From a virus, in IMG/VR virus record IMGVR_UViG_3300025141_011788, positions 3,949 to 67,948 of that record: a stretch of DNA of 64,000 nucleotides; one strand, 5' to 3'. The translations under genes and the position numbers were made by a program. How positions within the stretch are numbered: position 1 is the stretch's first letter; each line of letters opens with the position of its first letter. The notes beneath the pieces are model-generated. The model did not search any database, was not told the origin of the DNA, and was given only the letters and a program-made list of their open reading frames with translations. Positions 1-64,000 of the stretch are shown here, in pieces.

Positions 1-243
1 CCATATTGTTCGTTGATGGATTGTTGTTCTACCGTAGTTGGTTGAAGATCAAACTTAACTTGGACGGTAGTGTTTGGATCCATATAGGAAGTAGGATCTC
101 TGGAATTTTTTTGGCGGCGATTTTTTAAGGCTTGGAAATTTCCATTATCTGATATTTTTTGGGGCGTCGGTGAAGACGTACTAAGTCGGCATATACTACC
201 TACCCCCCTCCGGGGGACTTAGATCCCGGTATATCGCTCCCCT

Positions 244-273
244 ATGGTACCACCTCCTCCTACCCCTGTCAAG
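244..273 (-). promoter_or_regulatory. sigma70-like early promoter
   Basis: Minus strand TTGACA-N17-TACCAT with TG extended -10. Confidence 0.6.
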
Positions 274-586
274 TCTTTTCTTTCAACCTTTAGAAAACGC
301 TTAAGGCTAGTAGTGATCCTAAGAAACTTCCTGCTGCTACGATTGCGATGATTCTGATTAGATCTTTAGTATCGTTAGTCATTGTTAGTTCCTTTCCTTT
401 TATATGTTATTGTTTATTTATTTGTTTGTGTCCCGAGATTATCAGGAGTTATTCTTTGATTTGAATTGACCAGGCGATGTCTCTATGTTCGAGTTCGTCT
501 ACGATTTCCCAGGCATCTTCCTCTGTGTAGCACAGGGTTGTAACGTGTTGCTGGTTGCCACTGTGCTGGTGTACGGTGATCATTGG

Positions 587-772
587 TTAGCTCTCCATCA
601 GGATATTACTATTGAAGATATCCTCTGTTGCTACGGTTAGGTCTACATTGAATCGTGTAGTGATGTTGTGGACGTCCATCATATATTGTGGGTAGCTACT
701 TTCAGGCTTAACCATATTCTGGGCGGCTCTATCAATAGCGTCAAAGTATTCGAGTTGTAGTTCTAATTCCAT
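587..772 (-). CDS. small hypothetical early protein
   Basis: 61-aa ORF, co-oriented with neighbours, purine-rich upstream region. Confidence 0.5.
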   Translation of the reverse strand: MELELQLEYFDAIDRAAQNMVKPESSYPQYMMDVHNITTRFNVDLTVATEDIFNSNILMES

Positions 773-813
773 TGTGCTATCTCTTATCTTTCTTTTTTGT
801 TTATGTGCCGAGG

Positions 814-996
814 TTAGTCGGTGTCCGTTGCTCGCTGACGTTCGGCTTCAGTCAGGGGGATACCAGCGTTACGCAGGGCAAACTGTTCACGAGTAGCCTC
901 GTAATGCTTAATAAAGCTTTGCATGCGGTTGTGACCATCAACAGTAGGTCGGTTGTTGGCGTCCACCTCAATTAAAAATGGGGTTCGAATAAACAT
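814..996 (-). CDS. small hypothetical early protein
   Basis: 60-aa ORF, AAGGAGAG RBS. Confidence 0.6.
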   Translation of the reverse strand: MFIRTPFLIEVDANNRPTVDGHNRMQSFIKHYEATREQFALRNAGIPLTEAERQRATDTD

Positions 997-1039
997 AACT
1001 TCTCTCCTTGTTTTCTATAGAGTTAATCTCTATTTCCTT

Positions 1040-1252
1040 TTAGATATGGATGGTTACTTCTTGTTGTGGCATTACTACTTCTACATTATTTTTATTATCT
1101 TTGTTTCCCGAGATTAGGGATGATACCTTATTGTAGATTGTAGAGACTACGTTAGAAGCTGATTGGCGTAAGTGTGAGGCCTGGTTAGGGTTCTCTAAGG
1201 CATAGCCGACAGAGTAGTAGGCAATGGCGATAACAATAGCGAGGCGGATCAT
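1040..1252 (-). CDS. small membrane or secreted protein
   Basis: Hydrophobic N-terminus MIRLAIVIAIAYYSVGYA. Confidence 0.6.
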   Translation of the reverse strand: MIRLAIVIAIAYYSVGYALENPNQASHLRQSASNVVSTIYNKVSSLISGNKDNKNNVEVVMPQQEVTIHI

Positions 1253-1426
1253 TATATTCTCTTTTCTTTTTAGGTACCTGGGCTACAGGAAGCCGAGGAA
1301 GTGTAGGACGACTACCGTGTTGGCAGCGGTGATCAGGCTGATGCTTATGGCGTATTGTACAGGATGGGCGATTAGATAGTTGGATAAGGTGTTCATTCTT
1401 TATCTCTCTTTCTTTGTGTTTCGAGA

Positions 1427-1918
1427 TTAGCTTAGGAGTTCGAGGTCACGTTCTGAATAGGTCGAAAGGTAGTTGACAGGACCGTGGCCTGTTTCGGCGT
1501 CAGCGAACTGGACTTGGTAGCTACCACCGTTGTTGGCAGCGGTCACCATGGCAACCTGACCAGTAAGCTTCCAACGGCCGTTACGCTTGTTGTCCTTGAA
1601 GCGGACAATCGAGCCGACACGATACTTGGGCGGCAGAGGAGCAACCCAATTGAGGGCCTGGGTGAGGTTGTCTACGAAAGACCCGGCGAAGTAATCGGTG
1701 TGAGGGTCGCTCACATCACCATCACGAGTTACCTTGATAAGGTGGATATCGTCCTTACCATTACGGCTGGTATAAAAACTGATGGTCTGGTTAGAGCCTT
1801 CAAAGTGAACATAGGCCTCATGCCGATGAGAGTTCTCGTCTTGAAGGGAGATCTTTACTTCAACGCCGACCTTCTTGGCTCGGGCATTGATCTTCTTAAG
1901 TGCAGCTTGGAGTTTCAT
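1427..1918 (-). CDS. hypothetical early protein with C-terminal KOW/SH3-like domain
   Basis: GGGAG RBS, own promoter; C-terminal YRVGSIVRF...GQVAMV...YQVQF beta-barrel pattern. Confidence 0.75.
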   Translation of the reverse strand: MKLQAALKKINARAKKVGVEVKISLQDENSHRHEAYVHFEGSNQTISFYTSRNGKDDIHLIKVTRDGDVSDPHTDYFAGSFVDNLTQALNWVAPLPPKYRVGSIVRFKDNKRNGRWKLTGQVAMVTAANNGGSYQVQFADAETGHGPVNYLSTYSERDLELLS

Positions 1919-1944
1919 ATTTGTTTCTCCCTTTCCTCATCTCT

Positions 1945-1973
1945 TTTATACCATGCTTATCAGGTATGTCAAC
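1945..1973 (-). promoter_or_regulatory. early promoter
   Basis: GTTGAC-N17-TATAAA, with TGG before -10 and an A-rich UP region. Confidence 0.8.
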
Positions 1974-1997
1974 TTTTATTTTTATGTTTCCCGAGAT

Positions 1998-2186
1998 TTA
2001 TTGATTGAAGGCTGGGACACGGGGGCGGAAGGCACCCTCCTTGTTGTCCTGAAGGGCGTCAAGGGCATCGATCATACCTTGAAGGCATTCGTTGGCTTGG
2101 CCGCCGGCGGTGTTGTTGATGGCTGCCGACTGGAGGCTACGCAGGTGACTACGGGCCATGGCGAAGGCTGATTCGAGATTGTTCAT
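1998..2186 (-). CDS. hypothetical early protein
   Basis: 62 aa, GGGGAG RBS, own promoter. Confidence 0.7.
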   Translation of the reverse strand: MNNLESAFAMARSHLRSLQSAAINNTAGGQANECLQGMIDALDALQDNKEGAFRPRVPAFNQ

Positions 2187-2225
2187 CTTGTTTCTCCCCA
2201 GGAGGTCTATCCCTCCCGCATATTA

Positions 2226-2254
2226 TTTATACCACGGATAGAGCAGGTGTCAAG
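2226..2254 (-). promoter_or_regulatory. early promoter
   Basis: CTTGAC-N17-TATAAA with TCCGTGG before -10. Confidence 0.85.
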
Positions 2255-2264
2255 TTTTTACCCT

Positions 2265-2297
2265 AATAAAAGCAAAGCCCAGCACGATGGCTGGGCT
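2265..2297 (-). terminator. Rho-independent terminator
   Basis: AGCCCAGC-CATCGT-GCTGGGCT hairpin followed by TTGCTTTTAT. Confidence 0.65.
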
Positions 2298-2366
2298 CTA
2301 CCTTGTAACCAACACAGGCCAAGGGGGAAGATCAATAAAAAACCCCTTAGCCTGACTCCGGAAGGT

Positions 2367-2579
2367 TTACTGTTGCTTGTTATCAGCGAAGGCGTATAGC
2401 TCGTTGAATTCCTCGTTGAGTGCCTGCTCAAGACCACGACGTCGGTCGGCTTCGTCGGCGAGACGCTTAAGCTGCTGTTGGCTTTCGCCAATGTTGGCGG
2501 CAATGAGGTATAAGAAGGTGATCGAGAGAATGTTCATTACAAGGCTGTGAAATGAAGGGTCGGTAATAAAATTCATCAT
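2367..2579 (-). CDS. small membrane protein
   Basis: Single TM helix plus coiled tail, AAGGAG RBS. Confidence 0.65.
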   Translation of the reverse strand: MMNFITDPSFHSLVMNILSITFLYLIAANIGESQQQLKRLADEADRRRGLEQALNEEFNELYAFADNKQQ

Positions 2580-2870
2580 TGTTTGGCTCCTTAGCCGGTT
2601 GTTGTTTGTTTGTTGTTAGTTAGGGTTGGTTCAGCGGCCTTGGCCACGGTACTTCTTGCGGTAGTTCTTACTGGTGCGATTTGGGTCAGATCCCTTACTG
2701 GGGGTCTTGGTGTAAGTTCCACTTCCTTGGCGGGTCTTCTTAGTTCCCTTAGCCTTGAGAGCTTCCTTATCACCTTTGCGTGTTCTAGCCATTGTCCTCT
2801 TCCTTTTCCTTTGTGGCTTCTATATTAGCCGTTGTTGCTTCTATTAGATTGTTTATTATATGTCCCGAGA

Positions 2871-4088
2871 TTATGGCCGAATGGCGATTACTCGTTCGTT
2901 GGTTTTAAAGTAGGGACGTTCGGCACAAGCCTGGGTGGTGATCCACATCCGCTGAGCTTTGGTTGCTTTGGGCTTGGGAGCCTCCATGTCAGTGAGCATG
3001 ATCAGACCGTCAAAGGATTGACCGTTAGTGTAGTCAGCGACACAATTGAAGTCCGTACCACCGCACGACACACGCTCAGTAGCCTGACGCTTGCCCTTCT
3101 TCCAAGTATAGACCTTATCCTCTACAACACGAGTGTCAAAAGGAATGACCGTAAACTCTGCTAACTTAGCAAGGCTATTTAGCTCACTAAAGAACATCGC
3201 AAGCATCTCATCGTTTACACTTCCAGACTGATCAATAGCGATAGCAATCTTAGCCGTACGCTTGATCTTTTTACCGGGATGGATGTAAGCATAACGCTTG
3301 TTGATCCGCTTAACACTCGAACGCTTGTGGGCTCGTTGAGAGGTCTTAACGAAGTACCGTAGCACCTTCCGCCAATCGACGACAGTCTTAAGACGCTCCA
3401 AGATATCCCGCTGGACTTGCTTGGGGACGGAACCCCAGCCTTGGCCGCTAGCTGCTGATTCAGTTGCCGCCTCTTTTAGATCTTGCTTGAGACGTTCAGC
3501 CGCCATAGCTTTGGCATCATCGCTTACGTCGCCGGCCTCAGACCAGCCGTCGTGATCATCAAAGGAATTCTCAGGCAACTCGCTGCCAGGACCATCTGAC
3601 CCGCAGGAACCGCCGTCGCCCTCTTGGGGCTCGCCTTCGCCGTCCTTGGACTTCTCACGCTCTTCTTGATCCTCCTGGATCATCGCAAGGTAGGCTTCGA
3701 AGCTCAACCCGGCCGGATAGTCCTTAAAGGGACCGACACCAGGCATACAAGCCATCTCCGGCAATTGACCCCGAAGGTGACTGTTGATCGCCAGGTCCAT
3801 AGCGATGTTTTGGATCTTAAAATCCACGCCGATGATACGTCGAGTCGTGACGTGCTCAAATACTAAGTGGTAGAACTCGTGCTTAAGAACTCCAAGTCGC
3901 TGCTCATCCGGCAGGCTCTCAAAGAATTCTGGGTTGTACGCCATCTCAAATCGACCGTCCTCGGTAATGCGAACGCCGGCCGTTGGGACAGAGCGGTTTT
4001 CCACCTTGTTGATCTTGCGAGACAGGGAGGCAAAGAAAGGCTCGTTCAGTAGAAGGCGAGCCATATGTTGATTGAGATCAAAAGACAT
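2871..4088 (-). CDS. VWA-domain protein with N-terminal metallopeptidase-like domain (DUF2201-type)
   Basis: HEFYH (HExxH), MIDAS DQSGS, GGTDF, LTD. Start moved to MSFDL because the -10 box lies at 4112-4117 and an AGGAG RBS precedes 4088. Confidence 0.88.
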   Translation of the reverse strand: MSFDLNQHMARLLLNEPFFASLSRKINKVENRSVPTAGVRITEDGRFEMAYNPEFFESLPDEQRLGVLKHEFYHLVFEHVTTRRIIGVDFKIQNIAMDLAINSHLRGQLPEMACMPGVGPFKDYPAGLSFEAYLAMIQEDQEEREKSKDGEGEPQEGDGGSCGSDGPGSELPENSFDDHDGWSEAGDVSDDAKAMAAERLKQDLKEAATESAASGQGWGSVPKQVQRDILERLKTVVDWRKVLRYFVKTSQRAHKRSSVKRINKRYAYIHPGKKIKRTAKIAIAIDQSGSVNDEMLAMFFSELNSLAKLAEFTVIPFDTRVVEDKVYTWKKGKRQATERVSCGGTDFNCVADYTNGQSFDGLIMLTDMEAPKPKATKAQRMWITTQACAERPYFKTNERVIAIRP

Positions 4089-4111
4089 TGTTTGTATCTC
4101 TCCTACAATCA

Positions 4112-4140
4112 TTTATACCACGGATACGACGTACGTCAAG
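4112..4140 (-). promoter_or_regulatory. early promoter
   Basis: CTTGAC-N17-TATAAA with TCCGTGG. Confidence 0.85.
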
Positions 4141-4141
4141 T

Positions 4142-4294
4142 TTATTCGTCTTTATCCCGAGAATTGCCCGCTTCATTCTTTTCAAGCCAAGCTTCAACAA
4201 CAGCCGGAATCTTGATCACGTCTGAGACCCAGCATGCGAGCCAACCGACAACAAAGCCAATACCATAGGTGATTAGGATACCTGTAGAATCCAT
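4142..4294 (-). CDS. 50-aa membrane peptide (not in ORF track)
   Basis: MDSTGILITYGIGFVVGWLACWVSDVIK...; GAGGAGG RBS inside the AAA gene 3' end. Confidence 0.65.
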   Translation of the reverse strand: MDSTGILITYGIGFVVGWLACWVSDVIKIPAVVEAWLEKNEAGNSRDKDE

Positions 4295-4295
4295 T

Positions 4296-5378
4296 TTAGA
4301 CCTCCTCTTTCTTCCTCTTGTCCGCTGCGAGGATCTTGTTCAGGTAGTCCCCGATGGAAACCCCGTTAACCTTGCAGGAGTGAAACTTAACCAGAAGCTC
4401 GGCTTTACCCTTCGAAGCTAGGGACATGATGACTTGCATCAGCTTAAGACCCGCTTCGCTAGGAAGGATGGTCATATAGGTAGCAAGGTTTTCCCACTGG
4501 CTGTCAGTGGTTTCCGAGGCGAGTACTTCGGCAGCATCAAGCTTTTCGATAAGAGCACAATGCTCGTTGAGACCGAAACCCTTCAACTGCTTAAGCTTAG
4601 AGCCGTCGAGCAACTGATCGACAGTGACCTGACGTTCGTAGTTCTTGGCGAAGTCGTTGAAGGTAACAGCAGCTTCGAAGCCGACAAAGGATTGGGCCAG
4701 AGTAAACACTGCTGGGCTGGCTTCCTCAAGAAGGTTCGAAGCGACCAATACATCGTTCAGGCGATGCCAGGACCGACGGCTCGGATACACTTTGTTGGGC
4801 TCAAACTCACCCTTGTGCTCAAGATGGCTACGATTCTGGTTGATGAAGTCCCAAACAAGACCATCGATGTTTTCCTTGCCCCAGGACAACCAGTCCTCAA
4901 CAGTAGGCTCGACATCGAACACGGTCCAACGATCGAGTTCGGCAGGATCCATTTCCCCAACTTGGTACTGCTCACCGTGCTCGCCACCATTGATGGCTGC
5001 AACGATAACCGTATCAGGGTGAAGGTCGTGACCATTCAGCTTCCGACTGTCGGTCAATTCAAACAGACCCTGGCGTACTTCGAGCACCGCACGGTCAACC
5101 TCGTCCAGGAAAAGCAACTTGGGCTCATCGCAACAGGCCTTGAAGAACTCCGGGGGATTGAAGATCGTAGCACCGTTCTCGATGGTAGGCAGACCAATAA
5201 GGTCACCCTCGGTCATCTGGCTGGCACGACGCTCGACTACATCTAAACCCAAAGTGATGGCCATCTGGTATACCACCTGGGACTTGCCAACCCCGTGGCG
5301 ACCACGAAGTAGGATGGGCAGGCGAGCACCGCTTACATGGGGAGCGACGTTAACAAAGGTCTTGAAATCTACAGCCAT
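4296..5378 (-). CDS. MoxR-like AAA+ ATPase
   Basis: Walker A GRHGVGKS, Walker B LLFLDE, sensor AAIN, MDPAELDRW; adjacent to the VWA gene. Confidence 0.9.
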   Translation of the reverse strand: MAVDFKTFVNVAPHVSGARLPILLRGRHGVGKSQVVYQMAITLGLDVVERRASQMTEGDLIGLPTIENGATIFNPPEFFKACCDEPKLLFLDEVDRAVLEVRQGLFELTDSRKLNGHDLHPDTVIVAAINGGEHGEQYQVGEMDPAELDRWTVFDVEPTVEDWLSWGKENIDGLVWDFINQNRSHLEHKGEFEPNKVYPSRRSWHRLNDVLVASNLLEEASPAVFTLAQSFVGFEAAVTFNDFAKNYERQVTVDQLLDGSKLKQLKGFGLNEHCALIEKLDAAEVLASETTDSQWENLATYMTILPSEAGLKLMQVIMSLASKGKAELLVKFHSCKVNGVSIGDYLNKILAADKRKKEEV

Positions 5379-5420
5379 CTCTTTTCTCCTTGGGGGCTCG
5401 TTGTATCCCCCCTACATCTT

Positions 5421-5449
5421 TTTATACCACGGATCCGTTAAAGGTCAAG
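5421..5449 (-). promoter_or_regulatory. early promoter
   Basis: CTTGAC-N17-TATAAA with TCCGTGG. Confidence 0.85.
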
Positions 5450-5517
5450 TTTTTAAGGGTCTTTTCTCTATTATGTTTCCCGAGCTTAAAGCTAGGGTTG
5501 AGCCTAAGAGCCCTAAG

Positions 5518-6399
5518 TTAACCATGATAGATGTCGGACTGAGTGTAGATCTCTCCCAGGAGAACCGGCTCATTGGCAGTGAGCCAATAGTTCTTGGAGC
5601 AGTACACCTGCTCGGGGACAGGTGCATCGTCGTAGTTCTCCTCGCCACGGTAGCCCTCGCCAGATACACTCCAACTGGACCCTGGGATCAACGAGACCAC
5701 GCCATAGTTGTTCCACCCGTTCTTAACCTCTCGGGGTGAGAAGTCAGAAACACAGGCGGAAAAGCCTTCGTACATCGAGATCTCTGCTCCCGGAACTGGG
5801 GACCAATTGATCATCAGGCGAGCGACTCTGTTCCGCAGGGTGCCCCAATGGAGTGCATCGGAGGTGCTCGGCAACCCGTCTGCATCGTCTGCTTCGGCGA
5901 TATCTTGCCAATTGATGCTAGTGATGAAACCGTATTGCTCGACCAGCTTCATCGAATTGTAGTCATATGCCTTGCGTGAAACCATCGCTCCGGGAACGAG
6001 GCCGTAATCCTTGAGGATGACCCCTAGGGCATAGTGAGCCTTGGCTGTCTGGTTACGCAGGTCTACCCGGTGCTGTTTAAGAGTCTCACACGTTCGCTTG
6101 TTGTGACCGGCTTGGGCACAAAAGGAGCAGGTGCGAGGGGTCTGCTTACGTTGCTCGTTTATTCGGCTCTGTTCCTCAACGTAGCGGTAGTCCCTACGAT
6201 CGGGATAGTCGATCTTGATACCTTCATCGCTCTGAACATAACACGGGCTGTGCTCATCCCGGCACATTGCCGCTAAGGAATCATAGCCGCCATTGATCAT
6301 AGCTTGCTCAACCTTCTTGTGGTGAGCGTGAACCTCAGGGCAGGTCCGCTTATTATGTCCGTACTCGTAACACGCTGTGCATCGAACCGATCTAGCCAT
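5518..6399 (-). CDS. double zinc-knuckle protein
   Basis: Two CxxCxxxGHNKRTC motifs (CTACYEYGHNKRTC, CSFCAQAGHNKRTC). Confidence 0.8.
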   Translation of the reverse strand: MARSVRCTACYEYGHNKRTCPEVHAHHKKVEQAMINGGYDSLAAMCRDEHSPCYVQSDEGIKIDYPDRRDYRYVEEQSRINEQRKQTPRTCSFCAQAGHNKRTCETLKQHRVDLRNQTAKAHYALGVILKDYGLVPGAMVSRKAYDYNSMKLVEQYGFITSINWQDIAEADDADGLPSTSDALHWGTLRNRVARLMINWSPVPGAEISMYEGFSACVSDFSPREVKNGWNNYGVVSLIPGSSWSVSGEGYRGEENYDDAPVPEQVYCSKNYWLTANEPVLLGEIYTQSDIYHG

Positions 6400-6419
6400 C
6401 TTATCTCTCCTTGTATCCT

Positions 6420-6448
6420 TTTATACCACGGATCTGGGTTCTGTCAAG
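6420..6448 (-). promoter_or_regulatory. early promoter
   Basis: CTTGAC-N17-TATAAA with TCCGTGG. Confidence 0.85.
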
Positions 6449-7095
6449 TTTTGGCGTAGTTTCTCCTAAGGGATGTTGTTCTTAAGTCCCTGTTGTTACT
6501 CCTTTGTTTATGTGTCCCGGAATTATCTGAAATAAAACGACGATTATTGAAGAAAGTGCTTAAAATCCCTGTTATTATCAGGTTGGAAAGAAAAGGTTGA
6601 CGTTTACTCACAGAGGGTATACTTGATCACTCGCTCACTGCGTTCGCTCGCCCTTCGGGCTCCTTCGGGCTTTTGGCTTACTTCCTTCGGGCTCCTTAGG
6701 GCTTTTAGCTGCCTAGCTGCTTTCCTTTTGTCACCTTTCTTGTTCTGCTTCTTCCTTCTATACTCTTTCTATCTAACTTTCCTTTACTTTCCCTTGGTTG
6801 TATACGTTCTCATATGTTCTCATACGGGTCTTTCTTCTTATACGATCAGGAAATTTTTACCGATGGGTTCTACATCTTTCTTCTCTTACTCTTGCTGGAT
6901 CCTTACTTGTTCTTTCTTCTTCTGTGTTTCTTATCTATTATTATTTGTTGTCCCGGATTAGTTGACGGGGTTGTTGATTTTGAGATTGACGTCTCTGATT
7001 TGATGCTTTGGGCTGTTCTCCCCTACGGGGAGGAGCTAGATGCTATCTCTTCCAATCCTTGACATTTAAAGCCACGAGGTTTTGGATTGTTGGTT

Positions 7096-7389
7096 TTACA
7101 CTTTTGAGACCACAGTCAACCGATAAAGAGGTACATGTTTTTCCGGCAACAAGACATTCCCGGTGAATTCATCTGCTTCGTTTAGAGTCCACTTAACTTG
7201 GACATATTCCTCCTCGTAGTATTCTCCAACACTGTACTCATAAAGCTCTTCGTCGTACTCACCGATGAACGCAGGAGCAGAATACGGTTCGCACAAAACA
7301 ATCCCGTAGGTGTCCGTCAATTCATCGTAGACGATCGCCCCGGTTTTATAATCTTCCTCAAACTCAACACAGTCATTAATCGAAGTCAT
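7096..7389 (-). CDS. acidic KOW/SH3-like hypothetical protein
   Basis: YKTGAIVYD...GIV...VQVKW; likely start MTSIND overlaps the upstream stop (ATGA). Confidence 0.65.
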   Translation of the reverse strand: MTSINDCVEFEEDYKTGAIVYDELTDTYGIVLCEPYSAPAFIGEYDEELYEYSVGEYYEEEYVQVKWTLNEADEFTGNVLLPEKHVPLYRLTVVSKV

Positions 7390-7694
7390 GAAGATAGAAT
7401 CTTTAACCGCCAAGTGGGTACGTCGTTTCGAGAATCCAAATTGATCTTTAAATCTTCGGCAAGAGGACATGGACTCCATGCCACCTTGACGCAAGTTTCT
7501 ACCATAATCTGATGGTCCGTGTGAAGGAACTGATCATAAGGTTCCTGGGTTATAATACCGACTGGCATTAGAGTTCTATATTCATTGATGTCCGCAAGAA
7601 GTGGATGTTTCGGGTTCACAGGTGGAACACTAAGCTGGACTAAAGTGCCGAGCTTGAAAGGGTTGGTGGGCTTCTCTTCGTCATTGCTGGTCAT
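7386..7694 (-). CDS. KOW/SH3-like hypothetical protein
   Basis: FKLGTLVQL...GII...VKVAW; AGGAAGG RBS before MTSND. Confidence 0.65.
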   Translation of the reverse strand: MTSNDEEKPTNPFKLGTLVQLSVPPVNPKHPLLADINEYRTLMPVGIITQEPYDQFLHTDHQIMVETCVKVAWSPCPLAEDLKINLDSRNDVPTWRLKILSS

Positions 7695-7838
7695 TAAGTA
7701 ATCCTTCCTTCTTGATTTAATCAAGTGTAGGGTGGAGATAGCGATGGAAACTTAAGTTTAAGGAGCGGCAGCAGGGCAGCGGTCGTACCGAGGGCAAGCC
7801 TGTTGAAAGCCATCGTCCATCTCTATTATGAAATTTCT

Positions 7839-8249
7839 TCACACTTCGTAGTCAACAAGCCAGGCGTAACGACGACGGCCAATTGATAAGTACTCGGGAT
7901 CATCTTCTGCCATATAGGCTTCTTGTTCTGCTCGGATTCTATGATACGCCTTGTTGGCGGCAGAGGTAAACTTATGACCTCGAATACTCAATTGACCTTG
8001 CCAATTATGGAAGTATCTAATCAAGCCATGTAGGTAATCCCAAACATAAACAATGATCATCCCAAATAAGAACATTTCTAATGTCTGCTGGAAGTGTATC
8101 GTTTCATGTCGTCGAGTGGTGTCGTCTACCTCTCCCCTCGCAAACACAACAAAAAACATCGTAATGGCGGCGATGTTTAGAGGTGCCACTTTGGAGAGCC
8201 ACACGGGCACTCTTGAATTCTCTATGAAGATAGGTTTCCAGTTTCTCAT
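7839..8249 (-). CDS. HExxH metallopeptidase-like protein
   Basis: RRHETIHFQQ motif and downstream EQEAY. Confidence 0.6.
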   Translation of the reverse strand: MRNWKPIFIENSRVPVWLSKVAPLNIAAITMFFVVFARGEVDDTTRRHETIHFQQTLEMFLFGMIIVYVWDYLHGLIRYFHNWQGQLSIRGHKFTSAANKAYHRIRAEQEAYMAEDDPEYLSIGRRRYAWLVDYEV

Positions 8250-8250
8250 C

Positions 8251-8499
8251 TTAACTATCCCGAGTCTTTTCCTGTTCTTTTTTAATATGTTCGGTCATTG
8301 TGCGAGCGGTAGCATAGTCAGCCCACTTGTTTACGAGGTACCGAGTAACTTCTAGATGTAACCGCTTTGGGACAGGCAACCCTGGGAAGGCTGCATGAAC
8401 AAGGCTTGCCAGGCCTCGTACAGTCAAGGACACTCCCATGCCGCCAGCAAACCTAAAGTGACTCCAATAGGTCTCGTTGTTGTCTTCTAGATGGCCCAT
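8251..8499 (-). CDS. conserved small phage protein (DUF6356-like)
   Basis: HLEDNNETYWSHFRFA...LVHAAFP pattern. Confidence 0.55.
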   Translation of the reverse strand: MGHLEDNNETYWSHFRFAGGMGVSLTVRGLASLVHAAFPGLPVPKRLHLEVTRYLVNKWADYATARTMTEHIKKEQEKTRDS

Positions 8500-8927
8500 T
8501 ACTTATATCGCCTATTCCTGTTTCGGTTCCTGTTTCGATCCCGGTCTTCTCTGTCCCGGTCTCTACTCCGTCTTTCTCTTCTTTCTCTCTGGATCTTCCT
8601 CGGTGGTCGTTGCCGTGGTACTCCCGCCATATCTAACAACATATCTATTTCTATTTGGTCGAGGGCGTCCAGTGTCTTCCTGTGTCGGTTTCTTTTTTTG
8701 TTGTCCCGGAAATCTTGTTCGTTTCGATTTCGGGTATGGCGCCAGTTACACTGTCTGACTGAAAGCCAACCCATCTGTTGCATGACCTGTTTAAGAACCC
8801 GAGGGTCTGTGCCCTTAAGGTAGTTGGTCACTTGGAGGGCGTGGCGGCGGGCCATGGCATGCTGTCGCTGCTTCTCCGTTGCCGGTGAGCCAAACAGCAA
8901 TGCTGTTGAGATCGCTAAAGTTAACAT
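8499..8927 (-). CDS. secreted Arg-rich protein
   Basis: Signal-like N-terminus, RD/RN low-complexity C-terminus, GGAGG RBS, CTACTTA upstream. Confidence 0.6.
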   Translation of the reverse strand: MLTLAISTALLFGSPATEKQRQHAMARRHALQVTNYLKGTDPRVLKQVMQQMGWLSVRQCNWRHTRNRNEQDFRDNKKRNRHRKTLDALDQIEIDMLLDMAGVPRQRPPRKIQRERRERRSRDRDREDRDRNRNRNRNRRYK

Positions 8928-9071
8928 TGAGACTACCTCCTCTTAGAAGATGCTAAAGTTGTAAGTAGTATTCCCTTGTTCTGAAGTAGCTGCCCTACAG
9001 CAAAACCCCTCCGAAGAAGAAGCCTTGCTGCAAGGAAGCATACTTTCGCACAGAGAATCCCGAGATGGTAT

Positions 9072-9290
9072 CTAAACAAGTTCACTTTTCTTATTCTCCA
9101 AATGACGATTTAAATACCAAGCGGCCTTTTCCAGATCTTCAATCTCTGAACCTTTGTGCGGAGCACGGAGCATATACTTAATAACATTGCCCACGTTAAA
9201 GTTCAGATCCCACTCTTCAATGACATCGATCGCTTCTATATTGCCCTTGTTATAGTGGGCAGGGTGATCGACGTTATTAGAGTCGCTCAA
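9072..9290 (-). CDS. DUF3310-family protein
   Basis: VDHPAHYN-GNIEAIDVI...GNVIKY...EDLEKAAWYL. Confidence 0.85.
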   Translation of the reverse strand: MSDSNNVDHPAHYNKGNIEAIDVIEEWDLNFNVGNVIKYMLRAPHKGSEIEDLEKAAWYLNRHLENKKSELV

Positions 9291-9562
9291 AGATCACCAC
9301 CGTAGAAGAGAGGCATATCGATTTCATATGGCTCAAGCTCTCCCACCTGGGTTGTCTTATTGAAAACTCGCCAGTCGTGCTCCATCAAGTCAAAGACTAA
9401 TTCTGAGCCGTCTGGTAGCTTTCTCGAAGTGATCTCTGATACATCGGTACCAAAAATGTCTCCGAGCATGTCCTCTGAAAGATCCTGGGGTCGAGCGAAG
9501 AACATATCTCGAAGCTCGCCGCTCTTTTTAACAAAAGATCCGTTATATCCTGTAATAACCAT
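9287..9562 (-). CDS. hypothetical protein
   Basis: 91-aa ORF, overlaps next gene by 4 nt. Confidence 0.6.
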   Translation of the reverse strand: MVITGYNGSFVKKSGELRDMFFARPQDLSEDMLGDIFGTDVSEITSRKLPDGSELVFDLMEHDWRVFNKTTQVGELEPYEIDMPLFYGGDL

Positions 9563-9582
9563 TTTAGTTTTTCCTTTTCTGG

Positions 9583-10167
9583 TTAGTTTTTGTTCTTGGT
9601 GTTGTTGACACGCTCTAGAAACTTAGCCACGGTTGATGAAGCTTCATCCGAGGCGGATGACCCACCACCAGCAGCGGCAGCGGCAGCCTTGGCAGCGGCG
9701 ATGGCCGTTGAGGCGTCAGCAGGGGCGGTCGTGGTCGAGGTGGCCCTGGTTGTCGTCGCTGAGGTGGCTGAGGTGCGGCTTACCGGGGGCACAAGGTTGG
9801 CTGCCTGTAACGCCTCTTGATCCTCGGCGGCGAGCTGGGCACAGGCGAGGGCCTCAGCGTCAGCAGCGGCAACAGATGCCTCAGCGTCAGCCGCTGAATT
9901 AGCTAGCTGTTGAACGAACTGGAATAGTTCATTTTCAATTGTCAGCGTCTCTGTAGAATTAAGTACGATAGATACCGCTTCATCTACAAGATTCACGATC
10001 TGTCGATTCGTGACCACTTGCTCTACTGCTGGGTCTAGTACTACTAGCGGCCCTCCGTTGGCACCGTTGAGAGTCTCTACTAGTTGATCTCTAATCGCAG
10101 TGATCATAGCGTTCTCTCGTGGGGTCAGGGTTAGCCCTAGGTTGCTATTGTTGTTTGCAGTTGTCAT
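9583..10167 (-). CDS. Ala/Thr-rich hypothetical protein
   Basis: AAGGAG RBS, low-complexity C-terminal half. Confidence 0.65.
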   Translation of the reverse strand: MTTANNNSNLGLTLTPRENAMITAIRDQLVETLNGANGGPLVVLDPAVEQVVTNRQIVNLVDEAVSIVLNSTETLTIENELFQFVQQLANSAADAEASVAAADAEALACAQLAAEDQEALQAANLVPPVSRTSATSATTTRATSTTTAPADASTAIAAAKAAAAAAGGGSSASDEASSTVAKFLERVNNTKNKN

Positions 10168-10218
10168 TTTCTCTCTCTCCTTTTGCCGTAGTTAAAAAGT
10201 TATTCGGCTTTGTTTAAT

Positions 10219-10488
10219 TTACTTGTTTGTTTCTTCGTTGTCCCGAACTATCAGGTCAACATCCGCACTGTCTGTTTCCAACTCAATCCATACTCTTGCT
10301 CCGCAACTTAATGGTTTATGAGGGCTGTAAACTACACGGGCTAGCTCGACACCTTCTTTAGTCTTTATTACCGCTTCATGAGCATAACAGTTTTCTTTGT
10401 AGGTTTTAACTGTTAATACTGGCTCGTCAGTTCCGTGCTTTGTGTTTCGCTTGATAACGTGTTGATTGACGTGGATTATCTTTTTCAT
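10219..10488 (-). CDS. conserved phage hypothetical protein
   Basis: IHVNQHVIKRN...PLSCGARVWIE pattern. Confidence 0.7.
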   Translation of the reverse strand: MKKIIHVNQHVIKRNTKHGTDEPVLTVKTYKENCYAHEAVIKTKEGVELARVVYSPHKPLSCGARVWIELETDSADVDLIVRDNEETNK

Positions 10489-10498
10489 TTTGATCAGC

Positions 10499-12109
10499 CT
10501 AATCGACGAACCCTGGGAGCACAGACTGCTGTGGACACGATTCTATTGGAAGAGCGGCACGGTCATCTTCTGTCACGAGGGACTCTTGCTGTTCCTGCTC
10601 ACGGGAACGCTCAAATTCTTCAGGTTCCATTGTTCTCTTAGGTTTGTGAGTTTCCGTGGATAGCACTTGCAGGTTCTCGACCTCATTGCTGCCCCCGAGG
10701 CTCAGAGGATAATTGTGATCGACATCAGTCTCACGCTTCTTTATCATCACTGGTGTGACCTCTTCATCAACCTTGAGTTGACCTAAGTGAATGAGATCCT
10801 CTTGTTGCTTATGGGTTAACTGCTTGCGCTTGTGTTTTACAACCACCTCTCCGGCATCATTCTTCCATTCAATTGGGTTGTTTTTAGTCTTCTCCAAGAT
10901 GTATGTATTTATTGTTTCCCATCTAAACTTGACCGCATTTGGTCGCCAGACATCATCTGTAGCAGCTTTGTAGTCTGTCTCTACTGGGACTGGTAGAGTT
11001 TTAAGTTTTGCCTTGTCTCCCTTACGGTCAGCAATTGCCCAGGCTTCGAAGTCTTTGGGGTCCATCATGATGGTCCTTAGTCGATTATCCATTTGAGTAA
11101 ACACGTCTCTGAGGATATAATCTTCATCCTTAATTTGGAGTTTGTTTTTATAAATGGATACAGCAGTTAGGAACATCTCCATGATATCTGTGTTAGAGAT
11201 ATTAATATATTCCCCATCCTTCTCGTGAGTCTCCCACAATTTCATGAAGTAGTTGTCATAAAAATCATCCCACTTCTTGATGTAATCTGGGTCATTGCCC
11301 TTTTTGCCTTTATAGAATGGTGTGAGCATCTTATCGTTAGTAGCTCGGGTTTTAATAAGTGCGCTATCCACAAGTAACGACAGAAAAAGACGAGAATAGC
11401 CTGCAAAGTACTCGTGCATCTTGTGGCGTTTGTACCAATCACTAGATACATTGATTTTTGCATCTGCTGCAACCCACGCTTTAGTACGGATGTTATTACA
11501 GATATCTGTTCCATACCCATTGCGAATTTCGGCTTTTCGGGGTGGCTTTCCTGAATTAATTGCGTTAAAAAGACCTCGATAACTGGCGAGGCTGATTTTA
11601 TCATACACAAATACTGGAATCTCTGTGTTTGCAATGTAAGTTTGCATTGCGTGACTCAATTGAGAAAAAGTAACGCTATTCTGTCCAGTAGCACCAAAAA
11701 TATCTGGATGTTGCATCCCGAACTGCTCAGATGGGGTAAAAGCATACCGATCTGCAAGAAAGTCCAACAAGCAATCCAGCGCACGGTTTTGACCGTCTAC
11801 TGTAGAGTAAGGTTGTAATTGATATTCGTCAACTAGTTCTTGAAAGTATTCCTTGTCTTTTGGGGTCAGCCCTTTAACGCCAAGTACACGTCCGATATCG
11901 ACCAGAACAATACTTGCCTGATGGAATCCTAAGAGGATACTCTCAATAAAGCTGTTTCGGTCTTCATCATCCCAGCACTTCTCTCGCTGGATCTTTCTAT
12001 CAATAAAGAACTCATCCACAAAAGGGACTTCTCCGTTCGGATCCCTGTCTCGGACCAGTTGAGCGATCGTAACACCGAGGGTGTAATAACTAATTCTTGG
12101 TTTAAACAT
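10499..12109 (-). CDS. DUF262 (ParB/Srx-fold) plus C-terminal HNH nuclease, GmrSD-like
   Basis: QR..W...FIESIL.G and DGQNR motifs; C-terminal DVDHNYPLSLGGSNEVENLQVL HNH. Confidence 0.75.
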   Translation of the reverse strand: MFKPRISYYTLGVTIAQLVRDRDPNGEVPFVDEFFIDRKIQREKCWDDEDRNSFIESILLGFHQASIVLVDIGRVLGVKGLTPKDKEYFQELVDEYQLQPYSTVDGQNRALDCLLDFLADRYAFTPSEQFGMQHPDIFGATGQNSVTFSQLSHAMQTYIANTEIPVFVYDKISLASYRGLFNAINSGKPPRKAEIRNGYGTDICNNIRTKAWVAADAKINVSSDWYKRHKMHEYFAGYSRLFLSLLVDSALIKTRATNDKMLTPFYKGKKGNDPDYIKKWDDFYDNYFMKLWETHEKDGEYINISNTDIMEMFLTAVSIYKNKLQIKDEDYILRDVFTQMDNRLRTIMMDPKDFEAWAIADRKGDKAKLKTLPVPVETDYKAATDDVWRPNAVKFRWETINTYILEKTKNNPIEWKNDAGEVVVKHKRKQLTHKQQEDLIHLGQLKVDEEVTPVMIKKRETDVDHNYPLSLGGSNEVENLQVLSTETHKPKRTMEPEEFERSREQEQQESLVTEDDRAALPIESCPQQSVLPGFVD

Positions 12110-13094
12110 ATTTTAATTCTCCTGTTGATGTCTTATTATTAAATTTATTCGCCATGATCGAAATGGCATCTGGGTTTTTTTCAAACAATAGAGCCTTGCG
12201 GCCAAGATTCCGAGCGGCAACACCTGTGGTTCCCGCACCCGCCATCGGGTCCAGAACAATATCACCTAGGTCTGTCGTCATCTCAATGATCCTCTCGACG
12301 AGCTTTACTGGCTTCTGAGTGGGGTACTTCCGCTCTTGATCACCCATGGCAATCGAGTGAATATCATCCCACAAGTTTGTTGCAGGCTTCCCCTTTGACT
12401 CGTGCTTGTATATCTTCCTGTACAGTTTAGAGCCATTTTTAGATGGGATATGTACCCGGTCTTCTGCAATGAGGTCTTCTAAACCCTCTCTTGAGACCCG
12501 CCAGCCAAACGGTGCTGTGTAGTCTACACCCTCTATCGACATTTTATAATATCGATCATCTCTTCCCGTCTTCTGGGTTGCGGTGTAGGTCAGATGGCCC
12601 AGGGCATAGTTTCCCCGGCTATCCTTGTTCTTGTATGAGTTCTCTGCATAATAGGCATCTAACGGTTGATAAACTAAGTTATACTTTGGCTTTTTCTTGC
12701 CTGAGCACCAGAAGATAACATCAGTTACTGCCCCTAGTTTATTCTTCACATTGTTCTTTGACCGACATCTGTTCCAGAAGATGGGTTGAACCTTTTTGAA
12801 GTGTTTCTGACAAAGAATGTGAGGGATCAACATCTCCTCAGCAGAGATATGAAAGAAAAGTGACCCATCAGGTTTAAGAATACGCCGTGCCTCTTCAAGA
12901 ATAGGCTCAACGAGGTCGATGTACTCATTATCAGAACTGAAAACATCACTGAAGCCGATTGCGTCCTCCTCGGTGTTCAGACGGAAATCGTTTCCCGTGT
13001 TGAACGGAGGGTCAAAATAAACAGTGGCGATCGAGTGACCAGGGACCTCTTTTATAAGTTCCCTGGCGTCACCCAGAAGATATCGGATATCCAT
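12102..13094 (-). CDS. beta-class N6A/N4C DNA methyltransferase
   Basis: Motif IV DPPF precedes YPTQKP and motif I LDPMAGAGTT. Confidence 0.92.
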   Translation of the reverse strand: MDIRYLLGDARELIKEVPGHSIATVYFDPPFNTGNDFRLNTEEDAIGFSDVFSSDNEYIDLVEPILEEARRILKPDGSLFFHISAEEMLIPHILCQKHFKKVQPIFWNRCRSKNNVKNKLGAVTDVIFWCSGKKKPKYNLVYQPLDAYYAENSYKNKDSRGNYALGHLTYTATQKTGRDDRYYKMSIEGVDYTAPFGWRVSREGLEDLIAEDRVHIPSKNGSKLYRKIYKHESKGKPATNLWDDIHSIAMGDQERKYPTQKPVKLVERIIEMTTDLGDIVLDPMAGAGTTGVAARNLGRKALLFEKNPDAISIMANKFNNKTSTGELKYV

Positions 13095-13120
13095 ATTCTA
13101 CTCCTTAAACCTTGAAGCTA

Positions 13121-13960
13121 TTATAACACAAATGTTTGCGCATCTTTAATCTGTTCTAACATCTTCTCTGGTTCGTCCTGTTGAATTTTGATCGACACTA
13201 CTGAGCTATTGTTTCTGGACCATTTTTTTCCGGCAAGATGTGCGCCCATGCCGTTATTAAGGGTAACACGCAGGCGTAAATAGGTATCGTGAATACTGCC
13301 GTTGGGCAGCTTACACCAAATGCGCTGAGATGCCGAACGATTCTTCTTCAAGAAAAAGGAAACGTTTGGATTGTTCAGCAATCCAACCAGGGGAAGTTCC
13401 CTATTGACTTCAAACCACACCGATTTCTTTTCCGGATAATGAACAGCTACATAGAAATCACTTTCCTGGGTGTATTTCTCAAACGCCTGAGATAAAATGA
13501 CCCTGAGCATTGCCGGAGTGATATCATTCAAACACCCGTTGGCGATCCTGTTATATTCAGCCCGATAGGGCGCAACGAGAGATTTAACCTCTTTCTCGTT
13601 TTCGGATCTGGTAATTACAGAGCCCCGATGGATTCCCTTTGTTGACCTGTAGTACTCACGCACTGGGCTCAGGGCGGTGTCTAAAGAGGGTAAACTCGCA
13701 GCAACCCTAGCAAGAGTGGTGTTTACCCAGTCAAAAGTCCCCCCGTTGCCCGAGCGAGTCTTCACTGATACCCCTAGCTTTTGACCCGTTTGACGAGCAA
13801 TGCGGATGTCTGCCTTGTTCGCTGTGCCCCCGAGGTGGCAAGCAGATTTCACCCCGCCCAGGTACGTCTGTAGTTTCGGGTTGGCTCCGATTTGGCTAAG
13901 AATAATTTTCTCGCCAGCAATGCCGTTGTAGTGGCCGATCCCATTAGTCTGAAAAGGCAT
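13121..13960 (-). CDS. putative PD-(D/E)XK restriction endonuclease
   Basis: E...KADI...GVSVK catalytic pattern; adjacent to MTase; start MPFQ after GGAGGAG. Confidence 0.6.
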   Translation of the reverse strand: MPFQTNGIGHYNGIAGEKIILSQIGANPKLQTYLGGVKSACHLGGTANKADIRIARQTGQKLGVSVKTRSGNGGTFDWVNTTLARVAASLPSLDTALSPVREYYRSTKGIHRGSVITRSENEKEVKSLVAPYRAEYNRIANGCLNDITPAMLRVILSQAFEKYTQESDFYVAVHYPEKKSVWFEVNRELPLVGLLNNPNVSFFLKKNRSASQRIWCKLPNGSIHDTYLRLRVTLNNGMGAHLAGKKWSRNNSSVVSIKIQQDEPEKMLEQIKDAQTFVL

Positions 13961-13967
13961 TATTCCC

Positions 13968-14080
13968 TCTCCTCCTGTCGGGTTCATCCCGACCATAACT
14001 TAATATATCAAAGGTTCTCACACCCGTCAAGTTTTTATTTTAGTGTTTCCCGAACTTTAATCGATCGAGTTGAAATCACG
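13968..14080 (-). repeat. direct repeat copy A (promoter, 5' hairpin, RBS, remnant of upstream gene end)
   Basis: About 90% identical to 15641-15752 by manual alignment; contains TTGACG-N17-TATATT and a GTCGGG-ATGAA-CCCGAC hairpin. Confidence 0.95.
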
Positions 14081-14089
14081 ACGGACTCA

Positions 14090-14857
14090 TCAGCAATGCG
14101 ATGCCCCGAGGGTTTTAACAATTGCGGAGGGCTTAAACTTAAACTGTAGGTTAGTAGGGGAGCCTGTACCGCCCTTCCTCTGAACAGTGATGAAGGCGCC
14201 GAGAGATAAAGAACCCCTAGGGGAGATGGAAACGTTTCCAGCTCCAAGATAAAACCCCACAACTTTGTCCATAGGGATGAGATAATACCCTGGCTTCTCA
14301 CCGTTGGTGATCTTGGTGATGATCATATAATCTGGCCTTTGTTTATGTGAGCCGCAAAAGATATGATCTACGATCTTTCCTGAGTTGTCTCGAAAGAAGC
14401 CTAAGGTGTCCTCTACATACCTCTCTTTAATTTCCCGTAAGGTCGCTCGCTTACGACTCCTGGTGTGGTTGACATCTTTTGCAAGAACATCAGGATTATC
14501 ACAAGGTAACACCGAGCCAGTGAACACTTCTAGACACTCTCGAACAGTATCGGTGAAGCCAAATGATTTATGATAGCTGTCAACTGAAGACCTTGCAACA
14601 TGGTTATAGTCAGCACCAGGCATATATTTCTTTGCAGACACCAACCTACTCTCGCCCTTGATAATAAGCTCAATGTCTGCCTTTACTGTACCTGGAATTT
14701 TAGTGGCTGTAACGTCACCAGCTAGCAGTTCGGACGGCTCGAAACCCATCTGGCGTAGCATTTCTTGAGCCTCAGGGTGGTCTTCAAAACTCTTGAACAT
14801 CTCGACAAGACGATATTCGTTATCGTAGCCAGATTTTGCGATCTCAGATCCGTTCAT
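14090..14857 (-). CDS. MspI/HinP1I-family type II restriction endonuclease
   Basis: GSEIAKSGYDNE, KADI...VSAK, QRKGG and LQFK motifs typical of this family. Confidence 0.7.
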   Translation of the reverse strand: MNGSEIAKSGYDNEYRLVEMFKSFEDHPEAQEMLRQMGFEPSELLAGDVTATKIPGTVKADIELIIKGESRLVSAKKYMPGADYNHVARSSVDSYHKSFGFTDTVRECLEVFTGSVLPCDNPDVLAKDVNHTRSRKRATLREIKERYVEDTLGFFRDNSGKIVDHIFCGSHKQRPDYMIITKITNGEKPGYYLIPMDKVVGFYLGAGNVSISPRGSLSLGAFITVQRKGGTGSPTNLQFKFKPSAIVKTLGASHC

Positions 14858-14861
14858 GACC

Positions 14862-15635
14862 TCATTCCCCTGTTCTTTTCAATCGATCAACCGATTCTTC
14901 AAAATAAACCTCATCAAGCTCAAAGCCGATATAGCGTCTATTAAGCTTTTTTGCAACGGCTGGTGTCGTGCCGCTTCCACAAAAAGGGTCAAGGACTAGA
15001 TCGCCAGGGTTTGAACTTGCCTTGATAATTCGCTCAAGCACCTCCTCCGGCATCTGACAGGGGTGACTCTTAACCCTCTCCTTGAATGTGCCACAGAGTC
15101 TCGACATCTGCCAGGTATCATCTGGGACTTTTCCCTTGCTGTTCGCTCGCTTGTCGTTATATTTCAGCTGTCTCGCAGAGGGCACCCTGATTTCATCAAC
15201 ATTGAAAGTAAAGTCCTTGGGGTTTTTTGTGAAATAGTGGATGTGAGTGTGAGTTCGGCTAAACTTCTTTCTACAATTTTGACCGAAGGTATAGTACCAG
15301 ATAATCCAGTTTCTAAAACTTAAGCCACCGTCCTTCAAGATAATATTTAGTTCAGCAGCATATTCATCGCCAATAGCAACATACATCGACCCGTTAGGTT
15401 TCAATACCCGCACACACTCACTCACCCACTTACTTGACCATTCTTTGTAATCCTCGTAAGGCTTATCATCCTTGTAGGAGTTGTACGAATAGCCGATGTT
15501 GAATGGCGGGTCGGCAAATACCAGATCAACACTTCCAGAATCCAAGTGCTTTAAAAGCTCAAGGCTGTCTCCAAGGTAGATGTTGTCTTTCTTAACTAGA
15601 CCTGGGAAGGTTGATCGCAGTCTGCCCCTGTTCAT
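14862..15635 (-). CDS. beta-class N4C/N6A DNA methyltransferase
   Basis: FADPPFN, HPCQMP, LDPFCGSGTT. Confidence 0.93.
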   Translation of the reverse strand: MNRGRLRSTFPGLVKKDNIYLGDSLELLKHLDSGSVDLVFADPPFNIGYSYNSYKDDKPYEDYKEWSSKWVSECVRVLKPNGSMYVAIGDEYAAELNIILKDGGLSFRNWIIWYYTFGQNCRKKFSRTHTHIHYFTKNPKDFTFNVDEIRVPSARQLKYNDKRANSKGKVPDDTWQMSRLCGTFKERVKSHPCQMPEEVLERIIKASSNPGDLVLDPFCGSGTTPAVAKKLNRRYIGFELDEVYFEESVDRLKRTGE

Positions 15636-15640
15636 CTTCT

Positions 15641-15752
15641 TCTCCTTCTGTCGGGTTCATCCGACCATAACTTAATATATCAAAGGTTTCTTGATCAGTC
15701 AAGTTTTTACTTTAGTGTTCCCCGAACTTTAATCGATCGAGTTGAAATCACG
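15641..15752 (-). repeat. direct repeat copy B
   Basis: Matches 13968-14080; includes the real 3' end of the gene at 15729-16094. Confidence 0.95.
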
Positions 15753-16094
15753 GAAGATTTGTTGAGGTTTAACCTTTTTCCACTGGATTGTTCGGTAAGG
15801 CTTCCTAGTGACCTTCGTCGAAATCAAACTCTGTTCATCCGAGACGCTAAAGACAAACTTGCACACTTCTAGCCGTTGCTTGATGTCTTCCAGCACTTCC
15901 GGGTGGCTCTCCTCCCTCCCCGCAAACACTAGCATCATGCAGTAGCGATTAAACTCGCTCATTTCCTTCGTCCGTACCTCTATCTGTTGACAACATTGTT
16001 GGCCTTTTATTGGGGTTGAGGTCGAGGCACAGCCGGATAGCAGGACAAGAAAGATACCAATACTGATGGCTTTCATCTTATTACTTAACTCCAA
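15729..16094 (-). CDS. Cys-rich lipoprotein
   Basis: Lipobox LLSGC; paralog of the adjacent gene. Confidence 0.7.
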   Translation of the reverse strand: MELSNKMKAISIGIFLVLLSGCASTSTPIKGQQCCQQIEVRTKEMSEFNRYCMMLVFAGREESHPEVLEDIKQRLEVCKFVFSVSDEQSLISTKVTRKPYRTIQWKKVKPQQIFRDFNSID

Positions 16095-16323
16095 AAACTT
16101 GCTTGCAAGCTGCGAGGCCTTGATTAATATTTAACATCGCCTTCGAATCGTCGTTGTATAGAGACTTGGCGTAGGATAAGAAAAGGCAAAGTTTTTTATA
16201 TTTCTTCATCTCTCGATCCCGGACGCTCAGTCGTTGCTCGCAACTAGTTGGCGAGGGTGGAGGCCCAACTGTCGCAAAACAAGCCGGGGTTGCCAAAAGG
16301 GTAATAGCTAGCAGATACTTCAT
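16081..16323 (-). CDS. Cys-rich lipoprotein or secreted protein
   Basis: MKYLLAITLLATPAC; shares the C..VR..EM...C...CK.VF.V pattern with its neighbour. Confidence 0.65.
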   Translation of the reverse strand: MKYLLAITLLATPACFATVGPPPSPTSCEQRLSVRDREMKKYKKLCLFLSYAKSLYNDDSKAMLNINQGLAACKQVFGVK

Positions 16324-16649
16324 TTGTTCACGCTCCTTAAGCGGTCCACAGGTAGGCATACCTTGCCGCTGCCTGGGGCTCCTTTAATGTATGAGTTCTT
16401 GTTAAAGATGATAGTCGCCCAACCATGGCTATAGATCGTGCCCTCGCCAACAGGTGCCGGGGCAGGGGGCAGGTTGCCGTCAATGGACATCACCACCCCC
16501 ACCGCTCCAAGTTTGACCAGATAAGGTCGGCCATGTCTCACCCCTGACTCCTGAAAAGCACGGAAGTACTTGGGATCGGGTAAGTCTGGGTCTTCTAGTT
16601 CTAGTTTAACTAGATCTCCTGGCTTAAGCAGACGAGGAACTGGACTCAA
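16320..16649 (-). CDS. KOW/SH3-like protein
   Basis: LKPGDLVKL...GVVM. Confidence 0.65.
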   Translation of the reverse strand: MSPVPRLLKPGDLVKLELEDPDLPDPKYFRAFQESGVRHGRPYLVKLGAVGVVMSIDGNLPPAPAPVGEGTIYSHGWATIIFNKNSYIKGAPGSGKVCLPVDRLRSVNK

Positions 16650-16653
16650 TGGA

Positions 16654-16965
16654 CTACTGGCTCCAACGATCGCTGATGATTAGAAAACTGCCATCAACCA
16701 AGTCTTCATCCGTGAGGCGGGAGGCTTGTTCGTCGCCTAGCAACTGAACTACAACTTTCTTGATTGCAATTCCGTTCTTACGAAAGTTATATTCCCCTCG
16801 ATATTCCCCTTCGGTTAGGGCCGACTTGAGCCGTTCAAGTTGAGCTAGGCGAGCTGTCACTACTCGTGCTCGAAATTCATGAGCCCCTTCTTCGTTACTG
16901 AAGTTCGCAATGAGTTTTCGGCCTGGTCCTAGGACTGTCCAATAGATTAGTTCGTTTTCGTTCAT
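16654..16965 (-). CDS. hypothetical protein
   Basis: Preceded by a TTGATA-N17-TACAAT promoter (about 16985-17015) and AAAGGG RBS. Confidence 0.65.
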   Translation of the reverse strand: MNENELIYWTVLGPGRKLIANFSNEEGAHEFRARVVTARLAQLERLKSALTEGEYRGEYNFRKNGIAIKKVVVQLLGDEQASRLTDEDLVDGSFLIISDRWSQ

Positions 16966-17010
16966 CTTATCCCTTTCGCACTCTCATTGTATCAAAGGTC
17001 TTTTCGTTTA

Positions 17011-17274
17011 TCAAGTTTTATTTTCGAAGTATTTTCTCTTGGTCTCTGGGTTCTGTTTCTTCAGCCAATATTCTAATCTCAATGCCTCTCCGTGTTCCAT
17101 TGGTTCGGAGTGGTTTATTAATATTGTTTGTTTTCCCCGAGTTTGTTTTACTTTGTTGTTTTGGTGGTCTTTCAGTCGTTTGGATACATCCTTAGCGATG
17201 CCGACGTGAAGTGTAATGCGGTTTGTTTTCTCGGTCGTACACTGTAAGATGTAGACAGAATAGAGGTTAGTCAC
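17011..17274 (-). CDS. GIY-YIG nuclease (small, UPF0213-like)
   Basis: VYILQC...LHVGIAKDVSKRLKDH...EALRLEYWLK; likely GTG start at 17274. Confidence 0.8.
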   Translation of the reverse strand: MTNLYSVYILQCTTEKTNRITLHVGIAKDVSKRLKDHQNNKVKQTRGKQTILINHSEPMEHGEALRLEYWLKKQNPETKRKYFENKT

Positions 17275-17470
17275 TAACGAGTTCCAAGCACCCGACAATG
17301 ACCCTCTCGTCATAGGTGCCGTCAGACCAAGTAACGTCAGCAAGGAGAGTCTCTTGATCGTCGTCACTATACCATTCAAGATTAGTGACAAGACCACAGG
17401 TTCGAAGGTGCTGCTCGTCTGACCAGCGATACCCAACATACTCTACAATTGATCCAACTCGCATTACCAC
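17267..17470 (-). CDS. KOW/SH3-like protein
   Basis: MRVGSIVEY...GLV...VTWSDG. Confidence 0.65.
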   Translation of the reverse strand: MVMRVGSIVEYVGYRWSDEQHLRTCGLVTNLEWYSDDDQETLLADVTWSDGTYDERVIVGCLELVSD

Positions 17471-17685
17471 AACCTTTTCGTTAAATCTTGGACGTAGGCA
17501 TGGCCCTCTTCGCCGTCAGGAAACAAGAGCCGTACATGAGTCGTGGCATAATGCTCCGGGTTTACAACTTCCATTACCAACATGGGCGTCTTGTTCTGAG
17601 CGGCATCAACCCACCAAACAGGGGAGTCCGGATAGATTGAGGACATTCGTGCTCGTACTAGATCGCCGGCTTTGAGCTTGTTCAT
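17464..17685 (-). CDS. KOW/SH3-like protein
   Basis: LKAGDLVRA...MLVM...VRLLFPDG. Confidence 0.65.
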   Translation of the reverse strand: MNKLKAGDLVRARMSSIYPDSPVWWVDAAQNKTPMLVMEVVNPEHYATTHVRLLFPDGEEGHAYVQDLTKRLW

Positions 17686-17702
17686 GTTGCTGTTCTTGTC
17701 TT

Positions 17703-17927
17703 CTAAAATAAGATGAGGTTGTAAAGCTTCTCAAGCACCCTCTGGACCTTGGTGATCTCCTCCGATCGGCTCCACAAGTCCAGTTCTCGGTACGCCTCTA
17801 GCCGTTCCTCAGATAACAAAACCCAGTTGCGAAGCTCGTTCCACTCCAAGAGGTCTCTCGGCGTCCGAAGGGGATTGCTCTCTAGATCAGCTAGGCGCTC
17901 AAGCTTTTCGATCATCGTCTTTTCCAT
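17703..17927 (-). CDS. hypothetical protein
   Basis: ORF; likely start MEKTM directly after ATATCTA-CTAC. Confidence 0.5.
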   Translation of the reverse strand: MEKTMIEKLERLADLESNPLRTPRDLLEWNELRNWVLLSEERLEAYRELDLWSRSEEITKVQRVLEKLYNLILF

Positions 17928-17951
17928 GTAGTAGATATGACGCAACTTTAG

Positions 17952-18122
17952 TTACTTGGAAATCAAACCTTCTTGGAGCATCTGATAGGTAGTACGACCA
18001 TAGTGACCTTGGAGGTTCCACGCTAAGCCAGTGTCATAAAGTTCCTGAAAGAGAGCGACCATTTCGGCTTGGTCCATTTCTCCCTGTTCATAACTAACAA
18101 TTCTACTCGTCAAGTCAGACAT
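17952..18122 (-). CDS. 56-aa conserved phage protein (not in ORF track)
   Basis: MSDLTSRIVSYEQGEM...FQELYDTGLAWNLQGHYGRT; AAGGG RBS in the upstream gene end. Confidence 0.7.
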   Translation of the reverse strand: MSDLTSRIVSYEQGEMDQAEMVALFQELYDTGLAWNLQGHYGRTTYQMLQEGLISK

Positions 18123-18126
18123 AATG

Positions 18127-18780
18127 TCATCCCTTCTTCTTGGGTTGGCGACTCATCGGCTTCAAATACCGATCCTCGATACGAATAGTCTTACCCTCGA
18201 CCATCACGTCTGAAGACGGCAGGAGGCCGGTGGGGTAGTTTGCCATAACCAATACTGCTTCGCCACGGAAGTCCTTTGCATGGTAGGGCACGCTCTGAGA
18301 GTCTCGGATTCGGGCAATGGCTCCGGTAGGAAACTTCGGAGGATTGGTAGCAGTAGCAATTGCCTTGAGGGCGTAACGGTTCTTGGTGACCGCTGCAAAC
18401 TGTCGCTCGGTGGGAACAAAGCCCTCATCAGACAGGACCTTCCCAACCAAGTCTTGAAAATACTGGGTCTGGGCGTAATACTTCACGCAGATAAGCATCG
18501 TCTCCCGATGGTTCGCCTGATAGTCCTCAGTCCATACATTGCGGGCGATAACTGCCTCAGGGGAGTGCCGCTCCTCACAAGAGACAAGACACTTAAGCTG
18601 CTTTTCAGACAGGTCACCCCGTTTTTCAAACTGCTCCTTGAGCGAATTCATAAACTGGCGATCTTTTTCGCTAAGTTTCTTCTCCAAGAGCGAGCTGAAC
18701 CGCTGGTCGCCATTTTCCACCGTAGCACGGGGGGCAGGGACGTAAGAGGGGCGCCGTAGATGAGTTCGATAGTAAGTCAT
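18127..18780 (-). CDS. hypothetical early protein with C-terminal KOW-like domain
   Basis: Promoter CTTGAC-N17-TAGTAT at 18800-18828, GGGAG RBS before MTYY. Confidence 0.7.
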   Translation of the reverse strand: MTYYRTHLRRPSYVPAPRATVENGDQRFSSLLEKKLSEKDRQFMNSLKEQFEKRGDLSEKQLKCLVSCEERHSPEAVIARNVWTEDYQANHRETMLICVKYYAQTQYFQDLVGKVLSDEGFVPTERQFAAVTKNRYALKAIATATNPPKFPTGAIARIRDSQSVPYHAKDFRGEAVLVMANYPTGLLPSSDVMVEGKTIRIEDRYLKPMSRQPKKKG

Positions 18781-18841
18781 TATCTCTCCCTTGTAACTCA
18801 TACTACCATGAATACCCCTCAGGTCAAGTTTTATTTTGACT

Positions 18842-20086
18842 TTATTTCCCGGATTTTACAACTTTTCGTAGGCGGCGGATGCCTTCCTTAATCACCGAGA
18901 TGTCAGGACCGTAGGAGAACCTGACGTGATTGGAGAACCGAGATGTCCCTGGGCGGCGCTTGCCTGGGTTTACGTCGAAGAATTCGCCAGGTACAACGAT
19001 GACCTGCTCTTTCATGGCTGCCCTGAAGAAACTCATCCCGTTGTTGACCTCTTCAGGTAAAGCTGACACATTACCCCAGGCGTAGAACGCACCATCAGGT
19101 TCCCTCTCAAAAGTAACTCCCATCTCCTGTAGCCCGTCGAGCATTACTCGGCGCTTCTCTCTGAAGTTTGCCTTAAGAGCAGTAGCTTCCTGTCTCATCG
19201 CTGCTGGGTCTAGTAGTGGAATAATCGCTCTCTGAGCAGGGCGGCAGGCACCGCCGTCGAGGAAACTCCCGGCACTGGTTACCGACTCGATAACTTGCTC
19301 AGGGCCGACGATCCAAGAGATTCTCCACCCTGGGTATCTCCAGTTTTTAGTGGCACCGTCGAGGATCACTACGGGGTCGGTGTTGACGTCCCCTACATAC
19401 TTTGCGGCGCTTAGTGTCTCATGTGCCTCGATCCCAGAGTATACATAAGAACTGTAGAACTCGTCCATCAACATGTAACAGTCAAAGTCTCTGCCAGCCT
19501 GTACCCATTCCTCTAGGGCTCTCCCCTTGATCGTCTTCCCCGTTGGATTACAAGGATTGGACACGAGCAAGGCGCCTAGGCCACGGCCATTAACTTCCTT
19601 TCGGAGATCGTCGATAGTAAAAGCATAGCCCTTTTCCGGCTCTAGCAGAATTGGGATTGGGTTAAAGCGGTTGAAGGTGGCAAGCAGTTCCTCATACGCT
19701 GTATAATCAGGGACAAAGTGACCTAGGTTTATATTACCGAGTGAGGCGGCAAGACGAGCAAGAGCAAGGCGGCCGCCAGAAACGACCGAGACGTTCTTCG
19801 CTGTATACTTGGACGCTTTACCTTGGCGAAAGGTTTCGTTATAATAGTTAGCAATTGCGGATCGCAACTCGGGTAGACCTGAAACAGGAGCGTATTCATT
19901 GTCCGCATCCGTCACTGGGATGTTCTCGATCCTCTCTACGCCGCCGGCAATTAAGTCTGTTTGGGGTTGCCCTTGTCCCAGGTTGCACCATTCAGGGTTT
20001 CCTCTATAAAAACCTAGTTTGCTCGCTTCTTGAACAACATATACGACGCCTGTTCTCGGCACCTTCCTAAATGTATCTTCTGACAT
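18842..20086 (-). CDS. PLP-dependent aminotransferase class I/II
   Basis: NLGQGQP, SNPCNPTG, MDEFY, TKNWRYPGWR (PLP lysine), VRFSYG. Confidence 0.92.
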   Translation of the reverse strand: MSEDTFRKVPRTGVVYVVQEASKLGFYRGNPEWCNLGQGQPQTDLIAGGVERIENIPVTDADNEYAPVSGLPELRSAIANYYNETFRQGKASKYTAKNVSVVSGGRLALARLAASLGNINLGHFVPDYTAYEELLATFNRFNPIPILLEPEKGYAFTIDDLRKEVNGRGLGALLVSNPCNPTGKTIKGRALEEWVQAGRDFDCYMLMDEFYSSYVYSGIEAHETLSAAKYVGDVNTDPVVILDGATKNWRYPGWRISWIVGPEQVIESVTSAGSFLDGGACRPAQRAIIPLLDPAAMRQEATALKANFREKRRVMLDGLQEMGVTFEREPDGAFYAWGNVSALPEEVNNGMSFFRAAMKEQVIVVPGEFFDVNPGKRRPGTSRFSNHVRFSYGPDISVIKEGIRRLRKVVKSGK

Positions 20087-20198
20087 TCTTTTTTGTTCTC
20101 CCCCGGAAATGGCTAAAGGTCACGAAGTATATAGAGTATCCTTTTATCTAATAGATAAACTATTTACTCTGCTTAAATCCTCAAAAAAGGTGGTTAAA

Positions 20199-20402
20199 AT
20201 GAAAGTAAAATTCACAACACAGATGATTAGAGAAGTTGTTCAACTGGCTATCAAGCGATTGAACGAGGAAGAAGAAGAACTAGAAGGCGGCATGACTGTT
20301 GATGTCGATGCTGCTGCTGAAGAGCTTGGCGAGCTTCTCCCCGATGATGAAGAAGCACAAGAGAAGATCTTGGATAGGGCAAAATCCAATGTCGGTAGAT
20401 AA
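20199..20402 (+). CDS. acidic small protein with amphipathic leader
   Basis: Start MKVKFTT after AGGTGG RBS; CTATTTA at 20160-20166. Confidence 0.65.
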   Translation: MKVKFTTQMIREVVQLAIKRLNEEEEELEGGMTVDVDAAAEELGELLPDDEEAQEKILDRAKSNVGR

Positions 20403-20835
20403 CAAACGAACAATCACAGAAACAGAACTAAAACAGATTATCCAAGAAGAGTTGGAAGGCGCACTTGCCGAAGGTCCTTTCTCCGGCATTGATCGACGAA
20501 AGTCACGTCCCGCTGGCGAGGAGGAAAGTGCCACTGCCGCTACGCCGTTGGATCCAGAAAACGAGCGGCGATTAGGTCAAGCAGGTAAGCGCATCGATAT
20601 CGCCATTAGTCGTATACGCAACGAATTTAACGACGTTGCTGGTGACCTAGAGAAGCTTGGCTTTGGCGAAGACTCCCTCAAGGGGCTTAATGATGTTAGC
20701 GATACGATTGCTGCTCTCGCAAAAGAAGAGCTAACTAAGATGGGCAATGAGGTTGCTCGCAGTCAGACTTCTGCGGATAAGCAACCACAAGAAGACCCTC
20801 GGCCGGCAAGCGGTGAGCCTGCGGGGGCTCAATAA
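20389..20835 (+). CDS. acidic protein with ITETELKQIIQEE leader
   Basis: Overlaps previous gene; leader shared with other ORFs in the window. Confidence 0.7.
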   Translation: MSVDNKRTITETELKQIIQEELEGALAEGPFSGIDRRKSRPAGEEESATAATPLDPENERRLGQAGKRIDIAISRIRNEFNDVAGDLEKLGFGEDSLKGLNDVSDTIAALAKEELTKMGNEVARSQTSADKQPQEDPRPASGEPAGAQ

Positions 20836-21071
20836 CGAGCTAGGTCCTCAAGCCTCATATTAACTCTTTGAGCACCAAGGCCGGGTGGTACGAACACCCC
20901 CTTGACCCAATCAACTTCAGCTATGGGATTTTCAATAGTTCCGCAGAACCCCACGATCACACCCAAATTACCAGGGCGGGTGGCAAGCTCAACAGGTGAG
21001 TTCTCGTGGAAACCCTTCTTGGAAGCCGCCACGAGAAGAGGATCAATTACTTTTTTTCTTTTGAAGAACAT
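20829..21071 (-). CDS. SH3-like hypothetical protein
   Basis: GVIVG...AEVDW...LEDL pattern. Confidence 0.55.
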   Translation of the reverse strand: MFFKRKKVIDPLLVAASKKGFHENSPVELATRPGNLGVIVGFCGTIENPIAEVDWVKGVFVPPGLGAQRVNMRLEDLARY

Positions 21072-21184
21072 GTCTGATACTTTCTATATCTAATTTACAG
21101 GGAATAGATAGACTAATCTAAAAGTTTTAGCAGAATAATCATAGATTTATTTACTGTCTATTTATTATATCGAAAGGTAATAAA

Positions 21185-21628
21185 ATGACTTCGCACGGTG
21201 GCAACAGATCTAAAAAGAAAAAGCCGGTTGGAAGGCCGAAGAAGCAGGATCCTCAAAAACCGAAGAGTCGCTCCATGGATCGGGCTGATCGGCAGCGAGC
21301 GAAGAAGTCCCGCAACAAGATGAGTCGGAAACAGGTTGAGTGGGTCCTATCCCAAAAAGGTACGGGCAAGGGGTGTCGGGCGATATCTAAAGAATATAAG
21401 AAGAAGTATCACGGCATTCATCGGATAAGCCATCAAATGGTCTGGAAGATCTGGAAGGGGCTAGCTCACAACCCCGATGCTGTCGTAGCGAGACAGGAAG
21501 TTAAAGAGGACGCTGACACCGAACACGAGATATCCATCTATGACCTGATAGATAACGCTAAAAGCTTAAGCGAAGACGACCTCGACGATCTCCTAGAGGA
21601 TATCACAGACAAAAAGGTACGTTACTGA
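21185..21628 (+). CDS. basic, probably nucleic-acid-binding protein with acidic tail
   Basis: K/R-rich N-terminus, HTH-like CRAISKE...ISHQMVWKI; AAAGGT RBS; CTATTTA at 21158-21164. Confidence 0.65.
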   Translation: MTSHGGNRSKKKKPVGRPKKQDPQKPKSRSMDRADRQRAKKSRNKMSRKQVEWVLSQKGTGKGCRAISKEYKKKYHGIHRISHQMVWKIWKGLAHNPDAVVARQEVKEDADTEHEISIYDLIDNAKSLSEDDLDDLLEDITDKKVRY

Positions 21629-21975
21629 GGTTGATTGTCACTTACACATGAACTGCATGCGTCGTCGGCAAGTTTTTTAACCTCCTCCGAGCAGTTCTTT
21701 TTCCCTGACACCTTACAATAGACTGCCCAGATAATCGGAACAGCAACAGGATGTAGGCAGAAAAGCCAAGCTACCGGCATCACAGCGTAGAAAGATGGAT
21801 CAACATACTTTCCAAGCAAATATGCCATAACAGGGAAAAGGATGTCCTCGATGATCTCCCACACTATAAATATGATCAAGAGCGCCTTCCCGTGTTTCAG
21901 GATGACGCTCTTGAGATTAGAGAAGGTCCAAAACTGAACCCGATGGTTAATCGCTCTCTTAAACCTGTTGATCAT
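21622..21975 (-). CDS. membrane protein
   Basis: Two to three hydrophobic segments, WEIIED motif. Confidence 0.65.
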   Translation of the reverse strand: MINRFKRAINHRVQFWTFSNLKSVILKHGKALLIIFIVWEIIEDILFPVMAYLLGKYVDPSFYAVMPVAWLFCLHPVAVPIIWAVYCKVSGKKNCSEEVKKLADDACSSCVSDNQPQ

Positions 21976-22226
21976 ACTATAAATATGAGCCTAGTTGTTA
22001 GTTTCATCCTTACCTCTAAAAAAACCTTCTGGTGGGGCTTTAAGTTTGCTTATTGGAGGCAGTTCGCTTTCTTTCCGTAGATAAGTTGCCTCGTCGAAAG
22101 ACATCGCTGGGAGTACAAGGCGGGGAACCTCCTCGACGCTTTTATAGCGGACCATTGTCTCACGCTTACGCTTTACCATTTTCCGATATCGTTCATTCAT
22201 TGTTTTTTCTCCTTTTCTGTCTCAAC

Positions 22227-22778
22227 CTAAGAGAGGTCGAGATCCATTAATTCTAAAAGATTAGTAATTCGAAACTCGCCCTTGGCGTCCTGGTTATAAT
22301 GAGCGTCAAAGATAATCAGACCCTCTTCACCACGGTAGTCAACCCAGGTCTTGGCAAACTCTGGTGAGTCGTCTACGAGAAAATCTAAATTCTCTCTACA
22401 CTTCTCTGTCGCAAAGATAAGCTTACGGAAATTAAAGCCGTACTTGGCTAGCCATTCCATAGTCAGGCAACGATTCCATTCCTTCTGGCTCGTTACGCAG
22501 ACAAGTTCATGGCCCTTTTCTTCCGCCCATGCTTTAATTTTTTGATACGCTTCGACTGAGTTTCTCAGCGGCAACGCATCAACATATACTTCTCGGGCGT
22601 GCTTGCGGTTGTATAAATCCGAGATCTCTTGCGGATCCATCCCGGTGACACAGGACAACTCCCAATCTAGGGGTTGAGTCTCATCAAAGTTTTGCGGGTA
22701 TTGCCCCCTCATTACTTTTAAAAACGCTTTCCCAAAGTTACGCAACACACCGTCGCAGTCAATTCCAATGATAGCCAT
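22227..22778 (-). CDS. 5'(3')-deoxyribonucleotidase (HAD superfamily)
   Basis: IDCDGVL, VTS, LVDD, YNQ. Confidence 0.85.
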   Translation of the reverse strand: MAIIGIDCDGVLRNFGKAFLKVMRGQYPQNFDETQPLDWELSCVTGMDPQEISDLYNRKHAREVYVDALPLRNSVEAYQKIKAWAEEKGHELVCVTSQKEWNRCLTMEWLAKYGFNFRKLIFATEKCRENLDFLVDDSPEFAKTWVDYRGEEGLIIFDAHYNQDAKGEFRITNLLELMDLDLS

Positions 22779-23126
22779 AATACTATCCTCCCTCTCCTTG
22801 TTATCTCTTTCCTTAATTAAAGAACACCAGGGAAAGAGTAAAAGTCAAGTTTTACTTCACTCTATTTTTCACCATGTAGATCGTAGATTGAATAGAATGC
22901 AGGGCGACCTCTAGGTCTCGCTCGGATTCAAGAAGCTCGTTAAGAATCTCTTCATCCGTATCTTTATGGGTTACGATCCCCCTTACGGCATCGTAAAAAT
23001 CCAACAAGAACTGCTGCTGTTGGTTTTTTAGATCTTCAAATCGTTGTGGCATGCCGAGTTCGTCTTTCATATAAGACGGCACGACATCATCGTAGGCGGC
23101 GGCTGTATTCGAGCGATGGATACACA

Positions 23127-23507
23127 TCATTTCTCCTCCTTTTTCTTCTCTTGGGTTTTATTCTTAGTCCCGTATTCTACGGCGTGGCCTTCGTTCAACA
23201 GGATGTTATTAATATTCTTATTCTCGGGAGTGAACACTTCGACTAGATATCGTCCGTACTTTCCCTTCTTGTCACGGATGGTATTGATCGTTAAATGAGT
23301 GCCCTCTGGGATAAGTTCCCTTACACGGGTGGTGGCTTCGAGGCCCTTTTCTCTTTCGTCGCCCCGGACTTCCCAGGCGTCGATTCGATGAAGACGGGTT
23401 CGAATGTTGGCGAACACGTTTAGCCCTAAGTCTACTCGGAAATCAATTGTATCCGCATCAACAATGTGCAGCACCTCTGCATCGTAAAAGTAATCAAGTT
23501 TGCTCAT
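23127..23507 (-). CDS. thermonuclease (SNase) family protein
   Basis: VDADTID, RLHRIDAWE, KYGRYL, LLNEGHA. Confidence 0.88.
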   Translation of the reverse strand: MSKLDYFYDAEVLHIVDADTIDFRVDLGLNVFANIRTRLHRIDAWEVRGDEREKGLEATTRVRELIPEGTHLTINTIRDKKGKYGRYLVEVFTPENKNINNILLNEGHAVEYGTKNKTQEKKKEEK

Positions 23508-23960
23508 CTGTCTTTCTCCAAATCTTTAAGGATCTCGTAAAGAAACCCTGGTGACATATTTTTTTTGTCGTGCAGGCATTCAATAATTCCGGCATGTCGA
23601 AGTGCATTAGCTATCCAAGAGGAGCAGTACCACCGATTTGCACGGCGAACTTCAAAAGGAGTAGTGTGGGTAAGAATCATTCCTATCCAGTCGTAAGTGT
23701 CTCCCTCTGTCTTCAGGTAGAACTCTTCAATCTTCCCTGCCTCCTCATCTGTAATCTCCAGGGAGACTATTTCCCAATCGGTGTTTGGGTAGTGCCTGCC
23801 TTTAAGTTCCCTTACTGCGGCGACCTTGTTGGGGGTGATTCCAATTACTTTTCCCGAGGGAAGTAGGATCTCAGCGTGAGTCATTGGGCTGCCTGTCCAC
23901 CAGCTTATAAGTCTGTGATGCCAGCCGTCGAGACCGGTGTAGAATACAATCTGGAGTATT
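23504..23960 (-). CDS. permuted papain-like (NlpC/P60, YiiX/YebB-type) hydrolase; start uncertain
   Basis: THAEI (His) precedes YDW and WYCS (Cys); frame is open upstream of the annotated ATG (IVFYTG...LISWWTGSP). Confidence 0.7.
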
Positions 23961-24017
23961 TTAGACTTTACCCCAACGGCATCTTGGCTTCCTCAGGTGT
24001 AACAGGTGCGTAAATAA

Positions 24018-24248
24018 CTATACAGCAGTATCCAAAATATTCAACACTTCTTCCAAAGTGTGTTGATCATTCGTCTTGTTGCGGATCTTATAGATCTGAA
24101 GTGCTGCTTTGAACGCCCCAGTGTCCAGTCGTTCCTTGAATTCTTTGAATAGTTCCTTGCGGTCCTCTCTCAAGGTCTCAAGCTCGTTGTCCAAGTTCGA
24201 CAATCGCTCGATCAACTCACTAACTGTTTCTTTAAAATTGTTACTCAT
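24018..24248 (-). CDS. GapR/DUF2312-like dsDNA-binding protein
   Basis: LIERLSNLDNE...REDRKELFKEFK..D..AFKAAL.I.K. Confidence 0.65.
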   Translation of the reverse strand: MSNNFKETVSELIERLSNLDNELETLREDRKELFKEFKERLDTGAFKAALQIYKIRNKTNDQHTLEEVLNILDTAV

Positions 24249-25112
24249 TTTCTTAGTTTCCTTTCTTTAGGATGAATTTAACTTTTAACCAAGCCACATG
24301 CCCAGGCCGAAGCCGAGAACGAGGAAGATTGGGTTTAAAATGCGATGTAAGACGACCTTAGAATGCCAGAACCCTACGGCAGCGATAAGTGACTGCATCA
24401 CCCACCGAAGAGTATTCTCATCTAGTGTTTTCGGAGCAAGGAGTGCCTGAAATACTAGATCGGGGTCCGGGTACGGTGCGCCTGAAAGTGCGTCGTCGTC
24501 GTTGTCATTATTATTAAAAAAGTTCATAGATCTCGACCTTATGTTGTTTGCCTGTTCCGTCTTCAACAATCAATAAAGTATAGTCGTCGAGGGCGTGCAA
24601 CGCCTTTCCGGTTAGTTGAACTCTCTCAAAATTCTTGACCCCACGAGGGCTGAGCCGCTCCTCAAGGTGGTTCCACTTAACGGTCTTATTGACCCAATGC
24701 GATGCAGAATTACTATAAATCATGTTCTGTCCTTTGTTTGTTTATCAGTGAGAAATTAATGAACTGTGGTTTCCGTCTCAGCAGAAGTTAACCGTTCTAG
24801 ACTACTTTCCACAGTGATAGCAGTCATGAGCAGTTGCTGTCGTCGAGTCGGGTCCTCAATCTTATTATCGTCTAAGTAGGCTAGAAATTGAACCGGCGTG
24901 ACCGCTGACCCCATCCCCTCTAGGATTTCGCATGTGTCCCGCCACAACTCCCGCTGGTCAGCAAGACCCAACTTAGGTGGCGCAAAAGATTCCGAAGATT
25001 TTGAGATTTGCTCGGCGATTAACTGAAGCAAGAAGTCGTCCATGGTTCCTCCGTTTTAGATGGCTCTCTTCTACATTGTTATATTAAGCCATGATCCTAT
25101 ATCTGTCAAGTT

Positions 25113-25487
25113 TTATTTTTGATGGAGCCAGGTGGGATTCTTATAAGTCCTGGTCATTTTAACCATCTTCAACAGTCGGGCAATGGGAAGAGCATTCCAT
25201 TGCTTCACCCTGAACAGGCCATCTTGGTCGCCGACGGCGATCGGCTCACAGCCTAGCTTAACCAACTTTTTTACCAAGAATGTGAACTTCTTCTGGGTTT
25301 CTCTCTCGACATACACACCAACCCATTCGTCGCCCCAGCCCTCACATAGAGTGTCCTGGCCTTTATAGGTCCCCCGGGCGGTAACAATAGGCAGGCAATC
25401 AGTGCCCCTCTTCAGGCGAAGGTTGTTCTCCCTTGCCCATTTTCTAAATTCTCTACGGGATTTCTTATCTTCTTTCTCGGTCATCAT
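25113..25487 (-). CDS. hypothetical protein
   Basis: 124-aa ORF with GGAGG RBS. Confidence 0.6.
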   Translation of the reverse strand: MMTEKEDKKSRREFRKWARENNLRLKRGTDCLPIVTARGTYKGQDTLCEGWGDEWVGVYVERETQKKFTFLVKKLVKLGCEPIAVGDQDGLFRVKQWNALPIARLLKMVKMTRTYKNPTWLHQK

Positions 25488-25798
25488 GAGATACCTCCTC
25501 GGTTGTCAAATTCTTTTTTAAGATATCTTCCGACATCAGAAAGGGTAGCGCCGTGATCAATCACGGCAGTTTCGATATGTAGATTCCCTAGTGACACAGG
25601 GACGAGATAATCTTTCCATACAAGAAAATCTAAATCGTTAATCTGTTCAAAGTCATGGTTGGATAAGTGGCGGTTCGTCTCCTCCCTGGAGAGCCCCCTC
25701 TTCACACACTCAAAGATAATGTACCGTTCGTTCAATCTCACCTCTCTTCCTTCGTCTAGTATACCACGGTTCTGCCAGAATAGGAAGTTTTATTTTAC

Positions 25799-26269
25799 TT
25801 ACCGAGTGAACATATCGGCAATGTCTGCTGCCCAAGCATTAGGCTTGGTAACCACGTTACACCCACAGCCTTTAAGCATCCCTGTGAGTTCTTCATAGGA
25901 GCGGTTACTTACGGTACCCTCCTTTGGATTGATGTCTACATGTACAGTGGGAAAGATACCTGTTTCACTCTCCACAGCCTGGGCTAGTTCTAGTGACAGG
26001 TAACACTCGGCGTACAGTCTTTCTCTAATTGTCTTATATGCCTGTTGCCGTTTTCTATTATACACGACGATAACTCCGGAGCCCTCCTGTCGAAGGCAGA
26101 TGGTAGATACCATCAAACTGTAGTCTGAATAATTCTTACTGTCTACGCCAACATGTAAGGAACAGTCTTCTCGGAGAGGGGTTAGCTGATCGAGGAGTTC
26201 CCGTATGTCTTTTATCTCTTCACCACCGAGGCCTACCCAGGCACTATTGTCGGTGACTTGATGCCTCAC
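25799..26269 (-). CDS. RNase H-like (YkuK-type) protein
   Basis: LHVGVDS, ERLYAE, VHVDIN, WAADIAD acidic motifs. Confidence 0.75.
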   Translation of the reverse strand: MRHQVTDNSAWVGLGGEEIKDIRELLDQLTPLREDCSLHVGVDSKNYSDYSLMVSTICLRQEGSGVIVVYNRKRQQAYKTIRERLYAECYLSLELAQAVESETGIFPTVHVDINPKEGTVSNRSYEELTGMLKGCGCNVVTKPNAWAADIADMFTR

Positions 26270-26408
26270 CGTCCCGCCCTTGCGTCGGCGACGGCCTCGA
26301 CAATGAGTATTCCAGCTATCGCTGCCAGGAACGCTCCGCCAAGGATGGCGCCAAAAGCTGCACTGGAAACTGTTTCAAAAAGATCTTTTCTCATTATTTA
26401 GCCTCCCA

Positions 26409-26481
26409 GGGGGGTACACAAAGAACAAGAGCGATAAACGCTCCTGTCCTCCCTGCCTTAACTGAACGGGATCCACCCCCC
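26409..26481 (-). ncRNA. candidate 73-nt structured RNA
   Basis: GGGGGGU/ACCCCCC closing stem with two inner hairpins; G-U pairs favour the minus strand. Confidence 0.4.
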
Positions 26482-26707
26482 TTCTTTTTGGTTAAAATGT
26501 TTGTTGTGGGTGTTCACAGCAGGGTATTTTTACCAGTCATCTCTATCTTTGTCTGCTATAAACTGTGCCGCTTCACGGCGCTGAGTTGCATAATAAACAA
26601 AGCAGATCGGATACGCCATACTTACTAGGTTAAAAGTGCCCAGGAAGATGTCATAGAAAAACAAAGCGACGAAAACCGTCATAAAAAAGTCATAAAATCT
26701 TAACATA

Positions 26708-27061
26708 TCAGTGATACTCCATGGAAATGCCCACCCTAGAAAGGGTGTCACGAAAGAAATTTACATCATCATTTAAAACGGCGAAGGTCTCGGCCTGTTG
26801 GCGAGTGAGCACAAGGCAACCGTCCTCTTCTACTACAGGGCATCGGCTGATCTCCTCTAGTAAGTATTCCCGTTGCGCTGCTAGAGTAGCTATCCCAAGG
26901 CACACCGTCAGTACCCGGCGGTCGGTCATGTACTCCTCTCGGGTGTCTTGGAGGCTGTCCCTCAGATAGGCAATGTCTTCTTCAAGCTCCCGAATACCTT
27001 CATCATATAGGTCTAATGGCATGATGTAGGTGGTCTCGCCTTGGTTCATATTGCCGCCCAT
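26708..27061 (-). CDS. hypothetical protein
   Basis: 117-aa acidic ORF within an operon. Confidence 0.6.
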   Translation of the reverse strand: MGGNMNQGETTYIMPLDLYDEGIRELEEDIAYLRDSLQDTREEYMTDRRVLTVCLGIATLAAQREYLLEEISRCPVVEEDGCLVLTRQQAETFAVLNDDVNFFRDTLSRVGISMEYH

Positions 27062-27064
27062 CGT

Positions 27065-27613
27065 CTAATTTTTTTGTACCCAGGAAGGGAACGCTTTAAC
27101 TAAATAGGCTCGTTTGCGGACGACTTCTTTCCTGTAAGCAACAATCTTTTCACGATTTTTAGACTGCCGCCACCCATAGCCGCCGTTGTAACAAGCGAAG
27201 ATGTTGTTTTTGCGGCAAAAGCGAGACCAAGACAGTTTTGCCATCACCGCAAAAGAGTAGTGAGCATTTACCAACGGCTGACTTAGGGCTCGCTTGAAAT
27301 CTTTATAGTTCGAGAATCCAAGCTGTTTGTGATGCCAAAAGTAGTTGATCTGGAATAGTCCTACGTCTCTCGTACCGGATGAAGCCTTTGGGTTGAGCGA
27401 ACTTTCGTGCCACGCTAACGCCACAAATGTATGCGGACACAGGCGTTTCTTTTTTGCCTCACTGATAATCAAACTGGCCATCTGCCTCTGCTGAGCGGAC
27501 CAGCCAGCAGGAAACGAGAGCGGTGAAGCTACCGTGGGCTGCTGTACTACCCCGCTCAACAGAAGGTTAAGCCAGGTGAGTTTAATCCAGAGAAACATCA
27601 ACACTGATCTCAA
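27065..27613 (-). CDS. lytic transglycosylase (SLT) with N-terminal hydrophobic anchor
   Basis: HESSLNPKA, GLFQIN, ACYNGG. Confidence 0.85.
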   Translation of the reverse strand: MRSVLMFLWIKLTWLNLLLSGVVQQPTVASPLSFPAGWSAQQRQMASLIISEAKKKRLCPHTFVALAWHESSLNPKASSGTRDVGLFQINYFWHHKQLGFSNYKDFKRALSQPLVNAHYSFAVMAKLSWSRFCRKNNIFACYNGGYGWRQSKNREKIVAYRKEVVRKRAYLVKAFPSWVQKN

Positions 27614-28184
27614 GATTTAAAGTTGGGATTCGAATGTGGTTTGCGAGCTTAAACTTGAGACACTCATCAGCGCTCAAGAACCAGTCAGCGTGGCCTCTCT
27701 TGTGGACTTCCTTCTTGAAGAAGTCTGGGCGTTTGCCGCAGTTTTGAGACATCATTGTAAAGATCATCTGATCTAGCCGGTCGGCCTCGGCGGCGTCAGC
27801 CTTAACCTCTTCTACCTTGCCCTTGCCACCAGAGGATACGTCATGGATCATGACCGTGGCATCGGGAGCAATAAAGCGATACCCGTTGGTGCCGAAAGTA
27901 AAGAGGACAGCGCCGCATGACATCGCTTTGCTTTCCACAATTGTCGCAATTGGCTGGTCTGTGTTTTTAATTTCAGCGATCATCGACATTAGTGAATATA
28001 CTTGGCCACCATAACTGTCAATAACAATAGGGATGATTGGTTGGCCAGAGTTCCGGGCCAGGTCCATATCCTCAGCAAACTTTGCTGCTGAATCTTCCGT
28101 AAACTTGTTCACTCGGACGATCCGGGGAACAGCATGTAACTTGATTTCCTTGATGCGTGGGTCGATTACTCGATCGAAATTCAT
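27582..28184 (-). CDS. clpP: ClpP-like serine protease
   Basis: IDSYGG, AMSCGA (Ser), MIHD (His), DWFLSA (Asp). Confidence 0.85.
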   Translation of the reverse strand: MNFDRVIDPRIKEIKLHAVPRIVRVNKFTEDSAAKFAEDMDLARNSGQPIIPIVIDSYGGQVYSLMSMIAEIKNTDQPIATIVESKAMSCGAVLFTFGTNGYRFIAPDATVMIHDVSSGGKGKVEEVKADAAEADRLDQMIFTMMSQNCGKRPDFFKKEVHKRGHADWFLSADECLKFKLANHIRIPTLNLEISVDVSLD

Positions 28185-28191
28185 TTATTCT

Positions 28192-28455
28192 TTATCCTTT
28201 TAAAAGCTGTTTACCTGAACTCAAATACTCTTGTAAGTCGTCATACCCTCCGATGAAACGAGTTGAACCCCCATCTAGAACTTCCAAGATCAAGGGCACA
28301 GTCTTCCAGTTGTAACGAGAAGACATTTCGGTTAAAAGTTGAGGGTGGTCATCCGTAGGACGAAGTGAATACTGGTTGCCCGTTTGCTCTAGTAGCCGAG
28401 CCGCAGCATGGCAGTAGGGACACGCCTGTCGGGTGTAAAGAACAAAGGTTTTCAT
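28192..28455 (-). CDS. glutaredoxin
   Basis: CPYC, TVP, FIGGYDDL. Confidence 0.92.
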   Translation of the reverse strand: MKTFVLYTRQACPYCHAAARLLEQTGNQYSLRPTDDHPQLLTEMSSRYNWKTVPLILEVLDGGSTRFIGGYDDLQEYLSSGKQLLKG

Positions 28456-28676
28456 CTCTCTTCCTCCCTAACAGTATTTAGTGGGTAGCAATCACTATTC
28501 TCCACAAACCAAACCTCTCCTTCAAAAACTACACGATGGCAGGAAGTAGAAAGACAGGACCCAACACACACGGTTGTGAGCGGTTCTTGAAGTCGTCGAT
28601 ACGCAGTGATACCAGCACCTTCCTTCTTTACGAGAGTTACCTCTGATGGGATGTAGACTAAGCCGCCCTCGATCAA
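28452..28676 (-). CDS. SH3-like hypothetical protein
   Basis: GGLVYIP...RVVFEGEVWFV. Confidence 0.55.
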   Translation of the reverse strand: MIEGGLVYIPSEVTLVKKEGAGITAYRRLQEPLTTVCVGSCLSTSCHRVVFEGEVWFVENSDCYPLNTVREEER

Positions 28677-29158
28677 GAGCCCTCGCCTTCACCACCCAGT
28701 TCTTCAGAGTCTGTCAAAGGCCCTATTGACCCGTTGTTAATCTTGCGGATAAAGTCATTAAAACCTGAAAGCTTTTCTGTCTGCTCTCTCATCTTCTTCA
28801 CCGTGTCAACTAGCTGTTCAGTATCCGGGGTGCTATCCTCGCTAGAAACAGAAGTTCTATAAGTGTCCTCAGGGGATACAACGCCAGAAAGGATATTAGA
28901 CAGCTGATGTAGCTGATGGTCCACATCGGCTAAGTCTAGCCTAATGTCGGAGATTTCCGCAATCGCATCTCTGATCTCTTCTGGGTACGGGTCTCGGCTT
29001 CGAGAGTGGTCCGTGTCAAAATGACCTTCAGGGTCGTAGAGGGCATGAGATACCTCCCTAGCCAGCCGTCTCAGATTCGAAGCTTGTAGCGCCAATAAAG
29101 CATCTACATGCCGAGGGACATCATCCACCCTCACTTGCAATGTTACTTGAGCATCCAT
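28673..29158 (-). CDS. coiled-coil hypothetical protein
   Basis: ORF; likely start MDAQVT. Confidence 0.6.
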   Translation of the reverse strand: MDAQVTLQVRVDDVPRHVDALLALQASNLRRLAREVSHALYDPEGHFDTDHSRSRDPYPEEIRDAIAEISDIRLDLADVDHQLHQLSNILSGVVSPEDTYRTSVSSEDSTPDTEQLVDTVKKMREQTEKLSGFNDFIRKINNGSIGPLTDSEELGGEGEGS

Positions 29159-29169
29159 ATTTTCCACCT

Positions 29170-29355
29170 TTACTCTTCCCAACCCTTTTTCCATTTAATT
29201 TTATGTTTGGGTTTCCGAGAAGATCCTTTCTTTACGTTTTTATCCCGATTCTTATGTACACCAGATCCTGTCTTAAAGGAGTTCTCGATGAATAGCGGGC
29301 TCTTTACAGTATACTTTGTTTTCTTTCGGGTTTTAGCCTTTTTTTTATTAGCCAT
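29170..29355 (-). CDS. highly basic peptide, ArfA-like
   Basis: SPLF...GVHKN..K..KKGSSRKPKHK..W. Confidence 0.5.
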   Translation of the reverse strand: MANKKKAKTRKKTKYTVKSPLFIENSFKTGSGVHKNRDKNVKKGSSRKPKHKIKWKKGWEE

Positions 29356-29372
29356 TTTATTTCCCGATTTCT

Positions 29373-29819
29373 TTAATGATGATTCGTTAGCAAGTCCATA
29401 AACATCTTAACCCAGGCAGCAGCAGAAGTCAACACTAGAGCCCAAATAAATTTCGAGGCGCCGTTTTTCCAAGTGCGTAGCTCTCGGACCTCGGCTTGAA
29501 GATCATCATACCCTTCCAAGTCCTTGTCAAGGTTCTGTTTCCACATCTGGAGTTCTTTATGTTCTTCAAGTAACGGCCGGGTCTCAACAATATATTCGTG
29601 GCGGCGATGAGATTCTGCTTCCATCTCTCGTACTCGACTAAACAATCCCGAGTCTGGCTCATACAGTGCCTTCTTGATTGAGCGTACATCGTTGGCTGCC
29701 GTGTCAACCTGCTCTGCTAGTTTGTCAAACCCTCCGTTGAGTGCTTTGGAGCTAAGTACTCTCGTCTCAATGATAGATAACTTATCATACAAAGATTTAA
29801 ATATCTGATCGTCGTCCAT
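29373..29819 (-). CDS. coiled-coil protein with C-terminal TM helix
   Basis: GGAGG RBS, CTACTTA at 29851-29857, FIWALVLTSAAAWV. Confidence 0.7.
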   Translation of the reverse strand: MDDDQIFKSLYDKLSIIETRVLSSKALNGGFDKLAEQVDTAANDVRSIKKALYEPDSGLFSRVREMEAESHRRHEYIVETRPLLEEHKELQMWKQNLDKDLEGYDDLQAEVRELRTWKNGASKFIWALVLTSAAAWVKMFMDLLTNHH

Positions 29820-29870
29820 GGGATAGGTCCCCTCCTTGGTATCTCTCTAGTAAGTAGCCCTGAAGGAGGG

Positions 29871-31460
29871 TTATTCTTTGGTTTCCCGCAAAACGGCGCA
29901 GTTGGTCGTAAGGAGGGTTCCGGCTGCTGAAACAGCGTTGCGTAGGGCAGACTTAGTGACCTTCACGGGGTCTAAGACGCCCGATTCAATAAGGTCTTCG
30001 AACCGCCCAGTTTTTACATTAAAACCGAAGTTTTCTTCTAGCTCCGAGCTTGGATCGTCGAGAGTTGCCAGTACAAGGTCTGAAGAGATTCCTGCATTGG
30101 CTAGGATCTGCTTTACAGGTGCCCGACAAGCACTGACTACAACCTGGGCTCCCATGACCTGATCTCGGTTTTCTAGCTCCAATTTGAGCCCACGGGTGGT
30201 CGTAACCAAGGCAGTGCCACCGCCGGGGACAACCCCCTCCTCTTGAGCAGAGCGGACTGCCTCTAGAGCATCCTCAATTCTGTGTGTCTTTTCAGTCACT
30301 TCGATCTCAGTCGCACCTCCGACACGAATGACTGATACTCCAGAGGCTAAACGAGTGATTCGCTCCTGGGTTCTCTCAGCTTCATGAAGGTTTTCGGTAC
30401 TTGCAACCTCAGCACGGAGCGATTCTACTCGGTCGTCAATTGATTCAGGAGTTCCCGAACCGCCAGCAAGAGTCGTATGATTCTTTAGAACCTCAATGCT
30501 GCTGACTTCTCCAAGATGTTCTAGCTTGATGTCCTTGATCCGGATAGGCTGGTCCTTACTAATAAAGGTTGCCCCTACGGTGACAGCTAGGTCCGATAGG
30601 AGGTTCCGACGTTCTTCACCGTAACGAGGTGCCTTAACTGCGGCGACCTTCATGCCGCCCCGCATTCGGTTCATAATCAAGGCTGCTAGCAGCTCCCCTT
30701 CAATGCTTTCGGCAAAGATGACGAGTGGTCGGCCGTCCCTAGCTGCTACTTCTAACAGAGGAAGCATCTCGTTAAGATCGCCGAGAGACTCATCAGTTAC
30801 CAAGACTAGGGCATTTTTATATACTACAGCACCTCGGCGCTCATCCGTAATAAACTGAGGAGAGGCATAACCCGCAGGTAATTGAAAACCCTCGATTACA
30901 TCTAGGCTTGTCTCTAGTGACCGACTTTCCTCGATAGTGACTGCGCCGTCTTTTCCGGCTGCGGCGACTGCCGAAGCAATGAGCGTGCCGATGGCAGCGT
31001 CGCCGTTAGCAGAGACAGTGGCGATATGAGCAATATCCTCTTCACTTGAAATTGGCTGGGATAGTGTGTCGAGAGCTTCGAGGACGCCTACCACTGCCGA
31101 GTCCATACCTCGCTTAAGTTCTACTGAATTACACCCAGCGGCAATATGCTTATGTGACTCGTTCAGAACCGCACGAGCTAATACGGTAGAGGTAGTGGTC
31201 CCGTCGCCGGCTGAATCATTTGTAGCAAGGGACGCTTGGCGGATTACATCTGCTCCCGCATTTTCAAAGTCATCAGCCAACTCGACAACACGAGCAACAG
31301 ATACGCCGTCCTTAGTGATTACCGGTGGCTTTCCTCGCTGATAGAGAATGACGTTTTGACCGCCAGGTCCAAGTGTTGAGGCGACAGCATCGGCAAGCTT
31401 GTTGGCGCCAGATAGTAGTTTTTGGCGAATTTCATCGCCGAACAAGATGTTGTTACTCAT
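29871..31460 (-). CDS. groEL: chaperonin GroEL
   Basis: TLGPGG, ITKDGVSVA, GDGTTT, GVVPGGG, DPVKV. Confidence 0.97.
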   Translation of the reverse strand: MSNNILFGDEIRQKLLSGANKLADAVASTLGPGGQNVILYQRGKPPVITKDGVSVARVVELADDFENAGADVIRQASLATNDSAGDGTTTSTVLARAVLNESHKHIAAGCNSVELKRGMDSAVVGVLEALDTLSQPISSEEDIAHIATVSANGDAAIGTLIASAVAAAGKDGAVTIEESRSLETSLDVIEGFQLPAGYASPQFITDERRGAVVYKNALVLVTDESLGDLNEMLPLLEVAARDGRPLVIFAESIEGELLAALIMNRMRGGMKVAAVKAPRYGEERRNLLSDLAVTVGATFISKDQPIRIKDIKLEHLGEVSSIEVLKNHTTLAGGSGTPESIDDRVESLRAEVASTENLHEAERTQERITRLASGVSVIRVGGATEIEVTEKTHRIEDALEAVRSAQEEGVVPGGGTALVTTTRGLKLELENRDQVMGAQVVVSACRAPVKQILANAGISSDLVLATLDDPSSELEENFGFNVKTGRFEDLIESGVLDPVKVTKSALRNAVSAAGTLLTTNCAVLRETKE

Positions 31461-31470
31461 GTGGTTTCCT

Positions 31471-31617
31471 TTACCAGAAGTACATTAATGAAACATTAGG
31501 GATAGGGTTGACTCCGATGAATCCGCCCCCGTTATTTACAAAATCAGCGCCAAATTGAACGGCTTGAGATGTTGTCGCAAAGAGGGCTAAGCTGATTGTT
31601 AATAAAGATTTCATCAT
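31471..31617 (-). CDS. 48-aa secreted peptide (not in ORF track)
   Basis: MMKSLLTISLALFATTSQA-VQFGADFVNNGGGFIGVNPIPNVSLMYFW; AAAGGA RBS and sigma70-like promoter upstream. Confidence 0.6.
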   Translation of the reverse strand: MMKSLLTISLALFATTSQAVQFGADFVNNGGGFIGVNPIPNVSLMYFW

Positions 31618-31703
31618 AGATTTCCTTTGTTTTGTCTCTACAAACAGTATACAGCATAATATTGTACCTTGTAAAGTTTTATTTATCGGGCAGGTAGAGT
31701 ACC

Positions 31704-33059
31704 CTACAGAGGCCTCGAAAAATCCTTATCTTCTTCGGGCTCGGCTTGTGGACGCTCAGGTTCTTGCGGCTGTTGATTCATAGCTGCGAGCATCGCCTTG
31801 ATACCCCTAGGTCCTTCGACCTCCTCGAAAGTGTACGGACTTGGTTCAACATCTCGTGATTTAAACCGAGCGGTGGCGGAGTATGCGCCGCTATAGTATA
31901 CAACTTTATCTTCAGGATCCACGGGCGATTCCCAATGTTTATAAGACACTTCGCCTGTTTCCTTGTCTTTTACTTTTGCCCTTCCCGATGGTCGAGGGCG
32001 AAGCTCAACACCGATCACGCCGGCAAAATGAGGGACAGGTAAGTTTGCAGGATTGCCATCCAAATAGTAAAGCCCCTTGCCGCCGACCTGTATATAATAA
32101 ATAGGTTGTTTTTTCGAAGCATATATCTTATCAATATAAGAAGCCGGCGCCTCTACTGGGGGGAGACGCCCAAAGCCGGCGCTAGCCTTGTTCTGGAGTC
32201 CTGCCTGTTGGGCAGCGGCATAAGCCCTATAAGTAGTCTGAAACGTTCCCATCGCTTTGGCCCCTGGTATCAAGGCTCCATCATCGCTGCGCCACTTGGA
32301 ACTAGCAGGTCGAGCGGGGTCGATCAATGCAGTTACCCAAGCTAGGATATCTTCCTCTTTCTCCCTCAGGGCGGCATGAGTGACGGTCCAGCCATCATCC
32401 CCAAACTTCTCTGGCTTGGCGGGGGCAAACCTTTCACCATCAGGGTTGCCGGGGTAATAAGTAATACTGCCGTCGCCCATCTGAGCATTGGTGTTTTCTT
32501 TAATCTCTAGCCAAAATGGCTGCCCATCGATGATAAATTGTGCATCAGGGCCGTTACTGTTTGCATCGGCGACCAACATAGAGCCGACAATCCCCGTGGC
32601 AGCGAGATTATCTATTATCTCCTGCTCGCTTCTTTGTACCTTCTCGCTAGCAGGGCCTTCTGTAAATACCTGTTCAACTTGTCTATCAAGAAGCTCATTC
32701 AGTACTCTCAAACCCTCACTAATATAACGAGCTTCAGCCGGCTGATTGACCTTCTCGATTTCCCCCATAAGAGCAGGACTGTGCCAATGAAGATCTTCAA
32801 CTACGTCAGGACATCCGCATGACTGAGCGGCTGACTCTACATAATCACCCACGCTCGTAGCTGCCAGCCCATCAAGAAAAAGACCCTCAATGAATGCCTG
32901 CTGTGCTGTGAACGCCATGGTGTCCCAATCACGCTCATAGTTGAATCCATTTGCTCCGAGGCGGCGAGTTAGTTCTGCGATTTTCTCTTTGTATTCACCT
33001 GAGATATCAGGCTTATGAGCCATCGCTTGAGCTTGTTCTTTAGTTACCTTGTAAGGCAT
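31704..33059 (-). CDS. protein with central PD-(D/E)XK nuclease-like domain
   Basis: E...GPDAQF...WLEIK motif; AAGGAG RBS. Confidence 0.55.
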   Translation of the reverse strand: MPYKVTKEQAQAMAHKPDISGEYKEKIAELTRRLGANGFNYERDWDTMAFTAQQAFIEGLFLDGLAATSVGDYVESAAQSCGCPDVVEDLHWHSPALMGEIEKVNQPAEARYISEGLRVLNELLDRQVEQVFTEGPASEKVQRSEQEIIDNLAATGIVGSMLVADANSNGPDAQFIIDGQPFWLEIKENTNAQMGDGSITYYPGNPDGERFAPAKPEKFGDDGWTVTHAALREKEEDILAWVTALIDPARPASSKWRSDDGALIPGAKAMGTFQTTYRAYAAAQQAGLQNKASAGFGRLPPVEAPASYIDKIYASKKQPIYYIQVGGKGLYYLDGNPANLPVPHFAGVIGVELRPRPSGRAKVKDKETGEVSYKHWESPVDPEDKVVYYSGAYSATARFKSRDVEPSPYTFEEVEGPRGIKAMLAAMNQQPQEPERPQAEPEEDKDFSRPL

Positions 33060-33279
33060 CTTTGATCTCCTTAGTGACCAATTGTATCAGACTTTCGTGT
33101 TCGATGTCAACTTCTTGATCACCTATCTTTATTTTTATACTTGCCGCAGTTTCTGGTTCGTCGGCAACCGCAATCATCTCACCGCACTCGACGGCGAGGC
33201 CTTCTTCTTCCAACCGTGCCTGTTCTTCCTTAATGAGTTGAGCGAGGCGACCTTTTGTAATTTTTAAAATGTTTGACAT
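33040..33279 (-). CDS. small acidic protein with KITKGRLAQLIKEE leader
   Basis: GGAGG RBS before MSNIL; CTATATA at 33305-33311. Confidence 0.7.
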   Translation of the reverse strand: MSNILKITKGRLAQLIKEEQARLEEEGLAVECGEMIAVADEPETAASIKIKIGDQEVDIEHESLIQLVTKEIKDALQGN

Positions 33280-33323
33280 GTGCTTGTCCTCCAATGTCCT
33301 ATGCTATATAGGTTACTGTATTT

Positions 33324-34022
33324 CTAAATGAGTTTTAACTGTTCCACTTCTTTAATTGCCTTTAAGTGGCCCCTGGCAATGTTTGTTGTTCCTGCTTCGG
33401 ATCGCATATACTCACATTCTTTCTTGTTAGTGAAGAATCCGTTCTCAGTTAGGATAGCAGGCATCGAGGTGTATTTTAAGATATAAAAGTTTGCTGTTTT
33501 TATTCCCCGAGATTTTAGTGAAGTTTCCCCTTTAATATGTTGCTGGAATATTACCGCTATCTTGTGTCCCGAAGTGGAGCCGGCATGGTGAAAAGTCTCC
33601 AGGCCGTGAGCGGGAGACCAACTAACCCCGTCGCCAGCAGCATTGCCGTGGATGGATACTAATATCTTCTTCTTGGTGGAGGGGAGGTTGTTTGCCCTGC
33701 GACACCGCTCGCCTAGGGAGATATCTTGGTGATCTTCAGGGACCAAGAGGTGATAGTCTATACCCTCGGCATGAAGGTCGGCACAAAGCTTCTGAGCTAC
33801 TTCCCGATTGAAGTGATATTCAAGCAATTGCGTTCCGTCTGAAAAGAATGGAGACCTCTTCCCCGGAGTCGAACTCGCATGTCCGTTGTCAATGATCCAT
33901 AGATAGTTACTAGCTCGTGTAGGTGTCGGAGGAGTAATTTCGAGCGGGTCCTGCGGAGCTGATTTATTGTTAGTGTCTGTCATTCCGAATAACCAATCCA
34001 ATAATATCCTTAGCAGTTTCAT
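33324..34022 (-). CDS. N-acetylmuramoyl-L-alanine amidase (Amidase_3)
   Basis: IDNGH, LEY, VSIHGNA, ILTENGF. Confidence 0.92.
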   Translation of the reverse strand: MKLLRILLDWLFGMTDTNNKSAPQDPLEITPPTPTRASNYLWIIDNGHASSTPGKRSPFFSDGTQLLEYHFNREVAQKLCADLHAEGIDYHLLVPEDHQDISLGERCRRANNLPSTKKKILVSIHGNAAGDGVSWSPAHGLETFHHAGSTSGHKIAVIFQQHIKGETSLKSRGIKTANFYILKYTSMPAILTENGFFTNKKECEYMRSEAGTTNIARGHLKAIKEVEQLKLI

Positions 34023-34047
34023 GTAGTAATTAGAAAGTTGTATCCTA

Positions 34048-34082
34048 AAAGCAACAAAGGAGAGCCCGGTGGCCCTCCCTTG
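34048..34082 (-). terminator. probable intrinsic terminator
   Basis: AAGGGAGGGCC-ACC-GGGCTCTCCTTT imperfect hairpin followed by GTTGCTTTT. Confidence 0.5.
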
Positions 34083-34103
34083 AGACAAGTTTTACTTTAC
34101 TTC

Positions 34104-34697
34104 CTACTTGGCTTCTTTACGAAGCAAACGCTCCACAACACGAGCGAGGACCGCTTCGACTAGTTCGGTGTCGTTGACGACCTCGACCTCTTCCAACTCT
34201 TCAGTGTCGGTGTCGGCAGCAGTTTCATCAGCGTCAGCAGCTTCGGTGGTGACCGGGGTTGCTGTTTTAGCAGCGGCGTCTTCGTCTTCTTCCGTGCGGT
34301 TGGCTGGTGGAAGCTCAAGCTCTTCCTCGGCTGGCAATTCAGCGTCGAGGGCGGGCTCTTCAGCATCTAGGCCGGCGAGGTCGTCGAGGGCTGGTGACTC
34401 TTCGGCACCACCTTCTACGTCAATCGCTACGCCTGTTTCAGCAGACAAAGCGTCTACGACAGCAGCAACAATATCTTCAACACGAGCTTCTAGCTCGGGG
34501 GAAGGTTCTTCAGCGGGCACTTCCAAGGCAGCGTCAGCATCTAGGGCTGGTTCCTCGGCGGGTAATTCATCGGCCATTTCCATGTCCAATTCGTCCTCGG
34601 GCATTTCGCTCAAGAAGTTTTCAGTTAGAGGTGCGATAGCAGCAAGCTTGCCCCAACGGCGGATCTGCTTTTCCCCTAGAAGTCGTTTGCTAGACAT
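34104..34697 (-). CDS. very acidic protein, candidate internal head or scaffold protein
   Basis: E/D/A/P-rich with repeated AEEPALDA; CTATTTA at 34760-34766. Confidence 0.6.
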   Translation of the reverse strand: MSSKRLLGEKQIRRWGKLAAIAPLTENFLSEMPEDELDMEMADELPAEEPALDADAALEVPAEEPSPELEARVEDIVAAVVDALSAETGVAIDVEGGAEESPALDDLAGLDAEEPALDAELPAEEELELPPANRTEEDEDAAAKTATPVTTEAADADETAADTDTEELEEVEVVNDTELVEAVLARVVERLLRKEAK

Positions 34698-34795
34698 TGT
34701 TGTATTTCTCCTTATATGTTCTAAACCAAGTAAAGTAAAGCGTTGATTATCAACATTTATAAATAGGTAGTCTTTTTGTTAAAAGCCCACTAAAC

Positions 34796-35065
34796 TCAAA
34801 AATCATCAAAGGCCTCGTTCGTGAAGTGTTTCATTAGCTTTTTTCTCAACTGCTGTTCGACCTGATACACCCTTACATGACTGACCCCTAGGCGTTTCGA
34901 TACTTCCTCAAGAGTTAAACCATCATCGTGTTTATTGGCACAGACGATAGAACAGTTGGAATCCTCTGGGAAGTCTACCCAATGCCTACATTCTTTAGTG
35001 TCGCAAGCAAGACAGTTTAACTCCGCTAGTTTATAACAGCGGCGACCGTTGTTGTCGTTCTTCAT
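34796..35065 (-). CDS. stand-alone sigma70 region-4 HTH protein with Cys-rich N-terminus
   Basis: LTLEEVSKRLGVSHVRVYQVEQQLRKKL; multiple Cys upstream. Confidence 0.8.
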   Translation of the reverse strand: MKNDNNGRRCYKLAELNCLACDTKECRHWVDFPEDSNCSIVCANKHDDGLTLEEVSKRLGVSHVRVYQVEQQLRKKLMKHFTNEAFDDF

Positions 35066-35066
35066 C

Positions 35067-36161
35067 TTAAAACCCCATGTTATTCTTTTTTGTCGTCCCC
35101 GGAGTATTGACAATGTGAGGGCGGCTTTCAGTGTGACCGGCAGAAGTCTGTTGAATCCATCGAGCGTTGCATCGTAACTCAGCTAAAGTGCGGGCGTTAC
35201 TATAACTACACCCGCTCTTTAAACCGCCAACCAAAGTGTTGACAACATCAGTAACCGAGCCCTTACAGGGGATAAAAGTCGCTACGCCTTCCGGAGAGGA
35301 GTTGCTGCCTCGCCAATCTACTTGAGCGTCTTTTGACGCCATTCCTCGGTACTCCTTAACTCTTGTGCCGTCAGGAAGGCGGCGGACTGCACCGGGAGCT
35401 TCGGTCGTCCCGGCAAGAAGAGAGCCGCACATAACAAAATCTGCTCCGGCGGCGAGGGCTTTAACTATATCGCCGCTGTTTTTAATCCCGCCGTCAGCAA
35501 TGATCTTTACGTCCCTGTCGGTGCGGGCACAATCAATAATTGTTTGGAGGCCTGGCACGCCGTGGCCCGTCTGGACTCTAGTTGAACAAATTGAACCTGA
35601 CCCAATATTACAGCGAACACTGTCCGCTCCCCAATCGGATAAGTCGTTGACGCCTTCGAGGGTAGCCACGTTGCCCGCCATGAGGTGAACCTCACCGATC
35701 GGATATTTTCGTCGAAGCTTGAGAAGGGCATCCCGCATCATAATATGGTGGCCGTGAGCAACATCAACACAGATGATCGTTGCACCTGCTCGTACTGCTG
35801 CCTCTGCTCGCTCCATAAAACCTCCAGATACCCCGACTGCTGCGCCGATGTTTGGCAAGAATATACAGTTTGAAAGTAGCTTCTCGTATGCCTGCTTGAT
35901 AATCGCAGCCTGCATCTCAATGGAGTTATATCGGTGGACGATCGCACATCCGCCAAGAGTTGCCATCTCCACGGCCATGTCTACGCCGCTTACCGTATCC
36001 ATGGGAGACGCAATGATCGGAGTGTTGAGACGAAGGTTAGAATCCAAATCAGAAGATACATCAACCTGTCTTCGACTGGTAATCTCGCTATACTGTGGTT
36101 GAAGCAGTACGTCATCGTAAGCTATCGCTAGTGGAGCATCAAGGTCGTTTCTATTACTCAC
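35067..36161 (-). CDS. guaB: IMP dehydrogenase / GMP reductase family (no CBS domains)
   Basis: SPMDTV, VDVAHGH, GSICSTR catalytic Cys, ADGGI, YRGMAS, PEGV. Confidence 0.88.
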   Translation of the reverse strand: MSNRNDLDAPLAIAYDDVLLQPQYSEITSRRQVDVSSDLDSNLRLNTPIIASPMDTVSGVDMAVEMATLGGCAIVHRYNSIEMQAAIIKQAYEKLLSNCIFLPNIGAAVGVSGGFMERAEAAVRAGATIICVDVAHGHHIMMRDALLKLRRKYPIGEVHLMAGNVATLEGVNDLSDWGADSVRCNIGSGSICSTRVQTGHGVPGLQTIIDCARTDRDVKIIADGGIKNSGDIVKALAAGADFVMCGSLLAGTTEAPGAVRRLPDGTRVKEYRGMASKDAQVDWRGSNSSPEGVATFIPCKGSVTDVVNTLVGGLKSGCSYSNARTLAELRCNARWIQQTSAGHTESRPHIVNTPGTTKKNNMGF

Positions 36162-36462
36162 TTTGTTCCCTTTCCGGGTTGATGGTGTTGATTAATTCTT
36201 GTGTTTTAGTAGTGCAAGTGGGGCAAAACAAAGTTACCTTCTGCTCCTCTGCCTTCACTACAACTCGCCAAGACATGTGAGCCTCCCTGGTCTTTGGGAA
36301 ATCTGTGGAGCAAGCTGAACAGGTTGTTGGAAGTTTATTGAACAATCCAACCTGCTCCCCTAAGTCCTTCTGTATTTTTTTTTCGATGGGATTTTTTTGG
36401 CTGGGTTTGTCTTTCTTTTTCTTGTTTCTTTTGAGTTGCTTCTTATGTTTCTTGTTGTTCAT
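36154..36462 (-). CDS. zinc-ribbon protein
   Basis: CSAC...CPTC, Lys-rich N-terminus. Confidence 0.7.
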   Translation of the reverse strand: MNNKKHKKQLKRNKKKKDKPSQKNPIEKKIQKDLGEQVGLFNKLPTTCSACSTDFPKTREAHMSWRVVVKAEEQKVTLFCPTCTTKTQELINTINPEREQSE

Positions 36463-36574
36463 TCTTTTTAGTCCTTCCCGAAAAAGGAGTGGGCGATGAA
36501 AAGAGCTAGTGCGCCCGAAATCAAGAGCCCTGAGATAGAATAGAAGAGGATGTCAAAGCTGGTGTCCATACCCC

Positions 36575-37183
36575 CTACACTCCTGTCGAGCCGAAGCCGC
36601 CTGATTGGCGGGCAGAAGATGATTCGCTATCGTAGATCTCTTCTTGCTCTTCAAACTCTAAATCAGTCGTAATCTGAACGAAAACCGCTTGAGCAATTTT
36701 TTGGCCGGGGCGGATGCGGACACAGTTGTGGCCCACGTTGTGGAGGATTACCTTCACTTCCCCGGTATAGCCCTGGTCAACCACGCCGCCCCCAACATGA
36801 AGGCCACTCTTCAGACTCAGCCCTGACTTGTTTTTGATCTCAAGCATGTGACCGGTGGGAACCTCGATGCGTAAGCCCGTTGGAATAAGGGCTCGCTCCG
36901 AAGGGGCAATGTTCAAGGATGCTAACGAGCTTGAATCCTCTGGGGCAAAGCGTAGATCTGCGCCGGCGTCCGTTGGATGGGCTCGCTCCGGCATGATGGC
37001 ATTTTCTCTTAGTCGATGAACACGGACTTTATTCAATTCGTCTCCACCTTCAGGAGTACAAGTCCCTACTTTCACTTTGACACCCGAAGGCTGATCTTTA
37101 CAACCGGGGCATGCCTTCCTCAAATTGCAACCGCAATTGTAGCAGTTACCCTCGTTCTCCACCAAGGTTTGTCCGTCAATCAT
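36575..37183 (-). CDS. dut: trimeric dUTPase
   Basis: AGADL, KSGLS, GVVDQGYTGE, KIAQ, RQSGGFGSTG. Confidence 0.95.
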   Translation of the reverse strand: MIDGQTLVENEGNCYNCGCNLRKACPGCKDQPSGVKVKVGTCTPEGGDELNKVRVHRLRENAIMPERAHPTDAGADLRFAPEDSSSLASLNIAPSERALIPTGLRIEVPTGHMLEIKNKSGLSLKSGLHVGGGVVDQGYTGEVKVILHNVGHNCVRIRPGQKIAQAVFVQITTDLEFEEQEEIYDSESSSARQSGGFGSTGV

Positions 37184-37448
37184 TCTTCTCCATTTTCTTG
37201 ATAAATTGATCGAGAAATATTCTTTCTTTATTTCCCGAGTTGTTGATTACTGTTGCTGATAAGGGTTGACCCTTGCGAAGGCGAGGATGCTTGTCAAGTA
37301 CCATGCCCATACATTCGTATACTGCTGTTTTTTCGCCGTCTCGTAGGTATGGATTTACCTGGGATAGGTCTCTCATGACCTTGTACTTGATTAGGTCTCC
37401 GGGCTGTAGCTCCGCCCATCGTTGTCTTTTAGACACAACATCTCCCAT
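37176..37448 (-). CDS. KOW/SH3-like protein
   Basis: LQPGDLIKY...GMVL; TTGACA-N17-TAATAT promoter at about 37461-37489. Confidence 0.6.
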   Translation of the reverse strand: MGDVVSKRQRWAELQPGDLIKYKVMRDLSQVNPYLRDGEKTAVYECMGMVLDKHPRLRKGQPLSATVINNSGNKERIFLDQFIKKMEKND

Positions 37449-37485
37449 CCATCTATTAGTATATTACAGGGGGTTTAGGATTCTG

Positions 37486-38289
37486 TCAAGTATTTGTTTG
37501 GGAATCAATCCATTCTTGTGCCACAGGATTCCGGACAGGGGCGTTAACAAACTTAGCAGACGCCTTCATAATATCATCGGCTACTGGCTTGTACTCATTA
37601 TTGTCGATATAGACAAAGTTTTCCCCAAAGAGAGAGGCGTACCTCTGCTTATTCTCTTGGACCTTGTGCCAAAGGTCGTCCACCAAGTCCGCACCAAGTT
37701 TTCGCTCTCGTTTAGCGTTACGCTCTTGGGCGACGTCGAGGTCAACATCGATGAACACCATCATCGTGTCGTAGCCAAGGCCTTCGAGCATCTCTTTGTT
37801 CCCAGCAAGCTTTTTATATTTACCGCCGGTTCCGTCAATGATAACCCCGAGCCTGCCGTCGAGGAACATATTAAACCTTTTGTTTGATAAATTTTTAGCG
37901 ACGTTTCTGATTGACTCTGGGTCGGCGGGGCTCTGGATCTTGTCCCACAACTCAGGATCTTCCTTTGCTATACGGGCAAGGTCGCCCTTTTCTATGCCGG
38001 CCTTCTCCAAGCCGATCTCAAACAAAGTATCTGAGTTTACCACCTTTAGGCCCGTTGGGGAAAAGGAAGCTTTGTCGAAAACCTTGTTTCCGTCTTCCGA
38101 TCTTAAGCCAAATAGAATGTCTGTGACAAAACTCTTCCCCGAGCCAGGACCGCCGGCCAAGAACACTGCTTTAAAAATCCCTGGGTCGTTGACGCCTTCG
38201 TCGAGATTGAGAGGCGATTCCAAGAGAACATCCCCGTGGGTGAGTTGTTCCCTAACCAAGCGGGTTATATCTTCTTTTGTAATCTTCAT
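37486..38289 (-). CDS. P-loop kinase (zeta-toxin/AAA_33-like) with MKITKEDITRLVRE leader
   Basis: AGGPGSGKS, VNSD, IIDGTG, AQERNAKR; CTACTTA at 38325-38331. Confidence 0.8.
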   Translation of the reverse strand: MKITKEDITRLVREQLTHGDVLLESPLNLDEGVNDPGIFKAVFLAGGPGSGKSFVTDILFGLRSEDGNKVFDKASFSPTGLKVVNSDTLFEIGLEKAGIEKGDLARIAKEDPELWDKIQSPADPESIRNVAKNLSNKRFNMFLDGRLGVIIDGTGGKYKKLAGNKEMLEGLGYDTMMVFIDVDLDVAQERNAKRERKLGADLVDDLWHKVQENKQRYASLFGENFVYIDNNEYKPVADDIMKASAKFVNAPVRNPVAQEWIDSQTNT

Positions 38290-38337
38290 TATATTTTGTC
38301 CTCGGAGTGGTGCGGCCAACTCTATAAGTAGTTGCTT

Positions 38338-41300
38338 TTAAGTCAATCTCTTCAAATTTTTGGACACTCCGAATGTACTGAAGCCCCATTTCTCTTCATG
38401 CTTTAACTTGCCCATGTAAACCTTGTTCAAGTGAAGTCGATCTGATTCTCTAACTCCCCAACACTTAATATCCTCATCGGCGCCGTTAATATCAATAACC
38501 TTTAAGATCCAATACTCTTTTCCATTCTTTGTCTTTCTTTTGATTACTTCCCGAGGAATAAACCAACAGACCTTGAGTTCAGGGTCGAACTCTGAGATTG
38601 GAGGACAGGCGTGAGTGTATAGCTTTTCTTGCAACTCTTCGGACATAACCGCATCTACAGGGAAGATGCCCGTTAAAGAAGCGAAGTGTTCAATCTTCTC
38701 TTCGTTGGAGAAGTCTCCCTCGGCGGCATAAGTCTCGATGTTCTCCAAGAGCTTCTTTTTGGACTTTGGTCGATCAACTGCTACGGCTGACCAGTAGTGG
38801 TTAAGGCCTGTGAATCGAAGGTCCATTAAATCATTCAGAGCTTGGGATCTTACGAGGACATCCACAGCTTTCTTGTTCAATTTAGAGTAGACGATCTCCT
38901 TATGAAAGAGAAAGTCCTCGACCGTCTCGAAGGGACGATGAGCAATAATCTGGTCAATGGCAGCGTCGCCGAGACCCTTGATGCCCCCGAGCGGCTGGAT
39001 CAGCGTCTTGCCGTCCTTGCTGATCTCCCATACTCGGCCGGAGTTATTAATACTCGGAGGAGCAATAGAAAAGCCAAGCTTCTTCGCAATGTTAATGGCA
39101 GCAGCCTTACGCTTTTCAGGTTCTTTATCGAGGAACGCCGCAGCCCACTCAGCCTCATAGTAAGTTGAAAGCCAGGCACACTGATAGGAGATAATCGCAT
39201 AACTACAACTGTGCGAGGCATTAAAAGCATAAGCATTGAAGTAAATGAACTTCCGCCACATATCGTCAGCTTGGCGTTCCGTGATGCCTTTTTCTAGGCA
39301 GCCGGCGACAAACTTCTTCTTGATCTCTTCCGCTTTACCACCTTTTCCGGTGCCTCGCTTGGTCAGCACTTTTCGTAGAAGGTTGCCTTCGTCAAGTGAA
39401 ATGTCTTTCCCGAGCTTGTGGGCGAGCATTGCCAACTGCTCTTGGAAGATCAAGAAGCCGGTGTCCTTAAGAATTTCTTGCTCTAGTGGATGGATGTACT
39501 CAACCGTGTCTGGGTCTTCTTTCCACATTAAATACTGATCATGAACTTTTGCCGCCAAAGGACCTGGGCGATAGATCGCAGTAATATTTGATAGTTCTTC
39601 GATCGAACTTGGACGAGCCGCTGTGCAAAACTGTTGAACACCCTTTTGCGTGAACTGGAATGTCCCTACGAAGTTGCCCTTGTGGAATACATTTTCCCAA
39701 ACATGCTGGTCCCCAAAATCAATTGTCTCTGGGTTGAGGTATGTGTTGTAGTAGTCCTTCACCTGATCAAATGTCGGGTTTTCAATGTTCTTGTGGCGGC
39801 GAAGGATATGCTCAATCGCCCCTTGGATCATACGCAAGGTGCTGAGCCCGAGAAGGTCGAACTTGATGAAACCCATAGGCTCAAGATGTCGAACATTCTG
39901 CCCCTCTGCCCAGGGCGTCTGTCGCTTCCCTTGGAAGTTGATCAGCGGCATGTGGCTACTGATGTTCTCCGAGATAATCGCACCGCCGGCGTGAGTGGAT
40001 AGCCCTCTTGGGTTGCCGAGAATGTTTTCCACATGGGTGGCAATAGAAGGGTGCTTTTTAAAGTAACCTTGTAGGCTTTCTGAATACTTCTTGACCTCAT
40101 CGTAAGTAGGGGCATAGACACCGGCGGTGATCCCGTGTGCCTTTTTTGCTTTAGGAGTTGCTTCGATAAGCATCTTACCGGTAACGTTATTTACCTCGGT
40201 GAAAGGCACGTCGTAAAACTTACTAATATCCTTAATCAGGGATCGGAGCTGTAACGTGTTCACATTTGTAATCGAAACTACCGAGTCCTCTCCCCACATT
40301 TCCGTAAGGCTATCTACTAAGACCTTTCGCTCGGAACAGTCAAAATCAATATCCGGCATGCCCGAAGAATACTTACTCAAGAATCTCTCGAACTGTAAAT
40401 GGTATTTAATTGGGTCCACCTGAGTGATCCCAAGGACATAGGACATCAATGCACCGGCTGCCGAGCCACGGGCAGTCCCACACAACTGGGTTTCCCACGC
40501 TTTGTCACTGATCGCCTTCATCGTCAAGAAGTACTTGGCGAAATCCCGCTCTTTAATTACATCGAGTTCATACTTTAGACGATCGACATATTCCTTGTTC
40601 CGGTGAAGATTCTTTTCTTTTAGTCCCCGAATACAATCTTCAGTCAAAGCTTGAATCGCCGTCTTCCCCTCAGGTACTACGAAATCAGGCAGGCGAACCG
40701 TAGTATCAGGCTGAAAATCCTCGATAAGCTCGGTTGCGATGTAGTGGGTGCGTTCGATGGAGGCTCGCACTAAATAGTCGTCATACTCTACCCCACACTT
40801 GGCGGAATACTTTTTATATGCCGCCCACATCTCATCCCCATTCTTAGGGTATAGCTCGTAGCCGATCTCGTCCGTATTCTCCGGTAGCATGTTAGGGTTC
40901 TCAGCCCACTCGGGAGCTTTACCTTTACCTGCCCAGCCGATGCGTTTATACATCTCTCGGTCTTTCCACATATCCGGCTCCGGATAGTGGCTGTCGGCCG
41001 TTGAGATAAGCTCAATGCCCATCTCGGTACATGCCTGGATCACATAGTTGTTGATGATGTGTTGGTCAGGAATGGCGTTCCACTGGAGTTCTCCGTAAAA
41101 CCTATCCCCGAAGATGTCTACAAACTGAGCCAGGACATGTCGAACTGCCTCAATAATATGATCTGAAGTCTTGTCCCGGTTGTCATAGTATGCACGAGCA
41201 ACGATGCCTGACATGCAAGCGGTACTGACGATTAACCCTTCACTGTGCTTAGCCAACATGTCAAAATCAACACGAGGGAAACGATAGAAGTTTTCTTGTT

Positions 41301-41763
41301 TGTAACTGTCCGAAACCAGCTTGAACAGATTGTTTAAACCTGTTTGGTTTTGTGCCAATACCACGAGGTGGGCACGGCTCTTGAGAGGGTTCCGCTTCTT
41401 TTGGCGGTCTTCGTCCTCTACAACAATACCGTAGTCTTCCTTTTTAACCTTCTTCTGGGTCTCTTTCCAATCTGCGTACTCCTTGCGCCATTTCTTGTGG
41501 GAAGGGATGAAGTACATCTCGCAGCCGAAGATGGTTTTGATATCCCGTCCTTCGCTCTTCATCTGTTTAGCGTGTTCAAGATAATAGACAAGAGAGTTCA
41601 TGTTGCCGTGATTGGTCGTCGCAAAACTATCCATACCGTTCTGATAGGCAAACTCTAAATGTTGAGACGGCTGGCCGAAGCCATCGAATGGACTCCCAAT
41701 CCCGTCGTGGGTATGTAAATTCACAAAAGGGATTGAGGAGGTTTTGCGAGAAGTGTCGCTCAT
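38338..41763 (-). CDS. dnaE: DNA polymerase III alpha subunit (family C)
   Basis: PHP HTHD/ADSHY, RGSAAG, FERFL, PDIDFD, KFDLLGL, YAFNASH. Confidence 0.96.
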   Translation of the reverse strand: MSDTSRKTSSIPFVNLHTHDGIGSPFDGFGQPSQHLEFAYQNGMDSFATTNHGNMNSLVYYLEHAKQMKSEGRDIKTIFGCEMYFIPSHKKWRKEYADWKETQKKVKKEDYGIVVEDEDRQKKRNPLKSRAHLVVLAQNQTGLNNLFKLVSDSYKQENFYRFPRVDFDMLAKHSEGLIVSTACMSGIVARAYYDNRDKTSDHIIEAVRHVLAQFVDIFGDRFYGELQWNAIPDQHIINNYVIQACTEMGIELISTADSHYPEPDMWKDREMYKRIGWAGKGKAPEWAENPNMLPENTDEIGYELYPKNGDEMWAAYKKYSAKCGVEYDDYLVRASIERTHYIATELIEDFQPDTTVRLPDFVVPEGKTAIQALTEDCIRGLKEKNLHRNKEYVDRLKYELDVIKERDFAKYFLTMKAISDKAWETQLCGTARGSAAGALMSYVLGITQVDPIKYHLQFERFLSKYSSGMPDIDFDCSERKVLVDSLTEMWGEDSVVSITNVNTLQLRSLIKDISKFYDVPFTEVNNVTGKMLIEATPKAKKAHGITAGVYAPTYDEVKKYSESLQGYFKKHPSIATHVENILGNPRGLSTHAGGAIISENISSHMPLINFQGKRQTPWAEGQNVRHLEPMGFIKFDLLGLSTLRMIQGAIEHILRRHKNIENPTFDQVKDYYNTYLNPETIDFGDQHVWENVFHKGNFVGTFQFTQKGVQQFCTAARPSSIEELSNITAIYRPGPLAAKVHDQYLMWKEDPDTVEYIHPLEQEILKDTGFLIFQEQLAMLAHKLGKDISLDEGNLLRKVLTKRGTGKGGKAEEIKKKFVAGCLEKGITERQADDMWRKFIYFNAYAFNASHSCSYAIISYQCAWLSTYYEAEWAAAFLDKEPEKRKAAAINIAKKLGFSIAPPSINNSGRVWEISKDGKTLIQPLGGIKGLGDAAIDQIIAHRPFETVEDFLFHKEIVYSKLNKKAVDVLVRSQALNDLMDLRFTGLNHYWSAVAVDRPKSKKKLLENIETYAAEGDFSNEEKIEHFASLTGIFPVDAVMSEELQEKLYTHACPPISEFDPELKVCWFIPREVIKRKTKNGKEYWILKVIDINGADEDIKCWGVRESDRLHLNKVYMGKLKHEEKWGFSTFGVSKNLKRLT

Positions 41764-41794
41764 AGGTTTGACCTTTCAGATGGTCGGTCGTGTT

Positions 41795-42316
41795 TTAAGG
41801 AGTGGGCATTGAAAGAGGGGGCGTTAAGGGGTCTGCCTGGAGCATGTGTCTTTCTAGCTCTGGGAGGCCGTAGCCCTTGATCCTCCAGTTTTCCTTTGGA
41901 CGGCAGCCGATAGGAGTCCATAGATTTAATTGCTGCCTCATCTCTTTGGTCTGCTCTTTCATCGCTTCAAACTCTTTGGCATTCTTTTTAACCTCGACGG
42001 TTAAGGTTCTCACCGCCCGTGTATTCTGTGCTGCTATTTTATCATATACCCCGAAATAGTCAAGGCCAATAAGCACTGCGGCGACAAATAATACGCAGAC
42101 AATGAAAGTGGTGATTGCCGTCCAGACGACCGCTGAGATATAGTTGGGGCGGACTTTCTTCTGAGATGTCCCCGCTGCTTCAAATTCATAAACCTCTTGG
42201 ACATTCATCGATGCCTCGGCATCTTCTCTTAACCGCTGCCATGTTTCTCTGTGCCGGTCGTCGTTGTTGTTATTCATCAGCCTCTTTCTTTTCATCCGCC
42301 GGGTGAGCCATCCCAA
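41795..42316 (-). CDS. single-TM coiled-coil protein
   Basis: Long hydrophobic helix mid-protein. Confidence 0.55.
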   Translation of the reverse strand: MGWLTRRMKRKRLMNNNNDDRHRETWQRLREDAEASMNVQEVYEFEAAGTSQKKVRPNYISAVVWTAITTFIVCVLFVAAVLIGLDYFGVYDKIAAQNTRAVRTLTVEVKKNAKEFEAMKEQTKEMRQQLNLWTPIGCRPKENWRIKGYGLPELERHMLQADPLTPPLSMPTP

Positions 42317-42659
42317 AGAATTGCTGCTCGCCGTCTTCGAAAGTAATGATCGTACCGTTTTTCGGATGGGGTGCGATATGAGTAGTTACAAAGTCATTCA
42401 TGGAATCGAAAATCGCAATAGAGCCTTTCGGTGAAGGCAGGAGCCAATGAACAACCGCTTGGCCAGTTGCCAACTCAATGCCCTCGATTACGATCCCTTC
42501 GCCACTTACTCCTGACTCGTCAGCTTGGCGGCAAACCGTAAAAGTGCGGATGCCTTGAGGTGCTTTTCGGGAAGGTGGCTTAGGCTTCAGCGCCTCCGAG
42601 GTCGTATCTTGTTCCTCTGCTGCCTCAAGAACAAGGTCCTCTTTCTCTTCACTGCTCAC
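42270..42659 (-). CDS. conserved phage hypothetical protein
   Basis: RTFTVCRQADESGVSGEGIVIEG pattern. Confidence 0.7.
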   Translation of the reverse strand: MSSEEKEDLVLEAAEEQDTTSEALKPKPPSRKAPQGIRTFTVCRQADESGVSGEGIVIEGIELATGQAVVHWLLPSPKGSIAIFDSMNDFVTTHIAPHPKNGTIITFEDGEQQFFGMAHPADEKKEADE

Positions 42660-42942
42660 TTAAAACACACTCAGTCGTATCATCAAGATCACGAACGACT
42701 GCCTTAAGGTGGTCAAGTTCAACTGGGCGGATTTCATCAGCTCGGAAAGTATACTTCCTCGTGTCCTCATTGCGAAGGTGGTTTGTCCACTCTACGCCTT
42801 CGTTATATACCTGATCCTGTACCCAGTCAACCCGAAAATGAGTCCACTTGTTTTCTACGAACTTCTCACGGACAGTCCCAAAGCGGAGGAGGCCGTGGTG
42901 GTAGTTGTAAACAACGCTTCCAATATCAATTCCCATATTCAC
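42649..42942 (-). CDS. SH3-like protein
   Basis: IGSVVYN...FGTV...RVDWV. Confidence 0.6.
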   Translation of the reverse strand: MNMGIDIGSVVYNYHHGLLRFGTVREKFVENKWTHFRVDWVQDQVYNEGVEWTNHLRNEDTRKYTFRADEIRPVELDHLKAVVRDLDDTTECVLSEQ

Positions 42943-43448
42943 CTCTCTAGAGCCTCACGCTCTTCATCTGATAATCTCTTTGCCTTTTTCGGCACGAACA
43001 ACGAAACAACATCAAAGCCGCCGCCATAAAAGACTCCATCATACTTCTCACGGAGTGTGAGCAACAGCTCGTCCCACTCCACTCCCTTTCTCAGCCCGTA
43101 TACCGGGTGCCTAATCTTTTCCTTATAACCTTCCGTATCTGTTCTTAGATCATATACCCGATTGGCGGGAATGTCAAGAGAATAAAGATTAGGGGTCACA
43201 GTGAGGCCCTTCTCTCGCTGACCTACATCTACATAAAAGAAGGTGCGAGGGACAGTGCTTACATTATATTCATTACTGGAATATGAGCTTCTCGTCTTCT
43301 TGTCCGCAAATCGTGCTGGGTCAATCTCTAGTTCTTCTTGGTTTGCCTTAGAGTAGTGATAGAGGCGAATCATACCACCTTCAATATAAGAATTCAATTC
43401 CGCTTCCGGGATTAAATACTTGTTAAAGTTTTCTATTAGTTTTTTCAT
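42939..43448 (-). CDS. putative ADP-ribosyltransferase-fold protein
   Basis: LYHYS, FFY, YDGV motifs; MKKLIENFNKYL leader; CTATTTA at 43490-43496. Confidence 0.45.
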   Translation of the reverse strand: MKKLIENFNKYLIPEAELNSYIEGGMIRLYHYSKANQEELEIDPARFADKKTRSSYSSNEYNVSTVPRTFFYVDVGQREKGLTVTPNLYSLDIPANRVYDLRTDTEGYKEKIRHPVYGLRKGVEWDELLLTLREKYDGVFYGGGFDVVSLFVPKKAKRLSDEEREALER

Positions 43449-43499
43449 TTTGACCTCCCGAGATTGTCATTCAGAGTATCTCTTTCACCTAAATAGGCG

Positions 43500-43778
43500 T
43501 TATTCGAACGAACAAACAATTGAAGATTCAGGAATAAAGGTAAAAGTCTCGTCACCGATCTCTACTTTTTCCGCCAAGTGGGACATCGCTACAACATGAG
43601 TGCCCTCAGGGTATTCATCCGCATTACCTAGAGCACTTCGCAATACCAAATAAGTGGTATAGATTTTAGGCTCCTTGTTAAACCCGTCAGGTACTAAAAA
43701 CGCTGAGTCGTTAGCCAAGCTAGGTAATTGAGGTTCTGCCACAAGTAGTCGTTTATTAATTGGTCGTAAGTTTTTCAT
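43500..43778 (-). CDS. groES: divergent GroES-like co-chaperonin
   Basis: LRPINKRLLV...FLVP...G..V...EKVEIGDETFTFIPESSIV; 92 aa. Confidence 0.65.
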   Translation of the reverse strand: MKNLRPINKRLLVAEPQLPSLANDSAFLVPDGFNKEPKIYTTYLVLRSALGNADEYPEGTHVVAMSHLAEKVEIGDETFTFIPESSIVCSFE

Positions 43779-43854
43779 TTTAATATTCTTCCTTTGGTTT
43801 CCTTATCTTAACTCACTTCGGGTGATTTGTAAAGTTTCTTTTTATGCCCCGAAA

Positions 43855-45726
43855 TCAGACTATAGTACAGGTGCCGCCGGCGCAGGCCAGATTCTCCGCC
43901 TGGGTTGTGTTGTCTTCCAGTTCCACAATCGCCGTGACATCTACATCAACCAGTGCTGCCATCATTGCCTCGTAGGTCTCCTTTGAACAATCTTCGAATG
44001 GAGCCTGTTTGTAAGTGTGGGCAGCGTCATCATGAGGAAGGAGAGACAGGCCTGTATAGTGGTCACGGTTTTTCCACATCCATTCGGAAAGATCACCCCA
44101 TTCGTTGTCCCGAACGCTTACCGTTGCCGAGACGTTGTTCTTGTTGGACCCTCGACGGTGACCTTCAGATACCCATTCCTGACTAACCTTCTTCACCCGT
44201 TCTAGGAATCGGTAGGCAGACTCGTCACGAATAATTGCACCCTCCGGTGCTCTTTGCGGGATTGAGATCACAGCAGTGTCGTGAGGGCGGAAGAATTCAT
44301 CTTCCACCAACTCCGGGTGGTGGACGGCGAGGTGGTGATAGATTGCCTCATTCTTACCTACCCGAATACGCCGGATGTAATAAGGAGCATGCCAGGCGTG
44401 GATTCCCGAGGAAGTGCCAAGTACTAATGAAGTTGTACCTGCGGGCTTGACCGCCGTAGTTCGAGCGGCGGGGCGAATACCAAGTAACTCTGCAACTCGG
44501 GAATTCTCGTCCTTGACCACTTGTGCCGCCTGCTTCATTGAGATTTCCTCTCCCAATACAGCGCCGGAAGCAATGCCCGTCATGGACACTCCGATGAGAG
44601 CATCTCGTTCTGTGTTTCGCTGCCAGCAACCACGAAGGTAGTGAAAGTCAGTGTATGACGCCTGTAGGGTAGCGATGAAAGCACCCGCTCTGGCCCTGGT
44701 GTTCAGTTCCTCTTGGCTCTCAACATCACTCGCATTGATTTCAACTAGGTTGCAAAAAGTATTATTTTTAAGGCTGATCTCGTGACATGGGTTAAAACCC
44801 ATTTCTTTATCGTTTGACAAGCTAATGCCTGGCTCGCCTGCTTTACTAGCCTCCGTTCGAGCTAGAAGATCCATGAAGAACTCTTTGTCAACACGATGAC
44901 GCATCACTAATACCGAGTTGTTAGCCCTGCCTCGCTGAGGGTTACCTTCCCACCAGTTGCCAGCCTTCGCACCGAGCATCTCTTCGTCGTCGGCGCTGAA
45001 CAAGGCAATCATAGCTGCTCGCCGGATACCGCCAGCAAGAACAGCATCGGCGATATGACACATGATATCGTGAACCTCGACTGTAGTGAGTCGAGCGCCC
45101 ACCTCCTTTGCTTCCAGAATGCCCTCTAGCTTCACCAGGCACTCTCGCAAGGGCTGTGGCCCAGGAGCCTTACCCCCTGAGGTAACCAAAAGAGTACCCT
45201 TTGAGCGAATATCGCTGTAATCGAAGCGGATTTTAGAGCCGCCGAAGTAATAAGAGCGTACCAGCGCCTTAATAGAGTCTGCCCAGCCTTCGATGCTGTC
45301 CCCAATTAAAAAGCGACGGGTGCGAGCACTATTCGGATGGACGATCTCAGGTAGTTGCTCTACATGGTGTCGTTGGATCGAGTATCCAACCCCGCAGCCT
45401 GCTAGTAAAAGAAACATCGCTTCGCTAAAAGCTCGATAGTCGTTTACCGGCATATAGGAACAGTTGTTAATACGGGCTGGGTTTACCTCAATTGGCTTGC
45501 CGGCGAATTGCATTGAGCGCATCGAGGGTAGCACCTTCTTGGCAGAAACAAAAGTATACGCCTCGTTGATCTCGTTTTTCAACTCGGGGAACTTCTTAAT
45601 GTGCATCTGTTTGTTGCGGGTGACCATTTCTTCGTAAGTCTCCCGACGGTTCTCCTCCGGAAGATATTTAGCATACTTCATGTAGGTCGTAATGTCTGAT
45701 AAAATGTCTACGGATCGATCCCTCAT
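43855..45726 (-). CDS. nrdJ: class II (B12-dependent) ribonucleotide reductase
   Basis: LPSMR, NCSY, NPCHEI, CNL, VKPAGTTS, C-terminal ACAGGTC; no small-subunit gene nearby. Confidence 0.9.
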   Translation of the reverse strand: MRDRSVDILSDITTYMKYAKYLPEENRRETYEEMVTRNKQMHIKKFPELKNEINEAYTFVSAKKVLPSMRSMQFAGKPIEVNPARINNCSYMPVNDYRAFSEAMFLLLAGCGVGYSIQRHHVEQLPEIVHPNSARTRRFLIGDSIEGWADSIKALVRSYYFGGSKIRFDYSDIRSKGTLLVTSGGKAPGPQPLRECLVKLEGILEAKEVGARLTTVEVHDIMCHIADAVLAGGIRRAAMIALFSADDEEMLGAKAGNWWEGNPQRGRANNSVLVMRHRVDKEFFMDLLARTEASKAGEPGISLSNDKEMGFNPCHEISLKNNTFCNLVEINASDVESQEELNTRARAGAFIATLQASYTDFHYLRGCWQRNTERDALIGVSMTGIASGAVLGEEISMKQAAQVVKDENSRVAELLGIRPAARTTAVKPAGTTSLVLGTSSGIHAWHAPYYIRRIRVGKNEAIYHHLAVHHPELVEDEFFRPHDTAVISIPQRAPEGAIIRDESAYRFLERVKKVSQEWVSEGHRRGSNKNNVSATVSVRDNEWGDLSEWMWKNRDHYTGLSLLPHDDAAHTYKQAPFEDCSKETYEAMMAALVDVDVTAIVELEDNTTQAENLACAGGTCTIV

Positions 45727-45763
45727 TTTTGCCCCTCTTTATATTATCATGTGTATTGTATTT

Positions 45764-47341
45764 CTATTCGACTGATGAAGGCACTTTACCTTCTTCCTCT
45801 AGTCTCTTCTTCAGACTCCTCAATGAATCTCTGAAGCTAGCCTTTCCGATATCTTCTATTTTCAAGGACTGGTCTTCTGGCTCCGCTGCGGTTTCTTCCG
45901 TAGGAGGTGCCTTGCCCTCTGTACTGCCACCTTTCTGACCTCTCTTCTCCGAGAGGAACTTTTTATATTTACTCTTCAGGTGGGTTTCTTGTTCTTTTTT
46001 TGTGGTTAATTTTGTTTTCCCGAAATTCATTGAATCGTCGTCCTGGGGGAGGACGTGCATGTATACCTTTGACAAGTCAATACTCATTGGAAAGACCACG
46101 CCGTCGATGCCGTTACGATTCTTGGCGATAAACATCTTGCCAGTGTTTTCGACCTTATCTTCCTTAGTCCGAGCGATCGAGCAAATGAAGTCAGCTACAA
46201 AACACTTGTTGAACGCCTCGCTGATGCTCTCCATCGTGATGACCTCTGCGTTGATGCCGCTGCGGTTTGTTTGCGAACACGTCCAAAGCGGACAATCTTG
46301 CTTCTGGGCTAGTCCTCGAAGACTCTCATAGATTCCCTCCAACCCATGACGTAATTCCTGATTGCTAAAGCCATTCCTCTCAGGTCGCAGAAGGTCCGCA
46401 TAGTCAACGATGATCATATCCGGATTGATGCCCCTTTGGCGGAGACGTTCTAAGTGAGTCTCGATCGTCTTGACCGAAGCTGACTTTGTTGGGTACTCCT
46501 TGACGATCAATTGACCTTCAACCTGTAGAATCTTTTCCTTGATCTGGTCCTTGCCTTCGTGTAAGCGACCCAAGTTGACTCCGGTAATACAAGAGTCGTA
46601 GCGTTGAGCAACCACCTTATCGGCAAGCTCCAGTGTGTAATGGACTACGGTTTTACCTGTCACAAGGGCTCGTGAACCAAGATGGACCATCGCCATACTC
46701 TTTCCCGAACCAGTACTTGCAATGACCACTCCGAGTTCTCTCTTGCCCAAGCCGCCACGGGTTACTTCGTCGATTTCTTGCCAGCCGGTTGTGATTGGCC
46801 CTCGGATTACCTTTTCATATCTTTCCTCAAAGTCTTCGACATATTCATGACCAAAGTTGTTATCCTCCCCTAGGAGCATTGCCTCGTTGATCACTTTAGA
46901 GATCTGCTCAAAAGAGGAACTCTGGAGGAGGTTCACACTCTTAAGGATTGCCTCTTTTAGCTTCTGTTTGCGGCAGAAGTCAAGGGCTTTTTCTTTTACA
47001 TAACCGATATCTTCGTTGTCTACGTCCTCGGTCTTAATCCGTACAAGCAAGTCTCTCACCTGTTTTTGGATGATCTCTGAATAGTCTTCCATCTCTGTTC
47101 GGATGACAGATGCCATAATACTGATCGTTGGATGGACCTCGTATTTTGACTTATAGTCGAAAATAAGCTGAGTAAACGCCTGTAAATACTTTAATTCCAG
47201 ATACTGAGTATCTAGGACCTCAGTCATCTGGTTTGCAAATGGGCGATCGAACAAGATTGCCTTTACTAGTTTTTCTTGAAAAGACTTTCCGAATTTACTG
47301 AAAGTCTCCTGTTCCCGATTAATCAAGGGAGTCTTAGTCAT
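45764..47341 (-). CDS. dnaB: replicative helicase (DnaB/gp41 family)
   Basis: ASTGSGKS, TLE, IVDYADLL, SQTNR, AKNRNG. Confidence 0.92.
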   Translation of the reverse strand: MTKTPLINREQETFSKFGKSFQEKLVKAILFDRPFANQMTEVLDTQYLELKYLQAFTQLIFDYKSKYEVHPTISIMASVIRTEMEDYSEIIQKQVRDLLVRIKTEDVDNEDIGYVKEKALDFCRKQKLKEAILKSVNLLQSSSFEQISKVINEAMLLGEDNNFGHEYVEDFEERYEKVIRGPITTGWQEIDEVTRGGLGKRELGVVIASTGSGKSMAMVHLGSRALVTGKTVVHYTLELADKVVAQRYDSCITGVNLGRLHEGKDQIKEKILQVEGQLIVKEYPTKSASVKTIETHLERLRQRGINPDMIIVDYADLLRPERNGFSNQELRHGLEGIYESLRGLAQKQDCPLWTCSQTNRSGINAEVITMESISEAFNKCFVADFICSIARTKEDKVENTGKMFIAKNRNGIDGVVFPMSIDLSKVYMHVLPQDDDSMNFGKTKLTTKKEQETHLKSKYKKFLSEKRGQKGGSTEGKAPPTEETAAEPEDQSLKIEDIGKASFRDSLRSLKKRLEEEGKVPSSVE

Positions 47342-48308
47342 TCACCCATCCGTTCATTGTACTAAACATTTTCTCTAAGTTCACATTCAAGATACCGTCT
47401 TTTATCATCATAGTTCGAATCGTCGTCTTGTTTAAGGAGTCGCCTGTATTTTGGATTGCCCAAGATAGCTCGCTCATTCCCTCCAAGGAAATGTTCGTAT
47501 CGTATAGCTGCATTATAGCATAGTTGTCCTGAACTGTCTCTTTATTTTCTAATATTTTTTGATATGCTTTTCCCGAGCTTTGCTCTGCGAAGGAAATTAA
47601 GTCATCTGGGGAGTAGCTCTGTTCTTCGATAAGAAAGGGGAACTTCGATACCACCGTCTTCGGGCCGATGCCTTTGACACCTGGGAGGTTATCGGATGAA
47701 TCGCCGATCATGGCACGAGCTAGAGCAAAGTTGTTAGGGTGGATACTGTGTTTTTCCAACACCCTAGGTACCGTTAACACCTCTTTAGCGATTGGACGAA
47801 GAAGAATAGTATCCTCGTTGCATAGCTGGATAAAATCCTTGTCCGAGGATACAATGACTTTTTGGTAGTCTTGGAATTCTGGACTTTGACGGCAGACCCA
47901 TGCAATGATGTCGTCGGCCTCTTGGTTCGCTAGTGATAGCTGAACGACTGGCATTTGTTCGAGATACTCAATAAGGCGGAACTGCTGATGGAGGCGGTTC
48001 TTCCGCTCATCCTCTGGGTTGGACATTTGGAACTCTCGGTTTAGCCGAGGTGCTTTCCTGCCGCCTTTGTAGTCCTCGTTGACCTCTTTCCGCTTAGAAG
48101 AATTGGATTGTCCCTCCCAACAGACAACCACCTCATCCGGGCTGGTCTCTCGAATGTTTTTCTGTAGGGATTTCATAAACCCCGTTAAGCCGCCGATGGG
48201 GTTGCCTTCACGGTCAAGCTGAGGAGACATTACCCAATTCCTCGTAAACATGTGTGCGCCGTCTACAACAAGTACTCGTCTTTTCCCGCTATTATTGACC
48301 ATCTTCAT
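47334..48308 (-). CDS. 5'-3' exonuclease / flap endonuclease (T4 RNase H-like)
   Basis: VVDG, YKGGR, EADDII, SSDKDF, GDSSDNLPGVKGIG. Confidence 0.92.
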   Translation of the reverse strand: MKMVNNSGKRRVLVVDGAHMFTRNWVMSPQLDREGNPIGGLTGFMKSLQKNIRETSPDEVVVCWEGQSNSSKRKEVNEDYKGGRKAPRLNREFQMSNPEDERKNRLHQQFRLIEYLEQMPVVQLSLANQEADDIIAWVCRQSPEFQDYQKVIVSSDKDFIQLCNEDTILLRPIAKEVLTVPRVLEKHSIHPNNFALARAMIGDSSDNLPGVKGIGPKTVVSKFPFLIEEQSYSPDDLISFAEQSSGKAYQKILENKETVQDNYAIMQLYDTNISLEGMSELSWAIQNTGDSLNKTTIRTMMIKDGILNVNLEKMFSTMNGWVND

Positions 48309-48750
48309 ATTCTCTAAAATCTAAGGTTCCTATGCCAAAATCGGCAGTAAACACTGCTTTTCTAATCCCGGCTTCGCTAATTGCTCTTTGACACATCTTA
48401 CAAGGACAAGACATTCCTGGTTTTTCATTTCTCCCCTTGCGAGCGACATAGATCGTTGCCCCTTGGAGCTTCTCTTTGTCCTTTACCCGATTAATCGCAT
48501 CCATTTCGGCGTGAATCGAGCGACAATATTGACCACCGTCAGGGTTAGTGCCAACTGCGCCAGGGTGAGTTTTATACCTGTTTCTCCCGATTGAAAGGAC
48601 ATTCCCGCCTTTGACCACCACCGCCACATGACGATGAAGGATGGAATCGCTATAGTCGTTGCCGTCGATCTGTCTCAACGCAAGTCGCAAGTAGCGATTT
48701 TTGATCTGCTGCCGCCCCTTGGACGGCTGAATCGGGTCTGAGATGTCCAT
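48292..48750 (-). CDS. Zn-dependent cytidine/dCMP deaminase-like protein
   Basis: HAE and PCKMC motifs. Confidence 0.85.
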   Translation of the reverse strand: MDISDPIQPSKGRQQIKNRYLRLALRQIDGNDYSDSILHRHVAVVVKGGNVLSIGRNRYKTHPGAVGTNPDGGQYCRSIHAEMDAINRVKDKEKLQGATIYVARKGRNEKPGMSCPCKMCQRAISEAGIRKAVFTADFGIGTLDFREYEDGQ

Positions 48751-48802
48751 ACCTCTTCACTCCTATTCTCTAATAACACCCTACACCCAGTTGGGCTAGG
48801 AG

Positions 48803-49879
48803 TCAACTTTCTTTTTCAGCCGTCTTAAGAACTGTCTCTTGATCTAGGATCTGGAGTACTCGCTCCTTGAACCCTTCATCTTCGAGCATAGAAAGCCAAT
48901 GACCTTGTTGGAACTTCTTAGACATGGATCCATCTGAGTACTCCAGAGTCTTCCAAGTAGTGCCGTGAACGTAGTCAGAGTCTTTAATTGCTTCAAGCCA
49001 ACTTTCTTCATCTTGGATCCCGACTTTATCGCCGCCCCATAAGATCTGGAATTTACACTTGCGACCTTGGGTCCCTCCACGAGACTTTTCGATCTTTGCC
49101 ATTACGGATGAGCCGATGCGCTCGCCAAGGGAGTTCTCAATGAAAGATGCTCGGGCTTTGCGGCCGGTGAGCCAGATTCGCAAAGTATAAGCATACAAGA
49201 GGGCTTTTCCACCAGGGGTGAAATAAGGGGTAGTCAATGCCTCGGCTGGTGTCTTTGGGATGTTGACCCGAAGTTGGTTAATCACCAAAAGGGAGTGCTG
49301 ACCTGCGTTGAGCGGGTTCAGTAGTCGTTGAAGACCAGAGCCGCAAATCTTTGGCTTGCGGAGCATACCACCAGCATTTGGGTTCAATGTCTCTGACTCA
49401 TTATCTGCGACGCACGGAGTAAACGCTAGGCTGTCCCACACAAAGAGCACTTGGTTTTCAGTCTGGGCAATAACAGCATCAATAGTGTTGAAAACAAACT
49501 CTACCGAAGTTGCTGGGATATAAAGAAGTTGGTCTAAATTGATCCCCGACTTTTCTAGAAAGGCGGCATCAATGGCTGATTCTGAATCAAAGTAGACGAC
49601 ATCCATCCCCATTTTTTGGGCATTGACGGCTGCTTGGACCGCCATATAACTCTTGCCAGTTGCCTCAAGACCTGCGACCTCTGAGATCTTCCCTACCGGG
49701 AATCCTGCTCGGGTGCCCTGCTTAATGATATTATCCAGCCAGCGAGAGCCAGTTGGAATCCAATCAGTAACGGTTGAAGGATCGTTCTCGGTGAGATTAT
49801 ATGAAACCTCAGCCTTTTTATTCAACATAGCCTTCAGTGCCTGAAGGTTGCTATGGGATTTCTTTGCTTTTGTAGCCAT
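48803..49879 (-). CDS. recA: RecA/UvsX recombinase
   Basis: IPTGS, GLEATGKS, FDSE, WDSL, INQLR, TPGGKAL. Confidence 0.92.
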   Translation of the reverse strand: MATKAKKSHSNLQALKAMLNKKAEVSYNLTENDPSTVTDWIPTGSRWLDNIIKQGTRAGFPVGKISEVAGLEATGKSYMAVQAAVNAQKMGMDVVYFDSESAIDAAFLEKSGINLDQLLYIPATSVEFVFNTIDAVIAQTENQVLFVWDSLAFTPCVADNESETLNPNAGGMLRKPKICGSGLQRLLNPLNAGQHSLLVINQLRVNIPKTPAEALTTPYFTPGGKALLYAYTLRIWLTGRKARASFIENSLGERIGSSVMAKIEKSRGGTQGRKCKFQILWGGDKVGIQDEESWLEAIKDSDYVHGTTWKTLEYSDGSMSKKFQQGHWLSMLEDEGFKERVLQILDQETVLKTAEKES

Positions 49880-49977
49880 TCCGCTTCCGCCATTTAAAAA
49901 GAAGATGAGACACCCAGTTTATCCACATTTATTACTTATGGATGGGCTGTGCCTCCCCGTGCCCTTGTTCTCAATTA

Positions 49978-50763
49978 TTAACTTAGCAGCTCGTTAAAAG
50001 CATCGTCAATATCAGTCACGGCGCCTGAATCGCCCTTAGCTGCTTTAGCTGTCTCGGCAGAACTGTTACCGAACTTAACAGTTTCGCTGCTGTTTTCTTC
50101 AGCAGTAGCTTCCGTGCCGAGTGTCTCCTCAAGGACAGCAGCAACCTGTGCCGTGGTTCGGCGCTCAAAGTGGTCGTCGAAGTTGGGCATGGTAGCCACT
50201 AGCTTGCTAATCTCTTCGTCCGTCTCAGCCAACGGAGTGGTTTTACGAGCAGGGCGAACATCCGTAGTTGGCCAACTCTGGCCGGCAGCCTTACCGTAGT
50301 CGATGCGAAGGTCAGTGCCCTCGTGGACATCGGTGATGTCACCGTACTCAGGATCAAGAACGATACCCATCAGCTTCTCATAAGTGGTTTTTGAGAAGCC
50401 CCAGAGTCTAACACCCTTGTCTTCTTCTCCTCGAACCACTACAGGTGCGAAAACTCGCATTTTAGCGAAATAGTTACGGGCAAGGGTCTTCTCCTCGTCA
50501 GAACCGTTCCAAAGCTGATTGGCGAATGAACAGACAGGGCAGTCATCGCCGTAGTTTCGCTGTGGACACAATAGGTTAGTGCGTTCGTTGGCGCCTAGGC
50601 TATAGTGAAAATGAAGGTCACAGAAGGGATCGCCATCCGCTGGCACCACTAGGCGAATTACCTGAGTGCCGTCTTGAGGTTTCCAGAAGGACTCGTTAGT
50701 GTTTCCGCCCTTGTTAGTAAGTTTCGCATACTTCTCTCGCATGCGAGCAATGTCCAAAGCCAT
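49978..50763 (-). CDS. single-stranded DNA-binding protein (T4 gp32-like)
   Basis: FWKP...IRLV, C..CPVC Zn site, YGDITD...GTD, acidic tail DIDDAFNELL; TTGACA-N17-TATATT promoter at about 50850-50878. Confidence 0.88.
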   Translation of the reverse strand: MALDIARMREKYAKLTNKGGNTNESFWKPQDGTQVIRLVVPADGDPFCDLHFHYSLGANERTNLLCPQRNYGDDCPVCSFANQLWNGSDEEKTLARNYFAKMRVFAPVVVRGEEDKGVRLWGFSKTTYEKLMGIVLDPEYGDITDVHEGTDLRIDYGKAAGQSWPTTDVRPARKTTPLAETDEEISKLVATMPNFDDHFERRTTAQVAAVLEETLGTEATAEENSSETVKFGNSSAETAKAAKGDSGAVTDIDDAFNELLS

Positions 50764-50891
50764 AGCTTCTTCCTTTCTTGCCGGGGTTCAGCCGGCTCTG
50801 TTGGTTTTTTGCCGAGACAATCTCGACGGTTGTGTAACTCTATAATACTAATATACAGGGCGATCTTAAGTCTGTCAAGAAAAAAAGTGAT

Positions 50892-51383
50892 TTATTTTTC
50901 GTTCTTGCTCTCGGCGAGTAGATCCACGATGTCATCAGGCTGTCCGTCCTCTGCTGATACATATTCTACCTCAAGAATGGTATCCAAGTCAACCTTTACC
51001 GCACGCATAGTCCCCTTAAGGGTTAGCAGGATGCTGTTCCGGTAGGACTCCCAGTCCAGTTTCAAGTTATTGCCTCTTTTGCCATGCTCAGCTTCAATCG
51101 CAGCATTTAGCCCGTTGATGGTGTAGAGGGTGTTCGTTGCCTTCTTTCGATGAAGTCGCAAGGTGAAGTATGGGGTCTTGGTAAACCGCTGCCCGTCAGG
51201 GATAGTGTTAAAGGTGACAACTCTTCTTTCGGGATTTTCAATATCCTTTAAGACAAATAAATGCTTGTTGGATAATTCATATGCCTCTAGAATCGTGTTA
51301 ATTGCTGTCTGTAGCTCTTCGTCGCCTCCGTTAACAAATGCTGCTAACAAGACCCCTTTCGATGATTTGATTTCTTCGCTCAT
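50892..51383 (-). CDS. conserved phage hypothetical protein
   Basis: RKKATNTLYTINGLN pattern; CTACTTA at 51417-51423. Confidence 0.7.
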   Translation of the reverse strand: MSEEIKSSKGVLLAAFVNGGDEELQTAINTILEAYELSNKHLFVLKDIENPERRVVTFNTIPDGQRFTKTPYFTLRLHRKKATNTLYTINGLNAAIEAEHGKRGNNLKLDWESYRNSILLTLKGTMRAVKVDLDTILEVEYVSAEDGQPDDIVDLLAESKNEK

Positions 51384-51445
51384 TTACCATAGTTCCTCCG
51401 CTCATGTGCGTTAGAATAAGTAGTTGAGCGGGGAACAAACGGATC

Positions 51446-52267
51446 TTATGTTTTCTGGGGTTCACTAGAATAGCAAGCTCGCCAGATCCTAGGGATTTCG
51501 AGTTCAACCTCGTGAATGCTGAACCCTGTGTTCACCCCTTTATCATCCTGAGTCTTCATGAACTCTTTGATTTTCCTAAAGAGTGTTCCGTCTTCTTCTA
51601 ATTGTTTTTTTGATACCCCGAAATAGTAATGACGGGTGGTGGTGTTCTGAAGGGTGAAAAAGTCCTGTGGATTCGTTTCAAAACTAAATGACGCCAAAGT
51701 GCAGATTCTCGCTCCAAGAGGAACTTCTGTTGGAATATGAACAGCCGGAGCCACATGGTTGAAGTAGTTAATCATGGAGAAGTTCGAAGTAATGTAGGTA
51801 TTTAAATATTCTTCATATTTTGCTACGGGAATGTTCTCCAACATCCCTTCTACCCTGTCCACGTCAATAATATACATCTTTTCTAATAGTCCCGAGCGGG
51901 CTAACTCCTGAAGGACCCCAAATGTGAAATTGTGGTTGGTATCCTCTTTTGTCGAGAGCGATGCCAATGACGGGATCAGATACAATACGGAGATGGTAGC
52001 GTCCTTCGCTTTTAAGATCTCCATCGCCCGAAGAAGAATCCCATTGACGGCAGCACCCGCATGTACTACGAATACAGCGTCACAGCCTCGGGGTGCCTTA
52101 CCTCTAAATGCCTTCTTTATCGTAGACTCTGGGAACTGTGCCTCATATTCCTCCATAGTATCCCCCTTCTTGGAGACCTCTAGATGGACTACAGTATAAT
52201 TTTCATCTTTCCCGAATTGAGTCAAGACAGGTTTGACGGCTTCGCCGGCACCGATTATAACACGCAC
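51446..52267 (-). CDS. degenerate tubulin/FtsZ-like protein
   Basis: N-terminal VIIGAGEA; strand plus small-residue loop VFVVHAGAAVNG; VLYLIP and MYIID strands. Confidence 0.45.
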   Translation of the reverse strand: MRVIIGAGEAVKPVLTQFGKDENYTVVHLEVSKKGDTMEEYEAQFPESTIKKAFRGKAPRGCDAVFVVHAGAAVNGILLRAMEILKAKDATISVLYLIPSLASLSTKEDTNHNFTFGVLQELARSGLLEKMYIIDVDRVEGMLENIPVAKYEEYLNTYITSNFSMINYFNHVAPAVHIPTEVPLGARICTLASFSFETNPQDFFTLQNTTTRHYYFGVSKKQLEEDGTLFRKIKEFMKTQDDKGVNTGFSIHEVELEIPRIWRACYSSEPQKT

Positions 52268-52277
52268 AGATAAACTC

Positions 52278-53504
52278 CTAAACTTTCATTTTCTTGAGAG
52301 TACCGAGGTCGGTACCGGCAGCGGCGTTAATCTTAAACTTACCCCATTTTGTCGCCTGAATAGTGTCGAGTATCTCTTTTAACAAGGGCTTGTCCTCTAG
52401 AGAGAAATCGAGCACCACACTGTCGTGGATGAGGAAGGAGATTTCAGTCTTGGCTGCGTAAGTGTCTAATAGATTGTCGAGGCGAACAGCAGCGTCGAGC
52501 GTCATGTCCGCAGAAGTGGATTGAACCAGGAAATTCAACGCATGATATTCATCCGTTTCCAAGATCCGATGGAAATCAGTAGAGATGGTCTTGCGATCCC
52601 AATAACGATCGAGCAAGGCGTCTTTGTCATAAAACTTCTCTAACACTTTTCCATACTTTATAATTTTAGGATGGCGGGAGCCGTAGAGCCAGGCAAAGAA
52701 GTTTGTCTTAGCTTCTTCTCTCGTGATGTCACCGTCAAATACATTATCGACATTCCACTGATGTACGTCCACAGAAGGTTGCTCGTGTCCTAGCATACCT
52801 AATAGTACACGAAGTTCTGCCCCGTTGTAATCAAGTTCTAAAAATAAATCATTCTTAGGCTTGATCGCTGTACGCAGTTCCTTTTTCAGAGTCAGGATCG
52901 GAAAAGACCCCTTTTCTGTGGTGAGGCGACCGGTACGGGTGCCGAACTGGTTATATCGAGTATATGGAACAGTGTCCCGCAGGAGCCTTGCCATATTAAC
53001 GGTGGCCTTGTCTGAGGAGGTCAGCCAGCGTTTGTCCATTTCCACTGTGACCCGTTGTCGGCGAATCTTCTCTAAAAGCTTGGCGGTTTGGAGTAGATGG
53101 TCATAGTTTGCCGGGCGTTCATAATTCTCAAGAACATGTTCTGTAATCCGAGTCTTCACTTCGCACAGTTCTTTGATGTCTCTGCCTGGGATCATGTCCC
53201 AGATGCAGTTTGCGTTCGTATCTACTTTTGCAATCTTAAGCGCTCGGTAATGGGCTCTCATCTTGGCAGTGGCGTTTTCCCACTCCTCTAAGAGGTGATC
53301 CGGGCATACTTCTGCGATGGTCTTTCCCTGGGTATATAAGAAAGCGTATTCCTTGTCTTGATACTTCGACAAGTGAGGGGAGTATTTCCAAGTTGCTTTA
53401 CTTTTTTTGATTATGTCCCGAACTTCGGCGTCGTCGAAGATCAAATTACCTTCGTGATAGACGCCGACGCAGGCTAGGTTTTCATCAAGTGTTTGAAAAA
53501 ACAC
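52278..53504 (-). CDS. short family A DNA polymerase (palm/fingers)
   Basis: TRTGRL, motif A LDYNGAELR, motif B REEAKTNFFAWLYG, VQSTSAD, motif C IHDS; GTG start after GAAAGGGA. Confidence 0.85.
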   Translation of the reverse strand: MFFQTLDENLACVGVYHEGNLIFDDAEVRDIIKKSKATWKYSPHLSKYQDKEYAFLYTQGKTIAEVCPDHLLEEWENATAKMRAHYRALKIAKVDTNANCIWDMIPGRDIKELCEVKTRITEHVLENYERPANYDHLLQTAKLLEKIRRQRVTVEMDKRWLTSSDKATVNMARLLRDTVPYTRYNQFGTRTGRLTTEKGSFPILTLKKELRTAIKPKNDLFLELDYNGAELRVLLGMLGHEQPSVDVHQWNVDNVFDGDITREEAKTNFFAWLYGSRHPKIIKYGKVLEKFYDKDALLDRYWDRKTISTDFHRILETDEYHALNFLVQSTSADMTLDAAVRLDNLLDTYAAKTEISFLIHDSVVLDFSLEDKPLLKEILDTIQATKWGKFKINAAAGTDLGTLKKMKV

Positions 53505-53517
53505 GGATCCCTTTCGG

Positions 53518-54741
53518 TTAAAGGATGTTCTTCTGTAAGTGGTTGGCTGCCTTGACAAACGCAGCCTCTTCCCCACCTTCATCTTCTACACTATTATAGT
53601 ACACATCGAAGAGTTCACGCAAGCCTTTTTTTGTCCTAAGTGCGTTTCCGCCTGATTTTGTTTCGTATAGACGGCAATAGTATAGCGTTTTCAACATCCA
53701 AAGCCATCCGTAGGTTCCGGTCTCGACATCAAATACGCTTCCCGAGACCATCTCCCGTAGAGTCGCTGAAGACTTGATCGTCGAAGCTTGGTCGTTGGAG
53801 ATGACAGGGCCGAAAGCATTTGGCTGTCTCTCCGCAAAAGCATTATACATCGATACAAGGTAAATCTGTAAGAGGCCGACGTCCAAGACAAGAGATGGAT
53901 AAAAATCTTGCTCATGGAACGCCTCTAAGACGGCAGAAGAGGCGGGACTATTCAAATTTAAATTCTCTACCATATACTCCTGCCCCTTGGAAGAAGAAGT
54001 GTTGAATATCAACCGCCAAGGAGCGTCCTCGTCTATAAGGAAGCCGTGTTGGGCGGCCACATTGGCAAAGAAAGGAAAATTGAGGTCGTGAACATATAGC
54101 TCACCCTTTGGGAAGTCTAAGTCATGAGGGGCATCCGCTGTATCAATGATCAGTCCCGATATATAAGGGGAACAGAAACTGCTCTCAATAAAACCAGAGC
54201 GAGTGACGGGCAGGACCGAGGAGGTGTCCCTTACAAACCGAGAGAATTCCCTTAGGAAATCACCAAAAGTTAGAATCGACCGCTGGCGGCGGGGGTCCTT
54301 TAAGTATTCATTTACAAAAAGAGGATATACAAGCCGTTTCATGTGACTGTCATAGAGGTCATCTACGGCGGTCCATGCCTGAGTTGCCTGAAGCATAGCA
54401 AATGGACTATCCTCGTGTATTCTCCCCTGGCCAGCATACTTTCTCATTCTAGTAACGAGGTCATCCCACGCTTGACCTACAAAATCAAGGGTGTACAACA
54501 CGCTTTGGTCCTTAGTATACCTTATCTGGGTTAGGCTCTTCTCCCTCACTACAAGCGGGATACCATCCGGAGATGACTTGCCGTATTTTTGATTTACACC
54601 CCGCAAGGATGTTTGATTTCGAATTAACCCTTGGGGAAAGACTTGCTCTTTATATTCCTTCCGAGAAGAGAAGGATTTTATGGTAGATAAGTCATTTGAC
54701 CCATATGCGTTGATTCTAAATGGGTTTTTCTGCTGTGCCAT
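53518..54741 (-). CDS. hypothetical, probably virion or baseplate protein
   Basis: 407 aa, end of the structural gene run. Confidence 0.6.
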   Translation of the reverse strand: MAQQKNPFRINAYGSNDLSTIKSFSSRKEYKEQVFPQGLIRNQTSLRGVNQKYGKSSPDGIPLVVREKSLTQIRYTKDQSVLYTLDFVGQAWDDLVTRMRKYAGQGRIHEDSPFAMLQATQAWTAVDDLYDSHMKRLVYPLFVNEYLKDPRRQRSILTFGDFLREFSRFVRDTSSVLPVTRSGFIESSFCSPYISGLIIDTADAPHDLDFPKGELYVHDLNFPFFANVAAQHGFLIDEDAPWRLIFNTSSSKGQEYMVENLNLNSPASSAVLEAFHEQDFYPSLVLDVGLLQIYLVSMYNAFAERQPNAFGPVISNDQASTIKSSATLREMVSGSVFDVETGTYGWLWMLKTLYYCRLYETKSGGNALRTKKGLRELFDVYYNSVEDEGGEEAAFVKAANHLQKNIL

Positions 54742-57282
54742 TTATTTTGTCCCCGCTTTTTCAGATTTAACTTGACTCTTCGACGGGGGCTTGGGGGGCG
54801 GAGGCTGATAATCGTTTTGCCAGATACACTTGATCTTCGTATCATATTTGTCCGCACTCAAGTCGTGAGTGACCTTCGAGATGAAGTAGTAGCCACCTAT
54901 TTTGAGTTTACGAGCGACTTCCTTCCCCAAGGCAAATTCAGCGTCAATATAGACTAGGGAACCTTGCCTGAACAAGGTGGTCCCGACTAGGTTAAGCTCT
55001 GCGTCCTGAGGGAGGGCGAGAACGCCAATCTTATTACTAGTGGAGGCGCCGGCCATGTTAATGGCGTGCATGTATTTGTTTTCCTGTTGGGAAAAAGAAA
55101 AGGACTTAACAGGTCCTCGATCGCCGCCGATGATTAAATGGTATATCCCCCTCCCGAGATCAGTGTCGTAGCTTCCCGTGCCCCTGTACCCTTCCCTTGA
55201 AAGAATAACAAGGTAGTCGTTATATTCCGACTGGTCGTAGCGCTCAGGCATTACTTTAGTTCCTGGGATGCCTATTATCTCTTTAGATGCTTGGTCATAC
55301 GCCTCTCCTTTCTTGAACTTCATCGGAGTGGTGAGGTTGGTGAAGTAAAAACTGTACCCTGACTTTTTAGCAGGATCTCTTGGTTTTAGTAAACCCGGCT
55401 GATTCATAGCAGGTTCAACTAGAGCCTTTAATATATCCTTGATGAAGGTTCGATAAGGATAAGTAGCCCGCTGTGGCTTTACAACCTTTTTCAAAAACCA
55501 AGCTTCGAATCCGGACATCGAAATTGGGATATCAGCGATATTGTATCGGCGGCTGTTTATCCCAGGCATAGTCTGAGGAAGTACGAACTCGGCGAGGATC
55601 AACCCTCTTGTGTCGTTTTTACTTTGTTCAGTTAAGTCATAGGCTGCATCCAGTAGGTCCCCGAGAAGCATGTAGTTCATTTTAACCTCTTTGTCACTGC
55701 TCCTCTCCTTCTGAGCGGAGCTTATGGCTTCCTCTCTTTCTGTTTTATCTGTCATCGCTGCGGCGGCAGTTACGGTCTCACTCAAGGAGGAGAAGCCTGA
55801 TCTTGCTATCCCGAACATTTTCTTGCGGGCTTTTAAACCTTCAGTCTCTAGGAACTTTTTTCGCTCCGGGGTCACGGTATCAGTGACCCAACCACTGTTG
55901 TCTAATCCTAGATATTCATCGGGAATAGTAAGCTGATATATTTTCTGGCTGTCGTTCATTTTCTTTAAGAGAGCCCCGTATCTCTCAGCCCTAGTAAAGG
56001 CGGCGATCTTGGCGGCGAGCATTTTAGACATCTCCAGAGCCTCTTCCGCCTTAGTGATCTTATCCTCGTTTTCTTCGTCGTCCGCATATTCCAGCCTGGC
56101 TATCTCTACCGCAAGAGAGTGGATGCGAATATCTGTCCTCGCCTTTCTTTCTTGTAATCTTATTGCTTTAACGGAGGGGTTCTTTGAAAGCTCCCCTAAG
56201 AAAAGCATCCGCACATAACTATCCTCATCTAAAGACTCGAAATCTGATTTGGCGCCGCCCAGAGTCCAACTATTTGTTAGGTCTTTAATCGATATCATTA
56301 CGCCGGGGGCATGGGGGCTGCCGACCAACAGGTCTGCCGTTGGACCAGACATGGCGCTATCAGCACGAGCAACATAACTTATCTTCAAGGTAGCTTGACC
56401 CTCTGAGCCGAAGGTTAAATCATACTTAGTCATCTCTAAGATGATAGTTTCTTGAGATGCCTTTACAAACTCCGCTATTCTCTTGTTATATAAAGGAGAA
56501 GCCGGGGTTATCCTCGGGGCTGCCCAACCGATGACTGCTCGAATCCTTGAAGCGGGAGGGGTGCCGACCTTTGAAAAACTTGTGTTGATCGCCTTCTTCT
56601 CTTTTTTCATTGCAGCGAGTTTTTCCTCACTTGAAATCTCCTTACCCGATGGATTATTCATAGGAGAACTTGGGTTATCTGGGTCTAGTACCGGGACTAT
56701 GAGTTCAATATATGGTCCCGAGGCTAAATCAGAAATCGATTGAAAGAATAGCTCTACCTCCGCAGTCATACTCTTCTCACCGGGGTGGTTTGTATGCTGA
56801 TCGTAGGAAAAAGATTTAATGCCAACCCCCCTACCGAGGGCGCTCTGAAAGAACTGTTCTTCAGTTGGAGGGCCAGGTGTTGGCTCGTATGGCTTCGGAG
56901 CGTCCTGTCCAACTCTGATATGGTTGCCGAAATATACTAATGAGTCTTCTAGCTTGCCATTTTTATTGGTAGGCATATATAAGCGGATCGAAGGTACCAA
57001 GGAGGATATCTCCTCAGAAGATGCCGTTAAGAAATCCTCTGCGCCAGTTGTCTTGTTTAGAATGCTGATCAATTCTGACGAGGATATTGTAACTGGTGTG
57101 ATGTGTTTAAATTCTTTGTTTTTAGGTATTTTCCTCTTGTCCCACTCGGGCGTGCCGGTATACGGGTAAGCCAGCAAGTCCATATTCTCGATAAGAAATT
57201 GCTGCTTGTTTAATCGGGTCCTGGCTATTCCGGCTTCGTCATGGGCGCTGACCGGCTCGGGCTTCTTCTTACTCTTCGCCAT
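54742..57282 (-). CDS. baseplate hub-like protein
   Basis: Follows the LysM gene; C-terminal G.LVYID...GGYYFISKVTH...Y.T resembles gpD/gp27 hub ends. Confidence 0.6.
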   Translation of the reverse strand: MAKSKKKPEPVSAHDEAGIARTRLNKQQFLIENMDLLAYPYTGTPEWDKRKIPKNKEFKHITPVTISSSELISILNKTTGAEDFLTASSEEISSLVPSIRLYMPTNKNGKLEDSLVYFGNHIRVGQDAPKPYEPTPGPPTEEQFFQSALGRGVGIKSFSYDQHTNHPGEKSMTAEVELFFQSISDLASGPYIELIVPVLDPDNPSSPMNNPSGKEISSEEKLAAMKKEKKAINTSFSKVGTPPASRIRAVIGWAAPRITPASPLYNKRIAEFVKASQETIILEMTKYDLTFGSEGQATLKISYVARADSAMSGPTADLLVGSPHAPGVMISIKDLTNSWTLGGAKSDFESLDEDSYVRMLFLGELSKNPSVKAIRLQERKARTDIRIHSLAVEIARLEYADDEENEDKITKAEEALEMSKMLAAKIAAFTRAERYGALLKKMNDSQKIYQLTIPDEYLGLDNSGWVTDTVTPERKKFLETEGLKARKKMFGIARSGFSSLSETVTAAAAMTDKTEREEAISSAQKERSSDKEVKMNYMLLGDLLDAAYDLTEQSKNDTRGLILAEFVLPQTMPGINSRRYNIADIPISMSGFEAWFLKKVVKPQRATYPYRTFIKDILKALVEPAMNQPGLLKPRDPAKKSGYSFYFTNLTTPMKFKKGEAYDQASKEIIGIPGTKVMPERYDQSEYNDYLVILSREGYRGTGSYDTDLGRGIYHLIIGGDRGPVKSFSFSQQENKYMHAINMAGASTSNKIGVLALPQDAELNLVGTTLFRQGSLVYIDAEFALGKEVARKLKIGGYYFISKVTHDLSADKYDTKIKCIWQNDYQPPPPKPPSKSQVKSEKAGTK

Positions 57283-57283
57283 T

Positions 57284-57628
57284 TTATACTCCGTATGCTC
57301 TTAAAACTCGCTCGATTGGGTTTGGGATATTCACTCGGTCGCCGATTTGTAGATCCGAGTCCATTGCTACTTTGTTAAAGAAGGCGATAACCCACCAATA
57401 GGATGCGTCGCCGTAATGTTCAGCGGCAAGTTTATAGAGTCTGTCACCATGAGACCAAGTTACACTTATGACCTCCATTTTCATTATTTCATCCACCGTA
57501 GGATAAAATAATTTCCCCGTGGTATAATGAGTGAGTTGTTTCAGGTCCCGATCACGAAGATGGGCATCGACGTACCCCTCGTCCCTGTTAACAGTTTTAC
57601 CTCGTCGGTTGAATCTTGAGACAGTCAT
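57284..57628 (-). CDS. LysM-type baseplate wedge protein (gp53/tail X-like)
   Basis: GDRLYKLAAEHYGDASYWWVIAFFN...IGDRVNIP. Confidence 0.85.
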   Translation of the reverse strand: MTVSRFNRRGKTVNRDEGYVDAHLRDRDLKQLTHYTTGKLFYPTVDEIMKMEVISVTWSHGDRLYKLAAEHYGDASYWWVIAFFNKVAMDSDLQIGDRVNIPNPIERVLRAYGV

Positions 57629-58440
57629 TAGTGATCCATCCCACCACCACTACCGGGGTTGGTGGTGTTCCGAGGATTACGGTTTTGAAGAGTCGCTTTC
57701 AAATGAGCCTCTCTATTAGCCGCTTCCCTGTCTCGTTGCTCTTTTGTTTTGGGCTTTGCCGCAGGAGGAGGTTTTGGGGCGCCGTGGTGGATGCCGTGAG
57801 GAAACTTAGAACTTGGTTCGAGGAAGTTACCGGCCTTGCTCCAGCCGAGGTCGTGATCGTGAAGAACCTTGAAGTTAAAGTCCATACTGTACTGTTTTGG
57901 CAGAAGCGCCACCTGATTATCGATTTTGGTCGTGATAAATCCCGCATCAATATCAGGCGCAAGGCTGAACTGCTTCATAAATCCTAATAACCCGAGTCCT
58001 GCTGGGTTTGTTATCAAGTTCGCTAGTTTCGTCCTTATAAGGGGAGGTGTGTCTATAGTTGTAACACTGACCGCCTTTCCCGTGCCGAGCTTGTTTTCCC
58101 CGTAGGTGGGGTATAGGAACTTTTGTAGTGTGCCGACTGCTGCGAGTAGTTCCTGAGCATCTGCGACATCGTAAGGCACTATTTTTATTCTTGCTGTTAT
58201 TTCCCGACCAGTGCTCTTATATATGACGATATCGTCCATGCGACCATACACAGATTCAGCGCTGGTGTTCGTTGTGAAAGTGTCATCGAAAGATTCCAAG
58301 GCAGCGGGGAGTCTAACCAGATGCCCAGTTGGAACATGAGTAAAGGTGACATATAGCCCTGAATTTACAAGATCCCCAAAACCGCTTTCTTTACTGTGAC
58401 TCTCTAAAGAGCCGCCCTTCGATTGTACATACTTACCCAT
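57628..58440 (-). CDS. tail tube initiator / baseplate-tube junction-like protein
   Basis: Position after the TMP; VYGRMD...Y.STGREI, LYPTY, PPLIR. Confidence 0.65.
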   Translation of the reverse strand: MGKYVQSKGGSLESHSKESGFGDLVNSGLYVTFTHVPTGHLVRLPAALESFDDTFTTNTSAESVYGRMDDIVIYKSTGREITARIKIVPYDVADAQELLAAVGTLQKFLYPTYGENKLGTGKAVSVTTIDTPPLIRTKLANLITNPAGLGLLGFMKQFSLAPDIDAGFITTKIDNQVALLPKQYSMDFNFKVLHDHDLGWSKAGNFLEPSSKFPHGIHHGAPKPPPAAKPKTKEQRDREAANREAHLKATLQNRNPRNTTNPGSGGGMDH

Positions 58441-58452
58441 CTATTTCGCTCC

Positions 58453-61400
58453 TTATCCTGTGGCTGTTGCCAGGTCGTACCGTTGGTCAATTAAATCAGC
58501 GACGATTGAGCCAAGTTCACGTTCCTTAAGCATTAACTTAATGGTTGTTGGTGAGCCGGATGCAGCGCCTTCTTTCTTCCCGGATTCATCAATACCTAGT
58601 ATTCGCATGATTTTATCCAACACATCTTCCTTCGTGTTCGCTTCGTCTGTAACCCTTATTACTTGATCTACCAGCTTTTCTACATTTTCGATAGAGGTTG
58701 GGTCTATCTCAACCGAAGCCTTGATGAGATTTTGAACCCCATCAAAAGCACCCTGAAGGGCAGTTGCACCCGCAACCTTATCCGCAGAGAACATGTTGTC
58801 GAGCATCGTAGATAAAGACCACAAGCCAAAGAGAGTGATCGGATTGGCGAAAGCTAGCCCAAGAGCGAAACCAGCCATAGAGAGAGCGTTCATGGCGGTA
58901 GCGAGAGAGTAAATCCCTGATGCGTCGATTGCATTTATAGTATTTAAGAAGGTGACGAAACCTTCCATGTTGGACCCGATCAGCCCTAAGCCTAACCCGA
59001 AATCAAGTAGAGAACTACCCAGTGTTGCTAACGCACCTGCACCAATAACAATCCCACCTGAATAGAGTGCTAATTTAGCAACCGCCCAAGCAATTTCACC
59101 TATTCCCAGAGCAAGAGCAGGCAGCGTAGACACGTCCACTGATTTCATCTGATCCAACGCTTTTGTGAAAGATGTTAAGGATACCCCTAATACTCCTAAT
59201 GCCGCAGAACCAATTAGAACGCCTGCTGAATAAAGTGCAACCTTGGCTGCTGCCCAGGCAATCTCGCCTATTCCGGTCGCCACTGCGGACATATTAGATG
59301 GATCGACCGAAGATATAGTGCTCATGGCAGACGCAAATGGGATTAATGCCAGGCCTAGGGCACCGATAGCTAGGGCGCCGATGAAAACCAAGGGTGCGAT
59401 TACTCCGAGCCCTGCGGCGGCGAGCCCAATAAGGCCGACGCCAAGAGCCGCTCCGATAAAGGTGCCGATGCCGACGCCTGCCATCATATTCATAGCTAGG
59501 GCGAACGGGAGTAGGGCGAGGCCAACGGCAGCAATAGCAAGAGCCCCCATAAACACGGGACCCTTGCCCAGTGCGGTCAACCCGGCGGCGAGGCCTGATA
59601 AAATACCTTTGATGCCTTTACCGCCTTTGTCGATCTTGCCGACGAGAGCGATTAGAGCTAGCCCTGGGGCCGCAAGTAAAAGAGGTGCCGAGGCGAGGAG
59701 AAGGACGCCAGCTCCAGCGGCGCCAGTGGCGAGTTGGGTCAGACCTTTTCCTAGTCCTGATAAAATGCCCTTGATACCTTTACCGCCTTTATCGATCTTG
59801 CCGACGAGGGCGATTAGAGCTAGCCCTGGGGCTGCAAGTAAAAGACCGGGCGCAGCCTTCAGTAGGTTGAACGAACCCTTTGCTACTTTGCCACCCGCTA
59901 GAGACTTTAAGCCTTCAGCCAAGTTTGATAGTTTTTCCTTTATACTTGACCCAATACTTGGTGATTTTACATCGGCAGTGTCTGTAATCCCTTCTACTGC
60001 CGTTTGAGCAGAACCTAGAGCGTCTGTTGTTTCTTTTGCGGCGGCAGGTGCTCCTGTGAGGAAGTCATAGAGTTTTGATCCAGCACTTTTTGCGCCCGAG
60101 GCAATTGATGTTAAGGTCCCTGGGATGTCCGTGAAGGCTTTTTTCAGCGTGCTGCCGAAGGAGGCAACTCCAGATGCCCCCTTTTTAAACAGCCCAGGCA
60201 GAGACATGATGCCGGCGGCCGTTTTCTTGATTAGGCCGATGCCTACGTTCATCGGTTTATTTACCAACCCCAGGAGAGCAGGCAAGGCTCCAAACAGCAT
60301 TTGTATTTTACCGTAAGCGAAACCTACGGCAGCCGTGAGAGCCACAAATGAAGCGCCGAATGCCAAAACGACTGTTATTCCTGCACCAAGCTTAGTGTCC
60401 AAGAACCAGACAAGCCCAGACAAGACATCGACAAATAACCCAATAGCAAAGATCCCGACTTTGATTGCAGGCATTGCCGCAGCTAAAAAGCTTTGGAACA
60501 ATGCCGTTATCTTATTACCAAGGGTCATAAACTCATCTGCCAGCTCTTGGGCAGTTTCCCGCCCCTTTGTCGCCTGCTTAAAGTCGTCTTCGGAACCTAA
60601 TAGGCGAGCGGCAAGAGACACGTCACCACCAGTAGCCAAGTCGGCGGCTGCTTTCTTCTCCAGTCGAGTCATCGTTTCAAATGATTTACCAGTCATGAGG
60701 AATTGGTCTCTGATCATTTGTATTCTTTTTGTTGGATCCTGTTCGTTCATCATCGCAACTGCATTCAGGTTCAGTCCCATTTGTGCATTTAATTTCCCGA
60801 CTCGTGTCGCTGCCTCTTCAAAAGTATCATACCCTTCAGCTATTGACAACAAGTCCTTCATGTCTACGCCAAGAGAACGTGATTGCTTAGCCAAGTTGAT
60901 AAAAGTAGACTCAGCGTCGTCGCCGAACTGAACAAGATCTTTTCCCATATCCTTGAACACAGAGGCAAGCTTCGTAGCTCCGATGCCAGTTTCGGTTCCG
61001 AGTTTAACTATTGACTGGCTGAACGCAATCGTCGCTTTTGTGCTGCGACCAAGCGTGTTCATCATCGTACCAGCGATAGAACTGAAATTTTCGGCGCCAA
61101 GGCCTGCTTTCTCATATGCAACGGCTTGTTCTATTAATGCAGCACGATCAGATTTAACTATAGAGGTCAGCCGGGGCAAGTCATCCTGAAGAGCCTTAAC
61201 CGCTACGGAGTTATCCTCAAGGGTTGCACCAAATTTTGCCGTGCTTTGCCACGCTGCGGTGGTCTCGCCGCTGAACTGTTCAACTAGACCAGTCGCCTTC
61301 CCTAGAGTTTTATAAGCATCGTGTACCTTAATCACCTCTTGAGAAAGTTTTGTTGACAGACCGACCATTCTGTTGAGCGAAGCCTCGGCAGCCTTTTGCC

Positions 61401-61737
61401 TTTCTGCTGTGGCTTCGGAGAGGGCCTTTTGCCTTTTTGCCTCTGCCTCGTCGTCCTTTTTCTTTTGGTTAGCGATTCTTTCTTCCTGAACAGCTACCTT
61501 CTGAAGGTGTTCAGATCTTTTGACCACTCTCTCTATAGCTGCCTTGTCTAACTCACTGTTCTTCTTTAGTTGGAGTTCCTCAGCTTGGATAGTTTTTAAA
61601 CGATCTTTAAGAAGATCTGCCATCTTCCCCGACGAAGCGGCAAGGCTTTTTTGAAGATCTGCCTGCTTTGTTAGTAACCCTAACAGTTCTTTTTCTGCGG
61701 TGGCCTGGGCCTTCGGGTCTATGGGATTATCAGCCAT
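58453..61737 (-). CDS. tail tape measure protein
   Basis: 1094 aa; coiled-coil N-terminus, Ala/Gly/Leu-rich hydrophobic repeats; between tail chaperones and baseplate. Confidence 0.88.
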   Translation of the reverse strand: MADNPIDPKAQATAEKELLGLLTKQADLQKSLAASSGKMADLLKDRLKTIQAEELQLKKNSELDKAAIERVVKRSEHLQKVAVQEERIANQKKKDDEAEAKRQKALSEATAERQKAAEASLNRMVGLSTKLSQEVIKVHDAYKTLGKATGLVEQFSGETTAAWQSTAKFGATLEDNSVAVKALQDDLPRLTSIVKSDRAALIEQAVAYEKAGLGAENFSSIAGTMMNTLGRSTKATIAFSQSIVKLGTETGIGATKLASVFKDMGKDLVQFGDDAESTFINLAKQSRSLGVDMKDLLSIAEGYDTFEEAATRVGKLNAQMGLNLNAVAMMNEQDPTKRIQMIRDQFLMTGKSFETMTRLEKKAAADLATGGDVSLAARLLGSEDDFKQATKGRETAQELADEFMTLGNKITALFQSFLAAAMPAIKVGIFAIGLFVDVLSGLVWFLDTKLGAGITVVLAFGASFVALTAAVGFAYGKIQMLFGALPALLGLVNKPMNVGIGLIKKTAAGIMSLPGLFKKGASGVASFGSTLKKAFTDIPGTLTSIASGAKSAGSKLYDFLTGAPAAAKETTDALGSAQTAVEGITDTADVKSPSIGSSIKEKLSNLAEGLKSLAGGKVAKGSFNLLKAAPGLLLAAPGLALIALVGKIDKGGKGIKGILSGLGKGLTQLATGAAGAGVLLLASAPLLLAAPGLALIALVGKIDKGGKGIKGILSGLAAGLTALGKGPVFMGALAIAAVGLALLPFALAMNMMAGVGIGTFIGAALGVGLIGLAAAGLGVIAPLVFIGALAIGALGLALIPFASAMSTISSVDPSNMSAVATGIGEIAWAAAKVALYSAGVLIGSAALGVLGVSLTSFTKALDQMKSVDVSTLPALALGIGEIAWAVAKLALYSGGIVIGAGALATLGSSLLDFGLGLGLIGSNMEGFVTFLNTINAIDASGIYSLATAMNALSMAGFALGLAFANPITLFGLWSLSTMLDNMFSADKVAGATALQGAFDGVQNLIKASVEIDPTSIENVEKLVDQVIRVTDEANTKEDVLDKIMRILGIDESGKKEGAASGSPTTIKLMLKERELGSIVADLIDQRYDLATATG
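59594..59845 (-). repeat. internal duplication in the TMP, 162-bp period
   Basis: 59594-59683 and 59756-59845 both encode LLAAPGLALIALVGKIDKGGKGIKGILSG. Confidence 0.9.
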
Positions 61738-61746
61738 CTAGGTCAC

Positions 61747-62079
61747 CTACTTGATAGGCCAAGTAATGCCTGTTTCCTTCTCAAACTTCTGGATTGACTT
61801 CTGGAGTAGTTGTCTGTTTTTGAAGGTTAGCGGGTCATCGAGACCGTATTTCTGTACAGCGGTCATATATCTTTTTTCCCCGACAAGGGTGTCAACGAAG
61901 CGGCCGACTTCAATTCGGTTGCCTCTTACTTTTACCGGGACCTTGATTCCTCGAAACATCTTCTCGATGAGGTATTGTACCCAGGCGGCAAATACCATCA
62001 TCATGTTTTCATTCAGTTCGCCACGGCGGTTAGCACCGAGGTCGATCTCTATATTGGAAAAGTCATCAGGATTTTTCAT
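61747..62079 (-). CDS. conserved hypothetical protein upstream of the TMP
   Basis: CTACTTA at 62108-62114, GAGGT RBS. Confidence 0.75.
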   Translation of the reverse strand: MKNPDDFSNIEIDLGANRRGELNENMMMVFAAWVQYLIEKMFRGIKVPVKVRGNRIEVGRFVDTLVGEKRYMTAVQKYGLDDPLTFKNRQLLQKSIQKFEKETGITWPIK

Positions 62080-62124
62080 TACTTATACCTCGTTAGTCCC
62101 TACTCTATAAGTAGTTATAGGTAC

Positions 62125-62153
62125 AAAAAGAGGAGGATCAGCTACCTCCTCTT
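62125..62153 (-). terminator. intrinsic terminator
   Basis: AAGAGGAGG-TAGCTGAT-CCTCCTCTT followed by TTTG; overlaps the TAG of the frameshift ORF. Confidence 0.65.
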
Positions 62154-62348
62154 AGCCTTTGCTTTCGCAGCAGCCTTCTTTTGTTCCTCATTTTCTTTCT
62201 TAATCTGGTCAGCTAGACGCTTTAGGAACCATCTGCGGAGTTTAATAGGTAAATTATACGCCTCAAAGAAGCTCCACCCTCCGTAGTACTTTAACTGAAA
62301 GAATTCCTCATAAACTAGGCCAGAATACTCATCATTTAGGCCAAAAAA
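62142..62348 (-). CDS. gp51-like tail/baseplate assembly segment with no start codon (frameshift extension)
   Basis: FFGLNDEYSGLVYEEFFQLKYYGGWSFFEAYNLPIKLRRWFLKRL...; no in-frame ATG/GTG/TTG. Confidence 0.7.
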   Translation of the reverse strand, partial: FFGLNDEYSGLVYEEFFQLKYYGGWSFFEAYNLPIKLRRWFLKRLADQIKKENEEQKKAAAKAKAKRR

Positions 62349-63195
62349 ACTCCGCAGTTAACGGAACCTCCACCTCTTCTTCATGCCCGCAGCTTTCGCA
62401 AGCGAAATTCTGATGAAGAGTTAGATTTGGAGCCACCTGAGCGTATGTTTCTCGGATAAAGCGAGAATCTCTGGCTGGACATGCAGCGATGAACGAAGAT
62501 ACGACATTTGGGGTAGTGTCGCCGGCAATAGATACCACAATGTGACGCAGCTGGTCGGTCAAGGCAGTCTCGCCGAGCTTTAGCTTTTTCTTTTGCTTCT
62601 GGGATTTGATCATAGACTGTTCATCAGTGCCAGTTAGTAAGCGACACTCGACTTCTAACTGAAGCAGTGGCAGGGTGAAAGTAAAAGTCCCCTTATCGGT
62701 GAACTCGACGCCTTCGACGCCTTCGCCGGTTGTAATTCGCTGAGCTTCCTCTAAAAGGAACTCATAACGTTGTCGAGTCTCGCAAGCAGGACAAGTAACC
62801 GTAGTGTTATACTCGCTGCCGTAGCCGGTGATGCGAGTAGCCACCAAGATGGCGTTCTTGTCCCCAACTAGGAGATTATTTGCTTTTACTCCCTTATCAA
62901 GAACCACACTCTCGATAAGACGGTCAAGGACTACACCGTTCTTAATAAGAGCCTGGGATGTTAGGATATCTTCCTCTTTCGCTGTCATGAAGCGGACTTC
63001 TACGGATTCCTTATTGTGAAGTGGATGACCTTCACTATAGAATCTCCCCCCTGAAGGCAAGGTCACGATTTCCGTTGGAGTGCTCCAAGAAAGAGGTGCC
63101 TGTCCTGTTGAAGAGGGTCCTACTGCGACAGCAGGTGCAGGGGTTTCTGCGGTAAGCGTAGTTGCCCCTAGACGATCATTATTATTTCTACTCAT
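62332..63195 (-). CDS. gp26-like baseplate hub / tail assembly chaperone
   Basis: LPSGG..Y, MTAKEEDIL, CPAC and CESC Zn pairs, ends FFWPK. Confidence 0.8.
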   Translation of the reverse strand: MSRNNNDRLGATTLTAETPAPAVAVGPSSTGQAPLSWSTPTEIVTLPSGGRFYSEGHPLHNKESVEVRFMTAKEEDILTSQALIKNGVVLDRLIESVVLDKGVKANNLLVGDKNAILVATRITGYGSEYNTTVTCPACETRQRYEFLLEEAQRITTGEGVEGVEFTDKGTFTFTLPLLQLEVECRLLTGTDEQSMIKSQKQKKKLKLGETALTDQLRHIVVSIAGDTTPNVVSSFIAACPARDSRFIRETYAQVAPNLTLHQNFACESCGHEEEVEVPLTAEFFWPK

Positions 63196-63258
63196 TTATA
63201 AAACCTTTCTTAGCTCTATGCTAATACTTTTCTTTTCTTTGTTTCCCGAGATTATCGG

Positions 63259-63792
63259 TTATGCGTCCTGCGGTATAACAGTGCCGTGTACAGTCATTTC
63301 TGCCCAGTCATATTCGATGCTGAGGCTGATTTCGGTTAATTCTTCGTTGTCATATGCTAGTTCGCCGTACTCAACCTTGGAGATCCAAGCGTTGTGAAGC
63401 TTCCAAGTCTCGACTGAGCCGCCATCAGAGTCGATCTGATCGATCTCGACGCTGCCGAGGGCGCTGATTGCAGCTGCCTTGTTTATCGTTGTCAAGTCGG
63501 CTAGGCCTGCGTCCGGTGCTACATAGCCAGCAGACTCAACAGCAGCTAAGACGGTGCGTGCCATGTCTGGATTGACCGGATCTACAACCGTGACATCAAT
63601 AGGCGACTGCCAGGTTAGCTTACCAGGGTATCTAAATTTGTGATTTAAAAAGTCATGTTCGACGACGGCTACCTCAAGAGAGGGCTTAGAGACGGTCTTG
63701 ACAACCCAGACGGGCCAACCGCCAATATTTAATATAAATCTAAATCCTCTTTTGGGATCTGAGTTTGGTGCTGACCAGAAGATGTCTGCCAT
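63259..63792 (-). CDS. tail tube protein (gp19-like)
   Basis: PKRGFRFIL, YPGKLTW, ETWKLHNAWI, L.IEYDWA; follows the sheath gene. Confidence 0.88.
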   Translation of the reverse strand: MADIFWSAPNSDPKRGFRFILNIGGWPVWVVKTVSKPSLEVAVVEHDFLNHKFRYPGKLTWQSPIDVTVVDPVNPDMARTVLAAVESAGYVAPDAGLADLTTINKAAAISALGSVEIDQIDSDGGSVETWKLHNAWISKVEYGELAYDNEELTEISLSIEYDWAEMTVHGTVIPQDA

Positions 63793-63842
63793 TTTTATGT
63801 TCTCCTATAGTTCCTATATTATATATGGTTTATTTCCGAATT

Positions 63843-64000
63843 TTAATCGTCAAATGACGCCCCGGAGTTTGTAATAACGAAGTCTAGTGCGAAGAACTCT
63901 ACTGAGCGGGTTGGCTTGAGTAGGATCTTAGCGTAGATTGCGTTGCGATCTACTAGATCTGGTGTTGTTGTAGTTTCATCTAGAATCAACTTGAAGTCGT
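63843..64000 (-). CDS. tail sheath protein, C-terminal fragment
   Basis: ...DFKLILDETTTTPDLVDRNAIYAKILLKPTRSVEFFALDFVITNSGASFDD*. Confidence 0.88.
   Translation of the reverse strand, partial: DFKLILDETTTTPDLVDRNAIYAKILLKPTRSVEFFALDFVITNSGASFDD

What the first reader, a model, noticed from the sequence alone, without database searches (positions are those of the whole stretch)
13968..15752. RM cassette bracketed by a 112-113 bp direct repeat that carries its own promoter
Seen: 13968-14080 and 15641-15752 align with three substitutions, one indel and one divergent 9-bp block confined to the -35/-10 spacer. Each copy holds the last 24 nt of the upstream lipoprotein gene (RDFNSID-stop; coding only in copy B), the TCGGG motif, the promoter, a 5' stem-loop and an AGGAG RBS. 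Recombination between copies would excise a circle of about 1.67 kb with promoter, MTase and REase, leaving the locus intact with the second RM operon. Inference: integrase-free stacking of defence cassettes at a fixed promoter by homologous recombination, with spacer change tuning expression.
Basis: partly seen in the sequence, partly recalled or inferred. Interest (0 to 1): 0.78.

Follow-up and report, generated by a model that had tools for sequence, protein, structure and literature searches.

The report
Restriction cassette flanked by duplicated phage promoter
An uncultured marine phage carries a restriction-modification gene pair flanked by two copies of a 112-base promoter unit, a layout already known to let phages gain and lose genes by ordinary recombination, so it is a clean new example and not a new mechanism.

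Summary
The repeat is real. Copy A (13968-14080) and copy B (15641-15752) lie on the minus strand, 1672 nt apart. They differ by 10 substitutions and 1 indel, and 7 of the substitutions fall in one 9-nt block at the -35/spacer.

Each copy holds:
- the last 24 nt of the upstream lipoprotein gene (non-coding in copy A);
- a TCGGGRAAC box;
- a sigma70-type promoter (TTGACN-17-TATATT);
- a small 5' hairpin and an RBS.

Between the copies lie an N6/N4 methyltransferase and a HinP1I-family endonuclease. Behind copy A come a second HinP1I-fold endonuclease, a second methyltransferase and a DUF262/HNH protein.

The host record is a 68-kb fragment of an uncultured marine phage. It has a RecA/UvsX-like and a gp32-like gene; no integrase or resolvase was found in it.

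Relatives carry different genes at this site, and the same promoter-hairpin-RBS module precedes four different genes. One relative has a single chimeric promoter where another has a gene flanked by two promoter copies.

This matches PeSL promoter cassettes of T4-type phages and the "insertion with long target duplication" known for bacterial restriction systems.

No deletion or circle junction of this cassette was seen, and expression tuning was not tested. The scan has found PeSL-like arrays before on other DNA.

The parts
15641..15752 (-). Repeat copy B. It holds the coding 3' end of the lipoprotein gene (24 nt), a TCGGGGAAC box, an A-rich tract, the promoter, a hairpin and the RBS in front of methyltransferase M1.
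13968..14080 (-). Repeat copy A. It is the same unit, with the 24-nt lipoprotein tail non-coding, and sits in front of the 279-aa endonuclease gene.
15674..15702 (-). Sigma70-type promoter of copy B: TTGACT, 17 nt, TATATT, with TG before the -10. A consensus match only.
14002..14030 (-). Sigma70-type promoter of copy A: TTGACG, 17 nt, TATATT, with TG before the -10. A consensus match only.
15650..15665 (-). 5'-leader hairpin of copy B (5 bp, -7.8 kcal/mol).
   Evidence: also kept in L010 and L014
13977..13993 (-). 5'-leader hairpin of copy A (6 bp, -12.4 kcal/mol).
14862..15635 (-). M1, a 257-aa N6/N4 DNA methyltransferase; first gene of the flanked cassette.
   Evidence: Pfam PF01555 1.1e-61; PHROG 67; 85% aa identity to the methyltransferase in L065
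14090..14857 (-). R1, a 255-aa HinP1I-family restriction endonuclease; second gene of the flanked cassette.
   Evidence: Pfam PF11463 6.9e-18; 62% aa identity to the neighbour of the L065 methyltransferase
13121..13960 (-). R2, a 279-aa protein with a HinP1I-like PD-(D/E)XK endonuclease fold; first gene behind copy A.
   Evidence: No Pfam, PHROG or NCBIfam hit. 191 distant relatives. AF2 pLDDT 93.4. Foldseek 2fkc_A E 1.2e-6. VIA Z 11.7, 208 residues aligned, rmsd 4.0.
12102..13094 (-). M2, a 330-aa N6/N4 DNA methyltransferase.
   Evidence: Pfam PF01555 1.2e-42; about 35% local identity to M1
10499..12109 (-). 536-aa protein with a weak DUF262/GmrSD_N-like N-terminal part and an HNH-like C-terminal part; last gene of the variable block.
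   Evidence: Pfam PF03235 4.1e-4, below the cut-off; PHROGs 2598, 1583 and HNH families
15729..16076 (-). Conserved upstream flank: a lipoprotein-like 115-aa gene whose last 24 nt start the repeat.
10219..10488 (-). Conserved downstream flank: an 89-aa gene, 81-87% identical in relatives L003, L004 and L005.
16986..17014 (-). Third promoter of the same subfamily (TTGATA, 17 nt, TACAAT). It shares AAAACTTGA and ACCTTTGATA but not the rest of the repeat.
48803..49879 (-). RecA/UvsX-like recombinase, a candidate enzyme for recombination between the copies.
   Evidence: Pfam PF00154 1.4e-21
49978..50763 (-). gp32-like single-strand DNA-binding protein.
   Evidence: Pfam PF08804 2.8e-14

Best explanation
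The two copies are a duplicated early-expression unit of a marine phage. The unit consists of the end of the lipoprotein gene, an upstream box, a strong sigma70-type promoter, a small leader hairpin and an RBS. The methyltransferase-endonuclease pair M1-R1 was added in front of an existing R2-M2-DUF262/HNH operon. This happened by recombination inside that unit, with one illegitimate join between the R1 3' flank and the lipoprotein tail. The result is a restriction-modification insertion with a 112-bp target duplication, in which each operon keeps its own promoter. The locus lies in a variable region where nearly every gene has its own promoter of one family. Related phages have exchanged, lost and gained genes there by crossovers inside these promoter units, as with the PeSL cassettes of T4-type phages. 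The two copies share exact tracts of 32 and 28 nt. They are therefore substrates for the phage's own RecA/UvsX-gp32 recombination, which would delete the 1672-bp unit, or release or amplify it.

Shown: the repeat, the gene content, the promoter family, the variable cargo, the chimeric promoter in a relative, and the same module before four different genes.

Inferred: the order of events, excision or a circle, re-insertion, and any effect of the spacer block on expression.
For: - The repeat and its parts are documented.
- The non-coding lipoprotein tail in copy A is 24 of 24 identical. It has no evident function there, so it marks descent by duplication and not convergence.
- The phage has a promoter family. 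AAAACTTGAY with up to 1 mismatch occurs 25 times against 12 expected, and 22 of the 25 are on the gene strand. TCGGGRAAC occurs 7 times against 1.1 expected. The sites were aligned.
- Cargo is variable. In L003 the genes on both sides are syntenic (43-93% aa), but window 10489-15728 is replaced by 2.9 kb of other genes. L007 passes from the lipoprotein gene directly to the homologue of window 8019-8250. L005 has a 1113-aa helicase-methylase protein behind its lipoprotein gene. L014 has another methyltransferase beside the module.
- A natural recombinant exists. L003 and L010 have an 88-aa gene between two 54-nt promoter copies (87% identical). L008 lacks the gene and has one promoter. Its upstream half equals copy 1 and its downstream half equals copy 2, with the switch inside a shared 20-nt core.
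- The promoter-hairpin-RBS module is 84-95% identical in L010 and L014 and precedes other genes.
- The M1-R1 pair also occurs, in the same order, in an unrelated viral contig context (L065).
- RecA/UvsX-like and gp32-like genes are present. No integrase or resolvase was found in the record.
- The known mechanisms are described in PMC2839356 (sections 13, 16 and 20 read) and PMC2853133 (passages).
Against: - No deletion, circle or tandem junction of this cassette was seen. The contigs of four runs gave no joint skipping 1672 nt, and exact junction patterns gave 0 hits in IMG/VR. Contigs cannot show rare forms, so this is not strong.
- The stacked form is present at or near 100% identity in runs from other samples (X2, X3, X4), so it looks stable.
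- No close relative with an empty or alternatively filled site behind the very same repeat was found. The nearest relatives have only 57-59% lipoprotein identity.
- Seven of the ten substitutions cluster in 9 nt (P about 1e-5). A simple recent duplication does not explain this.
- The hairpin is small, carries no T-run and is not called as a terminator, unlike the terminator function shown for PeSL stem-loops.
- The record is only about 37% complete, so a recombinase elsewhere in the genome cannot be excluded.
Confidence: 0.7

Rival explanations
1. This is a static scar. A single unequal or illegitimate crossover between two co-infecting variants with alternative cargo at this locus stacked the two operons. 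The duplicated promoter is kept only because each operon needs one, and there is no ongoing excision, circle or re-insertion.
For: The stacked form is seen unchanged in three further runs. No junction of a deleted or circular form was found. The promoter-to-RBS part is conserved even between distant phages, so its likeness could be functional. The divergent 9-nt block breaks the homology into tracts of 32 nt or less.
Against: In the relatives, the same kind of promoter pair did recombine, as the chimeric L008 promoter shows. Exact tracts of 32 and 28 nt remain, and the phage encodes RecA/UvsX-like and gp32-like proteins. For T4, PMC2839356 cites patches under 50 bp as sufficient (passage).
Confidence: 0.2
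2. This is an assembly chimera. Two strains, one with the lipoprotein gene, promoter, M1 and R1 and one with the lipoprotein gene, promoter, R2 and M2, were joined through the shared 32-mer, so the tandem arrangement does not exist on one molecule.
For: Logan contigs of the probable source run break exactly at the shared stretch (records 5, 6 and 7). The only full-length supports (the window and L006) come from the same assembly or sample.
Against: The lipoprotein tail follows the R1 3' flank on the cassette contig itself (14051-15750). In another sample, a 151-nt contig without mismatch links copy A's specific part to the R1 flank (X3 record 20). Depths of the cassette and its flanks are alike (16.1, 23.1 and 25.6). 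The shared tract of 32 nt is shorter than a read.
Confidence: 0.04
3. The mechanism is site-specific and integron-like. The conserved hairpin or the TCGGGRAAC box is the site of a dedicated recombinase or nuclease encoded elsewhere in the phage, which inserts and excises cassettes.
For: The module is more conserved (84-95% nt) than the neighbouring proteins (42-59% aa). The TCGGGRAAC box recurs 7 times against 1.1 expected. Only about 37% of the genome is in the record. A GIY-YIG endonuclease gene lies 1.3 kb upstream.
Against: No tyrosine or serine recombinase is found in the 68 kb. The L008 crossover lies in the shared promoter core, not at the hairpin or box. The L003 and L008 versions of the module lack the hairpin.
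Confidence: 0.05

Closest known systems
PeSL (promoter-early stem-loop) cassettes of T4-type phages (Arbiol et al. 2010, PMC2839356; Comeau et al. 2014, PMC4122927)
   Same: Both are conserved units of about 100 bp that run from the stop codon of the upstream gene, through an A-rich tract and a sigma70-like early promoter with a stem-loop, to the Shine-Dalgarno sequence of the next gene. They are dense in a variable region. Genes flanked by two units are missing in relatives that carry one chimeric unit. No integrase is involved. The predicted product is a small circle carrying the gene plus one unit.
   Different: The phage has a DnaE-type polymerase and no close cultured relative, though it has UvsX-, gp32- and T4-baseplate-like genes. 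The hairpin is a small leader hairpin without terminator features. The cargo is a complete restriction-modification pair and not an ORFan. The word 'restriction' occurs 0 times in PMC2839356 and once, unrelated to cargo, in PMC4122927. Circles have not been demonstrated here.
Insertion of restriction-modification units with long target duplication (Furuta, Abe, Kobayashi 2010, PMC2853133; first described for H. pylori in its reference 37, which I did not see)
   Same: An R gene plus an M gene are inserted with no other mobility gene. They are flanked by a direct duplication much longer than 30 bp that overlaps the 3' end of the neighbouring gene. The proposed life cycle is insertion, amplification through the repeats, and release.
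   Different: That form was described in bacterial chromosomes, whereas this one is in a lytic-type phage genome. Here the duplicated target is itself a promoter module. No strict empty-site comparison is available for this case.
Phage morons
   Same: An accessory gene unit with its own promoter is inserted between two genes of a phage.
   Different: Morons are defined by their own promoter and terminator, not by flanking direct repeats that allow excision.
Integron gene cassettes (recalled)
   Same: Promoter-proximal stacking of exchangeable cassettes that can exist as circles.
   Different: Integrons need an IntI tyrosine recombinase and attC/attI sites. No integrase was found in the record, and the crossover seen in a relative lies in plain homology.

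Membership tests
PeSL cassettes (PMC2839356) | Sigma70-like early promoter with an AT-rich upstream tract | tested here: met
   TTGACG/TTGACT, 17 nt, TATATT, with TG and an A-rich tract. This is a consensus match only; activity was not tested.
PeSL cassettes (PMC2839356) | Stem-loop within the unit that acts as a terminator or attenuator | tested here: inconclusive
   A 5-6 bp hairpin lies downstream of the -10 (-12.4 and -7.8 kcal/mol, z -1.6 and -2.3). It is kept in L010 and L014 and absent in L008. There is no T-run and the scan calls no terminator.
PeSL cassettes (PMC2839356) | Many copies concentrated in a variable region, in front of single genes | tested here: met
   Eleven promoters of one family lie on the gene strand between 1968 and 25105. 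Gene order around them differs among relatives.
PeSL cassettes (PMC2839356) | Indels between related phages bounded by the units, with one chimeric unit left behind | tested here: met
   This is met for the neighbouring promoter pair in relatives (L003 and L010 against L008). It was not observed for the A/B pair itself.
PeSL cassettes (PMC2839356) | Mini-circles detectable by inverse PCR | not testable with these tools
   Only contigs were available. There were 0 hits for circle/tandem junction patterns in IMG/VR.
PeSL cassettes (PMC2839356) | Host genome is a T4-type phage | tested here: inconclusive
   The phage has a DnaE-type polymerase with under 32% identity to any isolate. RecA/UvsX-, gp32- and T4_baseplate-like genes are present.
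[quoted passage not shown] | Both R and M homologues lie inside the insert | tested here: met
   PF01555 and PF11463 are found between the copies.
[quoted passage not shown] | Insert under 20 kb, duplication over 30 bp, no other mobility gene in the insert | tested here: met
   The unit is 1672 bp and the repeat 112-113 bp. Only two genes lie between the copies.
[quoted passage not shown] | A related genome shows the target as a single copy without the insert | tested here: inconclusive
   L003, L008 and L010 have a single lipoprotein tail plus promoter. They are only about 67% identical in DNA and carry other cargo. No near-identical empty site was found.
Type II restriction-modification system (cassette 1) | Cognate methyltransferase and endonuclease, adjacent and co-oriented | tested here: met
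   The same pair in the same order is found in L065. Specificity and activity are not testable here.
Type II restriction-modification system (cassette 2) | The 279-aa protein is a restriction endonuclease | tested here: inconclusive
   The evidence is a fold match only: R.HinP1I at Z 11.7, with 208 of 247 residues aligned and 14% identity. The protein lies next to a PF01555 methyltransferase. There is no sequence-family hit.
Integron / site-specific cassette system | Tyrosine or serine recombinase beside the cassettes | tested here: not met
   PF00589 and PF00239 gave 0 matches in the 67,948-bp record, while the controls matched in 14 and 12 of 14 genomes. The record is about 37% complete.

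The most novel reading that the evidence does not exclude
The conserved promoter-hairpin-RBS module would be a portable docking and expression site shared by diverged marine phages. Restriction-modification and other nuclease cassettes would be serially stacked, swapped and released as circles at this site by the phages' own UvsX/gp32 recombination. That would amount to an integrase-free, integron-like store of phage-borne exclusion genes. The non-randomly diverged 9-nt -35/spacer block would set cassette-specific expression, for example methylase-first against endonuclease-first operons.
Probability: 0.15. Interest if true: 0.6.

Novelty: new member of a known kind. Interest (0 to 1): 0.35.

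Why it matters
This case links two separately described ideas: phage PeSL shuffling and the "long target duplication" mobility of restriction-modification units. It does so in one concrete locus of an uncultured marine phage lineage with a DnaE-type polymerase. It suggests how lytic phages collect restriction systems, probably for excluding rival phages or degrading host DNA, without any integrase. It also offers a compact test case: one 1.67-kb unit with two diagnostic junctions. It does not open a new mechanism.

Tried and rejected
- **Phage genome collection:** blastn of 12000-17100 against the phages collection gave no match.
- **Exact 24-nt repeat core:** it gave 0 hits in IMG/VR.
- **224-aa neighbour gene and the 279-aa protein:** neither gave a relative in IMG/VR.
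- **R1 against the 279-aa protein:** BLASTP was not significant, so the two endonucleases are not recent duplicates.
- **The 279-aa family in sequence searches:** profile search against PDB sequences and Pfam scans of 60 family members gave only noise.
- **The 536-aa protein against the L008 ORFs:** only a weak N-terminal match was found (E 9e-4). Orthology of the last gene of the block is not established.
- **Cargo of the relatives:** the L008 and L003 proteins (88, 116, 164, 193 and 377 aa) had no Pfam hit. PHROGs gave only families of unknown function plus a weak ParB-like hit. I therefore cannot say that the relatives' cargo is defence-related.
- **Contigs of runs X1-X4:** no joint skipped the cassette. 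Contigs drop rare variants, so this says nothing about rare excision. Parts of the stretch without cover in X2-X4 are not evidence either.
- **Deletion and circle/tandem junction patterns:** both gave 0 hits in IMG/VR. These were exact matches only, and the window's own record may be left out of that scan.
- **Idea rejected:** that the promoter-to-RBS likeness alone proves a recent duplication. The same module is 84-95% identical in phages whose lipoproteins are 42-59% identical. The evidence for duplication rests on the non-coding lipoprotein tail and the upstream 45 nt.
- **Idea not pursued:** that a TGATCA/GATC site in the spacer of copy B is a methylation switch. GATC and TGATCA are not depleted (O/E 0.94 and 1.07), and the specificities of the methyltransferases are unknown.
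- **Not seen:** supplementary files of the PeSL papers (lists of PeSLs and of swapped genes) were not opened. They may name restriction or methylase cargo that I could not see.
- **Search limits:** my two literature searches did not list a phage restriction cassette flanked by promoter repeats. This is not a claim that none is in print.
Full report
**1. What is there**

All genes around the finding lie on the minus strand. The repeat finder gives two direct copies, 13968-14080 (A) and 15641-15752 (B), with a start-to-start spacing of 1672-1673 nt. The window's own record is an IMG/VR virus contig of 67,948 bp that CheckV rates about 37% complete. It holds exactly these two copies.

A gapped alignment shows 10 substitutions and one 1-nt indel. 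Seven substitutions sit in one 9-nt block that begins at the last base of the -35 hexamer. In 200,000 random placements, such clustering occurred with P about 1e-5. The longest exact shared tracts are 32, 28, 13 and 12 nt.

Read 5' to 3' on the gene strand, each copy contains:
- 24 nt that encode RDFNSID-stop of the lipoprotein-like gene 15729-16076. They are coding in B. In A they lie 9 nt after the stop of the endonuclease gene.
- A TCGGGRAAC box.
- An A-rich tract.
- A promoter, TTGACG or TTGACT, then 17 nt, then TATATT, with TG before the -10.
- A 5-6 bp hairpin.
- An AGGAG-type RBS that ends at the start codon.

**2. Genes**

Between the copies lie M1 and R1:
- M1 (14862-15635) matches PF01555 N6_N4_Mtase at 1.1e-61.
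- R1 (14090-14857) matches PF11463 R.HinP1I at 6.9e-18.

Behind copy A come three genes.
- A 279-aa protein (13121-13960) has no hit in Pfam, PHROGs, NCBIfam or PDB sequences.
- M2 (12102-13094) matches PF01555 at 1.2e-42.
- A 536-aa protein has a weak DUF262/GmrSD_N match, below the Pfam cut-off, and HNH-like C-terminal matches.

The 279-aa protein has 191 distant relatives among 1.84 billion representatives. With 60 of them as alignment, AlphaFold gives pLDDT 93.4. The best structural match is R.HinP1I: Foldseek E 1.2e-6 and TM 0.48/0.53, and VIA Z 11.7 with 208 residues aligned at rmsd 4.0. So "second RM operon" is plausible, on fold and neighbourhood only.

R1 and the 279-aa protein are not alike in sequence. 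M1 and M2 share about 35% local identity.

**3. The phage**

The window encodes the following:
- a DnaE-type DNA polymerase, a ribonucleotide reductase, a DnaB-like helicase and a GroEL;
- a 5'-3' exonuclease, a RecA/UvsX-like protein, a gp32-like protein and a T4_baseplate-domain protein.

The polymerase has under 32% identity to any isolate in the phage collection. No tyrosine or serine recombinase is found in the record, while the controls matched. Runs that hold the stretch are labelled marine, seawater, viral or hydrothermal-vent metagenomes.

**4. Is it an artefact?**

The two copies differ, which a collapsed or doubled assembly would not give.

In the probable source run X1, Logan contigs break at the shared exact stretch, as expected for a repeat in a k-mer graph. 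The contigs are 13097-14078, 14051-15750 and 15723-17055, at depths of 16.1, 23.1 and 25.6. The cassette contig itself carries the lipoprotein tail after the R1 flank.

In another sample (X3), a 151-nt contig at 13948-14098 has no mismatch and links copy A's specific part to the R1 flank. Only 18 nt lie beyond the repeat, which is below the tool's 31-nt rule.

Pieces of the cassette at or near 100% identity also occur in X2 and X4.

L006 is a 92-kb metagenome contig identical to the window over 12,269 bp. It is the same assembly or sample and is not independent.

I rate an assembly chimera at about 0.04.

**5. The promoter family**

AAAACTTGAY with up to one mismatch occurs 25 times against 12 expected, and 22 of the 25 are on the gene strand. 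TCGGGRAAC occurs 7 times against 1.1 expected.

The aligned sites show a family of early-type promoters in front of single genes between about 1968 and 25105. I kept 11 of the 16 printed sites by eye. Among the 55 pairs of these 11, A/B are 0.90 identical over 90 nt, the next pair is 0.51, and the median is 0.42.

A third promoter at 16986-17014 shares only the -35 and -10 neighbourhood.

So A/B is a true duplication on top of a general promoter family.

**6. Relatives**

The lipoprotein gene recovered 3 IMG/VR loci and 59 metagenome loci. L006 is the source. L063 is the twin of L003.

I compared 7 of the 59 metagenome loci by blastn. I compared 62 loci, all fetched except L001, L002 and L006, with the repeat by blastn-short.

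- **L003** is syntenic on both sides. The GIY-YIG gene is 93% identical in protein, the next four genes 43-59%, and the 89-aa gene 81%. Window 10489-15728 is replaced by 2.9 kb of other genes.
- **L007** passes from the lipoprotein gene directly to the homologue of window 8019-8250.
- **L005** has a 1113-aa protein behind its lipoprotein gene, with MUG113, ResIII and Eco57I-methylase matches.
- **L004** has an N6_N4 methyltransferase beside the 89-aa homologue.
- **L014** has a 218-aa ORF, an N6_N4 methyltransferase, the module, a 417-aa ORF and the 89-aa homologue.

The site is thus variable, and DNA methyltransferases recur there.

**7. A natural recombinant**

In L003 and L010, an 88-aa gene lies between two 54-nt promoter copies that are 87% identical. 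L008 lacks this gene and has a single promoter.

The upstream half of that promoter, including the lipoprotein tail, is identical to copy 1. The downstream half is identical to copy 2. The switch lies inside the shared core ATTGACATTGAACGTCAAGA.

This is the product expected from homologous recombination between flanking promoter repeats, or from the reverse insertion. It lies at the neighbouring position of the same locus.

**8. The same module before other genes**

The promoter-hairpin-RBS part of A/B recurs in relatives:
- in L010, at 95% identity over 58 nt to B and 89% over 73 nt to A, before a 164-aa-family gene;
- in L014, at 84% over 58 nt, before a 417-aa gene;
- in L003 and L008, in a form without the hairpin, at 88% over 42 nt.

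In run X4, a contig of depth 48 follows promoter B up to the start codon and then continues with unlike letters (tables 4 and 7).

The module is much better conserved than the neighbouring proteins, which are 42-59% identical. Its likeness between A and B is therefore partly functional. The evidence for a duplication is the non-coding 24-nt tail (24 of 24 identical) and the 45 nt upstream of the -35 (43 of 45 identical). L010 and L014 do not share those parts.

In all four aligned modules, the block just after the -35 is the variable part. Even so, 7 of 9 differences beside a perfectly kept non-coding tail is more than drift after one recent duplication would give. I leave this open between three readings:
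- two older module alleles joined upstream of the spacer;
- a short conversion patch;
- selection on promoter strength.

**9. Mobility of the cargo**

The same methyltransferase-endonuclease pair occurs in the same order in L065, at 85% and 62% aa identity. There it lies between a gene whose reading frame it overlaps and an IMPDH-like region, with no promoter repeat. The pair therefore moves among marine phages by more than one route.

**10. Comparison with what is known**

PeSLs of T4-type phages are units of about 100 bp. They run from the upstream stop codon, through an AT-rich tract and a sigma70-like promoter with a stem-loop, to the Shine-Dalgarno sequence. They are dense in hyperplastic regions. 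Genes between two PeSLs are missing in relatives that carry one chimeric PeSL. Mini-circles were shown by inverse PCR and filtration. (PMC2839356: abstract and sections 13, 16 and 20 read. PMC4122927: abstract and passages.)

PeSL-like motifs have also been suggested for an archaeal virus (PMC3950731, one passage).

Separately, restriction-modification units inserted with long target duplications are a described mobile form in bacteria. The criteria are R and M inside, an insert under 20 kb, and a duplication over 30 bp; some duplications overlap the 3' end of a neighbouring gene (PMC2853133, passages).

The present locus meets the structural criteria of both (see Membership tests). It differs in four ways:
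- the host is a phage with a DnaE-type polymerase;
- the cargo is a complete restriction-modification pair;
- the hairpin is a leader hairpin, not a terminator;
- no circles or empty site have been shown.

Notes of this scan show that PeSL-like cassette arrays were found before on other DNA. The same restriction island of this genome was also noted before.

**11. Verdict**

The architecture, the absence of an integrase in the record and the variable cargo hold. Excision or a circle and expression tuning remain inference. The mechanism is a known one.
- Novelty: a new member of a known kind.
- Interest: 0.35.

Noticed in passing
whole window 1-64000: CGCG occurs 0 times where about 125 are expected from a maximal-order Markov estimate. 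CTCGAG (18.5 expected), GTCGAC (14.1) and GAGCTC (9.9) are also absent, and GGCC, TGCA, ACGT and GCGC are at about half of expectation. Relatives L004, L005 and L014 also have no CGCG, whereas L003, L008 and L010 have 8, 12 and 2.
   Followed up: partly
window 17011-17439 (-); L003:4473-4742: The GIY-YIG/T5orf172 endonuclease gene is 93% identical in protein to its L003 homologue, while the neighbouring genes are 43-59% identical. In run X4 this stretch has depth about 150, against 2-10 for its neighbours. It looks like a recently spread homing-type endonuclease gene. Its 3' end overlaps the third promoter.
   Followed up: partly
L003:6040-6559, L010:1450-2010, L008:8309-8439: An 88-aa gene flanked by two 54-nt promoter copies in L003 and L010 is absent in L008, which has one chimeric promoter. 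The promoter spacer there contains an inverted repeat, TTGACATTGAACGTCAA.
   Followed up: yes
L065:4258-5765: A homologous methyltransferase-endonuclease pair (85% and 62% aa identity) sits in another viral contig next to an IMPDH-like gene, with overlapping reading frames and no promoter repeat. L065 has 0 GCGC in 6.5 kb.
   Followed up: partly
window 12374-12820: One contig each in runs X1 (depth 5) and X4 (depth 9) joins 12374 to 12820 inside the M2 methyltransferase gene, skipping 445 nt. Only 26 nt lie on the shorter side, so the joint may come from another organism or a relative (table 5).
   Followed up: no
window 2200-2330 (-): The promoter at 2249 is preceded by a GC-rich inverted repeat followed by a T-run, which makes a terminator-plus-promoter unit closer to the classical PeSL layout. 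This was seen by eye.
   Followed up: no
L008:9340-10777 and L003:7487-8924: Two overlapping ORFs of 193 and 377 aa in different frames occupy the position of the window's 536-aa DUF262/HNH gene. The 193-aa ORF has a weak N-terminal match to it (E 9e-4). This may be a frameshifted or programmed-frameshift relative.
   Followed up: no
window 29871-31460 (-): The phage encodes a full-length GroEL-like chaperonin (PHROG 5725, 7e-142).
   Followed up: no
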